IMG/VR virus record: IMGVR_UViG_3300020190_000008
DNA length: 64,000 nt
DNA from: a virus
Strand: one strand, 5' to 3'
The notes beneath the pieces are model-generated. The model was not told where the DNA came from. It saw only the letters and a program-made list of their open reading frames with translations, and did no database searches. Numbering within the stretch: the stretch's first letter is position 1; each line of letters starts with the position of its first letter. The position numbers and the translations under genes were made by a program. Shown here piece by piece: positions 1-64,000 of the stretch.

Positions 1-131
1 TTAATTGAAGGTCTTGAAGCACTTTCAACAAACCATTCGTTTATTCCCAAACTAGAAGGAAATCTTAAGATAAACCTGTTCTGTCTTTTCGGTTCATAAG
101 GAACTGGCATTTTCATTAATAAATCAGCCAT
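1..131 (-). CDS. Tail tube protein (T4 gp19-like), N-terminal fragment running off the window
   Basis: Manual translation from ATG at 131: MADLLMKMPVPYEPKRQNRFILRFPSSLGINEWFVESASRPSI; EPKRxNRF start typical of large-myovirus tube proteins; downstream of the sheath gene; not in ORF track. Confidence 0.8.
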   Translation of the reverse strand, partial: MADLLMKMPVPYEPKRQNRFILRFPSSLGINEWFVESASRPSI

Positions 132-259
132 AATTTTTATTTTTTAATTTAATGTTTATTTTTCTTTTTTTGATAAATATATCGATATTAGGAATTTTTC
201 TATTTACTTTCAGTTTTTTTCAAATTATATATCCTATTATAAATATTACTTAATTAATA

Positions 260-1093
260 TTAATACTGTTTTTTTTCTCCCCCTGCTGTTAAATAAGTTT
301 TTAATATATTATCTTCTTTTTTATCAAAATGTTTTTTCATAGATTCTACGTTTCTTACATCATCATCTGAAAATCCAATAAAAGGTGTAAAGTAATTTTT
401 AATTTTATTTTTCATCATACTTTTTGATTGTAGATTCTTTGAAGTAAGCTTAACGTAATCTACAAATTCTTCCATCGCATCAATCTTGGCTTGTTCAGGA
501 TTTGTTTCCGAACCTTCACCGAAAGATACAGGATAAAATCTACACATATCAAGATATGATCTAATTAGTTGATCCTTTGTTAATTTATCTTCATCAGCCA
601 AATTTCTATACTTTAATAAATTTTTAGCTAACTGGTTTGAATCAATACCATGTATATTTTTTTTAATTAAATTATATACAGCTTGTTTTAAAATACTTGG
701 TGTGTGTCCTCTTGCTGTTACAATTGAAAAAATAGAGCCGTTGTTTATGGCTTCCACAAAATCTGACCATGCAGGTCCAGTAGGAGCTTTCATCACATCT
801 TCTAAGAATTTCTTATCACCGGTCACCCTAAAATCCCTAAACGGGTTTTTATCAAAACCGACAATTGTATGACCTTCATATTCTAAGTCTTCATTTCCAA
901 TTTCTGTTCTGTATTCGGCAAAATCTTCTGTTGACATACCCACTGATTTCCCTTCACTATCCTTCAAATAAATTTTTGTTGGCATATACATAAGATTGTC
1001 ATCCCAATCAAATGCGTAGTATTTCATAACTGGTGTATGAGCATCATCAATAATTTCATTGATGATTTGTCTAACTAAATTTTTATAATTCAT
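260..1093 (-). CDS. HAD-superfamily phosphatase-like protein with 'RQIINE' leader
   Basis: HAD motifs FDWDDNL, IVTARG, GFSDDD; start moved to MNYKN (1093) because the longer ORF runs through a terminator hairpin and a TATTTAT motif lies just upstream of 1093. Confidence 0.65.
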   Translation of the reverse strand: MNYKNLVRQIINEIIDDAHTPVMKYYAFDWDDNLMYMPTKIYLKDSEGKSVGMSTEDFAEYRTEIGNEDLEYEGHTIVGFDKNPFRDFRVTGDKKFLEDVMKAPTGPAWSDFVEAINNGSIFSIVTARGHTPSILKQAVYNLIKKNIHGIDSNQLAKNLLKYRNLADEDKLTKDQLIRSYLDMCRFYPVSFGEGSETNPEQAKIDAMEEFVDYVKLTSKNLQSKSMMKNKIKNYFTPFIGFSDDDVRNVESMKKHFDKKEDNILKTYLTAGGEKKQY

Positions 1094-1115
1094 ATTAATA
1101 AATATTACATAAAAT

Positions 1116-1140
1116 AAAAAATGGGGATCAATGACCCCCA
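1116..1140 (-). terminator. Rho-independent terminator after the sheath gene
   Basis: Minus strand TGGGGGTCATTGATCCCCA hairpin followed by a T-run. Confidence 0.7.
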
Positions 1141-1162
1141 CTTTATAATAACCTTTAATTTA

Positions 1163-4100
1163 TTATACATCATCAAACGACGCACCAGTTGGTGTAATGT
1201 AGAATGTGATATCAATAAATTCTAAAGATTTTGTTGGTTTGATGTAGATTTTACCTACCATCTGATTTTTATCCAAATCTTCTGTATCATTAGATACTGT
1301 TACTCGGAAATCATATAAACCTCTATCTCTTCTAATTGAATCTAAGATTGGGTTAACAGCATTCAAGAAGTCTTGTCTTACTTGTTGGTCGTTTTGGTCA
1401 AACAACAATCTTACAGAAACAGCGGAAATCAATTTACGAGCTTGTAATAACAATCTTCTTACATTGATTCTATCAAGTGCTGATTCTCTTACTTGAAGTG
1501 TTTTGTTACCCCATATTACGGTACCTACATCAGCAAATGTTGCAATTGGGTTAATTCTTCCAAGGTAAAGAACATCTCTATCTTCTTGTGTTAACTTCTT
1601 ACGGGCTTTAATTGAATTAACAATACCACGAGTATAACCAGCAGCCGCAAACCAAGGGAATGCAATGTTGTCAGTTAATGCTAAGTTTCTTGTTACTTCA
1701 GCCGTTGCTGGAATATAGATTTGTGTGTTATTAACACTATCTCTTGTTAACACCCAAGGATAATATGTTGCAGTATAGTTTGAATCGATTCCAGTTTCTT
1801 CTAACAAATCAACAGCTTCTTGAGGGTAGATAAAGTTATCACCATCAGTTGTTGATGCAACGAACATTTGATAATCTGGCATTGTTGTGATATACAATGA
1901 ATCAGCTCTTTCATTTTCAACCATATCGATTGTTTTTTCAACTAAATCACTATTATTATATAAATCAATACCTGGTGTTGTGAATACATTGATGTTTACA
2001 GCTTCTGGATTAGCAAAAGTTCTAATACCTAATAAGTAAGCATAATAATCTGTATTTCCATATTCAACAGAACCATCACCGATTGCAATTTGTTTAAATA
2101 AACCATTACCTTTTCCTTTAGGGAATCTTAAAGAAGAACAAGCACCATTTAAGAATCCTGTCCTACCTAATGTGTATTTATCAGCATTTGTTCTATATTC
2201 TCTGTATATATCCCAACCATCAAATCCACCATAAACCATAACCGTGAATTTTCTTGAATTTAATCTGTAGTAAGGATCTGTTGGGTCTGTTGGTTCAGAA
2301 GAGAACGAAGCGTCTCCAACTTCAAATGCTGTAGTACCACTTGATGCGAAAGCACCTGAAATTGTAATACCACTCGCAAATTGGTCCATATGGAAACCTT
2401 TAGTCTTGAAATCCCAATCAAATGGTTCCCCAGTACATAGATTAAATGGTTTTCTTTTTCCTTTATATTGGAAGAAGTCGGTATCAACACCCCAATAAGA
2501 ACTAAGACCTAAATAAGTTCTTCTAATGTTATCACCAGGACTTGTGAACGCATCGTCACCACCACTTGATAAACCAAAAGGAGGGTTAAATACTAATTCA
2601 CCAGGGATAAAATATTTAGTCTTATAAACTGGGAATGGAGATTTTCCACCTGGATATTCTCTGAATGTATAACCTTCAAATCCACAAGGTATTGCATCAA
2701 TAGGCGCATCTTCGTTCATCTCAACAAGAACGTATCTTGATTTCAATTCATATTCACCATCTAATGTACCAATTTTTTTAGCAATAAAGTTATTTTCTTG
2801 AGGATTCATAGAACAATTAGTGAATTTTTCTAATACAACTGGGTTAGCATCAGTATCAAAATAATCTCTAATTAAAACAGTAAATGTTTCATTGTTAAAT
2901 GATAGGTCAGTTAATGAAATTTTAACTTCTGTGTTTGCACTATTACCGTCTGAAATTGTGTAAAACTTAAATAGATTATAAACTTTTGTACCTCTTAATT
3001 CTGAAACAACCCAAGGTGTGCTAGGTGATTGGAATTTTTCTAAGTAATAACCAATACTACTTAAATCATTACTTTGAGCACCTTCACTAACAACTAATTC
3101 AGCACTTAGACCTCTAATATAACCTTTACTCCAAGCATAGTTAAGTAGGTTTAAATAAGATTCTTCAACCATTAAAGGAACTTGAGTTCTTGGTTTTTCA
3201 AAGTTACCACGACCAAATACTTTGTTAATATTCTTAGCGTCGTTATTTGAAAGTGAAACTTCAAAAGCAAAATCAGTACCGTCATAGTTTGTAGCATTAA
3301 CACCAAATGGTAAAAATGGATTTTTAAGAACACCACTATATTGACCGGTCATATCTATAGTAACATCTGTTACACCTGTTACTTCATAAACTGGGTTTGT
3401 TCCGTCTGAATAAGGTGAAATACCTCTTGATCTTAATGTAGTAATAATCAAGTCATCGTATTCCGTAAACGATGTTCCAGTATAGTAATATATCATACCA
3501 ACAACTGAACCTGTAAAACACACATTTGGTGTTGGTGGAACGGTAGTTGTTGTTGTAGTTGGTAATATTGGGTCACAAATAAATTGTAAAGTTATAGTTA
3601 CATCATTAGGGTCTAATTCTGCTGGGTCACTAGATACTAAATTACTTATTGAACCAGTACCTGCTAATCTTTGGTAATCATCATTAGGGAAACTAACAAT
3701 TGTACAACCACTAACTTCACCAGCATCTATTGTAACTGAATCACTAATTAATATTGGCAATCCACTTGTTACATCAATTGTTGCATCAAATGATAATGTT
3801 ACGTCATTTGGAACTGGTAATGTTGATGATAAACAAAACTGAACAACAATTGATCCTGGTGCGACACTAACAACTAAATTGTAAGGACCAAAATTTCCAG
3901 TCGTTGTTGTAGTTGTTGTTGGTAATAACAACGGGTTAAAAGGATTTACCAAACTTGTATATACATTTGTTTGTTGTAAATTATCAACCGATGTAAAGAA
4001 TGAAAATCCAGAATATAAACTATTACCAGCATTTTGGAATAGTGCATAATACCAAGAATCATTTTGTGGTGAACTTGGGTCAGAATTTTCGAATACAACA

Positions 4101-4825
4101 TTATCAACAGCAAAAACATTTGTTTCAGCCGTGTAACCACCAGCATATAAACTATTATAATCAGCTTGAGGTATAGAACCAAAATATCTTATAAAATTAT
4201 TTTGTGCTGCAGTTGGGTTACTACTATTAATAACATCAGAAATTAAAGCATTAATTTGTGTTTGTAATGTAGATAAGTCCCCATCAAATTCTTCATAAGA
4301 AGAAGTTAATATGTTTTGAATGTCGCTTGGAAAGTTTGTTAAATAATTAACAAAACCAGTTTCCAAAGTACAAGCACTAAAATTAACTGTAAATGGTAAT
4401 TCTTTTTTAATTACACAAGCTGGTTCACATAAAACAGTACCAGCACTTAAACACCAATAATCTAGTGTCTTTGGGTCTAAGTTTGCTTTAGTCATTATAG
4501 ACCAAGAAGGTCCTGCGTCATAACCAGATAATCCTAAAATTCTGGTAACAAACAATTGATTAGATTGTTGTAGATACGCTTTAGCGATATATGCAGATTC
4601 GTATTTTGGAATCTGTGTGTTTACAAATTTTTCTGGTGATGTTCCACCAAAATATTGTTGGAATTCGTCGAAATTTCTTACAAAAATTGGTTCAAATGCA
4701 GGACCCTTAATTGTTTCTCCGGCGATTCCCAAGGTTGTAACACCAACACTTTGAGCGACAAAACTCAAATCAACTTCTGATGTATAAACCCCTGGTGATA
4801 CAAAAACTTTACTGTTAGTAGCCAT
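1163..4825 (-). CDS. Contractile tail sheath protein (1220 aa, with inserted domains)
   Basis: N-terminal FVSPGVYTSEVD; C-terminal PWFAAAGYTRG, RINPI, IWGNKTL, LDRINVRRLL, IYIKPTKSLEFI sheath signatures. Confidence 0.96.
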   Translation of the reverse strand: MATNSKVFVSPGVYTSEVDLSFVAQSVGVTTLGIAGETIKGPAFEPIFVRNFDEFQQYFGGTSPEKFVNTQIPKYESAYIAKAYLQQSNQLFVTRILGLSGYDAGPSWSIMTKANLDPKTLDYWCLSAGTVLCEPACVIKKELPFTVNFSACTLETGFVNYLTNFPSDIQNILTSSYEEFDGDLSTLQTQINALISDVINSSNPTAAQNNFIRYFGSIPQADYNSLYAGGYTAETNVFAVDNVVFENSDPSSPQNDSWYYALFQNAGNSLYSGFSFFTSVDNLQQTNVYTSLVNPFNPLLLPTTTTTTTGNFGPYNLVVSVAPGSIVVQFCLSSTLPVPNDVTLSFDATIDVTSGLPILISDSVTIDAGEVSGCTIVSFPNDDYQRLAGTGSISNLVSSDPAELDPNDVTITLQFICDPILPTTTTTTVPPTPNVCFTGSVVGMIYYYTGTSFTEYDDLIITTLRSRGISPYSDGTNPVYEVTGVTDVTIDMTGQYSGVLKNPFLPFGVNATNYDGTDFAFEVSLSNNDAKNINKVFGRGNFEKPRTQVPLMVEESYLNLLNYAWSKGYIRGLSAELVVSEGAQSNDLSSIGYYLEKFQSPSTPWVVSELRGTKVYNLFKFYTISDGNSANTEVKISLTDLSFNNETFTVLIRDYFDTDANPVVLEKFTNCSMNPQENNFIAKKIGTLDGEYELKSRYVLVEMNEDAPIDAIPCGFEGYTFREYPGGKSPFPVYKTKYFIPGELVFNPPFGLSSGGDDAFTSPGDNIRRTYLGLSSYWGVDTDFFQYKGKRKPFNLCTGEPFDWDFKTKGFHMDQFASGITISGAFASSGTTAFEVGDASFSSEPTDPTDPYYRLNSRKFTVMVYGGFDGWDIYREYRTNADKYTLGRTGFLNGACSSLRFPKGKGNGLFKQIAIGDGSVEYGNTDYYAYLLGIRTFANPEAVNINVFTTPGIDLYNNSDLVEKTIDMVENERADSLYITTMPDYQMFVASTTDGDNFIYPQEAVDLLEETGIDSNYTATYYPWVLTRDSVNNTQIYIPATAEVTRNLALTDNIAFPWFAAAGYTRGIVNSIKARKKLTQEDRDVLYLGRINPIATFADVGTVIWGNKTLQVRESALDRINVRRLLLQARKLISAVSVRLLFDQNDQQVRQDFLNAVNPILDSIRRDRGLYDFRVTVSNDTEDLDKNQMVGKIYIKPTKSLEFIDITFYITPTGASFDDV

Positions 4826-4856
4826 TGTCTTTATTTAATTTATTCATTTATTTTAA

Positions 4857-4908
4857 TATAAATATTAGTGTTTTCACTAAAAACTTTACTTATTATAAAC
4901 TATTTATA
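4857..4908. promoter_or_regulatory. Divergent pair of TATTTATA putative late-promoter motifs
   Basis: TATTTATA on minus strand at 4857-4864 (sheath) and on plus strand at 4901-4908 (small RHH-like gene); the motif recurs upstream of many genes. Confidence 0.6.
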
Positions 4909-4920
4909 TTTTGGTATGAT

Positions 4921-4942
4921 TTTTTTCTACCTTTTTTCTACC
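4921..4942 (+). repeat. Perfect 11-bp tandem repeat (TTTTTTCTACC)x2, putative operator
   Basis: Two exact copies ending 1 nt before the ATG at 4944. Confidence 0.6.
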
Positions 4943-4943
4943 A

Positions 4944-5108
4944 ATGTCAGAACAACCAAAAAAGATAAAAAATTTAAAGATTGATAAGGACGTTCACGAT
5001 GTCTTAAAAAAATATTGTGATAAACGTGGACTTAAAATGTATAAGTTTTTAGAAAGTTTAATTTTGGAAAAATGTAAAGAAAAAAAAGATATATACGGTG
5101 AAGATTAA
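4944..5108 (+). CDS. Small ribbon-helix-helix-like DNA-binding protein (54 aa)
   Basis: Manual translation MSEQPKKIKNLKIDKDVHDVLKKYCDKRGLKMYKFLESLILEKCKEKKDIYGED; strand-helix-G-helix RHH pattern; below ORF-track cutoff. Confidence 0.7.
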   Translation: MSEQPKKIKNLKIDKDVHDVLKKYCDKRGLKMYKFLESLILEKCKEKKDIYGED

Positions 5109-6142
5109 TTTAGGGCCTCAACGTAAACTAAACTAGCAGGTTGGGTTGCATCTAATCTAACAATTTGAAATAAAATTGTATCATTTGTGTTAATTTGTAT
5201 TTCAGTTAAATCATTCCCATAATAATCACCATTTATATAAACTTGGAACGAACTAATGTTATTTGATTGAGTTAGACTCATTTTAAATGTATAATTGAAT
5301 AATTCTTCAACCTCATCAGTTGTTACTGGAAATACAACATCATAAACCGTAGGCTCTGGTGGTTGACTTCTTTTTTGTCTTTTTTTCTTATACGGTGTTT
5401 CAGTTTCAAATATCTGGAACGATCTTGTTATTGCCGGACTAACTTCAAACTGGTCTTCATCAATTAAAAAACCCATCATTGTAAATTCATATTTTTGGAT
5501 ATAATATTTTCGTTTTTCCAAATCCATTACAGATTCATCAGAAATATTATTCATCTTAATTGGAATGTAATGTCCTTTAATTGTTTGGTATGCTTGTAAC
5601 GAAGAAAATTTTTCAATAACGGTCTGGTTAAATTTATTAACTTCACGCATTCTATTACATATAATCGCAACAGTATAGGTTATATCAACTGGAACCGGTT
5701 GAGGTATTTTGTAAATGTCGTAACCATTTTTATTACCATCCCAAGTAGGTACTTTAGCGTAAAAATATAATCTTCTATTTGGTATTGTATAAACTATCGA
5801 AGGGTTGTTACCATATTTAACTTCTGGTGTTCTAATTACAGTAATAAATGGCGGTTCAGTATTTTTATCTATGTTTTGAAAATCCCAAGTTTCTGTAAAT
5901 TGTGCCCAGTTTTGTGTTGTGATTAAAATATCAATCATAGGAATTGTCTTACCCTCAACAACACATTTTAATTCGTCACGTACAAAATCTAAAAATCCCC
6001 TATCCAAATCTGCGTGTAATAAACTTTTTGGTAAAAATGTTCCATCCGCTTCTATCATATCACGAAGTTCTCTTCTTCGTGGTAGAAGTGTTTTAGATTC
6101 TGTCAAAGGAATATATTTTTTAATTTTTTTTGGTAAACCCAT
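5105..6142 (-). CDS. Tail completion/sheath stabiliser (T4 gp15-like) with C-terminal extra domain
   Basis: PQPVPVDITYTVAI...REVNKFNQ pattern; located between neck gene and sheath. Confidence 0.65.
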   Translation of the reverse strand: MGLPKKIKKYIPLTESKTLLPRRRELRDMIEADGTFLPKSLLHADLDRGFLDFVRDELKCVVEGKTIPMIDILITTQNWAQFTETWDFQNIDKNTEPPFITVIRTPEVKYGNNPSIVYTIPNRRLYFYAKVPTWDGNKNGYDIYKIPQPVPVDITYTVAIICNRMREVNKFNQTVIEKFSSLQAYQTIKGHYIPIKMNNISDESVMDLEKRKYYIQKYEFTMMGFLIDEDQFEVSPAITRSFQIFETETPYKKKRQKRSQPPEPTVYDVVFPVTTDEVEELFNYTFKMSLTQSNNISSFQVYINGDYYGNDLTEIQINTNDTILFQIVRLDATQPASLVYVEALN

Positions 6143-6144
6143 TA

Positions 6145-6657
6145 TTAAAGTGCTCTAAATTCATTAGGTCCGACTGGTGCCGCAACAATTGTTTTATAAA
6201 AAGGACGATAACCTTTATATGTATGTTTAAAATCAGATATTACTCTACCGTCATTTACAACTGTGTAATACCTAACAAAATTTTCTGAATCATAATACCC
6301 AACATAATCCCCAAGGTCAATATCTATTCCCAATTCTTCAAGTGTCTTTAAATAAACAGAAATTGTAATGTTCCCAGGTTCTAACTGAACATTTTTAGTT
6401 GACCCAACATTTTTATTTTCTGGTGTTGCAATTTGTACAAAAGCGTTAAATTCAATAGGTGGTAAAAATTTAACACCATCCGAAACAGTTTCACCATAAA
6501 CATCATCTGTTTTTGTCTTTAATTTATCAACTTTATAAAGAACACAAGTGAAGTTCATATCACCAATTAGCCATTCCTGACCCATTTCTATTTCAAGGTT
6601 AAAGTCACTATCACCAAAAAATTTACCTAATCTTGTTATTGGAACTCTATTCTGCAT
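6145..6657 (-). CDS. Neck/head-completion protein (T4 gp14-like)
   Basis: LYKVD..KTKTDDVYGE motif; size and synteny. Confidence 0.65.
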   Translation of the reverse strand: MQNRVPITRLGKFFGDSDFNLEIEMGQEWLIGDMNFTCVLYKVDKLKTKTDDVYGETVSDGVKFLPPIEFNAFVQIATPENKNVGSTKNVQLEPGNITISVYLKTLEELGIDIDLGDYVGYYDSENFVRYYTVVNDGRVISDFKHTYKGYRPFYKTIVAAPVGPNEFRAL

Positions 6658-6716
6658 TTTGTTTATTTATTGATAAATATTGTTTTTATTATTATTTTTA
6701 TGTATAACTTTGAATT

Positions 6717-9578
6717 TTGGAATTACAAAAACAATTAATAGAATACAAAGCTCTTGATTTATTGGATTCATATAGTGGTGCCAATAACCATATTTTGTAT
6801 ATGAAAACCAAAAAGGAAACTAATAAAAAGTTTTATCCCACAAGAACCCAAGCCGAATACGTTGTTGCGTATTTTGATACAAAACCAAAGGTTGCTCGTA
6901 AATGGGTTGAGTTAGATCCTTACTTTGCAAAGAAGTTCGCCCAAGAAAGATATTTGTTTGAAACTCCGGAAAAAGTTTATATTGAAAAATTACTTGTTGA
7001 AAAAGATAAGTCATATCATATCTGGGGTAAATTTTTTGAAAAAGATAATTTATCTGAGTTTTGGGTACCTAAATCATCTTTAATTAAATCACAAACGGTA
7101 GATGAGGTTATTATTGATTATTCTAAATACAATCATAGACCACCACTTTCACATCAAAAAGAAGCAATAGAAAAACTTGTTGGGTCCAGAAGATTTATTT
7201 TGGCAGATGATATGGGGCTTGGGAAATTTTTACCCATAAAAACACCAGTTTATACACCAACAGGAACTAAAAAAATCGGTGACATTAAAATTGGTGATAA
7301 GGTTATTGGTAGTGACGGTAAATCCCATAATGTTATTGGTGTATTCGCACAAGGAATAAAGGAAACATATAAAATCACATTTAATGATGGGTTTTCAATT
7401 TTAGCTGGTGACGAACATTTATGGTCTGTGTCATCACCCAATTATGGTAAAAATAGAAAAAACGAAAGACTAAAAAAATCTTTAGTTTTATCAACAAAAC
7501 AAATGTATGAGGGTGGCAAAATTAAAATTAAAGGGGTTGGACACAATAAAAATAAAGAGTATGAAATTGAAACACATTATAAACACTCAAATGGTAATAA
7601 TAAGTGGCAAATACCAATCGTTGACCCAATTCAATTTGAACGGGGTGATATTCTTCCGATAGATTCTTATTTATTAGGTCTTGGATTAGGTGACGGTTCG
7701 TTTAGTCAAAAAAACATTAGATTTTCGGTACATAAAGATGATTATGACGATATGTTTGAGTCATTTCCATTGAATGAACATAAAACAAGGATTAATCAAA
7801 GGGGTGGGGGTATTAATGTTGGTACTTCCTTGTATGATTTAGGTATTGAACATACACGGTCTCAAACTAAATTTATTCCAGAAATATATAAATATTCCTC
7901 AATTGAAAATAGGTTAGCAATTCTACAAGGATTAATGGATACTGATGGACATTGTATGTTTAATGGAAGTGGGAAGTTTTTAGGGATTGAATTTTCTACT
8001 ATATCAAAACAACTATGTGATGATGTTGTTGAGATTGTTCAAACATTAGGTGGTATTGCTAGAGTCAAAACTCGTATTCCAACCTATACTTATAATGGCG
8101 AAAAAAAGAAAGGTAAGTTAGCATATAGGGTTAATATTAAATTACCAAAGGGTATGAACCCATTTAGATTAAAACGAAAAGCCGAAAGGTATGTTGAACC
8201 AACAAAATACCCAACCGGTAGATATATTAAAAATATTGAAAAGGTTGGTTTTGAAGATAGTGTTTGTATTTCTGTTGATTCTCCAGATAAATTATATGTC
8301 ACAGAACATTGTATTGTAACCCATAATACAACCTCAACAATTATTGCAGCTTTAGAAACTGGAGCAAAGAAAATTTTGATTGTTTGTCCAGCATCACTTA
8401 AAATAAATTGGGAAAGAGAAATTGCAAATTATTCAAATAGAACCTGTTATATTGCAGAAGGTAAAAAATTCTCAACTGAAGCTGATTTTGTTATTGTTAA
8501 TTATGATATTTTAAAAAACTTTCATAGTAAAGATGACAAAGAAAATTCATTATTATTACAATCAAATTTTGAACTTGTAATTTTAGACGAGGCTCATATG
8601 GTTTCAAATGCCCAGGCCCAAAGAACAAAACTTATAAATGATTTTGTAAAAAATATTAAAAGAGTTTGGTTATTAACTGGTACACCAATGACATCAAGAC
8701 CAATTAACTATTATAATTTATTAAACATTATTGAAAGTCCTGTTGCACAAAACTGGATGGCTTATGCTATTCGTTATTGTCAAGGTTTTCAATTCAGAGC
8801 GGGGAATAGAAAAGTTTGGAATGTGACCGGAGCGTCAAACCTAGAAGAATTAAGAAATAGAACATCAAAACAAATTTTAAGAAGGTTAAAAGAAAATGTT
8901 TTAGATTTACCAGAAAAGATAATCACACCAGTTTATCTAAGGACATCATCAAAAGAATATAAAGATTTAATGGGTGAGTATTATCATTGGCTAAAGAATA
9001 AAACTGATGAATCTTCATCCCTTACAGTTCAGTTTTCAAAACTTATGAAAGTAAGAAAAGTAATTGCAAATGAAAAAGTAAAAGATACAATTGAGTTCGC
9101 ACAAAACATTATAGACCAAGGAAAAAAATTAATTATATTTACAAACTTTACAGACACACTACAACTAATTCATAATCACTTTGGTAAAGAATCGGTATAT
9201 CTAGATGGTAGTTGTAATAAAGTACAAAGACAGTATGCTGTTGACCAATTTCAGGAAAATGAAAAGATTAAAGTTTTTGTTGGTAATTTGAAAGCAGCAG
9301 GTGTTGGTCTTACTCTAACAGCGGCCGAAGTTGTAATTATGAATGATTTATCTTTTGTTCCAGCAGAACACGCACAAGCTGAAGATAGGGCTTATCGTTA
9401 TGGTCAAAAAAATAATGTGTTAGTTTATTACCCAATTTTTGAAAACACAATCGAAGGCGTGATTTACGATATACTAAATAAAAAGAAAAAAGTAATTGGT
9501 ACCGTTATGGGTGATGAACTGCAAGAATCTGGTGACGTTGTTGAAGAAATTTTAAATTTAATAAATAAAAAAAGATAA
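6717..9578 (+). CDS. SNF2-family (SMARCAL1/HARP-like) helicase precursor containing an intein
   Basis: LADDMGLGK|T Walker A split by intein, VCPASL, ILDEAH, LTGTP, AGVGLTL, QAEDRAYRYGQ; TTG start. Confidence 0.93.
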   Translation: MELQKQLIEYKALDLLDSYSGANNHILYMKTKKETNKKFYPTRTQAEYVVAYFDTKPKVARKWVELDPYFAKKFAQERYLFETPEKVYIEKLLVEKDKSYHIWGKFFEKDNLSEFWVPKSSLIKSQTVDEVIIDYSKYNHRPPLSHQKEAIEKLVGSRRFILADDMGLGKFLPIKTPVYTPTGTKKIGDIKIGDKVIGSDGKSHNVIGVFAQGIKETYKITFNDGFSILAGDEHLWSVSSPNYGKNRKNERLKKSLVLSTKQMYEGGKIKIKGVGHNKNKEYEIETHYKHSNGNNKWQIPIVDPIQFERGDILPIDSYLLGLGLGDGSFSQKNIRFSVHKDDYDDMFESFPLNEHKTRINQRGGGINVGTSLYDLGIEHTRSQTKFIPEIYKYSSIENRLAILQGLMDTDGHCMFNGSGKFLGIEFSTISKQLCDDVVEIVQTLGGIARVKTRIPTYTYNGEKKKGKLAYRVNIKLPKGMNPFRLKRKAERYVEPTKYPTGRYIKNIEKVGFEDSVCISVDSPDKLYVTEHCIVTHNTTSTIIAALETGAKKILIVCPASLKINWEREIANYSNRTCYIAEGKKFSTEADFVIVNYDILKNFHSKDDKENSLLLQSNFELVILDEAHMVSNAQAQRTKLINDFVKNIKRVWLLTGTPMTSRPINYYNLLNIIESPVAQNWMAYAIRYCQGFQFRAGNRKVWNVTGASNLEELRNRTSKQILRRLKENVLDLPEKIITPVYLRTSSKEYKDLMGEYYHWLKNKTDESSSLTVQFSKLMKVRKVIANEKVKDTIEFAQNIIDQGKKLIIFTNFTDTLQLIHNHFGKESVYLDGSCNKVQRQYAVDQFQENEKIKVFVGNLKAAGVGLTLTAAEVVIMNDLSFVPAEHAQAEDRAYRYGQKNNVLVYYPIFENTIEGVIYDILNKKKKVIGTVMGDELQESGDVVEEILNLINKKR
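7227..8327 (+). mobile_element. Intein (367 aa) with LAGLIDADG endonuclease, class 3 signature, Phe at position 1
   Basis: Inserted between GK and T of Walker A; block B GDEHLW, LAGLIDADG-like LLGLGLGDG and LQGLMDTDG, block F VCISV, terminal VTHN followed by Thr. Confidence 0.92.
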
Positions 9579-9616
9579 TTTCATTTTATTTTATATATTT
9601 ATTAAATAAAAATATT

Positions 9617-9949
9617 ATGAAAAAAGTAATAAGATTAACAGATTCAGATTTTGCTCGTATTGTCAGACGAGTTATAAATGAAGAAGAAATGAACTTAAGT
9701 TCTGTTGGTAAACTTGGAGAAATTGAGGGTGTTTCAGATATTCCGGAATGTAGTACAAATAGTGAAACTTTTAATTCTGCGGCTTGTTTATCTTCAGCTA
9801 TGGATAAACTACCGTTTAACACTTTTGTTAAAGAGTTTTTTCCAACATTCCAAGAAATTGCAGATGTAACTAAAACACCACTTCAGACAACATCAATGAA
9901 TTTACCAAATGTTACGGAAAGTAGAAGAAAAAAATATAGAGGATATTAA
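9617..9949 (+). CDS. Hypothetical protein with MKKVIRLTDSDFARIVRRVINEE leader (probable virion head protein)
   Basis: ORF track; own TATTTAT motif at 9596-9602 and downstream terminator. Confidence 0.7.
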   Translation: MKKVIRLTDSDFARIVRRVINEEEMNLSSVGKLGEIEGVSDIPECSTNSETFNSAACLSSAMDKLPFNTFVKEFFPTFQEIADVTKTPLQTTSMNLPNVTESRRKKYRGY

Positions 9950-9967
9950 TCATTTATTAATTCACAT

Positions 9968-9994
9968 AACCCCACCTTAAAAGTGGGGTTTTTT
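9968..9994 (+). terminator. Rho-independent terminator
   Basis: AACCCCAC-CTTAAAA-GTGGGGTT followed by TTTT. Confidence 0.85.
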
Positions 9995-10017
9995 GTTTTA
10001 AATTATATTTATATCAT

Positions 10018-12111
10018 ATGCGAATAAAAGTAAAGCACCATAAATGTGATATGTCTCAAAAAGATAGGGACTTGGCTAATGACTTTATAAAGTTTTTACA
10101 AAAAAAATATCCATTAAAAGAAGATATTACAATTATTTTTACCGGTGAAAGATTTGGTACTATGACATCTGGAAGTAGAACACAAGATTCTGAATTAAAA
10201 ATATTAACTAAAGGAAGGATGAATAGAGATATTTTCAGAACTTTGGCACACGAATGGGTACACGAATGGCAAATTAATATAAAGGGTAAAAAACCAAAAC
10301 AAGACATTGGTGGCCCACTGGAAGATGAAGCAAATGCTGAAGCTGGTTCTTTGTTAAAAAAATTTGAAAAAAATTTTCCAGATAAAGAAGAAATGATGTA
10401 TGAAGGTATAAATAAAAAGATAAATCTTTTAAAAGAAAGTATTTTAATAACAGAAAAACAAACTATTAGAGAAGAATTTATTTTGGAAATGAAAAAAATT
10501 GGTATTGAAAAATTACCGTACTCATATTCCGCTTTAAAACAATTTGTTGATCCAGAAACTATGGACATACATTATAACAAACATTATAAAGGGTATGTTA
10601 AAAAATTAAACGACGCTCTTTCTAAAAAGAACTATAAAGATGTTGATTTAGAAGATATTATAAAATCAATAAGTAAGTACGATACAAAGGTTAGAAATAA
10701 TGCTGGTGGCGCATTTAATCACGCATTATTTTGGAAAATGTTATCACCAAAAAAACAAATACCAAAAGGTGAAATTTTTGAAAAAATTACCAAACAATAT
10801 GGTAATATCAAAAAGATGAAAGATGAGTTTAATGATGTTGCAAAAGAAAGATTTGGTTCTGGTTGGGTTTGGCTTGTTTTAACAAAAACAAATAGGTTAA
10901 AAATTATGTCAACACCAAATCAAGATAACCCACTTATGAATATTATTAAAGACGGTGGATATCCATTACTAGGTCTTGATGTTTGGGAGCACGCTTATTA
11001 TTTAAGATATAGAAATAAAAGAGACAAATATATTAAAAAATTCTGGAATCATATAAATTGGGAATTTGTTAATGAACTTTATGTTGGTAAATCTAAGAAA
11101 AAATTAAACGAAACTTATTTAAGAATTCTATTGGAAAGTGAAGAATTTGAGCCGGATGTTAAAAAAGCTATGAATAGAGAATTACAAAAAATTAGATTAA
11201 TACCTTTGGATGCTGAAGCTGCTGAAGTTGCAATAAATAATATTATAACAACTGAAATTGATGAACGTGGTTTAAAATTTAATAGAACAATCGAAGGTCT
11301 TATGAATTTAGATTTATCTGAAACTTCAGAAAGAACAAGATTTAGATTTAATAACTATTATCAAAGATTTATTAGAAGTAGGTCAAGAGGTTTAGATTTT
11401 GAAGCTTTAGTTTCTGGTTTACTTGGTGGTCAAATTTCATCTGGGTTAAACACCCCTTATGATTTAATAACACCAGATGGGTTAAAAATTTCTTGTAAGA
11501 TTGTAAGAAACACAAGTGAATCACCCGTTTTGAAAGGAATCAAAGCATCACTTTCTGATTATATTAATTCATATACCGGTAGTGAAGAAAATAAAAAATA
11601 TTTACAATCAATTGAAGGTGAATCTAATTTTATTGCACATTTAATTAATAGTCGAAACCAAGATATTATTAATGTTGCTGAAGATTTAATAGGTTATTTA
11701 TTAAGTGATATTGATGGTATGTTATTAGGTGTTCCAAAAGACAATTATGAAATATCATTATATTATTATGATAAGAATGCTCTTAAAAACATTCTTAAAT
11801 TACCTGGTATGACCACAGCTCCAAAGTCTAAAAATTCACAACAAATTAGATTTTCAACAAAGATATTAAAATTAATAGGTTCTGAAGTATCACCGCAAAG
11901 AGGTGTAATTAAGTTTCCAGAAATATCAACACAGGAATATTCAGAATTTTTATTGGGTGATGAAAAAACAAAAGAAGTTTTAGATATATTCAATAGTTTA
12001 GGTCAAAGATATGGTGTTGGTAAATTAGGTGATAATATTCCACAAGACATTATTAGGAACCTTTCAAGAAATGAAAGATTTAAGTTTGACATCAGAAGGA
12101 TACTAAAATAA
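10018..12111 (+). CDS. sod: Tripartite protein: HExxH zincin-like domain + Fe/Mn superoxide dismutase + PD-(D/E)XK-like C-terminal domain
   Basis: AHEWVH; SOD motifs LPYSYSAL, IHYNKHY, NNAGGAFNHALFW, FGSGWVWL, NQD, DVWEHAYY; C-terminal RGLDFE...PYDL...ISCK. Confidence 0.85.
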   Translation: MRIKVKHHKCDMSQKDRDLANDFIKFLQKKYPLKEDITIIFTGERFGTMTSGSRTQDSELKILTKGRMNRDIFRTLAHEWVHEWQINIKGKKPKQDIGGPLEDEANAEAGSLLKKFEKNFPDKEEMMYEGINKKINLLKESILITEKQTIREEFILEMKKIGIEKLPYSYSALKQFVDPETMDIHYNKHYKGYVKKLNDALSKKNYKDVDLEDIIKSISKYDTKVRNNAGGAFNHALFWKMLSPKKQIPKGEIFEKITKQYGNIKKMKDEFNDVAKERFGSGWVWLVLTKTNRLKIMSTPNQDNPLMNIIKDGGYPLLGLDVWEHAYYLRYRNKRDKYIKKFWNHINWEFVNELYVGKSKKKLNETYLRILLESEEFEPDVKKAMNRELQKIRLIPLDAEAAEVAINNIITTEIDERGLKFNRTIEGLMNLDLSETSERTRFRFNNYYQRFIRSRSRGLDFEALVSGLLGGQISSGLNTPYDLITPDGLKISCKIVRNTSESPVLKGIKASLSDYINSYTGSEENKKYLQSIEGESNFIAHLINSRNQDIINVAEDLIGYLLSDIDGMLLGVPKDNYEISLYYYDKNALKNILKLPGMTTAPKSKNSQQIRFSTKILKLIGSEVSPQRGVIKFPEISTQEYSEFLLGDEKTKEVLDIFNSLGQRYGVGKLGDNIPQDIIRNLSRNERFKFDIRRILK

Positions 12112-12141
12112 TTTATTGTGATATTTATATAAAAAATCACA

Positions 12142-13272
12142 ATGGCAATTATTGACGAACCAGAAAGAAGTAAGTTATATACCAAAGTAAGACATTTACT
12201 TGGTGCTCCATTAAGAAGTGTCGAATTGGAAGATGAACAAATGGACACTTTACTTGAATTTTCAATTGATGAATATTCACAATATGTTCAGGATTGGTTA
12301 ATTGAGTCTCAATGGACAGCACTTTATAATCTCAATTTGGATACTCAATCATTGGCAAAAGCTTTCACAACAAGAAGTTTGGACTATGAAACAAGATACA
12401 CATATGCCTATTCGAAAATTGTTGGACTTCAAGCTGGTGGTGAATGGGAATTGAAGAAAGACTACATACAGTTGGTACCAGAACAACAAATCTATGAAAT
12501 ACCAACAAATAGAGAAATAAACGAACTACTTTGGTTCACACCAGCAACGCTAAATAATACTATGTTTGATCCTTGGTCTTTCGGAGCCCTAGGTTTAGGT
12601 GGTGGTTTAGGTGGTGGAGGTGGTCTTGCACAAATGGGTAGTATGGGTGGTAGTTATTTTATGATGCCTGCTTTTGATATGTTATTAAGAATGCAAGAAA
12701 TTAATATACAAAGAAGAATTATAGTTGGGGATTTAACATACAGAATTACCGCATTACCAGACGGTAAAAAAGCAATTCATTTATTAAATACACCTGGTGG
12801 TAAATTTGACTGGGGTAATGCTAGTTTAACAAAAGGTAGAGTTTGGTATTGGTATTATGATGTTGGTCCTGGTGAAAGGGATAAATGTTTAGCAAATAAT
12901 CCAGATATAATAAAATTACCATCTGATGTTCCATTTGATAAAATGAGTTGGTTTGATTTAAATAATCCAGCACAAGTTTGGGTTAGAAGATGGTTTATTG
13001 CATATTGTAAAGAAACACTATCAAGAGTTCGTGGTAAGTTTAGTGGTAATTTAAAAACTGGCGAAGGTGGTGATTTAACTTTGGATTATACATCACTGGC
13101 GACCGAAGCCAAAGATGAAAAAACAAAACTTATTGACGAACTTATAGGTGCTGAAGGAAGACTTACTCGTTTAAAACCAGAAAAGGTTATGGAACGTGAA
13201 GCATTACTTGCAGAAAACTTAAATAAACAGCTCAAGTTTAGAGCTATGCCAAGACAAATTTATGTAATATGA
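12142..13272 (+). CDS. Neck protein (T4 gp13-like head-tail adaptor)
   Basis: LGAPLRSVELEDEQ N-terminus and RVRGKFSG...GGDLTLD C-terminus. Confidence 0.8.
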   Translation: MAIIDEPERSKLYTKVRHLLGAPLRSVELEDEQMDTLLEFSIDEYSQYVQDWLIESQWTALYNLNLDTQSLAKAFTTRSLDYETRYTYAYSKIVGLQAGGEWELKKDYIQLVPEQQIYEIPTNREINELLWFTPATLNNTMFDPWSFGALGLGGGLGGGGGLAQMGSMGGSYFMMPAFDMLLRMQEINIQRRIIVGDLTYRITALPDGKKAIHLLNTPGGKFDWGNASLTKGRVWYWYYDVGPGERDKCLANNPDIIKLPSDVPFDKMSWFDLNNPAQVWVRRWFIAYCKETLSRVRGKFSGNLKTGEGGDLTLDYTSLATEAKDEKTKLIDELIGAEGRLTRLKPEKVMEREALLAENLNKQLKFRAMPRQIYVI

Positions 13273-13640
13273 TAAAAGTAGAAAACATAACACCAAGAAA
13301 AAATGTTGTAAAATATCAAACACATTCTTTTGTTGAACCACAAGTTGTTATTGACAAACCAAAAGAAGTTTATAAAATAATTTCAGATTCTACTTATACA
13401 ACAAATGATGAAACATTTTTAATTGTAAAAGATGTTGAAAACTCGGAAGTCTTACTCAATTCTGAAATTACAACAAAAATTACAATAAAGTCACTAACAA
13501 ATGTTTTAGTTAAATCAGATGTAGGTTCTATTGATGAAGAATGGGACGAACTACTTTTAGAAAAAGGAGCTTGTGTTCAGTTTCAATTTGTAGAAGGGAA
13601 CTGGTATGTTATTGCTAGTGATGGACTAAAGATGGGTTAG
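13269..13640 (+). CDS. Hypothetical protein, probably a structural beta-strand module
   Basis: ATGA overlap with the neck gene; ends ...QFVEGNWYVI like fibre-associated modules. Confidence 0.6.
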   Translation: MIKVENITPRKNVVKYQTHSFVEPQVVIDKPKEVYKIISDSTYTTNDETFLIVKDVENSEVLLNSEITTKITIKSLTNVLVKSDVGSIDEEWDELLLEKGACVQFQFVEGNWYVIASDGLKMG

Positions 13641-16570
13641 ATATAAACTTCCCACCCATCTTCAGCCAATTCATAAATATATTCTGGATTAATACCAACA
13701 TTTTTCCAAAAAACAACTTCACCTTGTTCCATATCGATGAGGTCTTTTTGTATGTCGTCTTGATCTTTTTCTTCAAAAGGAACTCCGTTTATTAATTCAC
13801 ATTGGTTTTTTGTAAAGAAAGGTCTTTCTTCTGGATTCTTAACTAAAAGTCCGTCTCTTACTTCTTCTTTGAAAACAACAAGTAATGGTTCCACTCTTTT
13901 ATTAAATGTTGCAATTGCTCTTTGTATGTTATATTCACCAGTTAACCCTGGATTACTTTCTAATTCTTGGGGGTCAATTCGATAACAATTAAGTTGTATA
14001 ACTGAGTCTGTGGTTGTTAACTTATACGCTAAGTCAGTTGGGATACCCGTATTAGCTTCTTTATTTTTAGCATCACTTCGTACCCAGTTATCGTCAGACC
14101 AAGATTGTTCCCAACCATTGTTTTTTAAAAAATTTTCTTTTTGTTTGAAATCAACTTTAGATGTTTTACTATCTGAGAAAAACAAATCAATTTGTTCTTT
14201 AGTCCATCCTTTTTTAGGTTGGTTAACTTTCTGAACATCACCGTGTGAAGCTTTTGTTCCATTGTTTACATAATATATAACATCACCAAGATTAACATTA
14301 AGACCTTCTCTTATTGCAAGTTCCATATGAGCTTGTCTTGACATTTCAGCACCAGCTTTTGTTTTAGTTTTACTTCTTTTTATATAATCATTAATAGATT
14401 GTTTAATTTTTGCCTTGTTTGCAATATCCATAAGTGGAATCTTTTGGTCAAATATTCTTTCTAGATATTCGTAGTACCACTCAACAAATGATTGTCCGTC
14501 ACCATTAAGTAATAATTTAACACCTTTATCTAAAAACAATTCAATATACTTTGGCATCTTTTTAGATTTAATTGTATTACCTGTAAGTTTTACTTTTCCA
14601 TTAATTTCTAATGTTGCGTAGTTTTTACGAGCAAGGTTAATACAAGAATTCCAAGTACCGTCACAATCAAGTCCCATTGTACCACGCATGAACCGGTCGT
14701 TAAATTCGGCCACATCGGCATCATATCCGATATATTCCTTTCCTTCTTTAACTAACCAGTTTAATCCACGACCAATGTATTTTTTATCTTCCAAACCTTC
14801 ATCTGGTAAAGAAAAGTTCATACCATCTGTATCACATACTAGTGGTGTGTACCCTCGTTTCATAAAGAATTTTAACATCTGTCTTAAATACTGACGACCA
14901 GTACAAGTAATCTGTTCTCCTTTATCCATATCACCCCATGGAAATACTTGTGGGGCTGAAAGAGCACCAAATAAAGAGTTGATAAAAATCTTAATTGGTA
15001 ACTGTTTTGTGTCAAATGATTTTGCTTTTTTCTTATCAATTGATTTATATTCAGATGCCAAATTTTTATACATAATACGGGTATCCCTAAAGTAAGATAA
15101 TAAACCTTTCATTACACCAGTAATATCTGATTCCGGAAAAACATCGTGCGTTAATTGAATAGATGGATAAAGGGAAGAGTAGTCAAGCTTTAATACATCT
15201 TTTGAATATCCAGTTTTAAGTAATCGTGATAATCCACCAACAAAATTTCTTTTCTCTTTTTTTGCTGGGATTGCAAGTCCATTCTTATAGGACCAGGCAA
15301 GCATTACAAGTTTCCAGATTGTTGCTGTTCCCATTGTTGAAACCCTTTCATATGTTGTTGGAAGAAGAGATGCAAGAAGAAATGACCCTTGGTTGAACTC
15401 TTCATCAACAAGTAGGGTTTCTTCCAAGTCATCGTCAAGGTAACGCTCTACAATATCATCACCAGTTGTTTGAATATAAATGTCAGTTCTTCTTGAACAT
15501 ACTTCATCTATTTTTTCATCAACACCAACCTTTTTATATTTACCGTTTTCAATATTTAACCAATACAAGTTTTTTTCTTTGTATAAGGAACCAATCTTAT
15601 CGTGGTCAATATAAACACGGTCACTAGCTTCAGCATCAATAAATTTTGTGATGTATTTAAGACCAGCTTCCTTAATTGATGAATTGATTGCTTGTGCTCT
15701 ACGAACTGAATGGATAATATCAATAATGTTATAACCCCACATTTGAGTTTGGGTAAAACTTTCAACTTCGTTTCCTAACTTTAATATTGATTCTTTTTGT
15801 GTGATAGATCTTTCACCGTGAAGTGACTTTGCAACTTTTTTAATATCAAGATTTAACATTTTACATCTTTCATAAATCCAATACCAGTCAAAGTTTGCTG
15901 AGTTGTATCCGGAAATAATTGAAGGTTTTATCTCGTCAATAATTTTAAAGAACTCAACAATACCTTTTCTTTCTTCATCTTCATTTGAACACTCAATTAC
16001 TTTTTTATGACCTTTATTTGTTTTAATTCCAATCATAAAAATTTGACCATCCTTTGGTTCCAAAGAGGTCGTCTCAAGGTCAAATACAAGTCTTGTGATA
16101 TCGTTGTAATCTTCAAATCCCTTAAATAATCTTTTTTCTTTTGAAATAAGGAATTGTTCTGTTGGTGTTAACATTAAGAACTTATCTTTTACTTTTTCAC
16201 CCCAAGGATCAATTCCACCATCTCTAAAAAATTGTGTAAGAGCTCTATATCCCTTTAGTGATTTGACTAAGAAAGTGAGACCTTTTTCTAATTGTTCATT
16301 ACCATCTGTTCTCAATTTTTCTATGATAATTCCATACTTGGTCATAGCTTCTTTTTGTAATGCTTTGGAACCTTGATAAAAATTAAGACCTTTTAAATCG
16401 CCAACCCAAGCAAATGCAATTAAACTATCTCTAGCAATTGATTTTCCTTTTCCTGGTACTTCTTTGATTTTATAAATGTGGTCTTTTTGATAGTCAAACT
16501 CAATTGCCACAATGTGTTCTTCTGTGTCGTTTCCTTCTAGAAACGATTTAATTTCTTCTGCTGTAATCAT
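13637..16570 (-). CDS. polB: DNA polymerase, family B
   Basis: Exo I FDLETT, Exo II YNSANFD, motif A LDYSSLYPSI, motif B KIFINSLFG, motif C CDTDG; ATG start MITAEE at 16570 preferred. Confidence 0.95.
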   Translation of the reverse strand: MITAEEIKSFLEGNDTEEHIVAIEFDYQKDHIYKIKEVPGKGKSIARDSLIAFAWVGDLKGLNFYQGSKALQKEAMTKYGIIIEKLRTDGNEQLEKGLTFLVKSLKGYRALTQFFRDGGIDPWGEKVKDKFLMLTPTEQFLISKEKRLFKGFEDYNDITRLVFDLETTSLEPKDGQIFMIGIKTNKGHKKVIECSNEDEERKGIVEFFKIIDEIKPSIISGYNSANFDWYWIYERCKMLNLDIKKVAKSLHGERSITQKESILKLGNEVESFTQTQMWGYNIIDIIHSVRRAQAINSSIKEAGLKYITKFIDAEASDRVYIDHDKIGSLYKEKNLYWLNIENGKYKKVGVDEKIDEVCSRRTDIYIQTTGDDIVERYLDDDLEETLLVDEEFNQGSFLLASLLPTTYERVSTMGTATIWKLVMLAWSYKNGLAIPAKKEKRNFVGGLSRLLKTGYSKDVLKLDYSSLYPSIQLTHDVFPESDITGVMKGLLSYFRDTRIMYKNLASEYKSIDKKKAKSFDTKQLPIKIFINSLFGALSAPQVFPWGDMDKGEQITCTGRQYLRQMLKFFMKRGYTPLVCDTDGMNFSLPDEGLEDKKYIGRGLNWLVKEGKEYIGYDADVAEFNDRFMRGTMGLDCDGTWNSCINLARKNYATLEINGKVKLTGNTIKSKKMPKYIELFLDKGVKLLLNGDGQSFVEWYYEYLERIFDQKIPLMDIANKAKIKQSINDYIKRSKTKTKAGAEMSRQAHMELAIREGLNVNLGDVIYYVNNGTKASHGDVQKVNQPKKGWTKEQIDLFFSDSKTSKVDFKQKENFLKNNGWEQSWSDDNWVRSDAKNKEANTGIPTDLAYKLTTTDSVIQLNCYRIDPQELESNPGLTGEYNIQRAIATFNKRVEPLLVVFKEEVRDGLLVKNPEERPFFTKNQCELINGVPFEEKDQDDIQKDLIDMEQGEVVFWKNVGINPEYIYELAEDGWEVYI

Positions 16571-16663
16571 TATATATTTTTTTGAGTGGTTTATTTGCTG
16601 TCGTATCAAACGACATTTACCTTACCTCAATAAATATATTTAAATTGTCTAATAATGTCAAAT

Positions 16664-16696
16664 AAAAAACCCCAACCTAAGTTTAAAGTTGGGGGT
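16664..16696 (-). terminator. Rho-independent terminator
   Basis: Minus strand CCCCAAC...GTTGGGG stem followed by TTTTTT. Confidence 0.7.
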
Positions 16697-16703
16697 AATT
16701 TTT

Positions 16704-16901
16704 TCAATTCAATAACAAAGCGTGTAATTCTTGTTCCGCCCAAGTTTCTTTAAACTCGACTTCTTTTAGAATTGGACCGTTTTCAGTTCTAAATCTAATT
16801 CCTCTTGGTACTTGTCTAATTGCAATTACCTTGTGTTCACCAATTGTGATTGGTTCTTCATACTTAAATAATAATTTAATTTCCTTTTTTGTTTTTTTTA
16901 T
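16704..16901 (-). CDS. Small 65-aa ORF with ATA in the start position
   Basis: Open frame IKKTKKEIKLLFKYEEPITIGEHKVIAIRQVPRGIRFRTENGPILKEVEFKETWAEQELHALLLN fills the gap between fibre gene and terminator; no in-frame ATG/GTG/TTG near the 5' end. Confidence 0.5.
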   Translation of the reverse strand: MKKTKKEIKLLFKYEEPITIGEHKVIAIRQVPRGIRFRTENGPILKEVEFKETWAEQELHALLLN

Positions 16902-16910
16902 TTTTATTTA

Positions 16911-19202
16911 TTAAAGTCTTACAGCTCCTATTGAATCAGTACCTTGGTTATAATAAAAATAAGTGTTGCCTGCTACCGCACCTGCTGCTATTGTTATTGC
17001 AGCACTTGCTGCTGCATGATTCAAATAAGATGGTAATTCTGTATTAGCAACTATAAATGCAGGACTAAAACCATTACCATTACCTGCGTTAATACCTAAA
17101 GAAATTACATTATTTCCCGAGTTACTAGAGGCTGAACCTGTTCCCAATGCCGTTACATCATTTCCTATGTTGCAAAATGCTGAACCTTGTCCCAATGCGG
17201 TTACATTATTTCCCGTGTTGAAATATGCTGAATAATTTCCCAATGCTGTTACAGTACTTCCTGAGTTCCTAAAGGCTGAACTACAACCCAATACGGTTAC
17301 ATCATTTCCTGAGTTTGAATACGCTGAATTTGTTCCCAATGCTGTTATGTAACTTCCCGAGTTACTAGAGGCTGAACTTCTTCCCAATGCGGTTACATAA
17401 CTTCCTATGTTGGATTCTGCTGAATTTGGTCCCAATGCCGTTACATCATTTCCTATGTTGCAAAATGCTGAATTTATTCCCAATGCGGTTACAGTAGTTC
17501 CTAAGTTCCTAAAGGCTGAATTACAACCCAATGCGGTTACATCATCTCCTGAGTTCCTAGAGGCTGAACCTTGTCCCAATGCGGTTATACAATTTCCTAT
17601 GTTGCAACTAGCCGATTGGGTCCCCAATGCGGTTACATTATTTCCTGTGTTGTAACACGTCGATTGAATCCCCAATGCGGTTACGTAACTTCCCGAGTTA
17701 CTAGAGGCTGAACCTGTTCCCAATGCGGTAACAGTACTTCCTGAGTTCCTAAAGGCTGAATCTGGTCCCAATGCCGTTACATCATTTCCTAAGTTACAAT
17801 ATGCTGAATTTATTCCCAATGCGGTTACATTATTTCCTATGTTGCAAAAAACTGAACATGTTCCCAATGCTGTTACAGTACTTCCTGAGTTCCTAAAGGC
17901 TGAATTACAACCCAATACGGTTACATCATTTCCTAAGTTACAATATGCTGAATTTATTCCCAATGCGGTTACCCTATTTCCTCTGTTGCAAAAAGCTGAA
18001 TAATTTCCAGATGCGGTCACAGTAGTTCCTAAGTTCCTAAAGGCTGAACAATTACCCAATGCGGTTACATCATTTCCTGTGTTACAATACGCTGAACTTG
18101 TTCCCAATACTGTTATAGTACTTCCTGAGTTCATAAAGGCTGAACTTCTTCCCAATGCTGTTACATTATTTCCTGTGTTGGAATATGCTGAATAATTTCC
18201 CGATGCGGTTACATTATTTCCTGTGTTACAATACGCTGAATTTATTCCCGATGCGGTTACACCATTTCCTGTGTTACAATACGCTGAATTTGTTCCCAAT
18301 GCAGTTACAGTAGTTCCTGAGTTCCTAAAGGCTGAACGATAACCCGATGCGGTTACATTATATCCTATATTGCAAAGAGCCGATAGAGTTCCCACCGCGG
18401 TGAGATTATTTCCTGTGTTGCAAAGGGCTGACTGTATTCCCAATGCGGTTACACAAGCTCCTTTGTTACAAAAAGCCGAATCTCCACCCAATGCGGTTAC
18501 ACTATCTCCGATGTTGTAATAGGCTGAACGATAACCCGTTGCGGTTACATTATATCCTGTGTTGAAATATGCTGAATAATTTCCCAATGCGGTCAAAGTA
18601 TTTCCTGTATTAAAAAAAGCTGATTGATAACCCGATGCTGTTACATCATCTCCTTTGTTGTATCTTGCTGAATTTGTTCCCAATGCAATCACCCTAACTC
18701 CTGTGTTATAATAGGCTGAATCTGTTCCAAGTGCAATTACATTTATTCCTGAATTTCCAAATCCTGCGTTTGTTCCTTGAAAATTGTTTCCATCTATAAG
18801 GTCGTGATTGAAATCTAATACTTGTTGTAGTGTTGGTGTTCCACCAGTTGTAAATCCTGTAATACCAAATGACGTTCCGTTATTATCTTCTAATGTTAGT
18901 GTACCAGTTGTATTATCATATGTTCCTCCAGTAACAAAAAAATCTGTACCACCTGTATATAGTCCACTAATTGATACAGAACCATTTTGTCTATCAAGTG
19001 TGATTGTACCATTAGAATATGTTCCTCCAGTAATAAAATTATCTGAAAAACCACTCAATATATAGTTTTTGAATTGACTAATTGGTGTGTGTTTTGTTTC
19101 ACCAGTTACACTAACCAAGTAATTTACAATTGGAATAATGTCGCTCGTTGTATAACCTGAATTACCTAAGTATGGTAATTCCGAAATTCTTTTATCTGCC
19201 AT
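16911..19202 (-). CDS. Fibre/adhesin protein with about 35 16-aa beta-roll repeats (YadA-head-like)
   Basis: MADKRISELP N-terminus, TGGTY modules, TPTLQQVL linker, repeats NxGxxVTALGxxSA(F/Y)x. Confidence 0.8.
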   Translation of the reverse strand: MADKRISELPYLGNSGYTTSDIIPIVNYLVSVTGETKHTPISQFKNYILSGFSDNFITGGTYSNGTITLDRQNGSVSISGLYTGGTDFFVTGGTYDNTTGTLTLEDNNGTSFGITGFTTGGTPTLQQVLDFNHDLIDGNNFQGTNAGFGNSGINVIALGTDSAYYNTGVRVIALGTNSARYNKGDDVTASGYQSAFFNTGNTLTALGNYSAYFNTGYNVTATGYRSAYYNIGDSVTALGGDSAFCNKGACVTALGIQSALCNTGNNLTAVGTLSALCNIGYNVTASGYRSAFRNSGTTVTALGTNSAYCNTGNGVTASGINSAYCNTGNNVTASGNYSAYSNTGNNVTALGRSSAFMNSGSTITVLGTSSAYCNTGNDVTALGNCSAFRNLGTTVTASGNYSAFCNRGNRVTALGINSAYCNLGNDVTVLGCNSAFRNSGSTVTALGTCSVFCNIGNNVTALGINSAYCNLGNDVTALGPDSAFRNSGSTVTALGTGSASSNSGSYVTALGIQSTCYNTGNNVTALGTQSASCNIGNCITALGQGSASRNSGDDVTALGCNSAFRNLGTTVTALGINSAFCNIGNDVTALGPNSAESNIGSYVTALGRSSASSNSGSYITALGTNSAYSNSGNDVTVLGCSSAFRNSGSTVTALGNYSAYFNTGNNVTALGQGSAFCNIGNDVTALGTGSASSNSGNNVISLGINAGNGNGFSPAFIVANTELPSYLNHAAASAAITIAAGAVAGNTYFYYNQGTDSIGAVRL
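17100..18760 (-). repeat. Coding 48-nt tandem repeat array (about 35 units)
   Basis: CCCAATGCGGTTAC-type core recurs every 48 nt (e.g. 17287, 17335). Confidence 0.9.
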
Positions 19203-19248
19203 TTTTTTTTATTTTATAAATAGTTTTATTTTTATAAATTCTTTACTT

Positions 19249-19797
19249 TTAATAAATTATTTTATCATTGTTTTCTGTATACAGAACATTACCGTTTTCT
19301 GTTAGTATATAAAATGTTTCTGGTAATGGACTTGGTGGTATATAACATATTGTTGTTGTGGTTGAAGTAATAACTGGGCTTGTATTACAACAAGGAAATT
19401 CACTAACATAACAATTGTTATATTCTAATGAATCACCAATAAAACTTTCTTGTACATCAATATATAACTTATCTCTCAAAGGTAGTATCAAAACACCATC
19501 ATCATTTCTGAATAAAAATTGTCCTTCATACCTACCAACCTTTCTTGTATCTGTATTTGAAAACTGATAATAAACATAATATTCTGGTTCGGCATTTGGG
19601 TCCAACATTTCTTTTGCGACAAATCCTGCTGGTCTTGTGATAATCTTTGGTATCCCAGTATCAACATCAACCATTGAAAAGAATATCGCAGATTCTTCAA
19701 TAAGACTCATCATTCTATTAAAATCACTTCTGCCGTCTTTGACAACTTGCATTTTTAATAAAGGAAGGGTTGCATTTTTCTTAATAAAGAATTCCAT
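19249..19797 (-). CDS. BppU-like baseplate/structural protein
   Basis: MEFFIKKNATLPLLKM...YQF..DT..VGRYEGQF pattern; C-terminal YILTENG motif. Confidence 0.6.
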   Translation of the reverse strand: MEFFIKKNATLPLLKMQVVKDGRSDFNRMMSLIEESAIFFSMVDVDTGIPKIITRPAGFVAKEMLDPNAEPEYYVYYQFSNTDTRKVGRYEGQFLFRNDDGVLILPLRDKLYIDVQESFIGDSLEYNNCYVSEFPCCNTSPVITSTTTTICYIPPSPLPETFYILTENGNVLYTENNDKIIY

Positions 19798-19824
19798 TTA
19801 TAGTTTTTACTATAAATATACCAA

Positions 19825-21495
19825 TCAACATTCTTTTCTTAATTCAGCATCATAAAAATCAAAACGGTTGTGTTCTGTTGGTGTAATAAGTAATAGTCCA
19901 GGTTTTATATTACCTTTAATAGTTTCTTGAAAATTATAGGACATTAGGGTTTGTTCATATGGAAAATCAAATCTATTTTTCAAATAACATTTGTAATTTC
20001 CTTCCTTTGACATAAGAATTGGCCAATTAGAAAGATATATTTGACCACTAGCGTATGGTAGACCATTATATGACTTTATATTTTTAAATTCTAAACAAGG
20101 TGCTTCTGGGTCATAACCTTGGACTGGCAAGTTAGGTTTTTTTGGCCAATAGTTTTGTCTAAATTCTTGTGGTACATTATACCAGGACCATTGTGTTTGG
20201 TGTGAACCAAAAAATTCTGTAAAGTTCATTTTGAGAAAATCAAACTCTTCTGTCTTTAATATATTTAATGTTTTTGAAAAAAGGTTTTCCACATATCGGT
20301 TAAATCCATTTTTACAAACACCAGAATTTTTATTCACAAATCCCATATCATCTTCAAAGAAAAAATAATAACCCAAGTCTTCTTCTTTGTTGAAATGTTC
20401 GGAAATAAATTGTCTCCCACCAGTTATACCAATATTATCTTTTTTAATATGTTCAAAACCATATCTTAAACAAAGTTCATTATATTTCGGTGTTGTGTTT
20501 AAATCCGTTGAGTTATTTAATAAAAACTTCTTTGTTCCGTTAATAAAATTTGGGTCATAAAATAACATACTTTTTATTAATGACTCAAACTGTGATGGTG
20601 AATTAAAACTTATAACATATAAACCAACACCATTAGATTTTGTGTTTGATTTTATAATTTTGTTTTTTTTATTTTTAATTACAACTGTATTATTTTTTAC
20701 GTCTTCAAAAAATTTATACACCAAACCATTTGATTCTATTTCACAATAATCAATCATAGATGGATAAAGATAAGTCATTATTGTAAAAATACTTTCTTCG
20801 GTCCCCATTAAATTCTTGTTCAATGTGTCTATTAATAATTGATAATATAAAACATTTAAGTCGGCAATTTTTTCTTTTGTACCACCAAAAAATCCACCCC
20901 TCGATACAAATTCTGTTTTCATTTTCGTATAGTCACACATTTTTTTATAATCAAATCCGTGAACTTCATTTTCAGCATTATAAGGAAATACAATAAACAT
21001 AAATTTATCAAATAAATTTTTCATTTTGTTCAAAACATTGTCACGAGTAAAATACCCAACATTAACCGTGTTAGTTAATCCAGCGTCAATCCAGTAAAGT
21101 TTTTCAGAATTAAAAGGGTCAAGTAATGAAGCGTCATGTAATAAAAACATTTTGGACATCACAAGTGGATTGTAATATTCTAATCTTGCTTGTGTTGATT
21201 CTTTTAACCACCCAGAAATATTATACCAATTGGGATTTGTTCTTATTTTTTGAATTTTATCAAAGTATTCGTTATTTCTAAACCAAGATAAATCCCTATT
21301 AATAAATTCTGTATTATGTGTTTTTCTATATTTGAATACAAATTCTTTTAATTTATTATCACCAAAAACAATTAAGTTACAATCTATTTCTAAAAGTTCT
21401 TTGAATTTTTCTAAATAATATTCAAAAGACCTATTCCATCCTTCATTAAGATTACTTCTACCAATATCCCATAAACCAGTTACAAGTGTTATCAT
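19825..21495 (-). CDS. HtrL/YibB-like glycosyltransferase fused to a GT-A-like domain
   Basis: TLVTGLWDIGR, YWIDAG, RGGFFGG, GTEE; second domain with FFEDD. Confidence 0.75.
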   Translation of the reverse strand: MITLVTGLWDIGRSNLNEGWNRSFEYYLEKFKELLEIDCNLIVFGDNKLKEFVFKYRKTHNTEFINRDLSWFRNNEYFDKIQKIRTNPNWYNISGWLKESTQARLEYYNPLVMSKMFLLHDASLLDPFNSEKLYWIDAGLTNTVNVGYFTRDNVLNKMKNLFDKFMFIVFPYNAENEVHGFDYKKMCDYTKMKTEFVSRGGFFGGTKEKIADLNVLYYQLLIDTLNKNLMGTEESIFTIMTYLYPSMIDYCEIESNGLVYKFFEDVKNNTVVIKNKKNKIIKSNTKSNGVGLYVISFNSPSQFESLIKSMLFYDPNFINGTKKFLLNNSTDLNTTPKYNELCLRYGFEHIKKDNIGITGGRQFISEHFNKEEDLGYYFFFEDDMGFVNKNSGVCKNGFNRYVENLFSKTLNILKTEEFDFLKMNFTEFFGSHQTQWSWYNVPQEFRQNYWPKKPNLPVQGYDPEAPCLEFKNIKSYNGLPYASGQIYLSNWPILMSKEGNYKCYLKNRFDFPYEQTLMSYNFQETIKGNIKPGLLLITPTEHNRFDFYDAELRKEC

Positions 21496-22736
21496 AAATT
21501 ACCAACTAACCTATCACACCAACCTTTTGATTTCGAATGTGGCCATACAACCCAATATTTTGGTTTTTCTTTTGCGTTAAATTCCCTCCATATTTTTCCG
21601 TAACCATCGGTATCATTTTTTATTTTTTGTATTTCATCTTCTTGAGCGTCTGAACGATATATTGTTTCATTCCTATCATTATGAAAAGCAACAACTAAAA
21701 AGTCATAATCTTTTTCTGGGATTTTATCTAATGGAACATCAATACAATGTTTGAATATTCTTAAAAAACTCCCTTTCCATTCATCTTCGTTTTTATAATC
21801 ATAAGGGTTTGGTGGATAGTTTCTATCTACTGTATATTGTTGTACAGATCTTTTTTCGAAAAGAATACCAGCATATTTTTCGTAATCACGTATTGTTCTT
21901 TCTTTTCCAAAACCATATTTTAATTTTCCTTCAAATTTTTCACCATCAACACCTAATACTTTTCTATTTTTCGAATGTGAACTTTCATTTTTCTTATACC
22001 ATACACTATCATCATCCCATTGTTTTGTTCTATTCTTTCTTGTATATTCATGCCAAATAACAATTCTATTTGGGTGAAATAAATCATATCCGTGTGTGTA
22101 TGCTCTGACAGCAATTGAAATTTCTTCCCCGTGAAAATAATATTCTGGGTCGTGTTGAACCTCAACTGAAAATTTACCCAATGTAAAACAAAAATGGCCG
22201 GAATAAAATCTTGATGGAATTGGTTTTTTTAGTTCTTTCCATTCTGGTATTATTTCTGGTAAAAAGAAAACAACACCTTCTGGTGTGAATCTATCAAATA
22301 CCATTCTCCAAGGGTCTCTAACTCTACCTTGTGGGTCATTGTCAGGGTCAAAAGACGAAACGTAACCTGTGAGTAATGGTTTTTTATATCCGTCTTTTTG
22401 TAATTCCTTCAACATATAAATTAGACTAACATCCCAATCTTTTTCAAAACGCATATGGGAATCAATCTGTAATGTATAAGTTTCACCACTATATAATTGT
22501 TGTACTTGGTTACGAGCCCAACAGACACCGGTGGATGCTGTATAAATAATATTCAAAATTCTAAATCTATTATCATCTTTATATTCTGATAAATCATCAA
22601 AACTATCTTTCGGATGATATTGTCTTGCAATTCCTAATTTCAAATTTTCTGGATATTTTGCCTTATCCAACATATCTTTAATTGTTGGTATAAGTTGTGG
22701 GTCCCTGTAAGATGCTATTTGCACAAATATTGTCAT
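21492..22736 (-). CDS. GT60-like (Gnt1-type) polypeptide GlcNAc transferase
   Basis: TIFVQIASYRD, GVCWAR, LQIDSHMRF, FHGEE, AYTHGYD. Confidence 0.8.
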   Translation of the reverse strand: MTIFVQIASYRDPQLIPTIKDMLDKAKYPENLKLGIARQYHPKDSFDDLSEYKDDNRFRILNIIYTASTGVCWARNQVQQLYSGETYTLQIDSHMRFEKDWDVSLIYMLKELQKDGYKKPLLTGYVSSFDPDNDPQGRVRDPWRMVFDRFTPEGVVFFLPEIIPEWKELKKPIPSRFYSGHFCFTLGKFSVEVQHDPEYYFHGEEISIAVRAYTHGYDLFHPNRIVIWHEYTRKNRTKQWDDDSVWYKKNESSHSKNRKVLGVDGEKFEGKLKYGFGKERTIRDYEKYAGILFEKRSVQQYTVDRNYPPNPYDYKNEDEWKGSFLRIFKHCIDVPLDKIPEKDYDFLVVAFHNDRNETIYRSDAQEDEIQKIKNDTDGYGKIWREFNAKEKPKYWVVWPHSKSKGWCDRLVGNL

Positions 22737-22752
22737 AGTTAGTTAAAAATAA

Positions 22753-22971
22753 CTAACACTCATAAAAATTAAATAATTCACAACCGTTTGAATCTATAAG
22801 TTTTACAACTAATGAATCAACATTATTTAGAGGTTGTGGAACTTCAAATGTGTATGTAGAAATGTATGTACCACCAGATACTAGATAACAATATGTATTT
22901 GTAATATCACATACATAGACATCATATGGGGGTGTTCCAGTTGTTCCAGATATTGTTATCTCGTGTGACAT
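22753..22971 (-). CDS. Small structural-type protein
   Basis: GTPPYDVYVCD and DSNGC motifs (SprB-repeat-like ends); ORF track. Confidence 0.6.
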   Translation of the reverse strand: MSHEITISGTTGTPPYDVYVCDITNTYCYLVSGGTYISTYTFEVPQPLNNVDSLVVKLIDSNGCELFNFYEC

Positions 22972-23264
22972 ATTAATAACTCATTAGACTTAATTTTGGT
23001 GTGGGTTACAGTTTTTGTTCCTATAGGAGTATTTTTAGGTGTAGGTCTTGGTACATCTAAAAAGTTTGTACAATTACCACCATCTGTCGATATTGTATAT
23101 GTTCCATAAATTTCTTGTGGCGGTGTTAATAAATCAGGTTGAAATGTATATGGAACTGTAACTAAACCTATATTTATAGTAATATTACTATTATCTGGTT
23201 TAAATAAGATTTGGGCTGGTTCACCACTAAAATTTACACTTTGTATTGTTATAATTTGACTCAT
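22956..23264 (-). CDS. Hypothetical structural-type protein with short Pro/Thr tail
   Basis: ORF track; TATTTATA motif at 23274-23281. Confidence 0.6.
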   Translation of the reverse strand: MSQIITIQSVNFSGEPAQILFKPDNSNITINIGLVTVPYTFQPDLLTPPQEIYGTYTISTDGGNCTNFLDVPRPTPKNTPIGTKTVTHTKIKSNELLICHTR

Positions 23265-23294
23265 CGTATTTTTTATAAATACAATGAAAAAGAT

Positions 23295-23735
23295 TTATTT
23301 TTTGATTTTAATTAATTTATACCAAGCTCTTTCGTGTAGAAAATAGATAAAGGGTTTAATTAATAATTCACCCAAACCAATTAAAGAAGAAACTTCTAAT
23401 GAAGCACCAAGAAATAATGCCGTAGCTATTGTTGTCAGTGTTGCAAAAAAACGATACGTTAAAGTTTTTAGTATGTGTCTAATGACAACCGAATCTTCTT
23501 TTATTGTTGTAATGTATGCAGTATTATTTTTTACAACACAATTACCAACACAACTAATATGCCATTTATAATCATTTATTTCTGGCATCCAGTCTTTTGT
23601 TGTTTGAGTGTGTCCGTCAATTATAATATCTGAAACCAAGATTTCATTTCCGTTTTCAAGTAATCTCCATCTTTCTGTATCATTTTTTGATACGGTATTA
23701 TATCTAATTTGATATGTTTTGTTCTGTGTTTTCAT
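23295..23735 (-). CDS. Two-domain protein with C-terminal DUF2061-like membrane domain
   Basis: RHILKTLTYR...YFLHERAW. Confidence 0.7.
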   Translation of the reverse strand: MKTQNKTYQIRYNTVSKNDTERWRLLENGNEILVSDIIIDGHTQTTKDWMPEINDYKWHISCVGNCVVKNNTAYITTIKEDSVVIRHILKTLTYRFFATLTTIATALFLGASLEVSSLIGLGELLIKPFIYFLHERAWYKLIKIKK

Positions 23736-24183
23736 TTGTTAGATAGTTTAAAACATCTTCTTGTATTGAAATATCAACCATTTTTTTCCAATAATCGTCA
23801 TCATTTTTTATTGAATTTCTAATTCCTGTTGCGGAAATACCACCAATATCTTTTGGTGGAATGAACTCATTAATTTCATATCCAACACCTCTACCAAAAT
23901 TAACAGACTCAATATCTGGAATAACAATAACTTTAACGTCGTCATTTTTTGACTGGTGATATTTTTTAATCATAGAAACCGTCTGTTCAGTTGTAAAAGG
24001 ATTTTTTTCATCTGGTTCAATATCCCTAACCATAATTAAAACTGGACTTCCATTTTTTAATTTTTGTTGAATAAGTTCGATATGTCCATAATGATACGGT
24101 TGGAAGCGGCCTATAAAAATTGCATATTTTTTACTTTCATTATCTGTTGCTCTTCCACCATAATTTTTTCTTTCCCAATTCAT
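23704..24183 (-). CDS. HxGH nucleotidyltransferase (cytidylyltransferase-like; candidate minimal ATP sulfurylase)
   Basis: GRFQPYHYGH and ISATGIR motifs; adjacent to cysC. Confidence 0.75.
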   Translation of the reverse strand: MNWERKNYGGRATDNESKKYAIFIGRFQPYHYGHIELIQQKLKNGSPVLIMVRDIEPDEKNPFTTEQTVSMIKKYHQSKNDDVKVIVIPDIESVNFGRGVGYEINEFIPPKDIGGISATGIRNSIKNDDDYWKKMVDISIQEDVLNYLTNENTEQNISN

Positions 24184-24635
24184 ATATGTTTAATAATTTC
24201 ATTTAATGTTATTTGTGGGTCAACACCAGTTGTATCAAGGTCTATAAATTTTTCTAATGGTTTTTCATATTCATCCGTGTGATAATGTTCTCTACCACGT
24301 ATGTCTGTTGTGTGAACATAAAATTCAACCAATAAATTTTGTAAGTCATATTTAAAACTTTCTCTTAGTTCTTTGTAAGGTGCAACCAAGCTTACAATCA
24401 CATCATATCCTTGAACTAATAAGAATTTTGCAATGTCTTGTGCTCTTTTTATATTTTCTTCGCGACCTTTTCTACCGTATTTTTGGTTATTAAAAAGTCT
24501 TCTTAATTCATCACCATCAATATGGAATACTTTATTTCCATATTCTTTTTCTAAAATTGTTTTTAACATTGTTGCCAAAACAGTCTTACCAGCACCTGGT
24601 TGTCCTGTAAACCAATAAATCTTTTTTTCTTTCAT
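24180..24635 (-). CDS. cysC: Adenylyl-sulfate (APS) kinase
   Basis: WFTGQPGAGKT P-loop, IDGDELR, REENIKRA, SLVAPY, YEKP; ATG start MKEKK preferred. Confidence 0.85.
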   Translation of the reverse strand: MKEKKIYWFTGQPGAGKTVLATMLKTILEKEYGNKVFHIDGDELRRLFNNQKYGRKGREENIKRAQDIAKFLLVQGYDVIVSLVAPYKELRESFKYDLQNLLVEFYVHTTDIRGREHYHTDEYEKPLEKFIDLDTTGVDPQITLNEIIKHI

Positions 24636-24637
24636 AA

Positions 24638-25456
24638 TCAAAAATAACCGAATTGATCGTAAAACCATTGATGTTTTTGTTTTATCCAGTTACAAGCCGG
24701 TGTTCCTAAAACTTCTTTATAATCAAGTTTTAATGGTTGTATTTTAGATTTAATTGTGTGGTCACCATAAATTCCATAAACAGAGTCATCTTCAACAGTT
24801 ATTTGTTCTACATTATTAAAATCGTGTTCAAAATAAGGTAATTCAAGATAATTATAAATTCTTTCCATTTCTTTTTTTGGGTTCGAAGTAAAATCTTCGA
24901 ATTTTACAAATAACATTTTTTGATTAATACCTTCTTTGAAAACTTGATAAAGTCGTTCTACGGCCAAACCAACTGGTTGAGACTGTGACCAAATATCAAT
25001 TCTTTTTTCTGTTGTTGTTCCTTGCATCTGTGCGTGATTAACAATACCAGAATCCATATGTTGACTTTTTCTAAAATTCTTTTCCATAGAAGCAAAAATT
25101 CCACGTAAATCTCTAACCATACAAATTATTTTAGGTTCTGGATAAAAAGAATTTAAAAAACCATAATGAATACCCCAACCCCTACTTTTATCTAAGATGT
25201 ATGGTCTATCTGTTACACCGTTAAAAAAACCCAACATTCCTTGATTACAGAAATTTAAGAATCCATTTTTCATCAATTCAGCGTCTTGTGCTTTGAATTC
25301 TGGAGATGATGTGTAATTAGCTCTGGCTGCGTAAACCAATTCTAAAACACCCGATGTTGGCGTTACGTAAAATTCAGGATTTTGTCCCATGACATTTTGA
25401 AGTAATGTTGATCCAGCTCTGGGGAGTGAGCTTTGGAAAAATATTTTTTGTACCAT
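24638..25456 (-). CDS. PAPS-dependent sulfotransferase
   Basis: SSLPRAGSTLL (5'-PSB loop), DKSRGW, MVRDLRGIFASM (3'-PB). Confidence 0.88.
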   Translation of the reverse strand: MVQKIFFQSSLPRAGSTLLQNVMGQNPEFYVTPTSGVLELVYAARANYTSSPEFKAQDAELMKNGFLNFCNQGMLGFFNGVTDRPYILDKSRGWGIHYGFLNSFYPEPKIICMVRDLRGIFASMEKNFRKSQHMDSGIVNHAQMQGTTTEKRIDIWSQSQPVGLAVERLYQVFKEGINQKMLFVKFEDFTSNPKKEMERIYNYLELPYFEHDFNNVEQITVEDDSVYGIYGDHTIKSKIQPLKLDYKEVLGTPACNWIKQKHQWFYDQFGYF

Positions 25457-25459
25457 AAA

Positions 25460-26344
25460 TTAATTTTTTAGTGTTTCAATTATTTCGTTTATATTAAAGA
25501 TGTTTGTATCGAATAAAGGACATTCGTGAATAGTACCATTGAAGTTATAATCAAATAAGTAACTATCTGGTAATTTAACTGTTGTTGGTAATTCGGCAAT
25601 AACATTTGTATGTATTGGATAACCGAATACTTTTGGTGATGTACCAATCCATAATACAGTTGATGTAAGACCCATAGCCGCTGCTGCATGTTGTAAACAA
25701 GAATCAATTAATAATCTTTTTTGAGCATATGCTAGTAACGAAAATAATTCCATATTAGACATAGGTTCTGTGTGTGCTTCAACATTTTGTAAAACATTTG
25801 TTTGATCTCTACAAATTTGTATTATATGATAATATTGTGAAAATTGGTCAACAATTTTTTGTGCAACATCAAATGGAATGTCTCTTGTCCAAGAATATGG
25901 AAATGGTTGTTCTTGTAGTGGACCACCATTTGTTTGAATAACCATTATAGGTTTTTCACGTTTCCATTTATTAAATGCAACTTGTTGTTGTCTTAAATTG
26001 AAAGATAGTATTGGCATTTCATTATTGTATTCTAAACCAAAAAGTTTACACCAATTCATAATTAATGGTAATTTTTTCTGAATATGATCAGTTGTAAAAT
26101 ATGGTTCGTGTTTAAAAATTAAACTATCTTTATTTTTAATGTAATCATCATAAAAATAAGGTGTTATACCAATTCTATATACCCTATCTACAAAATCTAA
26201 ATTTAAAAATATTTCTGGGTAAGCACAAACAATTATCAATTCCCTATCTGGATGATTATTTTTTATACATTTTGCAACTGCCGTTGATAGAACGTGTTTT
26301 CCTAATCCACCTTCTAAATGAAATATCGAATATTTTTTTCCCAT
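25460..26344 (-). CDS. GT9-like (GT-B) glycosyltransferase
   Basis: EGGLGKHV, LIDSCLQHAAAA, VLWIGTSPKVFGY. Confidence 0.7.
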   Translation of the reverse strand: MGKKYSIFHLEGGLGKHVLSTAVAKCIKNNHPDRELIIVCAYPEIFLNLDFVDRVYRIGITPYFYDDYIKNKDSLIFKHEPYFTTDHIQKKLPLIMNWCKLFGLEYNNEMPILSFNLRQQQVAFNKWKREKPIMVIQTNGGPLQEQPFPYSWTRDIPFDVAQKIVDQFSQYYHIIQICRDQTNVLQNVEAHTEPMSNMELFSLLAYAQKRLLIDSCLQHAAAAMGLTSTVLWIGTSPKVFGYPIHTNVIAELPTTVKLPDSYLFDYNFNGTIHECPLFDTNIFNINEIIETLKN

Positions 26345-26360
26345 AATATGATTATAAAAT

Positions 26361-27278
26361 TTAATTTTTGTTAGTAAAGATAATTGCTTCGTTGATTTTA
26401 TCTATCAACATACTTGGTGTAATCTTTGTGTGACATTCGTTTTCTCTTTCTGTCCCCAAAAATATTGGACATTTTGTTTTTATATTAGGAAACATATTAA
26501 AACATCCATTACAAACATAAGGGTTTCTAACTCTAAAACAATCAAATTCGTTTTGACTTTTCGTGAAATTAGAAATCATAACAACTGGTACGCCATAGGC
26601 CCAGGCAAGCCAAGAAAGTCCAGACGATAACCCAACAAAAAATCTTGAGTTGACAATATGGTCAATTGCAACATTTAAATCATTGTGGCCGTGAAAACCA
26701 ATAACATTTTTTAAATTAATCGTATCTTCATAAGAAATGTTGTAAACATCATAACCACCATTATGTAAAGAATCAACAACTTCTTGCCAACCCATATTAC
26801 CATTATATTTCCATTGTGAAATTTCTTTGATTGTTTCTGGACCTATTGTTATTTTTTTTTGGTCTATTGTTCTCAGTTTTGGAATTACGGGACATTTACC
26901 TGGTTTTGTATCTTGTGGTAAACGCATTGTATCCTTCGCGGCATAAAACATACCACCCAATGTATGTGACATATTATTTTTATCATAACCAATATCAAGT
27001 AACTTGTCTATTTCAATAAAACCATTTTGATTTGCATTTGTAAATTCATAGTCTGACCTATTTGATTTTAAAAGATGTGGAAAAAATGTTGTAACCCAAA
27101 CATATTTTGGTTTATGATAATCCATAAAAGCATCCATTAAAGATGAAAAACAAATTGTATCACCCAAACAGAATGAATCAAAATGTAATAATAATTCTTT
27201 ACCTTCAAAATTTTCTAAATTAGGTTCCCTTTCATTGTAGTTCATCAATTCAGATTTTTCGTAATGCCTTTTAACCAT
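26361..27278 (-). CDS. Aah/TibC-like autotransporter heptosyltransferase homologue
   Basis: CLGDTI catalytic-Asp motif, FVGLSSGLSWLAWA..PVVMISNFT, Cys cluster CNGC...CP...EC. Confidence 0.8.
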   Translation of the reverse strand: MVKRHYEKSELMNYNEREPNLENFEGKELLLHFDSFCLGDTICFSSLMDAFMDYHKPKYVWVTTFFPHLLKSNRSDYEFTNANQNGFIEIDKLLDIGYDKNNMSHTLGGMFYAAKDTMRLPQDTKPGKCPVIPKLRTIDQKKITIGPETIKEISQWKYNGNMGWQEVVDSLHNGGYDVYNISYEDTINLKNVIGFHGHNDLNVAIDHIVNSRFFVGLSSGLSWLAWAYGVPVVMISNFTKSQNEFDCFRVRNPYVCNGCFNMFPNIKTKCPIFLGTERENECHTKITPSMLIDKINEAIIFTNKN

Positions 27279-28014
27279 CTTTGTATTTTAAAATTTTAGA
27301 GTAATATTCAAACCAATATCTTTCTTGCCATATTGTTCCTTCTTCCAAATATACCAAAGGTTTTTGTTGCCAAGGTTTTTTAACAATGTAGTGTAAAATT
27401 TTGATGTGTTTTGGAAGACCAGTGTTTTTAAAAATTTCTTTCGAATAAGTTTTCAAATAGTTATACGAAATTGGTATTTCGGTTATATTTTCATAGAAAT
27501 AATTATTTATGATGTCTTGGTCCAGATGTTCTGTAATGCCATAAATTATTGTAAGATGAATTAAATCGTTTGTAATTTTTTCTGATAAGTATTTTTTTGA
27601 TATTACAAGAACACCAGTGTTGTATTGATCAATATATAAATCTCTAACACCACCAATATCACCATCAAAATCAATAAGGTAATCTATATTTCCTAAAACA
27701 ACGACATCTGAATCTAAAAATATAATTTTTTCAAATTCAGTCAAGGAAAAAATTTCATACTTGGTGTAATCACCAAAAGACATTTGTTGTTCTTTTAATT
27801 TTTCTATTTCAGAATATTTTTTAGAATCAAATTTTTTTATGTCTATATTATTATAAATTTTTCTTGATGTTACCAAATCTTCTTGTGTTAAATCATTTGT
27901 TATTACTACAAATGGTAAATTGTCTTTAACAACTCTTGGGTTATTATCAATTAAAGATTTTAACATTACCTCAAACCCAATGAGATAATCTTTATTACAT
28001 ACAGACACAAACAT
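27271..28014 (-). CDS. GT8 glycosyltransferase
   Basis: IFLDSD, YNTGV, DQDIIN, LHY..KKPW. Confidence 0.85.
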   Translation of the reverse strand: MFVSVCNKDYLIGFEVMLKSLIDNNPRVVKDNLPFVVITNDLTQEDLVTSRKIYNNIDIKKFDSKKYSEIEKLKEQQMSFGDYTKYEIFSLTEFEKIIFLDSDVVVLGNIDYLIDFDGDIGGVRDLYIDQYNTGVLVISKKYLSEKITNDLIHLTIIYGITEHLDQDIINNYFYENITEIPISYNYLKTYSKEIFKNTGLPKHIKILHYIVKKPWQQKPLVYLEEGTIWQERYWFEYYSKILKYKDG

Positions 28015-28040
28015 AAAAAAAAAATAAAAAAAACTTTATA

Positions 28041-28072
28041 AAAATAAAGAACCCCAACTTTGAATTTGGGTT
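28041..28072 (-). terminator. Possible weak terminator between fibre gene and GT8
   Basis: Minus strand AACCCAA...TTGGGGTT followed by CTTTATTTT. Confidence 0.45.
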
Positions 28073-28099
28073 ATTATAAAAAATTATTTTGTATTTTAA

Positions 28100-30580
28100 T
28101 TAAGGAACAAAATACATTCTATTTAAATCTGTTGGACAATAGTAAACAGATTTAGAAGGTAAACCAACCGAACTATTTGGTAAATTAATAATACTTAAAC
28201 AATTTACGTGTGTTGTATTGTTAGCACAAGATGTAATGTTATTACCAACAATAAATGAATTATTGTGTGTTAATTTACTCTCACAACCCCCTAATATACC
28301 ACTAAATTCACCAATTATTGTGTTATTACAACCTGCTGCAATAACATTCCAACCTTGATTTACTGTCAACCCACTAATTGTGTTACGTTGACCAGCGCCA
28401 ATTATACTATAAGCAGAATTTGTTGTTGTATTACAAAAACCACCAATAATTACCGATTGACAAGATAATGTTTTATTGTATGTACCACCACCAACAAAAG
28501 AATCAAGACAATTTACCGTATTAAAACCACCACCAACAATTACATTCCTATTTACTAATGTTGTGTTTTCTCTACCAGCACCAATAAATGAACCAGACCC
28601 ATTTACAGTATTTTCTCTACCACCACCAATAAAAGATATTGTATCAACCGATGTGTTACGACAACCACCAACAATTGTTGATCCTGTTGATACCGATGTG
28701 TTACAACAACCACCAACAATAATTGAATAATGGTCTAATGTTGTGTTACAAATACCACCAGTTATTATTGAATAAGAACCTTCTGTTGTATTAAAATAAC
28801 CTCCACCAATTATACTGTAAGTAGAATTTGTTGTATTAAAGGCCCCCCCTCCAATAATGGAATAATATCCACTTGCTGTATTTGCCTGACCTCCAACAAC
28901 TGAAGAATAATTCCCACATACGTCGTTTATCCTACCACCACCAATAAACGAATTCCAAGAAAAAGAACAATTTAATTGACCACCACCAATAGTTGAAAAT
29001 GGTCCACCTATATAATTTTCAAAACCACCACCAATAAATGAATACTGACTTATCAATCTGTTTCCACTACCTCCACCAATTACACCACACTCTCCCGATG
29101 TATTACAATGGCCACCACCAATAAATGAATAAAACCCACATGCTGTATTTCCACTACCTCCACCAACTAATGAATAATCCCCAGATGCTTCAGCGGAAAC
29201 CCCAATTCTTTGTGTCGAGTCTGTACCAGTTCCTACTTCATATATCAATGTCGACCCAGTCAAATCTTGACCAAAAATTACATTACCAGATGAATCAATA
29301 CCCAAATTAGAAATTGAAGTTCCAGTTGTTACGTTTTGAATATTCAAATAAGGAACATAGACTGTATCATCTGTTGTTCCAGTAATATTTTGTCCACCCA
29401 AAATTACACTTCTATCTGCTTGTAAATTCGAACTATTAGAAAAAGCAACCGAACAATCACCAACAACTATGTTATTAGCCCCACCAACAATTCCTGAACA
29501 ATAACCAGAAACCGTATTTCCAAAACCACCAGAAATATTACTATTAAAACCAATTGCGGTATTGCATTGTCCACCGGCAATATTAGAACCATCAAAATAT
29601 GTTTTATTGAATGAACCACCAACTATTGATGCGAACGCTCCATAATTTTTGTTTTGCGAACCACCAACAACTACTGATGTATTCGAAAAGGAGCTATTAC
29701 AATAACCACCACCAATGAAAGAACATGAAGCTAAGTTTACATTATTACATCCACCAACAACAACAGAATAGTTTGCATCAGATGTGTTACAACAACCACC
29801 AAGAATTGCGCTACCACAAGAATCGGCAGTATTAAATTCTCCACCACCAACTACAGTAATAGTACAATTTGCAATGTTGGAATTACCACCGCCAATGGTT
29901 GAATTCAATTCGGCAGCTGTGTTGTATCTACCGCCAGCTATTACTGAAAAATCACCGTACGCTGAATTCTGTGTACCACCACCAATTGTTGAACAATCAT
30001 TCAAGGCTATGTTAAAAAATCCTCCACCAATTGTTACATTATAACCTGAAGAAGTATTTTTTTCACCACCACTAATTGTGGAATATTTACCAGAAGAAGT
30101 GTTACGACAACCAGCAACAACTGAAGCATAATTTTGCGATGCAACATTTAAATAACCACCACCAATAAATGTACAATTATCTGATGTTGTATTTTTACAA
30201 CCGCCAACAACAACTGAAAGATCACCATTTGTTGTGTTTAATTCACCACCACCAATGAATGCTGAAGATGAGTTTACAATATTTGTGTTTTTATAACCAC
30301 CAGTGATTGAACCAAATGTTCCATTGTTTGTATTACAATAACCACCACCAATGAAAGAATAATTTCCAGTTGACGTATTACATTTACCACCAGTAATCAC
30401 CCCCATACAACCAGTTGTTGTATTACAATAACCACCAACAATTGTTCCGTAATTTTTATCGGCAGTATTAGAATAACCACCTAACACTGTAGAATAGTTA
30501 CATCTAGCCTCATTGTTATTATCACATCTAACTGTAGAATTTATCCCACCTATTGGGTCATCAATTATAACGTAAGCCAT
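28100..30580 (-). CDS. Fibre protein with 15-aa S-x-I-x-G-G-x-x-N repeats (Cys-rich)
   Basis: Continuous GGxxN repeats; shares N-terminus, TVYVP neck and C-terminal GLPS motif with 30644-34795. Confidence 0.8.
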   Translation of the reverse strand: MAYVIIDDPIGGINSTVRCDNNNEARCNYSTVLGGYSNTADKNYGTIVGGYCNTTTGCMGVITGGKCNTSTGNYSFIGGGYCNTNNGTFGSITGGYKNTNIVNSSSAFIGGGELNTTNGDLSVVVGGCKNTTSDNCTFIGGGYLNVASQNYASVVAGCRNTSSGKYSTISGGEKNTSSGYNVTIGGGFFNIALNDCSTIGGGTQNSAYGDFSVIAGGRYNTAAELNSTIGGGNSNIANCTITVVGGGEFNTADSCGSAILGGCCNTSDANYSVVVGGCNNVNLASCSFIGGGYCNSSFSNTSVVVGGSQNKNYGAFASIVGGSFNKTYFDGSNIAGGQCNTAIGFNSNISGGFGNTVSGYCSGIVGGANNIVVGDCSVAFSNSSNLQADRSVILGGQNITGTTDDTVYVPYLNIQNVTTGTSISNLGIDSSGNVIFGQDLTGSTLIYEVGTGTDSTQRIGVSAEASGDYSLVGGGSGNTACGFYSFIGGGHCNTSGECGVIGGGSGNRLISQYSFIGGGFENYIGGPFSTIGGGQLNCSFSWNSFIGGGRINDVCGNYSSVVGGQANTASGYYSIIGGGAFNTTNSTYSIIGGGYFNTTEGSYSIITGGICNTTLDHYSIIVGGCCNTSVSTGSTIVGGCRNTSVDTISFIGGGRENTVNGSGSFIGAGRENTTLVNRNVIVGGGFNTVNCLDSFVGGGTYNKTLSCQSVIIGGFCNTTTNSAYSIIGAGQRNTISGLTVNQGWNVIAAGCNNTIIGEFSGILGGCESKLTHNNSFIVGNNITSCANNTTHVNCLSIINLPNSSVGLPSKSVYYCPTDLNRMYFVP

Positions 30581-30604
30581 ATTTTTTATTTTTGATTTAT
30601 GTCC

Positions 30605-30631
30605 AAACCCCCACTATTAAATGGGGGTTTT
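30605..30631. terminator. Hairpin between the two fibre paralogues
   Basis: AAACCCCCA-CTATTAAA-TGGGGGTTT perfect 9-bp stem. Confidence 0.7.
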
Positions 30632-30643
30632 AATTTTTATATT

Positions 30644-33600
30644 TTATACAATTTTTAAAACATTATTATTTGCGGTGTCTTTCCAAACAGCACCAGATGG
30701 TAATCCAGAAGCACTAACTGGTATACTCATAATTGATAAATTGTTAACAAATGTCGTAAGACTTCTGTTTGTTGTTATACCACAACCTAAAACGTGTGTA
30801 TCTTGTAAAGAGCTAATGTTTGATCTACCAACAGCAGATGAATAGTTTGCGGTTCCACATATATTATTCGAACAACCTCCGTTGATTGTTGACCAAGCAA
30901 CACTCAAATGGATTGTATTACAATTACCACCGCCAATTGTACCATAACAAGATGCTATACGGTTGAATTGACCACCACCGATTGTTGTGAAACAACTATT
31001 TATAGTAGCAATTTCGTTACAATTACCACCGCCAATTGTACTAAACGGTTCTGATGCTGTATTATAATATCCACCACTTACTGTTGAGTAACAACTACAA
31101 GTTGTATTACTTTGACCACCACCAATAACATTACCGACACCCCACCCCCTATTATTAACACCACCAGCAACGGTACCCCAACTAGCGTTAGCAACATTTG
31201 AGGCGCCCCCACCAACTACTGAACCAACCCCTGAAGAAATACTACTTGCTCCAAAAGAAACGGACCATTGGTTAGTTGCACTAGTACCAATTCCACATCT
31301 TAATGTTGAATTTAGTCCAGTACCTGGAATAATAATAGGTAATCCAATTCCAGAGGTTAGTCCTGCTGGTAAACCACTAACTGTTGCAACACCATTTTGT
31401 CTATTTAATGTAATTAAACCATTTGCGTTATTATATGTACCACCAGTAACAAAGAAATCGTTATTTTGGAAACCAGGTACACTAACATTTGTACCATTGT
31501 TTTGACCAAGAACTAAAGTTCCATTTGAATATGTCCCACCAGTTACAAAAGTATTTTGTGTTTGGAACCCAAGAATACTTACATCAGTAGCACCATTTGA
31601 CTGTGATAACACTAATTCACCAGTTGTTGGGTTATAAGTACCGCCAGTTAAATATTTATCACCATCAATTAATGTTGCTAAATCAACATTGAATGAATTT
31701 CCATCATTTCTATCGAATGTAATTTGTGAAAGTACATTATCATATGTACCACCAGTTACAAATGTATTTTCAGTTACAATTGTATATGGACCACCAGCCG
31801 GGGTTAAATTATATTCTAAAGTTGATGTTTGTACATTTGTATCATCATTTCCTGATGTTAAGGTACTTCCAGTAACAAAGTAATCTGTAAATCCAGTTGC
31901 AAAAACTTGTGATCCATCACTATTTGATAATGTAAGTTCGCCATTTGAAAGGCTAGCACCAGTAAGTACTATATCGGTATATCCAGTTAAGAAACCAGAA
32001 ACATTAAATGTATTTCCAGAATTTGTTGTAAATGTTGCAATACCAGTAGAATTATCATAAGTACCTCCAGTTACTGTCATATCTGAAGAAAGTATTGCTA
32101 AACTTACTGTGTAATCGTTACCATCATTAACAGACGCTGTTAAATCAAATGTTCCATTGTCAAATGTTAATCCAGTTAAAAAGTAATCTGTTTGAGAAGC
32201 TACTGAAACAACATTACCAGACGCATCAACACCTAAATTTGAAACTGGTGTTGTTACACCAACTGTTTGGATATTTAATTGTGGAACATAAATTGTGTCG
32301 TTTGTTGTACCAGTAATATTTTGTCCACCAATTACAGCTGATCTATTTCCTGTTACAACGTTTTGGTATCCACCAAGAATCATAGAACATAAACCTTCTG
32401 CTATATTTTCTCCACCACCCGTGATAGCTGAACTATTTCCTATTGCCGTGTTTTTTACACCACCAAGTACCGAAGATTCAAAATTAAGCGCTGTGTTACA
32501 TCTACCACCAGCAATTGTTGATCTATAACCAGATGCGGTATTTTTATATCCACCACTTATTGTGTTGTTTGTGCCATATGATGTATTAAATGAACCACCA
32601 CCCACATTTGATCTAAAACCAAACGCTGTGTTATGTAAACCACCACCTACTGATGATTGTAAATTATATGTTTCATTACAATATCCACCACCAATTACCG
32701 AAGCAAAACCATATGCTTTATTTCCAAATCCACCACCAATTGCGATACTTCCACCACAACCAGTATTACAACAACCACCAGCAACAGTATCACCCAAATT
32801 ACAAGTTACATTTGTTCTACCACCACCTATAACAGTGTAACTACTAAATGTTTTATTATTACAACCACCATTGACTGTTGACCAATAACTATTACCACTT
32901 ATAGAATTGTTTGCACCACCATTTATTACACCCATATATCCAAAGTTGTTGTTAGCAAAACCACCACCAACAAATGAATAACCACCACTAGCTTTATTAA
33001 CATAACCACCGGCAACAACATCACTATTACTATTTGCTTGGTTTAGAACACCACCACCAATTGTACTTGCGTAACCATTAGCATTATTATTATAACCAAA
33101 AACTGTAGTATATTGATTATTGGCATTGTTTGCTGTATTTTTTCTAACCGTAGATGAAACACCACCACCTTGTACTATTACAGCATCTTCAATTCCAGTT
33201 ATATCAACGATACCATTTTGTTGTTGGATTGTAAGTGTTGACGTTGATGGGGTGTAAAAACCACCAGTAACGTAAGTATCGGTATATCCAGTTAAGAAAC
33301 CAGTTACACTAAATGTACCACCAGAATTATTTGTAAATGTTGCGGTACCAGAATTTAAATCATATGTACCACCAGTCACTCTTAAATCACCGGCTAAAAT
33401 ACCTAAATTAACTGTGTATGCACTATAATTGTTTAATTCAACTGTTAAGTCGTAAGTACCTTGGTCAAATGTAAACCCAGTTGTAAAATAATCTGTTGCA
33501 CCAGTTGTAAATCCTGTGACAACAAAAGAACCACCTTGGTTATCTTCAAATGTTGCAGTACCTGTTGAATTATCGTATGTACCACCGGTAACATAAGTAT

Positions 33601-34795
33601 CAATAGATGTGAATCCAGTTACAAGAACTGTTGAGCCATCTGTATTTGTTAAAGTTAAATCACCAGCAGTAAATGTACCACCAGTTAAATATGTGTCTGT
33701 GTATCCAGTTGTAAATCCAGAAATTTGAACTGTATTTCCAGATGTATTTATAAATGTTACAACGCCAGTGTTAGCATTGTAAGTTCCACCAGTTAAACCT
33801 AAGTCAGTAGCTAAAACACCAAGATTAATTGTATCTGTAAACCCATCGTTTCTTCCAATAGTTAAATCAAAATTATTTGTGTCAAATGTTACACCAGTAA
33901 AATACTTATCTTGTAATCCAGAAATTGAAACATTTGTTCCGTTTTTCATTTCTAAAGTGAGTCCACCGGCATTATAGTTAAATGTACCACCAGTTACGTA
34001 ATTATCTTCTGTAACAAAACCAGATTGTACTACGTTACTACCATTACTATTAATTAATGTTAAAATACCAGTAACATTATCTAATGTTGAAGCACTTAAA
34101 AATATATCATTGTCACTACCAATCACAACATTGCCTTGAACATCAATACCTAAATTATTAATAGATGCCGTTGCTCCAACATTTTTAATGTTAAATTTAG
34201 GAACATAAACGGTGTCTGCGGATGTACCTGTTAAACCAGCACCACCAAGTATTACTGATCTTGCACCAGTTAATACGTTTGAATTTCCACCAATTGTTCC
34301 GGAATAATTACCACTAACTTTATTTTCTTGACCATTACCAACAAAAGAATTTACACCTCTTGCAATGTTATTATCCCCACCAACAATTGTTGAACCGGAC
34401 ATTGCTGTGTTATGGTCACCACCAAGAACATTAGATTTTAAATTTAGTGCTGTGTTATAATAACCACCACCAACAATTGTATAATCTGATTGTGCTGTGT
34501 TAAACGCACCTGCATTAACAACTGAAGATTTTCCATTTGCAAAGTTATTACACCCACCACCAATATTACTTAGTAATCCGTTAGTACGATTTAAGTAACC
34601 ACCATTTATGGTAGAATAATTACCGTTTGCTGTATTTCCTCTACCACCGGCTACTGTAGAATATTCTTTTTTTGCTGTATTCCCCCTACCCCCAGAAACG
34701 GTAGAATAAAGAGCTGAAGCAGAATTTGTTTGTCCACTTCTAACTGTTGTTGTTAATCCACCTACTGGATCTGTAATAATAACGTAATTTGGCAT
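30644..34795 (-). CDS. Long modular fibre protein (GGxxN repeat blocks alternating with VTGGTY modules)
   Basis: Three GGxxN blocks separated by runs of D.(Y/F)VTGGT(Y/F) modules. Confidence 0.8.
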   Translation of the reverse strand: MPNYVIITDPVGGLTTTVRSGQTNSASALYSTVSGGRGNTAKKEYSTVAGGRGNTANGNYSTINGGYLNRTNGLLSNIGGGCNNFANGKSSVVNAGAFNTAQSDYTIVGGGYYNTALNLKSNVLGGDHNTAMSGSTIVGGDNNIARGVNSFVGNGQENKVSGNYSGTIGGNSNVLTGARSVILGGAGLTGTSADTVYVPKFNIKNVGATASINNLGIDVQGNVVIGSDNDIFLSASTLDNVTGILTLINSNGSNVVQSGFVTEDNYVTGGTFNYNAGGLTLEMKNGTNVSISGLQDKYFTGVTFDTNNFDLTIGRNDGFTDTINLGVLATDLGLTGGTYNANTGVVTFINTSGNTVQISGFTTGYTDTYLTGGTFTAGDLTLTNTDGSTVLVTGFTSIDTYVTGGTYDNSTGTATFEDNQGGSFVVTGFTTGATDYFTTGFTFDQGTYDLTVELNNYSAYTVNLGILAGDLRVTGGTYDLNSGTATFTNNSGGTFSVTGFLTGYTDTYVTGGFYTPSTSTLTIQQQNGIVDITGIEDAVIVQGGGVSSTVRKNTANNANNQYTTVFGYNNNANGYASTIGGGVLNQANSNSDVVAGGYVNKASGGYSFVGGGFANNNFGYMGVINGGANNSISGNSYWSTVNGGCNNKTFSSYTVIGGGRTNVTCNLGDTVAGGCCNTGCGGSIAIGGGFGNKAYGFASVIGGGYCNETYNLQSSVGGGLHNTAFGFRSNVGGGSFNTSYGTNNTISGGYKNTASGYRSTIAGGRCNTALNFESSVLGGVKNTAIGNSSAITGGGENIAEGLCSMILGGYQNVVTGNRSAVIGGQNITGTTNDTIYVPQLNIQTVGVTTPVSNLGVDASGNVVSVASQTDYFLTGLTFDNGTFDLTASVNDGNDYTVSLAILSSDMTVTGGTYDNSTGIATFTTNSGNTFNVSGFLTGYTDIVLTGASLSNGELTLSNSDGSQVFATGFTDYFVTGSTLTSGNDDTNVQTSTLEYNLTPAGGPYTIVTENTFVTGGTYDNVLSQITFDRNDGNSFNVDLATLIDGDKYLTGGTYNPTTGELVLSQSNGATDVSILGFQTQNTFVTGGTYSNGTLVLGQNNGTNVSVPGFQNNDFFVTGGTYNNANGLITLNRQNGVATVSGLPAGLTSGIGLPIIIPGTGLNSTLRCGIGTSATNQWSVSFGASSISSGVGSVVGGGASNVANASWGTVAGGVNNRGWGVGNVIGGGQSNTTCSCYSTVSGGYYNTASEPFSTIGGGNCNEIATINSCFTTIGGGQFNRIASCYGTIGGGNCNTIHLSVAWSTINGGCSNNICGTANYSSAVGRSNISSLQDTHVLGCGITTNRSLTTFVNNLSIMSIPVSASGLPSGAVWKDTANNNVLKIV

Positions 34796-34876
34796 TATTT
34801 ATTTTTTTTCTGTTTATTTTATCTATTTAATAAATATTAGGAATTATACAAAGTATCGATTTTTGTATAAAAAAAA

Positions 34877-37741
34877 TCAAGAACCAATTTCTGTTGCAAG
34901 ACAAATTTCCCCATTTTCTCTGATAAGTCTTGTCATATCATTAAATGATATATACGCATGACCACCAATTCCCCAAGATTTTCCCCAACTATTTTTTATT
35001 CTAAAAACTTTTTTTGTTAAATCAACACCATTTATAAGATAAGCATGTCCACCAACAAATTTACCAGTTAATTTTATGTTTCCAGACTTATTTGGGTAAA
35101 ACATTCCATTGTACCAGTTTGTACCAACTACGACTGGACCAACTTTTAAAACTGTATTTACAAGTGTTGGTAAATCAAATGCCCAATAATAAGATTTTAC
35201 TTTACCAATTTGTTGTAAATATTTTACACCACCCCTAACTGAAGTACCATTATAATTTTCACCAGGCCATTGGTCTAATTTTTGTGCGTTAAAATAAATT
35301 GTACTTGGTTTTACAACTGGCGGTATTCCAGATTGTTGTACCGGACCATCTTCTAACCAATGGGCCCAAGAATACCCAACACATTGTGGTAGGCTACCTT
35401 GATTTCCCCACCAACCATTTGCATCCCAAAATCTTTGTGTTAATATTTGTGGTTTTGATGAAATCGATTTAATTACACTTTGATTATTTTTTATTAAATA
35501 ATTTAAATCTCTTTTATCTTCAACATAGATTCTACCTAATTCAAATGGGATTGTTGTTGAACTTAATGGTGGTGTTTCAGTTTCACCACTTATTGTGTAT
35601 GTAAAATCATTTGTTAAACAAATTTCTGTATCACAATCTGGACAGAAAGGATTAAATAATCTGAATTTATCTTTTAATATATTAAAGTTATGTCTTACTT
35701 CTGATGAATCGAGTGGTTGGACATACATTCTGAATTGTGAAATAGCACCTTCAAATGTTCCACCAAATTCTTTTTCCAATAATATATTTGTTGTAAGACC
35801 AGACAATGATGTGCCAGATAAAACAGATGTTGGGAATAATTCAGGGTCCTGAATAAAATCACTACTTAAATTTTCACAAGTTGATGGAACTAAATTTTCG
35901 TGAAGTCCTTGTGTTCCACCACCCCAAGAAATATTAAAAGGAACACCAATTTGTTTTTCTTTATCTGTTGATAAAGCTCTTGGTATAATTTCTTCGAAAT
36001 CTTTTATTGTATAAATTAATTTTCCATTCACATATATTAAAAGTTTACCTTTTCTATATTTTTCATCTAAAACCCAAGTATCATTTAAATTTACGAGTTC
36101 TATTTGTTCCGCATCTTTTTTATCATTTGAATATGGTGGACTAATTAAACTAAATGTATTATTTGCTAAACTTTCTAAATAAAATTTCTTTGTTATATCA
36201 CCTAAACCACCGTACCACCACAAATCACAATTATCTAAATTTGTATTTCGTTTCCAAATAACATCTAATAAAAACCAATGTTCTTGTTCTATAAAAGCTG
36301 GATTTTGTTGTTCACAATAAGAATATATTGGTGGTGTACACCATTCTTGTATTGTGTAACCAGTAACAAAAGTAGTTCCAGTACCAGTAATTGTATTTCC
36401 AGTTGTCATACATTCACCAGTAAATCTTAAAACTTTAATACCAATTCCTGGATTTTGTGGGTCACCAGATAATTTGAATGAAATGTTATTGGACATCGAA
36501 TCAAATAACGGATTTTTTTCACAAGTATCTTCTACTGAAGTAAACCCAGATGTTGGACAATCTAAACAATCAACACACTTTTCACAAGTAGTACAAGTTG
36601 GTGTGCATTCTGGCAGTGGTGTATCACAACTTGGTGTTGGACTAGGAAGTGGTGTAGGTGTGGGTGTTGGTTGTATTACATCACCACAATAATGTGTCTG
36701 ACATTCCCAACCACAAGTTTCACAAGCAAATTGATTACAACCACATCCACAAGTTACCGCACTCATAGGATTACCTTTACAAGTACCACAACCATAATTT
36801 ATATGTGGGTCGTGAATACCATTTAACGAACGTGGTGGATAAAGATATATACACCTACTATTTGTAATATTTAAATTACAACAAGCACAAGTCTGTAAAC
36901 AATTAGCAAGTGGTGTTGTAACTCTTGTATAACCAGTAAAACATCTTGGTGTCCCATCGGCATAGTGGTAAAACTTATTTTCAGCTCTGGTCCCCCAATA
37001 AAAAAAAGTGTTTTTATTATTTGGGTATAATTCGTTTAATGTGGTTTCACCAGAATTAGGAATAAATTCGTCACATAATCTCGGTTTCAAAAGTAATTCA
37101 ATGCTCCAACCTTTATTCATTCTTTCTGGAAAAATATCATAATCAAAACCAAATAATTTATAAAAACCTTGATAGAACCCACCATATAATTCGTGGTAAA
37201 CACCTTCTGTTATTCCAGTCTTACTTATTACTTCGTATAATGTTTGAGCACTAAAAGCTTCAAACCTATTTAAATTTGTTGTGTGTCCTGTAACTTGAAA
37301 TAATTTTAATCTTCTATCATAATACATTCGATTAAACTTAACGCTATCTTCAAAGATACCATTTGTAAAATATATTGTTTGACCGCTCATTGTATCAACT
37401 AATCCGTTATCAATTCCAGTAAAACCAATATCACAAGATGTTGAGGCTGTTAATAAACAAAAATTTGAATTTTCTGGATTATAATAATTTTGTGAAACAA
37501 AAATATTATTTTTATTGTAATTTTTATATTTTAAATTAAGTTTTTGCGCTGTTAGGGTGTCGTTTATATCAAAATAAAAAGGAAGTTTATTACCATATGT
37601 TTGTGCAATAATATATGGTGAAAAAATAACCTCTTCTTTATAGTCTCTTTCGTCCGAAGCTAAGGACATATCCATACTATCAGATACTAAATCTATATTG
37701 ATTTTTTTATAAACATATTGATTAATATTCTGTTGGGACAT
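34877..37741 (-). CDS. Cys-rich LamG/ConA-like structural protein fused to a C-terminal papain-like (C1) peptidase
   Basis: IYVNGKL, FEGAISQFRMY (LamG-like); peptidase NQGSLPQCVG, GGHAY, IKNSWG; start MSQQN at 37741 preferred. Confidence 0.75.
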   Translation of the reverse strand: MSQQNINQYVYKKINIDLVSDSMDMSLASDERDYKEEVIFSPYIIAQTYGNKLPFYFDINDTLTAQKLNLKYKNYNKNNIFVSQNYYNPENSNFCLLTASTSCDIGFTGIDNGLVDTMSGQTIYFTNGIFEDSVKFNRMYYDRRLKLFQVTGHTTNLNRFEAFSAQTLYEVISKTGITEGVYHELYGGFYQGFYKLFGFDYDIFPERMNKGWSIELLLKPRLCDEFIPNSGETTLNELYPNNKNTFFYWGTRAENKFYHYADGTPRCFTGYTRVTTPLANCLQTCACCNLNITNSRCIYLYPPRSLNGIHDPHINYGCGTCKGNPMSAVTCGCGCNQFACETCGWECQTHYCGDVIQPTPTPTPLPSPTPSCDTPLPECTPTCTTCEKCVDCLDCPTSGFTSVEDTCEKNPLFDSMSNNISFKLSGDPQNPGIGIKVLRFTGECMTTGNTITGTGTTFVTGYTIQEWCTPPIYSYCEQQNPAFIEQEHWFLLDVIWKRNTNLDNCDLWWYGGLGDITKKFYLESLANNTFSLISPPYSNDKKDAEQIELVNLNDTWVLDEKYRKGKLLIYVNGKLIYTIKDFEEIIPRALSTDKEKQIGVPFNISWGGGTQGLHENLVPSTCENLSSDFIQDPELFPTSVLSGTSLSGLTTNILLEKEFGGTFEGAISQFRMYVQPLDSSEVRHNFNILKDKFRLFNPFCPDCDTEICLTNDFTYTISGETETPPLSSTTIPFELGRIYVEDKRDLNYLIKNNQSVIKSISSKPQILTQRFWDANGWWGNQGSLPQCVGYSWAHWLEDGPVQQSGIPPVVKPSTIYFNAQKLDQWPGENYNGTSVRGGVKYLQQIGKVKSYYWAFDLPTLVNTVLKVGPVVVGTNWYNGMFYPNKSGNIKLTGKFVGGHAYLINGVDLTKKVFRIKNSWGKSWGIGGHAYISFNDMTRLIRENGEICLATEIGS

Positions 37742-37752
37742 CTTTTTTATTA

Positions 37753-37780
37753 ATAAATACAACAAGTCAAAGTATTTATA
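37753..37780. promoter_or_regulatory. Back-to-back TATTTAT motifs at the strand switch
   Basis: Minus-strand TATTTAT at 37753-37759 and plus-strand TATTTATA at 37773-37780, 11-13 nt from the respective ATGs. Confidence 0.65.
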
Positions 37781-37793
37781 TTAAAACTGTTTT

Positions 37794-38909
37794 ATGATTG
37801 AGTTAGATAAAGAATATTTTAAAAAACCTTACTATTTCTTTTTGAAAGATAAAGGAAGTAAAATTTCATTGTATTATTCGGTTTCTAACACATTAAATGA
37901 AGCCAAGGAAAAAGATGAAAAAATCGATATACCGAAAACACAAGAAAAAAAAGTTAAAAATATTGTTGGCAATATTCTTAAAAGTGACAAAACATTTACT
38001 GCATCATCAATTAAAAATGCTTTTAAAAAATTGTTGGGTGATGCAAAAAAAGAAGTAGGCGAAACAAAACTTTTGGCTAAAATAATTGCTAAGTCTTTAA
38101 ACTCATACATTAAAGAAGGTGATTTAAATTTAGATGATGATGATGTTACATTTATAAAATCACAATCTAAAGATTTATTAAAAATTTTACCAATTGTTGT
38201 TTTTCAAGTTGTACCTGGTTCTACTATTGCAACACCATTTATTATCGCATTAGCTGAAAAAGTTGGTTTAAAGTTAACCAGTAAAATTCCAGAAAAATAT
38301 AAAAAAGAATCTAAAAAAGAAGGTGGTGAAATTGAAGAATTTGTTGACGTTGACGGTAGTATGTCAAGTTCTAACATTCCAATTTTAGATATGGGTCAAC
38401 ACACACAATGGACACAAGATATGAGAGCAACTCTTACTAGAATGGCCAGTGGTAATTTTCCATTTAAAGCTAGAATTTATTTTGGTGAAGGTAAAAAAAA
38501 TAAAAATATATTAGATGAAGAAGATTTTTCTGACGCATATGGGTATGAAGAAATTGATGATGACAATATAAAAACATTTAAAGGGTGTATTAGTGTTTTT
38601 AAAAATTTAGAAATCAAAGACCCGTTCGAAAGATATGAAAGATGTATGTCTTTTGGTTTTGACCCAGAATTAGACGAAGAAGGAAAACAAAGAATTGTTG
38701 AATTGAGGAAAGAAAAAATGAAACAAATGATTGATGAACTTCTTTTAAGTAAAAAATCAAAGGATAAGGACATTAAAACAAAAGATAGCGAAGACGATTC
38801 TCCAATTAATAAAATTTTGATGAGAAATTTAGAATCAATAAAAAAACTAGCAGATAAAGAAGGAATAAGTTTAGATAAATTAATAAAACACCTAGAAAAA
38901 AGTGAATAA
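37794..38909 (+). CDS. Hypothetical protein with internal LETM1-like hydrophobic motif
   Basis: ORF track; QSKDLLKILPIVVFQVVPGSTIATPFII. Confidence 0.6.
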   Translation: MIELDKEYFKKPYYFFLKDKGSKISLYYSVSNTLNEAKEKDEKIDIPKTQEKKVKNIVGNILKSDKTFTASSIKNAFKKLLGDAKKEVGETKLLAKIIAKSLNSYIKEGDLNLDDDDVTFIKSQSKDLLKILPIVVFQVVPGSTIATPFIIALAEKVGLKLTSKIPEKYKKESKKEGGEIEEFVDVDGSMSSSNIPILDMGQHTQWTQDMRATLTRMASGNFPFKARIYFGEGKKNKNILDEEDFSDAYGYEEIDDDNIKTFKGCISVFKNLEIKDPFERYERCMSFGFDPELDEEGKQRIVELRKEKMKQMIDELLLSKKSKDKDIKTKDSEDDSPINKILMRNLESIKKLADKEGISLDKLIKHLEKSE

Positions 38910-39372
38910 AGATTTATACGGAAAAACAATCCAGTTACCAAAAGAAATAACTGAATATCTTGAAACTTGTTTTAACCACGTTAGTAACTCTGATGCAAAC
39001 ACAGAAGGGCACAATAGAAATCAAGAATTAAGAAACACGGGTTATGTAACTTATCAACAACTTGGTAGAATAAAAAATTGGTTTGATAATTATAGTGGTG
39101 ACGGAAAAGATGCTCCATACATATTAAATGGTGCTGACTATATGAAAAGTTGGGTTGACAGAACACTTGACTCAATTAGAAATGGGGATCAAATGTCAAA
39201 ACAAATAAGGCAAGACTATCATCCAGAACCAATTGATAATAAATTAGTTGATGATATGGGTTGGTTAGCAGATATGAATAGACCATCAAAAGAACATAGT
39301 AAGTTCCAAGATGATATTAAAATAACAGAAAACCTTAAAAGGATAAACGAAATAATGAAAAAATTACTCTAA
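38902..39372 (+). CDS. Hypothetical protein
   Basis: GTG start overlapping upstream stop; C-terminal ITENLKRINEIMKKLL. Confidence 0.7.
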   Translation: MNKDLYGKTIQLPKEITEYLETCFNHVSNSDANTEGHNRNQELRNTGYVTYQQLGRIKNWFDNYSGDGKDAPYILNGADYMKSWVDRTLDSIRNGDQMSKQIRQDYHPEPIDNKLVDDMGWLADMNRPSKEHSKFQDDIKITENLKRINEIMKKLL

Positions 39373-39659
39373 TGGCAACAAGTGAAAGATTAGATTTTAG
39401 TCAACCAATGAATGATCTTGGTATGATTGGTGAAGATCAAAGAAAAAAATTAATCCCAAAAAATGACTATAAACCAACAAATTCATATTCAGCAACAAAT
39501 AAAGATGCAATATCTGATGGTGATGAATTTGGAAAAGGTACAGGAACTTTTTTGGATACCGCTAATGGTGGTTCGTCTACCGACATTTTTGAAAGGATTA
39601 ACGAAATAAAGATTAATGAATATCAAAAAGACAAACCATACACCACTCCAACGGCTTAA
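39372..39659 (+). CDS. Hypothetical protein
   Basis: TAATG coupling on both sides; DAISDGDEFGKGTG. Confidence 0.75.
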   Translation: MATSERLDFSQPMNDLGMIGEDQRKKLIPKNDYKPTNSYSATNKDAISDGDEFGKGTGTFLDTANGGSSTDIFERINEIKINEYQKDKPYTTPTA

Positions 39660-40039
39660 TGAAACTTTACAATGTATATAATAATCTTATTGTTGAAATA
39701 GCGTCTATAAATACAATTGTAGATGCTATTAAGAAACGACAACGGGTTATTGTTTACTATGATGGTGATGAACCAGGTGGTAAAGGTTTAAGAATTATTG
39801 AACCGGTTTGTTATGGTTATAGTAAGGCTGGTAATCCAGTATTAAGGGCTTGGGATTTGGAAGGTTCTTCGCATAGAGCGTATCTGGGTAAAAAACCGTT
39901 ACCGAGTTGGAGAATGTTTAGAATTGATAAGATTATAACCTTTAAACCTACAACTGAAACTTTTGACGAACCAAGACCAAATTATAATCCAGCTGGAGAT
40001 AAAAGTATGACAAGAGTAATAATAAACGCAGTATTTTAA
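39659..40039 (+). CDS. Stand-alone WYL-domain protein
   Basis: AIKKRQRVIVYY...RIIEPVCYG...LRAW...WRMFRIDKI. Confidence 0.85.
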   Translation: MKLYNVYNNLIVEIASINTIVDAIKKRQRVIVYYDGDEPGGKGLRIIEPVCYGYSKAGNPVLRAWDLEGSSHRAYLGKKPLPSWRMFRIDKIITFKPTTETFDEPRPNYNPAGDKSMTRVIINAVF

Positions 40040-40044
40040 ATTGT

Positions 40045-40638
40045 ATGAAATCAGAACAAGATATAATAAACAAACTTATGATTTCCAAAAAAATAATGGA
40101 AAAACATAATGAAATCGGTAGGGGTGGTTTACCACAACAAACAAATTTTAACATACCACAGGTTGACGAATTTCAACCAGTACAAGGAAATTACAACATT
40201 CCAAAAGAATTTTTATTAGAAAGTGAAGTAAAAATCCAAAATAATGTTTCACAAGGGACAACAGAAGAAAGAATCAAAAATTCAAAGTTACCTGACGAAA
40301 TAAAAAGACTTATGTTGGAACACCCAATTGAACAACCAACATCTTATAATGGTAGTGCAACATTATCTGATGAACTTGTTGAAAAAGCATCAAGATTAAT
40401 GGGGACAAATCAAACTCAAACACAAAACCCAGTTACACAACAAAAAACACAACAAATAAATACTAAAATAGATTATAGTGAAATTAGAGATATTGTTAGA
40501 GAAACTGTAGAAGATGTGTTGAAAGAAAATGGTTTACTTGTTGAATCAACAACAAGGTCTAACGAAGCTTTTAAATTTAGAGTTGGTAATCATATTTTTG
40601 AAGGTAAAGTAACAAATATTAAAAAAATACAGAAGTAA
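40045..40638 (+). CDS. Hypothetical protein
   Basis: ORF track; SKLPDEIKRLMLEHPI. Confidence 0.7.
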   Translation: MKSEQDIINKLMISKKIMEKHNEIGRGGLPQQTNFNIPQVDEFQPVQGNYNIPKEFLLESEVKIQNNVSQGTTEERIKNSKLPDEIKRLMLEHPIEQPTSYNGSATLSDELVEKASRLMGTNQTQTQNPVTQQKTQQINTKIDYSEIRDIVRETVEDVLKENGLLVESTTRSNEAFKFRVGNHIFEGKVTNIKKIQK

Positions 40639-40659
40639 TTTAGTTTTTGCGTATCATCG

Positions 40660-40688
40660 AACCTCAACATAATTGTTGAGGTTTTTTT
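40660..40688 (+). terminator. Rho-independent terminator
   Basis: AACCTCAACA-TAAT-TGTTGAGGTT perfect 10-bp stem followed by TTTTT. Confidence 0.9.
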
Positions 40689-40743
40689 ATATTTAATAAA
40701 TTACCTTTTGATATTACTGGACTATTTATAAATAAAAATAGTT

Positions 40744-41658
40744 ATGGGTAAAAAAATTAATTTAGATGAAGATTTAGTAATTAAAGAATATTTGTCAGGT
40801 AAAAGTTCTTTAGGGCTGGCAAAAGAATTTAATGTGTCAAAACCAGTAATTCTTGGAATTTTAAAAAAAAATAATGTAACAAAAAAACGAGATAGGTGTA
40901 AATCACTAAAAATTGAAAAGGTTGGTGAAAAGTATATAACAAAAAGGATTTGTCCTAATTGTAAAAAAGAAACTGATGTTGCAACAACACACCCAACAAC
41001 AACTTGTAGAAACTATTTTAAAGCGCTCAATGAAAATTCTGTATGTAAAAAATGTTTGAGTGATGTTATGGTTGGGGAAAGAAATCCATTTTATGGAAAA
41101 AAACATTCAAAAGAGACAAAAGAACAAATTTCTAAAAGTAGAATAGGTAAAGCGACTGGTAAAAATAATTCTATGGCAAATCCAGAACATAGGAAAAAGG
41201 TAGCTGATATGATTAGAAAAAAATGGAAAAATGGCGAAATGGAACACGTTAGAAAAATTTTTTCTGAAACAATCAAAGAAACCAAAAGATTGGGAAAAAT
41301 TAAATCTGTAATAAGATCTAAAACAGAAAAACAAATTTTAAATAAAATAAAAAAATTAGGATATGAAGTAATTCATTCTTTTAAAATTGATACAAAAATT
41401 TGTGATATTTTTTTACCACAATTAAACTTAATAATAGAATACAATGGTGATTATTGGCATTGTAACCCAAACAAATATAGTAAAGAATATTTTCATCAAG
41501 TAAAAGGTATGACCGCTGAACAATTGTGGGAATACGACAAAAACAAGATTGACTTAATAAAAAATAAGGGTTATAATTTAGAAGTGGTTTGGGAATCAGA
41601 TTATAAATCAGATAAAACCATAATAAATAATCTAATTAAAAAATATGACAGAAAATAG
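40744..41658 (+). mobile_element. Free-standing homing endonuclease (HTH + Zn ribbon + NUMOD3 + Vsr/DUF559-like nuclease)
   Basis: CPNC...CKKC, NPFYGKKHSKETKEQIS (NUMOD3), CDIF...IIEYNGDYWH...GYNLEVVWE; TATTTATA at 40723-40730. Confidence 0.85.
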
Positions 41659-42892
41659 CCCCTTGAATGGTCGTGAAAGAATCAGAGTATTGGTTCTCCC
41701 AAGTGACCAGTCGGGGGTTGGCTGAGGTAAATTCCGATCAGTTGACCCCCACGTTAAATTACAAAATATGTATCCAGATGAATTCCATGTGGATATAGAT
41801 TACGAACCAAAAATAAATGATATAAATTACTGGAAAAAATATCAAATTGTTCATTTCCATAGAAGTATTGGTACCGATTACGATAATTGTACAAACATTA
41901 TTAAAATGTTAAGGTCATTGGGTATTATTGTTATTGCAGACATTGATGATTATTGGTTACCAACAAAAGAACACCCAATACATCAATTAATAATTCAAAA
42001 TAAATTACACGAAAAAATTATTGCAAATTTAAAAGTTTCTGATTATGTTATTACAACCACAGAATTATTTGCAAATGAAATTAGAAAGTTCAACAAAAAT
42101 GTTATTGTATTACCAAATGCTGTTGACCCAGCTGACCCGCAATTTAATGAACAAACACCAAAGTCTGATAAAATTAGAATTGGTTGGTTAGGTGGTTCTT
42201 CACACCTACACGATTTACAACTTTTAAATGGTATGGTTTCAAAACTATCAACGATTCAAGACAAGTTACAATATTACGTTTGTGGTTTTGATATTCGTGG
42301 TACTGTAACAGAAATTAACCAACAAACAGGACAAAAAACACAAAGATCAATAAAACCAGAAGAAACTGTTTGGGTTAAATACGAACAAATTTTTACGGAC
42401 AACTATAAAATTATAACACCAAAATATAAAGATTATTTAGATACATTTACAGAAAATGATTATCCTGGTGTTTTAGATGAGAACTATGTAAGGGTTTGGA
42501 CAAGACCAGTTACAAGTTATGCAAAAAACTATTCTAAATTTGATATTTCTTTAGCACCAATTAAAAACCATATTTTTAACAGAATGAAGTCTCAACTTAA
42601 AGTTATTGAAGCTGGTTTTTATAAAAAAGCTTTAATTGCTTCTAATGTTGGTCCATATACTATTGATTTAAAACATGCACTTAAAAATGGACAATTTACA
42701 GATGGAAACGCATTACTTGTAAATGAAAATAATAATCATAGTGATTGGGCAAAAAATATTAAAAAGTTAGTTGAAAACCCAAATATGATTACAGATCTTG
42801 GTGAAAGACTATATGAAACAGTTAAAGACAAATATGATTTAAACCGAGTGACAGAAACAAGAGCACAATTTTACAAATCTTTAATTAAATAA
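41645..42892 (+). CDS. GT-B (GT4-like) glycosyltransferase whose frame is interrupted by an in-frame TGA at codon 27 (41723-41725)
   Basis: ATG 41645 reads MTENSPLNGRERIRVLVLPSDQSGVG*GKFRSVDPHVKLQN in frame with MYPDE (41768); body motifs DIDDYW, IGWLGGSSH, DISLAP, FNRMKSQLKVIEAG. Confidence 0.8.
41713..41750 (+). other. 13-bp RNA stem-loop enclosing the in-frame TGA
   Basis: GGGGGTTGGCTGA (41713-41725) pairs with TCAGTTGACCCCC (41738-41750): 10 Watson-Crick and 3 G-U pairs. Confidence 0.75.
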
Positions 42893-42893
42893 A

Positions 42894-43595
42894 ATGATAA
42901 ACATACCTATAACAAAAATATTATTCTTGGATATTGAAACCGTTGGTGGTTGTCCGGATTATGAATCTTGTCAAAAGTTTAGTCCAGAAATTGCAAATCA
43001 ATTTGATAAATATTTTGATTGGTTTTTAAAACGATTTCCAGAAGATTTGGGATTATCAAAAGATGAAGTTTTTAAAAAACGAGCAGCTCTTGTACCAGAG
43101 TTTGCAAAAATTGTTTGTGTATCAGTTGCATTTGTTTTAGAAAATGGCGAAACAAAAAAACAATCTTTTTCTGGTGAAGATGAAAAAAAATTATTAAAAG
43201 AAGTAAGAACATTACTTGATAGATGTGAAAAACTTGGATTCTATCTTTGTGGACATAATTTAAAAAATTTTGACATCCCAATGACAGCAAAACGAATGAT
43301 TATAAATGGGATTCGTCCTTCAAAAATTTTACCATCTTATGATACAAAACCTTGGGAAATAAAAGCAATTGATACAAAAGAAATTTGGCAATATGGTTCT
43401 TACACATCAATTGGTTCATTAGATTTATTATGTTCTTGTTTAGATATACCAACACCAAAGGATGGTGAAATAACTGGAGATTCAGTACACAAAGCATATT
43501 GGGAAGAACAAAAAATGAAAGAAATCACAGAATATTGTGAAAAAGATGTGGATGTTTTAATTGAAGCAATAATGAAATTAAAAAGTTTAGAATGA
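42894..43595 (+). CDS. Stand-alone PolB-type 3'-5' exonuclease
   Basis: FLDIET, GHNLKNFDIP, YCEKDV (DEDDy). Confidence 0.85.
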   Translation: MINIPITKILFLDIETVGGCPDYESCQKFSPEIANQFDKYFDWFLKRFPEDLGLSKDEVFKKRAALVPEFAKIVCVSVAFVLENGETKKQSFSGEDEKKLLKEVRTLLDRCEKLGFYLCGHNLKNFDIPMTAKRMIINGIRPSKILPSYDTKPWEIKAIDTKEIWQYGSYTSIGSLDLLCSCLDIPTPKDGEITGDSVHKAYWEEQKMKEITEYCEKDVDVLIEAIMKLKSLE

Positions 43596-44155
43596 GTGAT
43601 AATATAGAAAATTTGTTTGACGATTCAATCGCAGATATTGATTACAATAAAATATTAAATGAATTTGGAATAGATGTTGAAACCCTTGAAAAAGAACTTG
43701 GTGTTTATCAACCAACAATAGATTTAAGGTTTTCAAAAGAAACTGATGAAGTTGTTACGCCAAATTACGCATACCCTTCAGATTCTGGTTTTGACTTACA
43801 TTCAACTGAAGAAATCTATATTGAACCTTTTGGTAGAGCTTTAGTTCCAACTGGTTTACGTTTGGATATTCCTGAAAACTACGAAATTCAGGTTAGGTCT
43901 AAAAGCGGTCTTGCTTTAAAACAGGGACTTATGGTTTTAAATTCACCAGGAACTGTAGATCAAGGATATACCGGTGAAATCAAAGTAATATTATTTAACA
44001 CAACAAATGGTAAAATTAAAATAGAAAAAGGTCAAAAAATTGCTCAAGGCGTTTTATGTCCTGTTGTTAGCGGAAGGTGGGTTAAAATAAAAGAAGTTAA
44101 AAGCGTTGAAGACAAAGATAGGTCTGATAAAGGATTTGGAAGTACGGGAATATGA
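43592..44155 (+). CDS. dut: Trimeric dUTPase
   Basis: DSGFDL, RSKSGLA, NSPGTVDQGYTGE, KIAQ, RSDKGFGSTG. Confidence 0.95.
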   Translation: MSDNIENLFDDSIADIDYNKILNEFGIDVETLEKELGVYQPTIDLRFSKETDEVVTPNYAYPSDSGFDLHSTEEIYIEPFGRALVPTGLRLDIPENYEIQVRSKSGLALKQGLMVLNSPGTVDQGYTGEIKVILFNTTNGKIKIEKGQKIAQGVLCPVVSGRWVKIKEVKSVEDKDRSDKGFGSTGI

Positions 44156-45675
44156 TTACAATAGGATACTCAACAAGAAAACATAATCCAACACTAATAG
44201 AATATTACAAAAAAGCTTGTGGTGGTGGAAAGAAAATTGAAGTTATTGAAAAGGTTAATAATGGTGAAAAGGGTCTTGCTCAAGTTTATAATGAAATATT
44301 AAATGAAGCAAAAAATAATATTGTTGTTTTTTGTCACGATGATATTGAATTTGACACAAATAACTGGGGTGAAAAATTATTAAAACTTTTTAATAAAAAT
44401 CCAGAGTATGGTATTATTGGTATTGCTGGAACAACTGATTTAATTGATGGTCGTTGGTGGACACTAAAAGAATCTATGACTGGTATTGTTTCACACAAAC
44501 ACGAAGGAAAAAAGTGGACCAATACATATTCTCAAGACCAGGGAAATAAACTAAAAGAAGTTGTTGTTCTTGATGGATTATTTTTTGCTGTTGATAAGAA
44601 AAAGATTCAAAGAAGGTTTGATGAATCATTTGAAGGATTTCATTTTTATGAAATTCCTTTTTGTCTTGAAAACTATTTGAATAATGTTAGGCTTGCTGTT
44701 ACAACACAAATTCGTGTAACACATATGTCTATAGGTCAAACAAATGAACAGTGGGAAAAAAATAAAATTAAGTTTGAAGAAAAGTATAAAGAAGTAATAC
44801 CAGTTAGATTAACAAGTAATAAAACTTTAGAAGAAAAGATGATTCTTGATATATCTAAGGTTGGTATTGGCATGACCACATATAAAGCTGAGCATAGGAT
44901 AAAACAATCGGCATTTACTGTACCAAAATGGATGAAAAATTTTGTTATTGTAAATGATGGTACACCATACGATAGTTCTTCGTACCCAGAACAAGCACAC
45001 ATAATCCAACACGAAAAAAACCAATGTGTTGGTGCTGCAAAAAATACCGCAATGAAATATCTTTTAGAGCAAGGTTGTGAACATATATTTTTAATGGAAG
45101 ATGATATTTTAATTAAAGATGAAAAGGTATTTGAAGAATATATAAAACATTCAGTATTATCTGGTATAAAACACTTAAATTTTGCTCTTCACGGACCCGC
45201 AAATAAAAAAGGTTCTACTAGGTTTACAACACTTGAAGATAGGAAAGACGTTGACGGTGAGCCAAATCCAAGAATGGTTATTCCATATCCAGATGGTATT
45301 AAAATTGTTTTATATCCAAACTGTGTTGGTGCATTTTCTTATTATCACAAGTCAGTTTTAGATAAAATTGGTCTGTTTGACCCAATGTTTAAAAACGCAT
45401 GGGAACACGTAGAACACACATACCAGGCAATTAAAAATAAATTCCACCCACCTTTCTGGTATTTTGCCGACATTGAAGATAGTTGGAAGTTTTTGACTGA
45501 TATTCCAAATTCAATTCAAGAAAGTACAATTGCAAGGACACCTGAATGGAATGATAATTTTAAAAGAGGAACCGAACACTATAGAAAAAAACATGGGATG
45601 ACACCAACGGAAACTCCTACAATGTCACCAGAATTTGTTTACAATACAATAAATTTTATGTATAATAAAAGATAA
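44152..45675 (+). CDS. Two-domain GT2-like glycosyltransferase
   Basis: FCHDDI, LDGLF, FHFYE; second domain IVNDG, GAAKN, LMEDD. Confidence 0.85.
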   Translation: MITIGYSTRKHNPTLIEYYKKACGGGKKIEVIEKVNNGEKGLAQVYNEILNEAKNNIVVFCHDDIEFDTNNWGEKLLKLFNKNPEYGIIGIAGTTDLIDGRWWTLKESMTGIVSHKHEGKKWTNTYSQDQGNKLKEVVVLDGLFFAVDKKKIQRRFDESFEGFHFYEIPFCLENYLNNVRLAVTTQIRVTHMSIGQTNEQWEKNKIKFEEKYKEVIPVRLTSNKTLEEKMILDISKVGIGMTTYKAEHRIKQSAFTVPKWMKNFVIVNDGTPYDSSSYPEQAHIIQHEKNQCVGAAKNTAMKYLLEQGCEHIFLMEDDILIKDEKVFEEYIKHSVLSGIKHLNFALHGPANKKGSTRFTTLEDRKDVDGEPNPRMVIPYPDGIKIVLYPNCVGAFSYYHKSVLDKIGLFDPMFKNAWEHVEHTYQAIKNKFHPPFWYFADIEDSWKFLTDIPNSIQESTIARTPEWNDNFKRGTEHYRKKHGMTPTETPTMSPEFVYNTINFMYNKR

Positions 45676-45676
45676 T

Positions 45677-46438
45677 ATGATAGATTTTAAAGACGTAACA
45701 TTTATTATACCAATACGGTTTGATAGTGAAGATAGAAAAAGAAATTTTGCTGTTACAATAAATTTTTTAGAAAAAAATTTTGACACAAATATAATTGTTA
45801 TGGAATCTGACAAAACCTCAAACGAAAGTTTTGTAAAAAACATATCAAAAAAAATTCATTACGTTTTTGAAGAGCATGAAAGTAACCTATTTCATAGGAC
45901 AAAAATGTTAAATGACATGACAAAATTGTGTAAAACAAATATTATCGCAAACTATGATGTTGATGTATTATTTACAATAGAACAGTATTTAGCAACAAGA
46001 TTTGCATTAAACACGGGAGTTGATTTTGTTTTTCCATATGGAGGTAAGTTTTATGATATACCCCAAAGATTTTTTAGTTTATTAACTGAAAATAAATTCA
46101 ATGAAATTGATTTGAATGATTGTACACTATTTAATCCTAATTCAATGGGGGGTGCTATATTTTTTAATAAAGACGCTTACACAAAAATTGGACTGGAAAA
46201 TGAAAATTTTATTTCATGGGGACATGAGGATTGGGAAAGAGTTGGTCGTATAGAAAAGATGGGGTACAAAATTTATAGAACACCAGGTGTGTTATATCAT
46301 TTAACACATTATAGAACACACAATAGTTCAGGGTCAAATCCAATGTATAACCATAATGGTAATGAATACAGAAAAGTTATGTCAATGTCTAAAGAACAAT
46401 TGACAGAACATATAAAAACTTGGAATTGGATAAAATAA
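45677..46438 (+). CDS. GT2/GT7-like glycosyltransferase
   Basis: TFIIPIR, NYDVD, GG...ENENFISWGHED. Confidence 0.8.
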   Translation: MIDFKDVTFIIPIRFDSEDRKRNFAVTINFLEKNFDTNIIVMESDKTSNESFVKNISKKIHYVFEEHESNLFHRTKMLNDMTKLCKTNIIANYDVDVLFTIEQYLATRFALNTGVDFVFPYGGKFYDIPQRFFSLLTENKFNEIDLNDCTLFNPNSMGGAIFFNKDAYTKIGLENENFISWGHEDWERVGRIEKMGYKIYRTPGVLYHLTHYRTHNSSGSNPMYNHNGNEYRKVMSMSKEQLTEHIKTWNWIK

Positions 46439-46462
46439 AAAAATAAAAAAAATAAAATTATT

Positions 46463-47092
46463 ATGAGTGGAATTAATTATCAATGGGCAAAAACTTTTAT
46501 TAACAAAGAAACGCCTATAATATTTGACATTGGGGCACATAACTTTAACGACAGTATAAACATAAAGATAAATTTTCCAAGTGCAACGGTTTACGCTTTT
46601 GAAGCATACAAAAACAACTGTGAAAAATTTGGAACTAATGCAATAAATCACAATATTCAGGTTTTTAATTTGGCAATATCTGATAAAGTAGGTAAAACAA
46701 AATTTTACAATTCTGAAACATTGAACGGAATGGAATGGACTTGTTCTGGTTCTATATTACAACCAACAAAAGAAGAAGGTGTAACTATCCATCCAGGGTT
46801 AATATATAATAGAGAAGGAATTGATGTTGAAACAGTTACTATTGAATATTTTTGTGAGGAAAATGACATTGATAATGTGGACTTCATTCACATGGACATA
46901 CAAGGGGCAGAATATTACGCAATAAAAGGTATGGGTGAAAGAATAAAACCAAAAATAATTTATTGCGAAACCTTTGAGTATGATTCATATGAAAATTCAT
47001 TGAGTAGAGATGATTTAGATAACCTTTTGTTTTCACTTGGTTATTCTATAAAAGAAAGATTTGAATACGACACACTATACATTTTAAATTAA
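46463..47092 (+). CDS. FkbM-family methyltransferase
   Basis: FDIGAH, YAFEA, HMDIQGAE. Confidence 0.88.
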   Translation: MSGINYQWAKTFINKETPIIFDIGAHNFNDSINIKINFPSATVYAFEAYKNNCEKFGTNAINHNIQVFNLAISDKVGKTKFYNSETLNGMEWTCSGSILQPTKEEGVTIHPGLIYNREGIDVETVTIEYFCEENDIDNVDFIHMDIQGAEYYAIKGMGERIKPKIIYCETFEYDSYENSLSRDDLDNLLFSLGYSIKERFEYDTLYILN

Positions 47093-47104
47093 AAAAATAT
47101 ATTT

Positions 47105-47728
47105 ATGGAATTTTATTCACAATATGGTCAAGATAAGTTTTTATTTGAAAACTTTTTTAAAGAAAAAAATAATGGGTTTTATTTAGATATAGGAGCACAC
47201 GACGGTATAACTTTAAGTAATACTTACTTTTTTGAAAAATTGGGTTGGGATGGGGTTTGTATAGAACCGATACCAAACGTGTTCAATAAATTAAAAGAAA
47301 ATAGAAACTGTAAATTATTTAATTGTGCTCTATCGAATAAAAAGGGTACTGAAAATTTTCTATTACTTGAGGGTTATACCGAAATGTTGAGTGGTTTATT
47401 AGAAAATTACAATCCAGCACATTTATTAAGAATAGAAAATGAATTAAGAATGATGGGAGGTAATAAAAAAATTATAACAACAGAAACTATAACTTTTGAC
47501 GAATTAAATCTACCAAAAAATATAGATTACATGAGTTTAGATGTTGAAGGTTCAGAAATGAAAATTTTAGAAACTATTGATTTTAATAAAAATCAAATAA
47601 ATTTGATTTCAATCGAAGTAAATCACAATTCAGATTTTATATCTAATTATTTAGAATCGAAAAATTTTGAAAAGATTACTACTTTAGGTTGTGATTACAT
47701 ATACAAAAATAAAAATTTCAACATTTAA
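47105..47728 (+). CDS. FkbM-family methyltransferase
   Basis: YSQYGQD, LDIGAHDG..SNT, CIEP, SLDVEGSE. Confidence 0.9.
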   Translation: MEFYSQYGQDKFLFENFFKEKNNGFYLDIGAHDGITLSNTYFFEKLGWDGVCIEPIPNVFNKLKENRNCKLFNCALSNKKGTENFLLLEGYTEMLSGLLENYNPAHLLRIENELRMMGGNKKIITTETITFDELNLPKNIDYMSLDVEGSEMKILETIDFNKNQINLISIEVNHNSDFISNYLESKNFEKITTLGCDYIYKNKNFNI

Positions 47729-47731
47729 AAA

Positions 47732-48361
47732 ATGAAAAAAAATCTTAAATTACCATTTACAGATTACGACAAAATAGAAAATAACTATAGTCAGGCAGCA
47801 CAAGATTTGTTTGTACTTTCTTGTTTGAAAGGGAAAAAAAATGGTACTTTTTTGGATTTAGGTTGTGCTCACCCAACTCATATAAACAACACCTATTTAC
47901 TTGAAAAAGATTTTGGTTGGGATGGGTTGTCAATTGACATTGACGAAAGTTTAACATCAAAATACCCAAGTCATAGAAATACTAAATCAATAACAAGAGA
48001 TTGTACTTCTTTAGACTTTGAAGAAGTTTTAAGTTATTATAATAGTAATCATATTGATTATTTATCTCTAGATTTAGAGCCAGCAAATGTAACACTAGAA
48101 TGTCTAAAAGCAATTCCATTTGATAAAATAGAATTTTCTGTTATAACTTATGAACATGACAAATATAGGTTTGGAGATCAATACCGAAAAGAATCCAGAA
48201 AAATATTTAAACAAATGGGTTATGAATTAATTTCTTCTGACGTTTGTAGTAATAATTTTCCTTATGAAGATTGGTATTACAACCCAAAATATGTAAATTA
48301 CGAATATATTAAAATTTTTGAAAAAAATAATAGTGAGTGGGATTTAATTATTTACGAATAA
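47732..48361 (+). CDS. FkbM-like methyltransferase
   Basis: YSQAAQD, LDLGCA, NNTYLLE, YLSLDLE, TYEHD, EDWY. Confidence 0.75.
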   Translation: MKKNLKLPFTDYDKIENNYSQAAQDLFVLSCLKGKKNGTFLDLGCAHPTHINNTYLLEKDFGWDGLSIDIDESLTSKYPSHRNTKSITRDCTSLDFEEVLSYYNSNHIDYLSLDLEPANVTLECLKAIPFDKIEFSVITYEHDKYRFGDQYRKESRKIFKQMGYELISSDVCSNNFPYEDWYYNPKYVNYEYIKIFEKNNSEWDLIIYE

Positions 48362-48362
48362 A

Positions 48363-49130
48363 ATGGTTAGCACAAATTTAGCCGGCGGTTTGGGTAATTT
48401 TATGTTTCAGATTTCTGCGGCATATTCTTTAGCTTTAGATAATAATGATGAATGTGTTTTTGATATACAAACAAGTAAAATCGGACATAAAAAAATAGAA
48501 ACGTACATACCGAATATTTTTAGAGATTTAAAATTTGGACAAGTAAAACCTGATTTTTTTTACAACGAAACAAGCTTTACGTATGAAAAAATACCACACA
48601 TAAAAAATCTTTTATTGAATGGTTATTTCCAGAGTGAAAGATACTTCAAAAATAATAGAAATAAAATTCTAGATTTATTTTCTATTGACAAAAATTCATT
48701 AAAGTACATTAATGAAAAATACAAAGATATTGATTTTTTAAATTCTACATCGTTACATATAAGACGTGGCGATTATAAAAATTTACCATTACATCACCCA
48801 ATATGTGAAATGTCATACTATCATAAAGCAATTGATATTATAAAACCAGAAAACTTATTAATTTTTTCTGACGATATTAATTGGTGTAAAGAAAGTTTTA
48901 AAAATTATAAAAATAAAATAATTTACATAGATGGTAACCCTGACTATATTGAATTATGGTTAATGTCTATGTGCAAAAATAATATAATTGCAAATTCTAC
49001 ATTTTCTTGGTGGGGTGCCTGGTTAAATAATAACAATGAAAAGATTGTTGTGGCACCAAGTAGATGGTTTGGTTCAGCAATAAAACACGAAATAAAAGAT
49101 TTATTATTAGAAGAATGGATCAAAATTTAA
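48363..49130 (+). CDS. GT11 alpha-1,2-fucosyltransferase
   Basis: GGLGNFMFQ, GYFQSE, HIRRGDY, FSDD, IANSTFSWWGAWL. Confidence 0.92.
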   Translation: MVSTNLAGGLGNFMFQISAAYSLALDNNDECVFDIQTSKIGHKKIETYIPNIFRDLKFGQVKPDFFYNETSFTYEKIPHIKNLLLNGYFQSERYFKNNRNKILDLFSIDKNSLKYINEKYKDIDFLNSTSLHIRRGDYKNLPLHHPICEMSYYHKAIDIIKPENLLIFSDDINWCKESFKNYKNKIIYIDGNPDYIELWLMSMCKNNIIANSTFSWWGAWLNNNNEKIVVAPSRWFGSAIKHEIKDLLLEEWIKI

Positions 49131-49963
49131 ATAAAATAAAATTAAAAATTGTTGATGCTGCCTTTTCACATTGTGAATACAGTAATAACCCAACACCTCC
49201 ACTACAAAAATCACAATATCTTTATTGGGATAGGTCACCAAACATTAATCAAAACGAAACATTGTTTGTTACAGAGTCTAACATTATGAATCAATCAATA
49301 ATAAATCTACCCATTAAAAAAATAGCTTGGCTTTTAGAATGTAAGTTTTTTTCACCTATGAACTATTATTGGATAGAATCAAATTATAAAAAATACGACT
49401 ATGTATTAACTCACGATAAAGAAATTATACCTAAAATTCCAAACTCACTTTGGTTACCTACTGGTGGTTGTTGGGTAAGTGATTCGGACTGGTCTTGTGA
49501 ATACCAAAAAAATAAATTAGTATCAATGATGATTTCTAATAAAACACAATTAGAAGGACATAAATTGAGACATAAAATTAAAAACGAAAACTTACCAATT
49601 GATATTTTTGGTAGAGGCTTTAATTACATTGAAAATAAAATAACAGCTTTAAAAGATTACAAATTTCACGTAACAATTGAAAATTCAAGGGTGCCTGGGT
49701 ATTTTACAGAAAAATTAATAGATTGTTTTGTAACAGGAACTGTACCAATTTATTGGGGGGATCCAAAAATTGACGAGGTTTTTGACACTTCTGGGATGAT
49801 AATAGTAAACTCTTTTGAAGAAATTAATGAAGTTATAAATGAAATTCAAAAAATTGATTTTGAATTGTACAAAACTGGGATAAAAAATAATTTTGATGAA
49901 TCAAAAAAATATATTTTATCTGAAAATTATCTTTATGAAAATTACAAATTTTTAATACAATAA
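49115..49963 (+). CDS. GT10-like (alpha-1,3/4) fucosyltransferase
   Basis: YKFHVTIENS...YFTEKLIDCF..GTVPIYWG; start MDQNL preferred. Confidence 0.8.
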   Translation: MDQNLNKIKLKIVDAAFSHCEYSNNPTPPLQKSQYLYWDRSPNINQNETLFVTESNIMNQSIINLPIKKIAWLLECKFFSPMNYYWIESNYKKYDYVLTHDKEIIPKIPNSLWLPTGGCWVSDSDWSCEYQKNKLVSMMISNKTQLEGHKLRHKIKNENLPIDIFGRGFNYIENKITALKDYKFHVTIENSRVPGYFTEKLIDCFVTGTVPIYWGDPKIDEVFDTSGMIIVNSFEEINEVINEIQKIDFELYKTGIKNNFDESKKYILSENYLYENYKFLIQ

Positions 49964-49965
49964 AT

Positions 49966-50571
49966 ATGAAACAACAAATTAATGAATGGTTTGCGGCAAA
50001 TGGAGATTCGACGTTAAGATTAGATTATCAACTTGATGAAAATTCAATAGTGTTTGATTTAGGTGGATACGTTGGTGACTGGACAAGTAGAATATGGGAA
50101 AAATATAAATGTAATATATTTGTTTTTGAACCAATACCACATTTGTCAGAACAAATTAAAAATAAATTTTTAGGTAACGAAAAAATTAAAGTATTTAATT
50201 TTGGTTTATCAAATGAAACTAAAAAATTAAATATAAATTATTCAGAAGATGGTAGTAGTTTCCATTCAAACGTAGGTAAACAAATTATTGAATGTCAAAT
50301 AAAATCAATTTGTGATTTTATTTCAGAAAATAAAATAGAAAAAATTGATTTAATAAAAATTAATACTGAAGGTGATGAATTCGAAACATTAAAATCACTT
50401 ATTGAAAATAATCTGATAGAAATTTTTACAGACATACAAGTTCAGTTTCATAATTTTATACCAGACGCAGAAAATTTAAGAAATGAACTTCAAGAAAAAT
50501 TACTTAAAACACATAAATTAACTTACAATTTTGACTTTGTTTGGGAAAATTGGCAAAAAAGAATAAATTAA
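49966..50571 (+). CDS. FkbM-family methyltransferase
   Basis: FDLGGYVG, FVFEP, KINTEGDE, QVQFH. Confidence 0.85.
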   Translation: MKQQINEWFAANGDSTLRLDYQLDENSIVFDLGGYVGDWTSRIWEKYKCNIFVFEPIPHLSEQIKNKFLGNEKIKVFNFGLSNETKKLNINYSEDGSSFHSNVGKQIIECQIKSICDFISENKIEKIDLIKINTEGDEFETLKSLIENNLIEIFTDIQVQFHNFIPDAENLRNELQEKLLKTHKLTYNFDFVWENWQKRIN

Positions 50572-51486
50572 ATGAATAATAAAATTTTAATTACTGGTGG
50601 TTATGGTTTAGTTGGGTCTGAATTTACTAAAGAAAATTATATAAAAATATCATCAAATAATGTTGATTTAAGAAATACTTTAGATGTTGATAATTTTTTT
50701 AACCAAACAAATTTTGATGGTATAATACATTGTGCTGCTAAAGTTGGTGGTGTTGGTAGTAATATGAAATACAAAGGTGAGTTTTTTTACGATAACATTA
50801 TGATGAATACTAATGTTATTGAACAAGCTAGAAAATACAAAATTAAAAACCTTGTAGCTTTTTTGTCGACTTGTGTTTTTCCAAACGATGTTGAATACCC
50901 ATTAACAGAAAAAAAAATACATCTTGGTCCACCGCATTTTTCTAATGATGCTTATGCCTATTCTAAAAGAATGTCGGACATTCAAATTAGGGCTTACAAA
51001 GAACAATATGATTTAAATTATAAGTCTGTAATACCAACAAACATATATGGTCCAAACGATAATTACAATATAGAAAACGGACACGTAATTCCATCATTAA
51101 TTCACAAATGTTATCTGGCTAGAAAAAACAAAACTGATTTTACAATTTGGGGTTCTGGAAAACCATTAAGAGAATTCATATTTAGTCGTGACGTTGCAAA
51201 ACTTACAGAGTGGGTTCTAGAAAACTACACCGAAAATGAACCAATTATTTTATCAACTTCAGAAGAAATCGCAATTAAAGATGTTGTTGAAATTATTGTT
51301 GAACTTATGAACTTTAAAGGTTCCGTAAAATGGGATTCATCAAAACCAGATGGGCAATTTAGAAAACCAAGTGATAATAGTAAAATTAAAAATTATTTAC
51401 CAAATTTCAAATTTACACCAATATATAATGGTTTAAAAGAAACTATTGAATATTTTGAAAAAAACTATAATCTTATAAGAAAATAA
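50572..51486 (+). CDS. fcl: GDP-L-fucose synthase
   Basis: TGGYGLVG, HCAAKVGG, STCVFP, YAYSKR, PTNIYGPNDN, HVIP, WGSGKPLREF, KPDG. Confidence 0.93.
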   Translation: MNNKILITGGYGLVGSEFTKENYIKISSNNVDLRNTLDVDNFFNQTNFDGIIHCAAKVGGVGSNMKYKGEFFYDNIMMNTNVIEQARKYKIKNLVAFLSTCVFPNDVEYPLTEKKIHLGPPHFSNDAYAYSKRMSDIQIRAYKEQYDLNYKSVIPTNIYGPNDNYNIENGHVIPSLIHKCYLARKNKTDFTIWGSGKPLREFIFSRDVAKLTEWVLENYTENEPIILSTSEEIAIKDVVEIIVELMNFKGSVKWDSSKPDGQFRKPSDNSKIKNYLPNFKFTPIYNGLKETIEYFEKNYNLIRK

Positions 51487-51488
51487 AA

Positions 51489-52493
51489 ATGAAAAAAATA
51501 GCGCTTATAACAGGAATAAATGGTCAGGACGGATCATATCTTGCGGAATTTTTACTTAATAAAGGGTATGAAGTTCACGGAACATTAAAAAGAAATTCTG
51601 TTTCAGAAAACCAAACATCAAGACTTGATGATATTTATAACCAATTAAAATTACATTACGGCGATTTAACAGATTTATCATCTCTAATTAGTGTTATACA
51701 AAAAACAAAACCAAACGAAATATATAATTTGGCAGCACAATCACATGTAAGAATTTCATTTGACCAACCGATATATACGGCTAACGCAACTGGGATGGGA
51801 ACACTAAATATGTTAGAAGCTATTAAACTTGTTGACCCAACAATTAAATTATACCAAGCGTCTTCTTCTGAAATGTTTGGAAACAACATTGATGATGATG
51901 GGTATCAAAGAGAATCGACACCGATGTCTCCGGTATCACCCTATGGATGTGCAAAAGTATTTTCATATAACATTTGTAGAAACTATAGAAATTCTTACAA
52001 TATGTTTATATCAAATGGTATTTTATTTAATCACGAATCGCCAAGACGTGGTACAAATTTCGTAACAAACAAAGTTTGTAAAGAAGCTGTAAAAATTAAA
52101 TTAGGTTTATCTGATCAATTAAAACTTGGTAATTTAGAGGCAACAAGAGATTGGGGGCATGCAAAAGATTACGTTGAAGCTATGTGGTTAATATTACAAC
52201 AAGAAACACCAGATGATTTTGTTTGCTCAACAGGAATTTCACATTCTGTAAAAGAACTTGTTGAGTATGTATTTAATAAATTAGAATTGGACTGGAAAAA
52301 ATACGTTACAACAGATGAAAAATTTTTTAGACCCGAAGAATTAAATGATTTGAAAGGCGATTCAAAAAAACTAAAGTCTACAACTGGTTGGGAACCAACT
52401 TATACATTTGAAACGATGTTAGACGAAATGATAGACTATTGGCTAAACAAATTAAAAAAAGACTATGAACAGAAAGAAAGTTACACAGAATGA
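51489..52493 (+). CDS. gmd: GDP-mannose 4,6-dehydratase
   Basis: ALITGINGQDGSYLAE, NLAAQSHV, QASSSEMFG, SPYGCAK, LFNHESPRRG, RDWGHAKDYV. Confidence 0.96.
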   Translation: MKKIALITGINGQDGSYLAEFLLNKGYEVHGTLKRNSVSENQTSRLDDIYNQLKLHYGDLTDLSSLISVIQKTKPNEIYNLAAQSHVRISFDQPIYTANATGMGTLNMLEAIKLVDPTIKLYQASSSEMFGNNIDDDGYQRESTPMSPVSPYGCAKVFSYNICRNYRNSYNMFISNGILFNHESPRRGTNFVTNKVCKEAVKIKLGLSDQLKLGNLEATRDWGHAKDYVEAMWLILQQETPDDFVCSTGISHSVKELVEYVFNKLELDWKKYVTTDEKFFRPEELNDLKGDSKKLKSTTGWEPTYTFETMLDEMIDYWLNKLKKDYEQKESYTE

Positions 52494-53196
52494 TGATTCC
52501 GAATCAAAACCGTTTTCAAGAAAAGAATACATTAATTCCGTAATTAAGAAAAAACAAAAAAATAAATTTTTAACTGAACACCAAGAAGATTATTATAATA
52601 TTTTAAAATCAAACGAAATAACAATTGCTTCAGGGCCGGCAGGTGTTGGTAAATCATATATAGCAATGAAAGCAGCTGTTGATTTACTTATGGATCCAAA
52701 TAATTCTTATGAAAAAATTATAATTGTAAGGCCAGCTGTTGAAGCTGAAGAAAAACTTGGTTCATTACCTGGTAATTTAGAAGAAAAGTTAGATCCTTAT
52801 ATTTTTCCTTCTTACTACTTATTGAATAAAATTATCGGTAAGGAAGCTAGAGAAAAATTAAAGGATGCTGAAATTATAGAAGTTTTTGCTCTTGCATATA
52901 TGAGAGGTATGAACATAGATAATTCAATATTAATTTTTGAAGAAGCACAAAATTCAACACCAAATCAAATGAAACTTTTATTGACAAGAATAGGTTTCAA
53001 TAGTAAATTCTTTATATCAGGTGATTTAGAACAAACTGACAGATATAAAGATAAAAAACAATCAGGTCTTTATGATGCAATACAAAGATTTACTGATATT
53101 CCAAATATTGGTGTTTTTGATTTTAGAGGTGCAAAAAATGTTCGTAACCCATTAATAGGTAAAATATTGTCAAAATATGAAGAGAATAGGGATTGA
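52465..53196 (+). CDS. phoH: PhoH-family ATPase
   Basis: GPAGVGKS, RPAVE, LGSLPG, AYMRG, EEAQN, LLTRIG, SGDLEQ, VRNPL. Confidence 0.93.
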   Translation: MNRKKVTQNDDSESKPFSRKEYINSVIKKKQKNKFLTEHQEDYYNILKSNEITIASGPAGVGKSYIAMKAAVDLLMDPNNSYEKIIIVRPAVEAEEKLGSLPGNLEEKLDPYIFPSYYLLNKIIGKEAREKLKDAEIIEVFALAYMRGMNIDNSILIFEEAQNSTPNQMKLLLTRIGFNSKFFISGDLEQTDRYKDKKQSGLYDAIQRFTDIPNIGVFDFRGAKNVRNPLIGKILSKYEENRD

Positions 53197-53839
53197 AATT
53201 AATGGTGTTTTAAGAGACACCATAGAAAAATTTAAACAAGTTTATGAAAAACATTTAATTTATAGCAACCAAAATGAATTTATAGGTCAAACATATAAAC
53301 TTGATATGTCTGGAAATACTGAAGAAGAAACAACACCAGAACCATTTAACTATGAAATAATTAGTGATGTCAATTCTTTAGATTTAATGAAACATTTTTC
53401 ATTTCAAAATAAAGAAGAATTATATTCATTTATGTATGAAGAATATACAATGGAATTATTTGGTCACGCACCATCAACAGAAATGAACACATTTAACATA
53501 TTAAATGATTTGTACTACGAATTAAGAGATGAATTCGAACTTTTGATTGTTTCCGATGAAATTGGTAAATCAAAGCCAGCATCATTATTTTTTTTAGCAA
53601 AATTTGGATGTTTATTAGAAAAGGTTGTTTTTTATAGTGAAGTTACAAAATCTGAAATGTGGGACGAAGTAGACATATTAATAACATCGAATCCAGATTT
53701 AATTAAAAATAAACCAGAAAATAAGACTGTTATAAAATTTATTCGTGAATATAATAAAGAAATTAATTGTGACTTTGAAATATCCACTTTATCTGATTTT
53801 AACTTATTATTAAAAAAAATAAAAGAAGAATATGTTTAA
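53177..53839 (+). CDS. 5'(3')-nucleotidase-like HAD-fold protein with degenerate motif I
   Basis: RIGIEINGVLRD in place of canonical IxIDxDGVL; C-terminal REYN. Confidence 0.55.
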   Translation: MKRIGIEINGVLRDTIEKFKQVYEKHLIYSNQNEFIGQTYKLDMSGNTEEETTPEPFNYEIISDVNSLDLMKHFSFQNKEELYSFMYEEYTMELFGHAPSTEMNTFNILNDLYYELRDEFELLIVSDEIGKSKPASLFFLAKFGCLLEKVVFYSEVTKSEMWDEVDILITSNPDLIKNKPENKTVIKFIREYNKEINCDFEISTLSDFNLLLKKIKEEYV

Positions 53840-54134
53840 AATATTTAATGAAAACTATTACATTGACATTGATGCAGTTGATGAATATGTACAATTTACG
53901 GCTGAACTTAAAGAAGAGCTTGATGGTGGCGACGTTGATATGGCAACAGAAAAAAAGGAAGAAAAACAAATTCATTTAGTAAAATATGAATTAATTAAAA
54001 ATTTTTTAGAAACAGTATTAACAGAATCAAATGAAGTTGATGAAGATTTAGGTATGAAATCAAATGAAGTTTCAATACCATTTAAAATTGCATTTAATTC
54101 ATTATTAATTAAGAAAATAATAAATAAAATATAA
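53832..54134 (+). CDS. Hypothetical protein
   Basis: ORF track; tightly packed in operon. Confidence 0.75.
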   Translation: MFKIFNENYYIDIDAVDEYVQFTAELKEELDGGDVDMATEKKEEKQIHLVKYELIKNFLETVLTESNEVDEDLGMKSNEVSIPFKIAFNSLLIKKIINKI

Positions 54135-54139
54135 AAAGT

Positions 54140-55201
54140 ATGAATGCCGAACAGATAAAAAAATTAGAAAAAGCAGTTCAAAGTATGAAGGACAAAAAAT
54201 CCAGATTATACTTTGTTGTCCAGGATACTAAAGGAAATGCGAAAGCTTCAGTTAGACTGACTTATCAAATCGCTATGGTCTTAAAAAAAGATGGTCACAA
54301 TCCTATAATATTACACGAAAACAAAGAATATATTGGTGTTGGTGAATGGTTAGGTGAAGAATATATGAATGAACTACAACATAAATCTATTGATGATGGT
54401 AATTTAGAAATTTCACCAGATGATATTTTAATTATACCAGAAATTTTTGGATATGTTATGGACCAAGTAAAAAAGTTACCTTGTGGAAAAGTTGTTATAG
54501 CACAAGCTTATGACCATATTTTTGAAACACTACAACCTGGACAAAACTGGCAACAATTAGGGTTTTTTAAATGTATCACAACTTCCGAAACACAAAAAAC
54601 CCATATTGAACAAATTATGAGAAAAGTTTCTTTCGAAATTATAAAACCTATAATAAGTGATTGTTTTGTTAAAAGTGAAAACCCAGCAAAAACTATCATT
54701 TCAATCCATTCAAGAGATCAAAGGGAAACTGTAAATTTAATTAAACAATTCTATGTTAAGTTTCCACAATATAGATGGATTACATTTAGAGATTTAAGAG
54801 GACTAACAGAAAAAGAATTTGCAACAGCACTTAAAGAAAGTTTTGTTTCGGTATGGATTGATCAAACAAGTGGTTTTGGTACATTCCCATTAGAATCAAT
54901 GAAATCTGGTGTTCCAGTTATTGGTATGTTACCACATTTACAACCAGAATGGTTGAACGAAGACAACGGAATTTGGTTAGCAAATAAAAATTCATTGGTT
55001 GAAGTTGTTGCCGATTTTACACAGAACTGGTTAGAAGATAATTTGAACCCAGAACTTTTTGATGCTATGGATAAAACTGTTGAGCAATACTCAAACATCG
55101 AAAACTTTGAAAAAAATGTTATTAGTGTTTTTTCAGAAATGATAGAAACAAGAATGAAAACATTTGAAGAACAACTAAATAAATTTGAAACAATTGATTA
55201 A
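54140..55201 (+). CDS. GT4-like glycosyltransferase
   Basis: DILIIPE, SGFGTFPLESMKSGVPVIG. Confidence 0.75.
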   Translation: MNAEQIKKLEKAVQSMKDKKSRLYFVVQDTKGNAKASVRLTYQIAMVLKKDGHNPIILHENKEYIGVGEWLGEEYMNELQHKSIDDGNLEISPDDILIIPEIFGYVMDQVKKLPCGKVVIAQAYDHIFETLQPGQNWQQLGFFKCITTSETQKTHIEQIMRKVSFEIIKPIISDCFVKSENPAKTIISIHSRDQRETVNLIKQFYVKFPQYRWITFRDLRGLTEKEFATALKESFVSVWIDQTSGFGTFPLESMKSGVPVIGMLPHLQPEWLNEDNGIWLANKNSLVEVVADFTQNWLEDNLNPELFDAMDKTVEQYSNIENFEKNVISVFSEMIETRMKTFEEQLNKFETID

Positions 55202-55202
55202 T

Positions 55203-56009
55203 ATGGAAAGTAAAAACACAATATCGGTTATATTACCAATAAAATCTGGTAAAGCAGTAGACTTTGAAGAATTTTTTGAAAAGGCAATAACTTCTGTAAA
55301 AAACCAAGAAGGTTTAGTTAGTGAATTAATTATTGTTCACGTAGGAGAAAGTTATTTTCAAAATTTTGTTTCAAGTTTTGATTTTGGAACATTAGATGTA
55401 ATTATAGAAGAATTTGACGGAAGCCCAAGTTTTGCAAACCAGGTAAATTATGGTGTTAGTAAAGCAACATCTGAGTGGGTTTCTATTTTGGAATTTGACG
55501 ATGAATACTCCAAAATTTGGTTCAAGAATGCAAAAAATTATATGGACATTTATGGTAATGTTGACGCATTTTTACCAATAGTTGTTGATGTGGACTATAA
55601 AGGTGTTTTTGTGGGTTTTACCAATGAAGCAACTTTTGCTGCAAACTTTTCAACTGAAATGGGTTACTTGGATAATGAAACTTTACTTACATACCAAAAT
55701 TTCCAAATATCTGGAATGGTCATAAGAAAAAAATCTTTCGTTGATTTTGGAATGTTAAAAGATTCTTTCAAACTCACGTTTGGTTATGAGTTCTTGTTAA
55801 GAATGACAAATAACAATGTTAAAATTATGACAATACCAAGAATCGGTTACAAACATATGAATTTAAGAGATGGGTCAATTTTCTGGAATTACAAAAATGG
55901 TGATGATAGATTATCTGAAGATGAAGTTAAATTCTGGATTGACTCCGCTAAAAGAGAATATCTTTTTATTAAAGAAAGAGATATAAAATATGAACCACAA
56001 GAAGTTTGA
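55203..56009 (+). CDS. GT2-like glycosyltransferase
   Basis: ISVILPI, AITSVKNQ, NYGV, ILEFDD; ATG start MESKN preferred. Confidence 0.75.
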   Translation: MESKNTISVILPIKSGKAVDFEEFFEKAITSVKNQEGLVSELIIVHVGESYFQNFVSSFDFGTLDVIIEEFDGSPSFANQVNYGVSKATSEWVSILEFDDEYSKIWFKNAKNYMDIYGNVDAFLPIVVDVDYKGVFVGFTNEATFAANFSTEMGYLDNETLLTYQNFQISGMVIRKKSFVDFGMLKDSFKLTFGYEFLLRMTNNNVKIMTIPRIGYKHMNLRDGSIFWNYKNGDDRLSEDEVKFWIDSAKREYLFIKERDIKYEPQEV

Positions 56010-56761
56010 TGTTAATTAATGAAGAAAATTGTGAACAATGTGATGATAAGAAAAAGAAAGGAAGAAAACCAAAAGTAAAAAACTATTTTGCCGAACAAGA
56101 AGAAATTGCGGTAAGAAACTATCTAAAAGCAACTACTTTTGAAGAAAAAAACAAAATATATAATGATTTTTTGAAACATCCTTTAGATAAAATGATATCG
56201 TCAATAATTAGACGATACAAATTATATAGAAAAGATATGGACTACGAAGAAATCCATATTGACACACATTCATTTTTGATGACCAAAATTGATAAATTTA
56301 AACCATCAAAAGAAAAAAAAGCGTATTCCTATTTTGGAACTATTTGTAAAAATTATTTGATGGGTCAAATAATGAAAGATCAAAAAGAAATGAATAGAAA
56401 AATTTCTTATCAAGACATTTCAACTGATTTACAAAATAGTCCAGATATGGTTTACTATATCGACAATGAAGAAATTACAAGTGAAGAAATTATGAAAAAA
56501 TTTCTTAAAAAACTTAAAACTTCATTAGAAGATAAAAAAATAACTGAACAAGAACAAAAACTTGGTCAATCACTTTTTGACCTTTTTGAAAATTATAAAA
56601 ATCTTTTTATTGAAACAAACAACAATAATAAGTTCAATAAAAATGTTATTTTATTTGAATTGAGGGAGATGACTAATTTAACAACTAAAGAAATTAGGGC
56701 ATCTATGAAGAGATATAAAAAATTATATGGTGAATTGTTACAGGATATTTTAAAAGATTAG
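56006..56761 (+). CDS. Phage sigma-factor-like protein (T4 gp55-like region 2)
   Basis: KNYF...KIDKFKP...KAYSYFGTICKNYL resembles sigma region 2.3-2.4 of phage late sigmas. Confidence 0.6.
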   Translation: MMLINEENCEQCDDKKKKGRKPKVKNYFAEQEEIAVRNYLKATTFEEKNKIYNDFLKHPLDKMISSIIRRYKLYRKDMDYEEIHIDTHSFLMTKIDKFKPSKEKKAYSYFGTICKNYLMGQIMKDQKEMNRKISYQDISTDLQNSPDMVYYIDNEEITSEEIMKKFLKKLKTSLEDKKITEQEQKLGQSLFDLFENYKNLFIETNNNNKFNKNVILFELREMTNLTTKEIRASMKRYKKLYGELLQDILKD

Positions 56762-56772
56762 TATTTATTAAT

Positions 56773-57141
56773 ATGCCAAGACCACAAAAAAAACAAATTA
56801 ATCTTACAAAAGATTCTATGTTATCTTTGATGCAAGAAATTTATAATGAACTTGTTGAACAAAGAAATACAGCTATTAGGATTCAAAATAAAATGTTAAC
56901 AATGATGAAAGAACCAGAAGATATGACACTAATTGGTCCTGTTATTGAAAAACAACAAAAAATTATAAACGATTGTGTTGAAAAGAAACTTTCATTATCG
57001 AAACTACAAGCCCAAATTTGGCAAAAATCACAAGAAAAAGAAGAAGAGTTTACTCTTTCAGACTTAGATTTAGATGATGACGTTATGAAGTCATTAATAG
57101 AAAAAGATACTTCAGATAAAAATTATAAAATGAAAAAATAA
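56773..57141 (+). CDS. Hypothetical helical protein
   Basis: ORF track; TATTTAT at 56762-56768. Confidence 0.7.
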   Translation: MPRPQKKQINLTKDSMLSLMQEIYNELVEQRNTAIRIQNKMLTMMKEPEDMTLIGPVIEKQQKIINDCVEKKLSLSKLQAQIWQKSQEKEEEFTLSDLDLDDDVMKSLIEKDTSDKNYKMKK

Positions 57142-59096
57142 TGGCAATTGATATTCAAGAAGGATATGAAACTATTGGTAGTTCGATACAAAAAAATCAA
57201 ACATATAAAAAACTTTCTAGAGACTATAAAAAATTAAAAAAGAAGCTTGGTACTTCTTTTGAAAAAAAGAAATCTAAAATAACCAAAAGATATCAAAAAC
57301 AAAAATCAAAATTTAATAAATGGCAAAAAAAACAAAATAGTCAATTAGACGAATTGTTGAAGATAAAATTTTTATCTGCTGATGACCAGTTTACCGATGG
57401 TTTAAAAAGTTTAGACCCAAATAAATTAGAAAAATATAAAAAGGGTGGTGATGTTAAAAAATACATAATTGGTAAATTTATTACAGCATTAAATGAATTA
57501 AAACCTAAAATTCTTAGTTTACTACAAGAAGAAGTTTTAAATACTGCTGGTTGTTCAGACGACCAGACATACCAACCAAATCAAGATTTATATATTAATG
57601 TAAAATCAATCGATTTTTTAGGTTTATTAAAAATTGATCCCACAACTGAAATTGGAAAAATTTCATATGAAAATGAAAATTTATCATACCCTTCCAACCC
57701 ATTCCCAATGAATAAAGAATTATATCAAAGAATTCAAAATATAAATCAAAATTTTTCAATTCAATATTCTTCTAACTTTCAAGGTATTTCATTACAAGAT
57801 TTATTTGATATTTCTTATACCGAAGTAGATAACAATGGTGTTTCAGGTAACTATTTTAAGGTAACGCCAAAACAAAGAGTTTCTGGTCAAAAGATAAAAG
57901 AATTTATTAAAGATTACTATAAGTCCATTGAAATTATAGATTTCAAAGCAATTTTTGCAAATTTAATGAATATATTAACTGGGGCGATTTCGATAGAAAA
58001 AGGTGATGGTAAAAATGACCTTGGTGATTTTTATAAAGTCTCTTTAATTGTACAGAGAATACTTGGTTTATGTTTTGACGGCAACAAAGAAATTGATGTT
58101 TCTGGTAGTGCTAAAGTTTCTGAAAACGACAATATTGACGATTCTTTTTTTGAATTTGATGAATTAGACACTTTATTTATTGACCAATCTATTTCAGACA
58201 CACTTAATGGTGTTGTAGAGTTTGAAGAATGTCAAACAATAAAATTACCTGTAGATACTTCCGCAATAATAACTAGTATAAATAACTTAAATTTTGTACC
58301 CGGATCAAATAATAATAATACAATAGATAATGCAACAAATATTACCGATTCATTAACAAAAAACCCAGATTGGTTACCATTACAAATAAACATTGACGAA
58401 TCAATGATTAAGGAATTTCCAAAGGCGGTTTTATTTTCAGTACTGTCACCTAAAGTTATTTTACCATTAGCAATTGTGCTGTTGGCTTTAGGTAATGAAA
58501 CTCTCAATTTAGTAAAATCATACGTTGATTTTTTTAAAAAATTCAAAGATTTTGCTGTAAATGTAACTTCAAAAATATATGGAATATTTATAAAAATTAT
58601 TTTTGATTTAGTCGTTCAAGACATTAAGCAATTAATATCAACAATAACAATTGATATTAAACTTGAAAAAAATAAAAAAACATTATCGGTTATATTTGCT
58701 TTAACACAAATTCTTTTAGTAATTGCAGATATCATCACTGATGTTAGAGAATGTAAAAGTGTTATAGATAATTTATTAAAATTATTAAAATTAGCATCTA
58801 GGGGTTTCGGAAATCAAATACCACTTCCTTTGTTATTAGCAACAAGATTTTTAAGTGGATTTTCTTCAACAAGAGCTTATCTTAATGTTATTGAAGAATT
58901 AGAAAAACTTGGGATACCGACAGGTCCATTACCTGACGGTTCTCCAAATGAATACTTACTAGCAATGAAGGCTATAATTGATGGTATGGATAAAGAAGAC
59001 GCTGAAAATAATCAAGTACAAATCGCAATTGATCCATTATCCATAACACCAATTGGTACGACATTACCTAGTATTGCTTTTGGAAAAAAATTATAA
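57141..59096 (+). CDS. Hypothetical protein, probable baseplate-region structural protein
   Basis: 651-aa ORF upstream of gp5-like gene; GIPTGPLPDGSPN. Confidence 0.6.
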   Translation: MAIDIQEGYETIGSSIQKNQTYKKLSRDYKKLKKKLGTSFEKKKSKITKRYQKQKSKFNKWQKKQNSQLDELLKIKFLSADDQFTDGLKSLDPNKLEKYKKGGDVKKYIIGKFITALNELKPKILSLLQEEVLNTAGCSDDQTYQPNQDLYINVKSIDFLGLLKIDPTTEIGKISYENENLSYPSNPFPMNKELYQRIQNINQNFSIQYSSNFQGISLQDLFDISYTEVDNNGVSGNYFKVTPKQRVSGQKIKEFIKDYYKSIEIIDFKAIFANLMNILTGAISIEKGDGKNDLGDFYKVSLIVQRILGLCFDGNKEIDVSGSAKVSENDNIDDSFFEFDELDTLFIDQSISDTLNGVVEFEECQTIKLPVDTSAIITSINNLNFVPGSNNNNTIDNATNITDSLTKNPDWLPLQINIDESMIKEFPKAVLFSVLSPKVILPLAIVLLALGNETLNLVKSYVDFFKKFKDFAVNVTSKIYGIFIKIIFDLVVQDIKQLISTITIDIKLEKNKKTLSVIFALTQILLVIADIITDVRECKSVIDNLLKLLKLASRGFGNQIPLPLLLATRFLSGFSSTRAYLNVIEELEKLGIPTGPLPDGSPNEYLLAMKAIIDGMDKEDAENNQVQIAIDPLSITPIGTTLPSIAFGKKL

Positions 59097-59098
59097 AT

Positions 59099-59308
59099 AT
59101 GGAAACGGTAACAAAAGAACAAATTTTAGAAATAGTTTCAAAGTATAAAGAAAAATCTAATAAAGATTTAGAAATTGCCCTTGAATTTATTAATACTGAA
59201 TTTGAAAAAACAAAAGAAAATCTTATTAAACTTACAGACCATCTGGACAAGTTAGAAATAACATATAACACAATACTTAAAGAATATAAGTCTAGAAATG
59301 CAAGATAA
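59099..59308 (+). CDS. Small coiled-coil hypothetical protein
   Basis: ORF track; packed between neighbours. Confidence 0.7.
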   Translation: METVTKEQILEIVSKYKEKSNKDLEIALEFINTEFEKTKENLIKLTDHLDKLEITYNTILKEYKSRNAR

Positions 59309-60839
59309 TAGAATAATACTTCCTGGTAAAGTTTTAGATAATACTGATCCACTTATGATTGGTAGAATTAGAGTTGAACCCCAAACAAAGTTTGAAAATC
59401 AATCTATCCCCACAAATTCAGATGGGACACCAAAATCAGTTAGTGAATACGCTTGGACATCTGACGACCCTTTCATTTTTTTACCTTTATTACCTTATTA
59501 CATTAGTCAAGTACCTGAAGTCGGTGAATATGTCAACATTATGTATTCAACAAGAGTTGAACCTTTATCTAGTAATAAATTCTATATTCAAGGACCAATC
59601 AGTAGACCTTGGAATAATGTTCGTGAAAATTATAATAACGCACAATCAGTCTTAGATAATGGTGCACCACTTCAAAAAAGTTACGAAACAAGAAATAGTA
59701 AAACTGGTAATGTTCAAGAAATTGTAAAGGATATTTATCCGTTACCTGGTGATAACGCATTGTTAAGTCGTGGATCAACAGACTTAGTTTTAAAAAAAAC
59801 TGATGTTTTATTACGTGCTGGAAAATATAGAAAAACATTTGATTTAGATTTTACTGATACTGGCCAAATAACACAACCAGATGTAAGACCATATGATAAA
59901 AGATCATTCTTACAATTATCTATTTTTGACCAAGAATTAGTTGATACTGGTACTGAAACTATTGATATAACAAAGTTTGTCGATAAAGAAGTTAAAAATT
60001 TTGTTGAATGGGACATTTCAAACATAAACATTACTGCAAATACTGTTGATGGTTATGTACAAATAAATACTGTAAAAAATGTTACAACATATAATTTTAA
60101 TTTTGATACTGGGACTACTGTAAATTTTAATCTAATTCCTAATTCAAAATATGTTTTTACTGGACTAAGTATCGAAGATTCGATTAATTTTATTAATACA
60201 TACATTAGAGGTTTCAATAAAGGTGTTATTAATATTGAAGGGTATAACAAATACCCAAATTCTGGAAAATTAATTGACCAGTTTCCTTTTGTTTATGGGC
60301 CTAGTGTGTCAACTAATTCAAAAATCTTAGATATAAACCCAACAACAGATTTTACAGAAAATAATGTAGTAACTAACATTTATAATAAAATAAAACTTTT
60401 TGATTCAAGTACTGAACCTGGATTTGCTGTAATTTGGGATTATAATATCGTTGGGCCACAAAATATTGAAACATCCGTTGATGTTGAAAAATCTGAATAT
60501 AAGTCAAACCCAGTTACATACGCAACAATGGGTGGTGATTTTCTTTACTTTTTAACACATCAAACTACCGATGATGTTTTTACAATTGATTTGAAAAATA
60601 CTTTATATGGTATTGAACAACCAACATTTACTGATTACTTGAAAGGTAGGACAAATGCTATGGTTAGAGGTGATGAACTATATGAACTACTTGATAAGAT
60701 TGTTACTTTTATGACAGATCACGTTCATAATCCATTAAGACCGCCGGCCAAAAAAACTAGTTCTGGAATTAGTAAAGAACAGATAAGAGCTGAATTAGAA
60801 AGAAAAAGATATTTGAATCCAAATATTCGAATTAATTGA
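59298..60839 (+). CDS. Baseplate hub/spike protein (gp5/VgrG-like OB-fold N-terminus)
   Basis: VLDNTDPLMIGRIRV, PLLP...VPEVGEYV, C-terminal VRGDEL...DHVH. Confidence 0.75.
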   Translation: MQDNRIILPGKVLDNTDPLMIGRIRVEPQTKFENQSIPTNSDGTPKSVSEYAWTSDDPFIFLPLLPYYISQVPEVGEYVNIMYSTRVEPLSSNKFYIQGPISRPWNNVRENYNNAQSVLDNGAPLQKSYETRNSKTGNVQEIVKDIYPLPGDNALLSRGSTDLVLKKTDVLLRAGKYRKTFDLDFTDTGQITQPDVRPYDKRSFLQLSIFDQELVDTGTETIDITKFVDKEVKNFVEWDISNINITANTVDGYVQINTVKNVTTYNFNFDTGTTVNFNLIPNSKYVFTGLSIEDSINFINTYIRGFNKGVINIEGYNKYPNSGKLIDQFPFVYGPSVSTNSKILDINPTTDFTENNVVTNIYNKIKLFDSSTEPGFAVIWDYNIVGPQNIETSVDVEKSEYKSNPVTYATMGGDFLYFLTHQTTDDVFTIDLKNTLYGIEQPTFTDYLKGRTNAMVRGDELYELLDKIVTFMTDHVHNPLRPPAKKTSSGISKEQIRAELERKRYLNPNIRIN

Positions 60840-60859
60840 TATTTATATTAAAAAGATAA

Positions 60860-62317
60860 ATGTCAATTCATAATTCCTATTTTAGTAGAAACAATACTAT
60901 TGTTTATAGTGGTGAAACAAATACTGGTAGAAATCCAATAATAGAACTATATTATGCTGATGGTGGTGTAAAAGTACCTATTGGTTTTTCAAGATGTATA
61001 TTTGATATTGATTTATCAGAATTACAAGAAAAATATAATCAAAAAATTATTTCAACTGGTTGTACAACGAATATTAAACACATATTACGTATGATTAACA
61101 CTTCATCGTTCAGTCGTGATTTTTTAAACACAAAGACATCTGAAGAAAAAGAAAGGGCAACATCATTTGATTTAATTGTCTGGAGAATACCCTATGAAGA
61201 TTTCAACGAAACATTACCACAATATTGGGATGAGGGTGTTGGTTATGATTTTACGGACATAGATTCGGTACCTGGTGACAGAAACTTTTCAACAAGACCA
61301 TCAAATTGGTATTTGAGACAAACACTTACACCTTGGGAAGAAAAAGGTGTGTACAACAATGAAAACTATGGAAATTTTCCATTTTCAGCTTTAACAATTG
61401 TTGGTACACAGCACTTTGAATTTGGTAATGAAGACTTGGAAATTGATATGACAAGTGAAATTGAAGCCATTTTAGATGGTTCATTTGTAAATCCGGTGGG
61501 TTGGGGGATATCATTTTTGCCTCAACTCGAAAATTTAACTGGTACAACAGAATCATATTATGTTGGTTTCTTTTCAAGACACACTCAAACATTTTATGAA
61601 CCGAGGCTTGAAACGATATACGATGATTTAATCCAAGATGATAGAAATAATTTTTCTTTGGGAAAAGTTAATAAATTATATCTTTATACATATGAAGATG
61701 GTGATTTTGTTAATTTAGATGAAATACCAAAAGTAACAATTTCAGACCAAACTGGTACACCAATACCTGGACTTATTAATTTAGATAGTTGCCAAAGAAC
61801 AAAAGGTGTTTATGAAATTGCAATTCCTCCATTATTAAATTATCATTCGCCTTGTATTTTTACAGATACTTGGTCAAATATAAAATTAAATAATTTTTCA
61901 TTACCAAATGTTGTTAATGAATTTGTGATCAAACCATTGGAAAGTTCATTACAGTTTGGAACAACGACAAATGACCCATCAATTTATGGATTTGATTTTT
62001 ATGGGATTAAACAAGATGAAAAAATATTAGATACTGATATCAGAAAAGTTGGTGTAATAATTAAAAAAGCTTATACAAAAAACCAACAATTACCAAAAAT
62101 AGAATCTTATTATAGAATATATGTTAGGGAGGGTCAAACAGAAGTTCAAGTCCAGGATTGGACTAAACTAAATAGAACACCAAATGAATATTATTTTATA
62201 TTTGATACAAGAGATAAAATACCTAATGAATATTTTATTGATATTAAAGTGATTTCATCGGGAGAGATAAATACTTATAAGAAACAGATAAAGTTTCAAA
62301 TAGTTAATAAAAAATAA
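60860..62317 (+). CDS. Probable virion structural protein
   Basis: ETNTGRNPIIEL, WDEGVGYD, FFSRHT.TFYEP; TATTTATA at 60840-60847. Confidence 0.65.
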   Translation: MSIHNSYFSRNNTIVYSGETNTGRNPIIELYYADGGVKVPIGFSRCIFDIDLSELQEKYNQKIISTGCTTNIKHILRMINTSSFSRDFLNTKTSEEKERATSFDLIVWRIPYEDFNETLPQYWDEGVGYDFTDIDSVPGDRNFSTRPSNWYLRQTLTPWEEKGVYNNENYGNFPFSALTIVGTQHFEFGNEDLEIDMTSEIEAILDGSFVNPVGWGISFLPQLENLTGTTESYYVGFFSRHTQTFYEPRLETIYDDLIQDDRNNFSLGKVNKLYLYTYEDGDFVNLDEIPKVTISDQTGTPIPGLINLDSCQRTKGVYEIAIPPLLNYHSPCIFTDTWSNIKLNNFSLPNVVNEFVIKPLESSLQFGTTTNDPSIYGFDFYGIKQDEKILDTDIRKVGVIIKKAYTKNQQLPKIESYYRIYVREGQTEVQVQDWTKLNRTPNEYYFIFDTRDKIPNEYFIDIKVISSGEINTYKKQIKFQIVNKK

Positions 62318-62329
62318 AAAAATAAAAAT

Positions 62330-62947
62330 ATGACAAATTATTTAGTACGAAATTGTATTACTGAAGATACATTTATTGTTTCTTCGAGTGACACCTTAAA
62401 TCTAGGTGACTTTATAAGTTTATATTTTGGAGAAGCCATTTATTGCGGAGTAGTAGTAGAAGAAACCATAGATTCTTCCGATTCAGTCCTTGGGGACACG
62501 TATGGTACTTGTTGTGAATGTTTTCGAGAAAACGAATTAAATTTAGTATTTCAAATATGTGGAGAGGAAGAGGAACCAACAGAATTTATTATAAATTCAC
62601 AAGCTTTTTGTCCAGAATTTCAACCACCGTTTTTTTTATTCGACTATGCAGTCGATGATACCACAGTTTGTGCTCAACTTATTGGTGCTATTAGTGATGA
62701 CCCTACTGAAGGATACAGCTCACACGATTCCTCAATTTACGATGATTGTGATTGTACTACTACAACAACTACTACATCACCACCAAGAAGTGCAAATACA
62801 GAAAATTTTATTTGTATTCCAGATTGTGAATTTACTGGATCAACAGCTGTAACACCACCACACCCAGTATGGACAGATGGTTATGGAACACCTGTAACAC
62901 AATTAAATATGGTTGTCTTAGGAGGACCAAACGGATTAAATGCTTAA
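62330..62947 (+). CDS. Acidic Cys-rich protein with Thr tract, probably structural
   Basis: CDCTTTTTTSPPRS; C-terminal PPHPVWTD..G..VTQLN. Confidence 0.6.
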   Translation: MTNYLVRNCITEDTFIVSSSDTLNLGDFISLYFGEAIYCGVVVEETIDSSDSVLGDTYGTCCECFRENELNLVFQICGEEEEPTEFIINSQAFCPEFQPPFFLFDYAVDDTTVCAQLIGAISDDPTEGYSSHDSSIYDDCDCTTTTTTTSPPRSANTENFICIPDCEFTGSTAVTPPHPVWTDGYGTPVTQLNMVVLGGPNGLNA

Positions 62948-62957
62948 CATATTAGAT

Positions 62958-63419
62958 ATGAATTTAGATAGAATAATTAGAAAGGTTTTAAGAGAAGAAG
63001 AACACGGGTCGTCAAGATATATGTTCTTTTCAAACCTACAACAAATGAGAAGACAATGTGATTTATTACTTGATTTAGATGAAGAAATGGTTGAGTCAAT
63101 TTTAGAAAATGGACATGACTGGGCCCAAGATCACATAGCTGAAGCAAAAAACAATATGGATCAAGTATTTGATTTTATTATGAATGAATCAAAAAAAGAT
63201 GGTATTGAAATGTCAATGAATATTGATGATAAAGATATGGTGATGGCTGAAGGAAGAAAAAAAACTGGAACAAAACTATGTGCCAGAGGAAAGGCAGCGG
63301 CCAAAGCAAAATTTGACGTGTATCCTAGTGCTTACGCCAATGGTTACGCCGTACAAGTTTGTAAAGGAACAAAACCAGGTCTTGATGGTAAAAAAAGATG
63401 TTCTGGGGCATATTGTTAA
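62958..63419 (+). CDS. Hypothetical two-module protein with RIIRKVLREE leader
   Basis: MNLDRIIRKVLREEE; DWAQDHI module; basic module LCARGKAAAKAKFDVYPSAYANG. Confidence 0.7.
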   Translation: MNLDRIIRKVLREEEHGSSRYMFFSNLQQMRRQCDLLLDLDEEMVESILENGHDWAQDHIAEAKNNMDQVFDFIMNESKKDGIEMSMNIDDKDMVMAEGRKKTGTKLCARGKAAAKAKFDVYPSAYANGYAVQVCKGTKPGLDGKKRCSGAYC

Positions 63420-63435
63420 AAATAACTTAAAATAA

Positions 63436-63468
63436 TTTGGAAGTATAATTATTTTTTTTATATCTTTG
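63436..63468 (+). promoter_or_regulatory. Bacteroidota-type sigma-A promoter (-33 TTTG / -7 TAnnTTTG)
   Basis: TTTG at 63436-63439, 21-nt spacer, TATCTTTG at 63461-63468, 18 nt before ATG 63487. Confidence 0.75.
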
Positions 63469-63486
63469 TGGAGTTAAGTTAAAGAT

Positions 63487-63918
63487 ATGATAAAAAGAAT
63501 AGTCAGATTTTTTAGGAGGTTAAAATTAAGATTTTACTTATTAAGTAAAAAAGGTAAAATGTTTAAAACATATGAAGAAGAAGTTTCATCTTATGAGAAA
63601 ACTTGTTTCCAAATTTGCCTTCAAGTGATAAAACACCCATCAACCAAATTTATGATTGCACCAATGTCAAATAAAAGGTATATTGAAAATAAAGAAATCG
63701 ACCTTTTTATTACTATGGATTATGGTAGAATCGATTTAACAAATCACATATATCATTATAGTGTTAAACTTACCGGTAGAGATTGGGAAAGAGTCACATA
63801 TATTTTTGATATGGAAACAGAAAAAAGAAGATTAAAATACGAAGAAACAATCAACTCTCAGATTAAAAATTCGTTACATAATGTATTAGAAAGAATTTCA
63901 AATAGTAATAACCAATAA
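63487..63918 (+). CDS. Hypothetical protein (probably early-expressed)
   Basis: ORF track; host-type promoter upstream. Confidence 0.7.
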   Translation: MIKRIVRFFRRLKLRFYLLSKKGKMFKTYEEEVSSYEKTCFQICLQVIKHPSTKFMIAPMSNKRYIENKEIDLFITMDYGRIDLTNHIYHYSVKLTGRDWERVTYIFDMETEKRRLKYEETINSQIKNSLHNVLERISNSNNQ

Positions 63919-63928
63919 TTTATATAAT

Positions 63929-64000
63929 ATGAAAAAGTTAGTTTTAGTTTTAACTTTATTATTTTCTTTTAATTCTTTTGGTCAAAAAGAAGGTTACCCA
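63929..64000 (+). CDS. Secreted protein, N-terminal fragment with Sec signal peptide
   Basis: Manual translation MKKLVLVLTLLFSFNSFG|QKEGYP; runs off window. Confidence 0.7.
   Translation, partial: MKKLVLVLTLLFSFNSFGQKEGYP

Follow-up and report, generated by a model that had tools for sequence, protein, structure and literature searches.

In nature, translational bypassing is known from few systems, namely T4 gene 60 with its homologues, the terminase of a Streptomyces phage and yeast mitochondria. In T4 gene 60 the coding gap is carried by the element of the homing endonuclease MobA (Bonocora et al., 2011, cited in Manning & Atkins, bioRxiv 10.1101/2022.08.31.505936), and constructs of gene 60 allow peptidyl-tRNA-Gly to land on GGA, GGC, GGU and GGG (bioRxiv 10.1101/2024.12.09.627546). 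Bypassing is also described for terminase g6/7 of the Streptomyces phage phiHau3 and for the byps of Magnusiomyces mitochondria (PMC10732093; PMC5009743), and in the available text of these two sources we found no link between either system and a homing endonuclease. In the synthetic stop-hops made in E. coli a stop is enclosed by matched codons and 9 nt come to stand for a single amino acid; hops of +5 and +6 were among those described (Weiss et al., 1987, summarised in Atkins et al., 2016, PMC5009743). Such hopping is low-level and proceeds with no stimulatory signals, and according to the 2016 review the in-frame stop hop is known from synthetic constructs with no natural case.

The locus described here lies in the window, our term for the whole 64,000-nt stretch of viral DNA that was analysed; all features given below are on the + strand. 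The genome is AT-rich, at 30% GC, and the host of the GT (glycosyltransferase) gene of the cassette is a jumbo phage. An ATG (41645-41647) sits 14 nt within the 3' end of an endonuclease ORF (40744-41658, stop TAG) and opens the frame MTENSPLNGRERIRVLVLPSDQSGVG*GKFRSVDPHVKLQN, which is followed by a Met at 41768. This frame joins a 374-codon GT ORF, the sole interruption being a TGA at 41723-41725, placed between the Gly codons GGC (41720-41722) and GGT (41726-41728). An earlier note on this DNA had drawn attention to the overlapping ATG, to the continuity of its frame with the GT ORF and to the lone TGA that separates GGC from GGT within a stem of 13 bp, all of which are read directly from the sequence. 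A scan of the whole window for an in-frame stop that separates two long open frames and is flanked by codons alike at positions one and two returned this site and three plain gene-gene junctions alone. A blastn search of the locus against GenBank phages gave no match and we found no publication that describes this endonuclease/GT cassette family.

We propose, with a probability of roughly 0.8, that the locus carries a cassette that combines a homing endonuclease, a new start and extension for the GT, a replacement of the first 15 codons of the GT and a stop-containing spacer that ribosomes would hop. Initiation would occur at ATG 41645, and the ribosome would stall with peptidyl-tRNA-Gly on the GGC take-off codon and UGA in the A site. 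The tRNA would then detach from its codon, the ribosome would slide by 6 nt and the same tRNA would re-pair with the GGU landing codon. Decoding would restart at AAA 41729 to give ...SGVG-KFRS..., the same sequence as in the endonuclease-free protein, and the hop would yield the junction tryptic peptide VLVLPSDQSGVGK.

The comparison of alleles carries most of the argument. From IMG/VR and the JGI/ENA metagenomes 76 unique gap alleles were assembled, each with the break at the same codon. The hop would be 6 nt in 53 of them and 11 nt in 13; lengths of 5, 12, 13 and 15 nt occur twice each and 10 and 14 nt once each, with +11 and +12 hops both found within one clade. The corresponding gaps are 2-12 nt long and include TA, TGAATTA, TAACTAAA, TGAATTTAAA and TAACAAAAAACA; in the window the gap is solely the stop codon. 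A stop follows the take-off codon directly in all 76 alleles (TGA 40, TAA 34, TAG 2). The gaps are free of G except for the G of TGA, and in every gap type the first GG dinucleotide past take-off belongs to the landing codon. Take-off is at GGC or GGT in 75 of the 76 alleles and landing is at GGT in 66, GGA in eight and GGC in two, the exception to Gly on both sides being allele L170 (AGT take-off, GGC landing). The pairing of GGC with GGU emphasized in the earlier note does not hold in all alleles; the eight that land on GGA would require GGY-to-GGA re-pairing. The hop would change the frame in 19 of the 76 alleles, and both ORFs are still open and conserved. The stop in the A site, the matched Gly codons (75/76) and a gap length that is free in any of the three frame classes, with the flanking ORFs kept, are what bypassing entails, and they support, more strongly than the earlier note had grounds for, its suggestion that peptidyl-tRNA-Gly would skip the insert to give ...SGVGKFRS....

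The earlier note gave GVGKFRS as the sequence of endonuclease-free relatives. This proved to be correct; they read SGV-GKFRS without the 6 nt, and 63 unique gap-free alleles with GVGKFRS were collected. A sense codon in place of the stop was seen in no DNA allele, and an allele with the extension but without the gap was found neither among the collected loci nor by an IMG/VR pattern scan. In the protein database one call (P0117) has the extension and lacks the insert, and four calls (P0001, P0012, P0021 and P0084) place Trp at the stop position. Calls P0012 and P0001 are identical to none of the collected loci, and the Trp probably represents TGA read under code 4.

These Trp calls are also what might be expected if the stop were recoded case by case, by readthrough (for instance of UGA by tRNA-Trp) where the gap is a multiple of three and by -1 or +1 frameshifting otherwise, so that two to five residues would be added to the Gly loop. 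UGA is the leakiest of the stop codons, and the -1 or +1 frames are open through the 8- and 10-nt gaps, as they are for every gap that is not a multiple of three. We nevertheless consider this reading unlikely. It calls for three different mechanisms at one codon and leaves the constant duplicated Gly codon and the G-free gap unexplained, and the insert would strike the start of helix alpha-1, beside the invariant G15 and G17. Readthrough would have to deal with UAA in 34 alleles and UAG in two, and the 67 tRNA genes found by ARAGORN on three related contigs include one that it left unassigned and no suppressor tRNA; the 64,000-nt window itself has no tRNA gene. For frameshifting, a P-site tRNA-Gly moved by -1 or +1 would meet AGG/UGG or GCU/GUU, with which it pairs poorly. 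Programmed readthrough was rejected on the frame, the downstream ORF being in frame in the window and out of frame in 19 of 76 alleles.

Reassignment of the stop, either as hairpin-directed selenocysteine at UGA or as a TGA that codes for Trp or Gly (genetic codes 4 or 25), is exceedingly improbable. A hairpin does adjoin the UGA, the genome is AT-rich and gene callers do write Trp. Against this, TGA is an ordinary stop in the window, where it terminates 19 of the 73 open frames of 100 codons or more, with ATGA overlaps included among the gene ends, and a genome-wide change of its meaning was rejected on these grounds. The stop is TAA or TAG in 36 of the 76 alleles, and in 19 the ORFs are out of frame. 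With respect to selenocysteine, no Rfam family, SECIS included, matches at E up to 1, and the gap-free homologues have no residue at the stop position; there is therefore no Cys to replace.

Single in-frame stops are often errors, and a sequencing or assembly fault or a mutation private to this genome might be suspected. The probability of either is negligible. Far from being unique to this genome, the identical GGC-TGA-GGT arrangement recurs in assemblies made independently from different samples, dozens in all, whose surrounding sequence differs at many synonymous positions.

The GT ORF that follows the gap comprises 388 codons from the landing codon plus a TAA (41726-42892). Its product resembles the GT4 retaining glycosyltransferases and is predicted to adopt a GT-B fold; the Pfam match (Glyco_trans_1_4) is weak, that to PHROG 7162 has an E-value of 5.6e-46, and the AlphaFold model has a pLDDT of 85 with GlgM, MshA, BshA, PglA and PimA as the best Foldseek matches. 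In the model of a gap-free homologue strand beta-1 is formed by residues 4-9 and helix alpha-1 by residues 16-31, which places strand beta-1 and the Gly loop of the predicted GT-B fold in the segment encoded ahead of the gap (41678-41722).

This model bears on the possibility that the gene is simply broken, the cassette having inactivated the GT or left a truncated enzyme whose translation begins further in, for instance at ATG 41768, with the upstream frame a remnant. Homing elements can be parasitic and standard annotation does call a 374-residue ORF (P0010, P0049 and P0119). Such a product would, on the model, be without beta-1 and alpha-1. The Met at 41768 is present in just 24 of the 76 alleles and is replaced by Leu, Asn, Lys, Gln or Thr in the other 52; the 14 codons from the landing codon to this Met are conserved. 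All 33 unique IMG/VR gap alleles retain an ORF of at least 378 codons. Among cassette lineages dN/dS is 0.18 before the gap, with dS above 1 for the pre-gap frame, and 0.16 after it; for the GT body it is 0.03-0.15 in clades that consist only of gap alleles vs 0.04-0.07 in gap-free controls. One of these clades has lost the endonuclease yet retained the +11 hop, with dS up to 2.1. Given such purifying selection we regard a broken gene as very unlikely. Selenocysteine, readthrough, a micro-intron and a pseudogene had all been listed as alternatives, and each is contradicted by the comparative data; the selenocysteine, readthrough and pseudogene readings are effectively excluded.

Returning to the proposed hop, we considered whether RNA structure might assist it. 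The 13-bp stem of the earlier note (41713-41725 paired with 41738-41750, the stem-loop spanning 41713-41750) has GGC-TGA within the 5' arm, and its loop begins with GGT. It is real in the window, with three G-U pairs and a predicted stability of -24.1 kcal/mol (z = -3.5, none of 200 shuffles being as stable). It is not a conserved feature of the family. The stem is restricted to the TGA/NGRERIR clade, 79% is paired vs 78% in shuffles, its top pairs are broken in half of the +6 alleles and it was not found in the folded +12 and +13 representatives. The compensatory changes that might have accompanied the gap amount to weak covariation, and the stem was discarded as a conserved signal.

A second hairpin, at 41665-41712 (-16.0 kcal/mol, z = -3.75), is the better conserved structure of the two. 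Its core pairs join 41668-41675 to 41700-41701 and 41704-41709, and 41678-41684 to 41691-41697, and its 3' end lies 10 nt ahead of the take-off codon. Folding of seven clade representatives, whose hops would be 5, 6, 11 and 13 nt, likewise predicts a hairpin at this position (z of -1.4 to -4.1). Over 68 sequences 75.7% of cells are paired vs 70.7% in shuffles, and 64 cells are changed on both sides vs 26 (none of 500 shuffles as high); the hairpin was tested as a named structure, and this covariation support is moderate and partly reflects relatedness. RNAalifold gave no single consensus structure across all clades. Re-forming behind the ribosome, the hairpin probably promotes its forward movement. 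Shine-Dalgarno-like GAGG or GGGG is also present near the site, in a genome whose genes are without obvious Shine-Dalgarno sequences, and a role for these motifs is speculation.

Pairwise DNA comparisons with and without the element place the whole mobile unit at 40744-41725, where the endonuclease gene, the new N-terminal extension, the replacement GT 5' end and the gap stand where endonuclease-free alleles have about 48 nt, from the start codon to Val16. The left break is at or near the GT start codon, a position occupied by the endonuclease ATG. Further left, a terminator-like hairpin of the upstream gene (40659-40684, an 11-bp stem then a T run) aligns with the same hairpin in the endonuclease-free locus L002 and is common to endonuclease-free relatives. 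In the pairs L224/L073 and L228/L080 the right break coincides with the landing codon or is at most 1 nt off. In the window the replacement copy still aligns with L002 through the 6-nt gap, and for this reason we infer from those two pairs that its right edge is at the landing codon as well.

The endonuclease itself (40744-41658, 304 aa) is of the free-standing homing type, with a NUMOD3 DNA-binding motif and a C-terminal PD-(D/E)XK/Vsr-like nuclease (EYNGDYWH). NUMOD3 is matched in Pfam at 1.6e-7, and REase_MTES_1575 below its cut-off; the best PHROG match is 3339 'homing endonuclease' (1.8e-14), followed more weakly by phrog_559 'HNH endonuclease' (2.4e-11), and no HNH domain was matched in Pfam at E up to 0.01. 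The extension MTENSPLNGRE that the element supplies (41645-41677) overlaps the endonuclease ORF out of frame with its first 14 nt, provides the 5' arm of the upstream hairpin and is missing from endonuclease-free alleles, which begin MEKIN or MSKIN. The replacement copy of the GT 5' end, RIRVLVLPSDQSGVG (41678-41722), follows and ends in the take-off codon.

Among near-identical GT backgrounds the endonuclease is present or absent at this one locus, as expected of a free-standing homing endonuclease, and flanking target sequence moves along with it. Tight sister pairs with and without the gap are separated by branch lengths of 0.004-0.05. The gap state requires three changes on the endonuclease tree vs 21 on the GT tree. 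This bears out the earlier idea that the short insert is tied to the endonuclease, and the gap tracks the endonuclease phylogeny and not that of the GT.

How does this cassette compare with T4 MobA/gene 60? Set against published accounts of that system, the shared features are an endonuclease, an out-of-frame overlapping extension, a divergent replacement copy of the deleted target and a stop-containing gap. In both the element ends at the landing codon (here at the L224/L073, L228/L080 and window/L002 junctions), the gaps are A/U-rich without a premature landing triplet, the insertions are scattered over near-identical parental genomes, and the endonuclease decays or vanishes and the gap persists. 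The endonuclease here is unrelated to MobA, which is an HNH enzyme, and the target is a GT4-like glycosyltransferase in place of the topoisomerase II large subunit encoded by gene 60. The element replaces the 5' end of the gene, whereas gene 60 is split in two. The hop would be 5-15 nt, compared with 50 nt in gene 60 (20 nt in one clade), according to the same accounts, which also describe a conserved take-off stem-loop that this family lacks and indicate that an element corresponding to the upstream hairpin conserved here is not conserved in gene 60 homologues. The two share an architecture and do not appear to be one homologous family.

The other described systems stand further away. Like phiHau3 and byps, as far as their published accounts extend, the cassette would represent natural bypassing that corrects inserted nucleotides with a slow A-site codon at take-off; those systems use a rare or unused sense codon (e.g. 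UUA), and the genes and hosts differ. Unlike the synthetic stop-hops, the arrangement here occurs in nature, where it is conserved and under selection, and a hairpin goes with it. We think it likely that these are a natural, widespread family of minimal programmed hops of 5-15 nt, in-frame stop-hops included, that arose independently of T4 gene 60 in a different homing-endonuclease cassette. Their recognisable requirements would be limited to two Gly codons, with a stop and a G-free spacer between them, and a hairpin behind the ribosome.

The cassette also resembles the seg, mob and Vsr-like genes for free-standing homing endonucleases in T4-like phages, known for intronless homing, in that it adjoins its presumed target, carries flanks along and is present or absent among relatives. 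Substitutions in the target site are the usual explanation for the immunity of the carrier in such systems. Here, as in the case of MobA, immunity appears to stem from an untranslated insert; the insert may destroy the target of the endonuclease, as the earlier note proposed, and the spacer probably shields the genome that carries it. One endonuclease clade nested among the others (253 residues, e.g. L066 and L153) has no gap, and both solutions to immunity, with and without a gap, are for that reason represented in the cassette family.

For annotation, the consequence is that such GT genes are now miscalled as truncated ORFs or as proteins with TGA read as Trp. If the proposed reading is true, this cassette family would provide the natural in-frame stop-hop otherwise shown solely in synthetic constructs, and the pairing of an endonuclease with a protective untranslated insert would have evolved at least twice. 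It would also be the simplest natural system for dissecting bypassing, for which the 76 natural alleles are a ready-made set, with variation in the hairpin sequence, in the stop and landing codons and in the length of the gap.

The endonuclease ORF, as read from the sequence, occupies 40744–41658 on the plus strand, which also carries the glycosyltransferase (GT) gene. The upstream start codon of the latter, ATG at 41645, lies 14 nt within the 3' end of the endonuclease ORF; the frame that begins there has 26 codons, the last of which is the candidate take-off codon GGC (41720–41722). This is followed directly by the stop codon TGA (41723–41725) and the landing codon GGT (41726–41728), after which 387 more codons lead to TAA at 42890–42892; the start in standard annotation, ATG 41768, is 14 codons past the landing codon. 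Our reading agrees with the frame, the GGC-TGA-GGT site and the 13-bp stem (41713–41725/41738–41750) described in the earlier note. TGA is an ordinary stop in the window: of the 73 frames that stay open for 100 codons or more, 19 end in it. No tRNA gene was found in the window and no Rfam family matched the region.

Thousands of close GT homologues were retrieved by protein search. Most of those aligned are 404 residues long and lack the two extra codons, reading SGV-GKFRS, in agreement with the GVGKFRS sequence given earlier for endonuclease-free relatives. Searches of IMG/VR by protein and by pattern, and of metagenomes by pattern, gave DNA for 76 unique alleles broken at the same codon. The distance from take-off to landing is 6 nt in 53 and 11 nt in 13 of these; hops of 5, 12, 13 and 15 nt occur in two alleles each and hops of 10 and 14 nt in one each. 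In one clade the gaps TAACCAAA (+11) and TAACCAACA (+12) alternate, with both flanking frames preserved. The stop is TGA in 40 alleles, TAA in 34 and TAG in two, and a sense codon was found at this position in none. Take-off is at GGC or GGT in 75 of the 76, and the landing codon is GGT (66), GGA (eight) or GGC (two). Since the gaps are free of G, save that of TGA, the first GG dinucleotide past take-off is that of the landing codon.

The only unmatched pair, GTT AGT TAA GGC AAA in locus L170 (3441–3512), combines a Ser take-off with a Gly landing in a GT that is just 49% identical to that of the window; a Ser product may be tolerated there, as GVSKFR is present in some gap-free alleles. Five gene calls in the protein databases (P0001, P0012, P0021, P0022 and P0084) read GVGWGKFRS. 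TGG is absent from the stop position in all 76 DNA alleles, so these are probably products of gene calling with genetic code 4 on AT-rich contigs. Another protein call, P0117, has the N-terminal extension and no insert, and may have lost the gap.

How is the break decoded? Neither selenocysteine nor codon reassignment can be squared with the TAA and TAG alleles or with the use of TGA as an ordinary stop here, and readthrough does not work in the 19 alleles whose gap puts the two ORFs out of frame; the earlier alternatives of selenocysteine and readthrough are thus contradicted. Frameshifting could formally open every gap that is not a multiple of three, with readthrough in the remaining alleles. 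However, −1 would be needed in some alleles and +1 in others, P-site re-pairing would be poor, and it would not be explained why the Gly codon is always duplicated and the spacer free of G. A hop, in which peptidyl-tRNA-Gly would quit GGY with the stop in the A site and re-pair at the next GGN, is one mechanism that fits every allele and would restore the gap-free protein, and to this extent the sequences support the hop put forward earlier. Landing on non-identical GGN codons has been documented for constructs of T4 gene 60 (bioRxiv 10.1101/2024.12.09.627546).

Three related jumbo-phage contigs (L264, L265 and L266, one of 308 kb with terminal repeats) carry 18–25 tRNA genes each; tRNA-Gly(UCC) is present once and a suppressor tRNA was not found. 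Nearly all four-codon boxes, that of Gly included, are served there by one tRNA with U at position 34. One tRNA call (L265, 8277–8351) has a two-base anticodon (ac).

Natural bypasses are known from gene 60 and its homologues, the phiHau3 terminase and Magnusiomyces mitochondria, in the parts of the literature consulted (PMC10732093; PMC5009743). For hopping over an in-frame stop 'no occurences are known' (Atkins et al., 2016; PMC5009743), and our literature search found no paper on an endonuclease/GT stop-hop cassette.

A downstream ORF of 378 codons or more is kept by 33 of 33 unique gap alleles from IMG/VR. Compared with one another, gap alleles give a dN/dS of 0.18 in the 19 codons that precede take-off and of 0.16 in the 15 that follow landing, with dS above 1. 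For the GT body it is 0.03–0.15 within gap-only clades, against 0.04–0.07 in gap-free controls; the +13 clade gives 0.03–0.04, and three endonuclease-less alleles with the same +11 gap give 0.08–0.10 (dS up to 2.1). Intact ORFs and dN/dS of 0.03–0.18 speak against a pseudogene, the last of the earlier alternatives considered here. Because the ORFs are intact, dN/dS is low and the Met at 41768 is found in just 24 of 76 alleles, both ORFs appear to be translated and the protein to be needed in gap phages, including those with frame-shifting gaps.

The protein is predicted to be an enzyme of the GT-B fold. The GT4-type retaining transferases GlgM, MshA, BshA, PglA and PimA are the best matches to a gap-free homologue modelled with AlphaFold (pLDDT 85). 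Strand β1 comprises residues 4–9 and helix α1 residues 16–31, and the break separates G17 from K18; on this model, a protein begun at 41768 would be without its first β–α unit. The endonuclease has a NUMOD3 motif (Pfam), a below-threshold match to the PD-(D/E)XK family REase_MTES_1575, and a match to PHROG 3339, 'homing endonuclease'.

The 13-bp stem is real and unusually stable in the window (−24.1 kcal/mol, z = −3.5 on folding) but confined to the TGA/NGRERIR clade. In 22 unique alleles of the +6 class, 79% of cells are paired (78% in shuffles), the top three pairs are broken in up to half, and both sides have changed in one pair only; covariation is weak. Folded +12 and +13 representatives have no significant structure in this region. 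A second hairpin, ending about 10 nt before take-off, is present in seven of seven clade representatives (hops of 5, 6, 11 and 13 nt; z from −1.4 to −4.1) and lies at 41665–41712 in the window (−16.0 kcal/mol, z = −3.75). The sequences that build it differ between clades, and RNAalifold returned no single consensus structure. With the window's scheme imposed on 68 sequences, 75.7% of cells are paired (70.7% in shuffles; at most 48% when partner columns are slid) and 64 are altered on both sides (26 in shuffles); relatedness inflates counts of this kind. We consider a conserved upstream hairpin probable from these comparisons. It may act like the mRNA pairing behind the ribosome that plays a role in gene 60 bypassing (bioRxiv 10.1101/2024.12.09.627546). 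The N-terminal extension supplies its 5' arm, and this would account for the extension being retained.

Some further features of the window may be recorded. The element-borne GT 5' end (41661–41750) is visibly richer in GC than its surroundings (window 30% GC) and uses GGG and CCC codons, which fits a replacement copy selected for two hairpins, or a foreign origin. A sigma-70-like TTGACT-17-TATAAT (11 of 12 matches; 41549–41577) lies inside the endonuclease 3' end, upstream of the GT start; such sites are no more numerous in this region than in shuffles. Four tandem same-frame ORFs at 45677–48361, each beginning right after the preceding stop (AAA TAA AAA junctions), are ordinary adjacent genes rather than recoding sites.

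The endonuclease or its remnant lies directly 5' of every unique IMG/VR gap allele except in three +11 alleles, where it has been lost. Gap state requires 21 changes on a GT tree made without the first 60 residues, but only three on the endonuclease tree. GT bodies that are almost the same are found both with the cassette and without it (L224 versus L073/L070, L228 versus L080, the window versus L002, and L013 versus L016). In L224/L073 and L228/L080 homology ends close to the GT start codon, which the endonuclease ATG replaces, and restarts at the landing codon exactly or within 1 nt. By analogy, the window element would span 40744–41725, about 982 nt in place of about 48 nt; its replacement copy can still be aligned with L002 across the 6-nt gap. 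The T4 MobA element likewise comprises an endonuclease, an overlapping N-terminal extension, a homologous replacement region and a bypass; the landing codon is where its insert stops, and the endonuclease decays while the bypass persists (Manning & Atkins, bioRxiv 10.1101/2022.08.31.505936). The GT cassette has the same architecture, including these last two properties.

An IMG/VR clade of endonucleases of about 253 residues (L066, L153, L158, L175, L180 and L182) nests within the gap-associated clade. The GT genes downstream of these have neither gap nor N-terminal extension, and some of them carry substitutions at this site in their place (GCGKFRSVEPH, VLVTPSD). This suggests that immunity has a second route, or that the target has changed.
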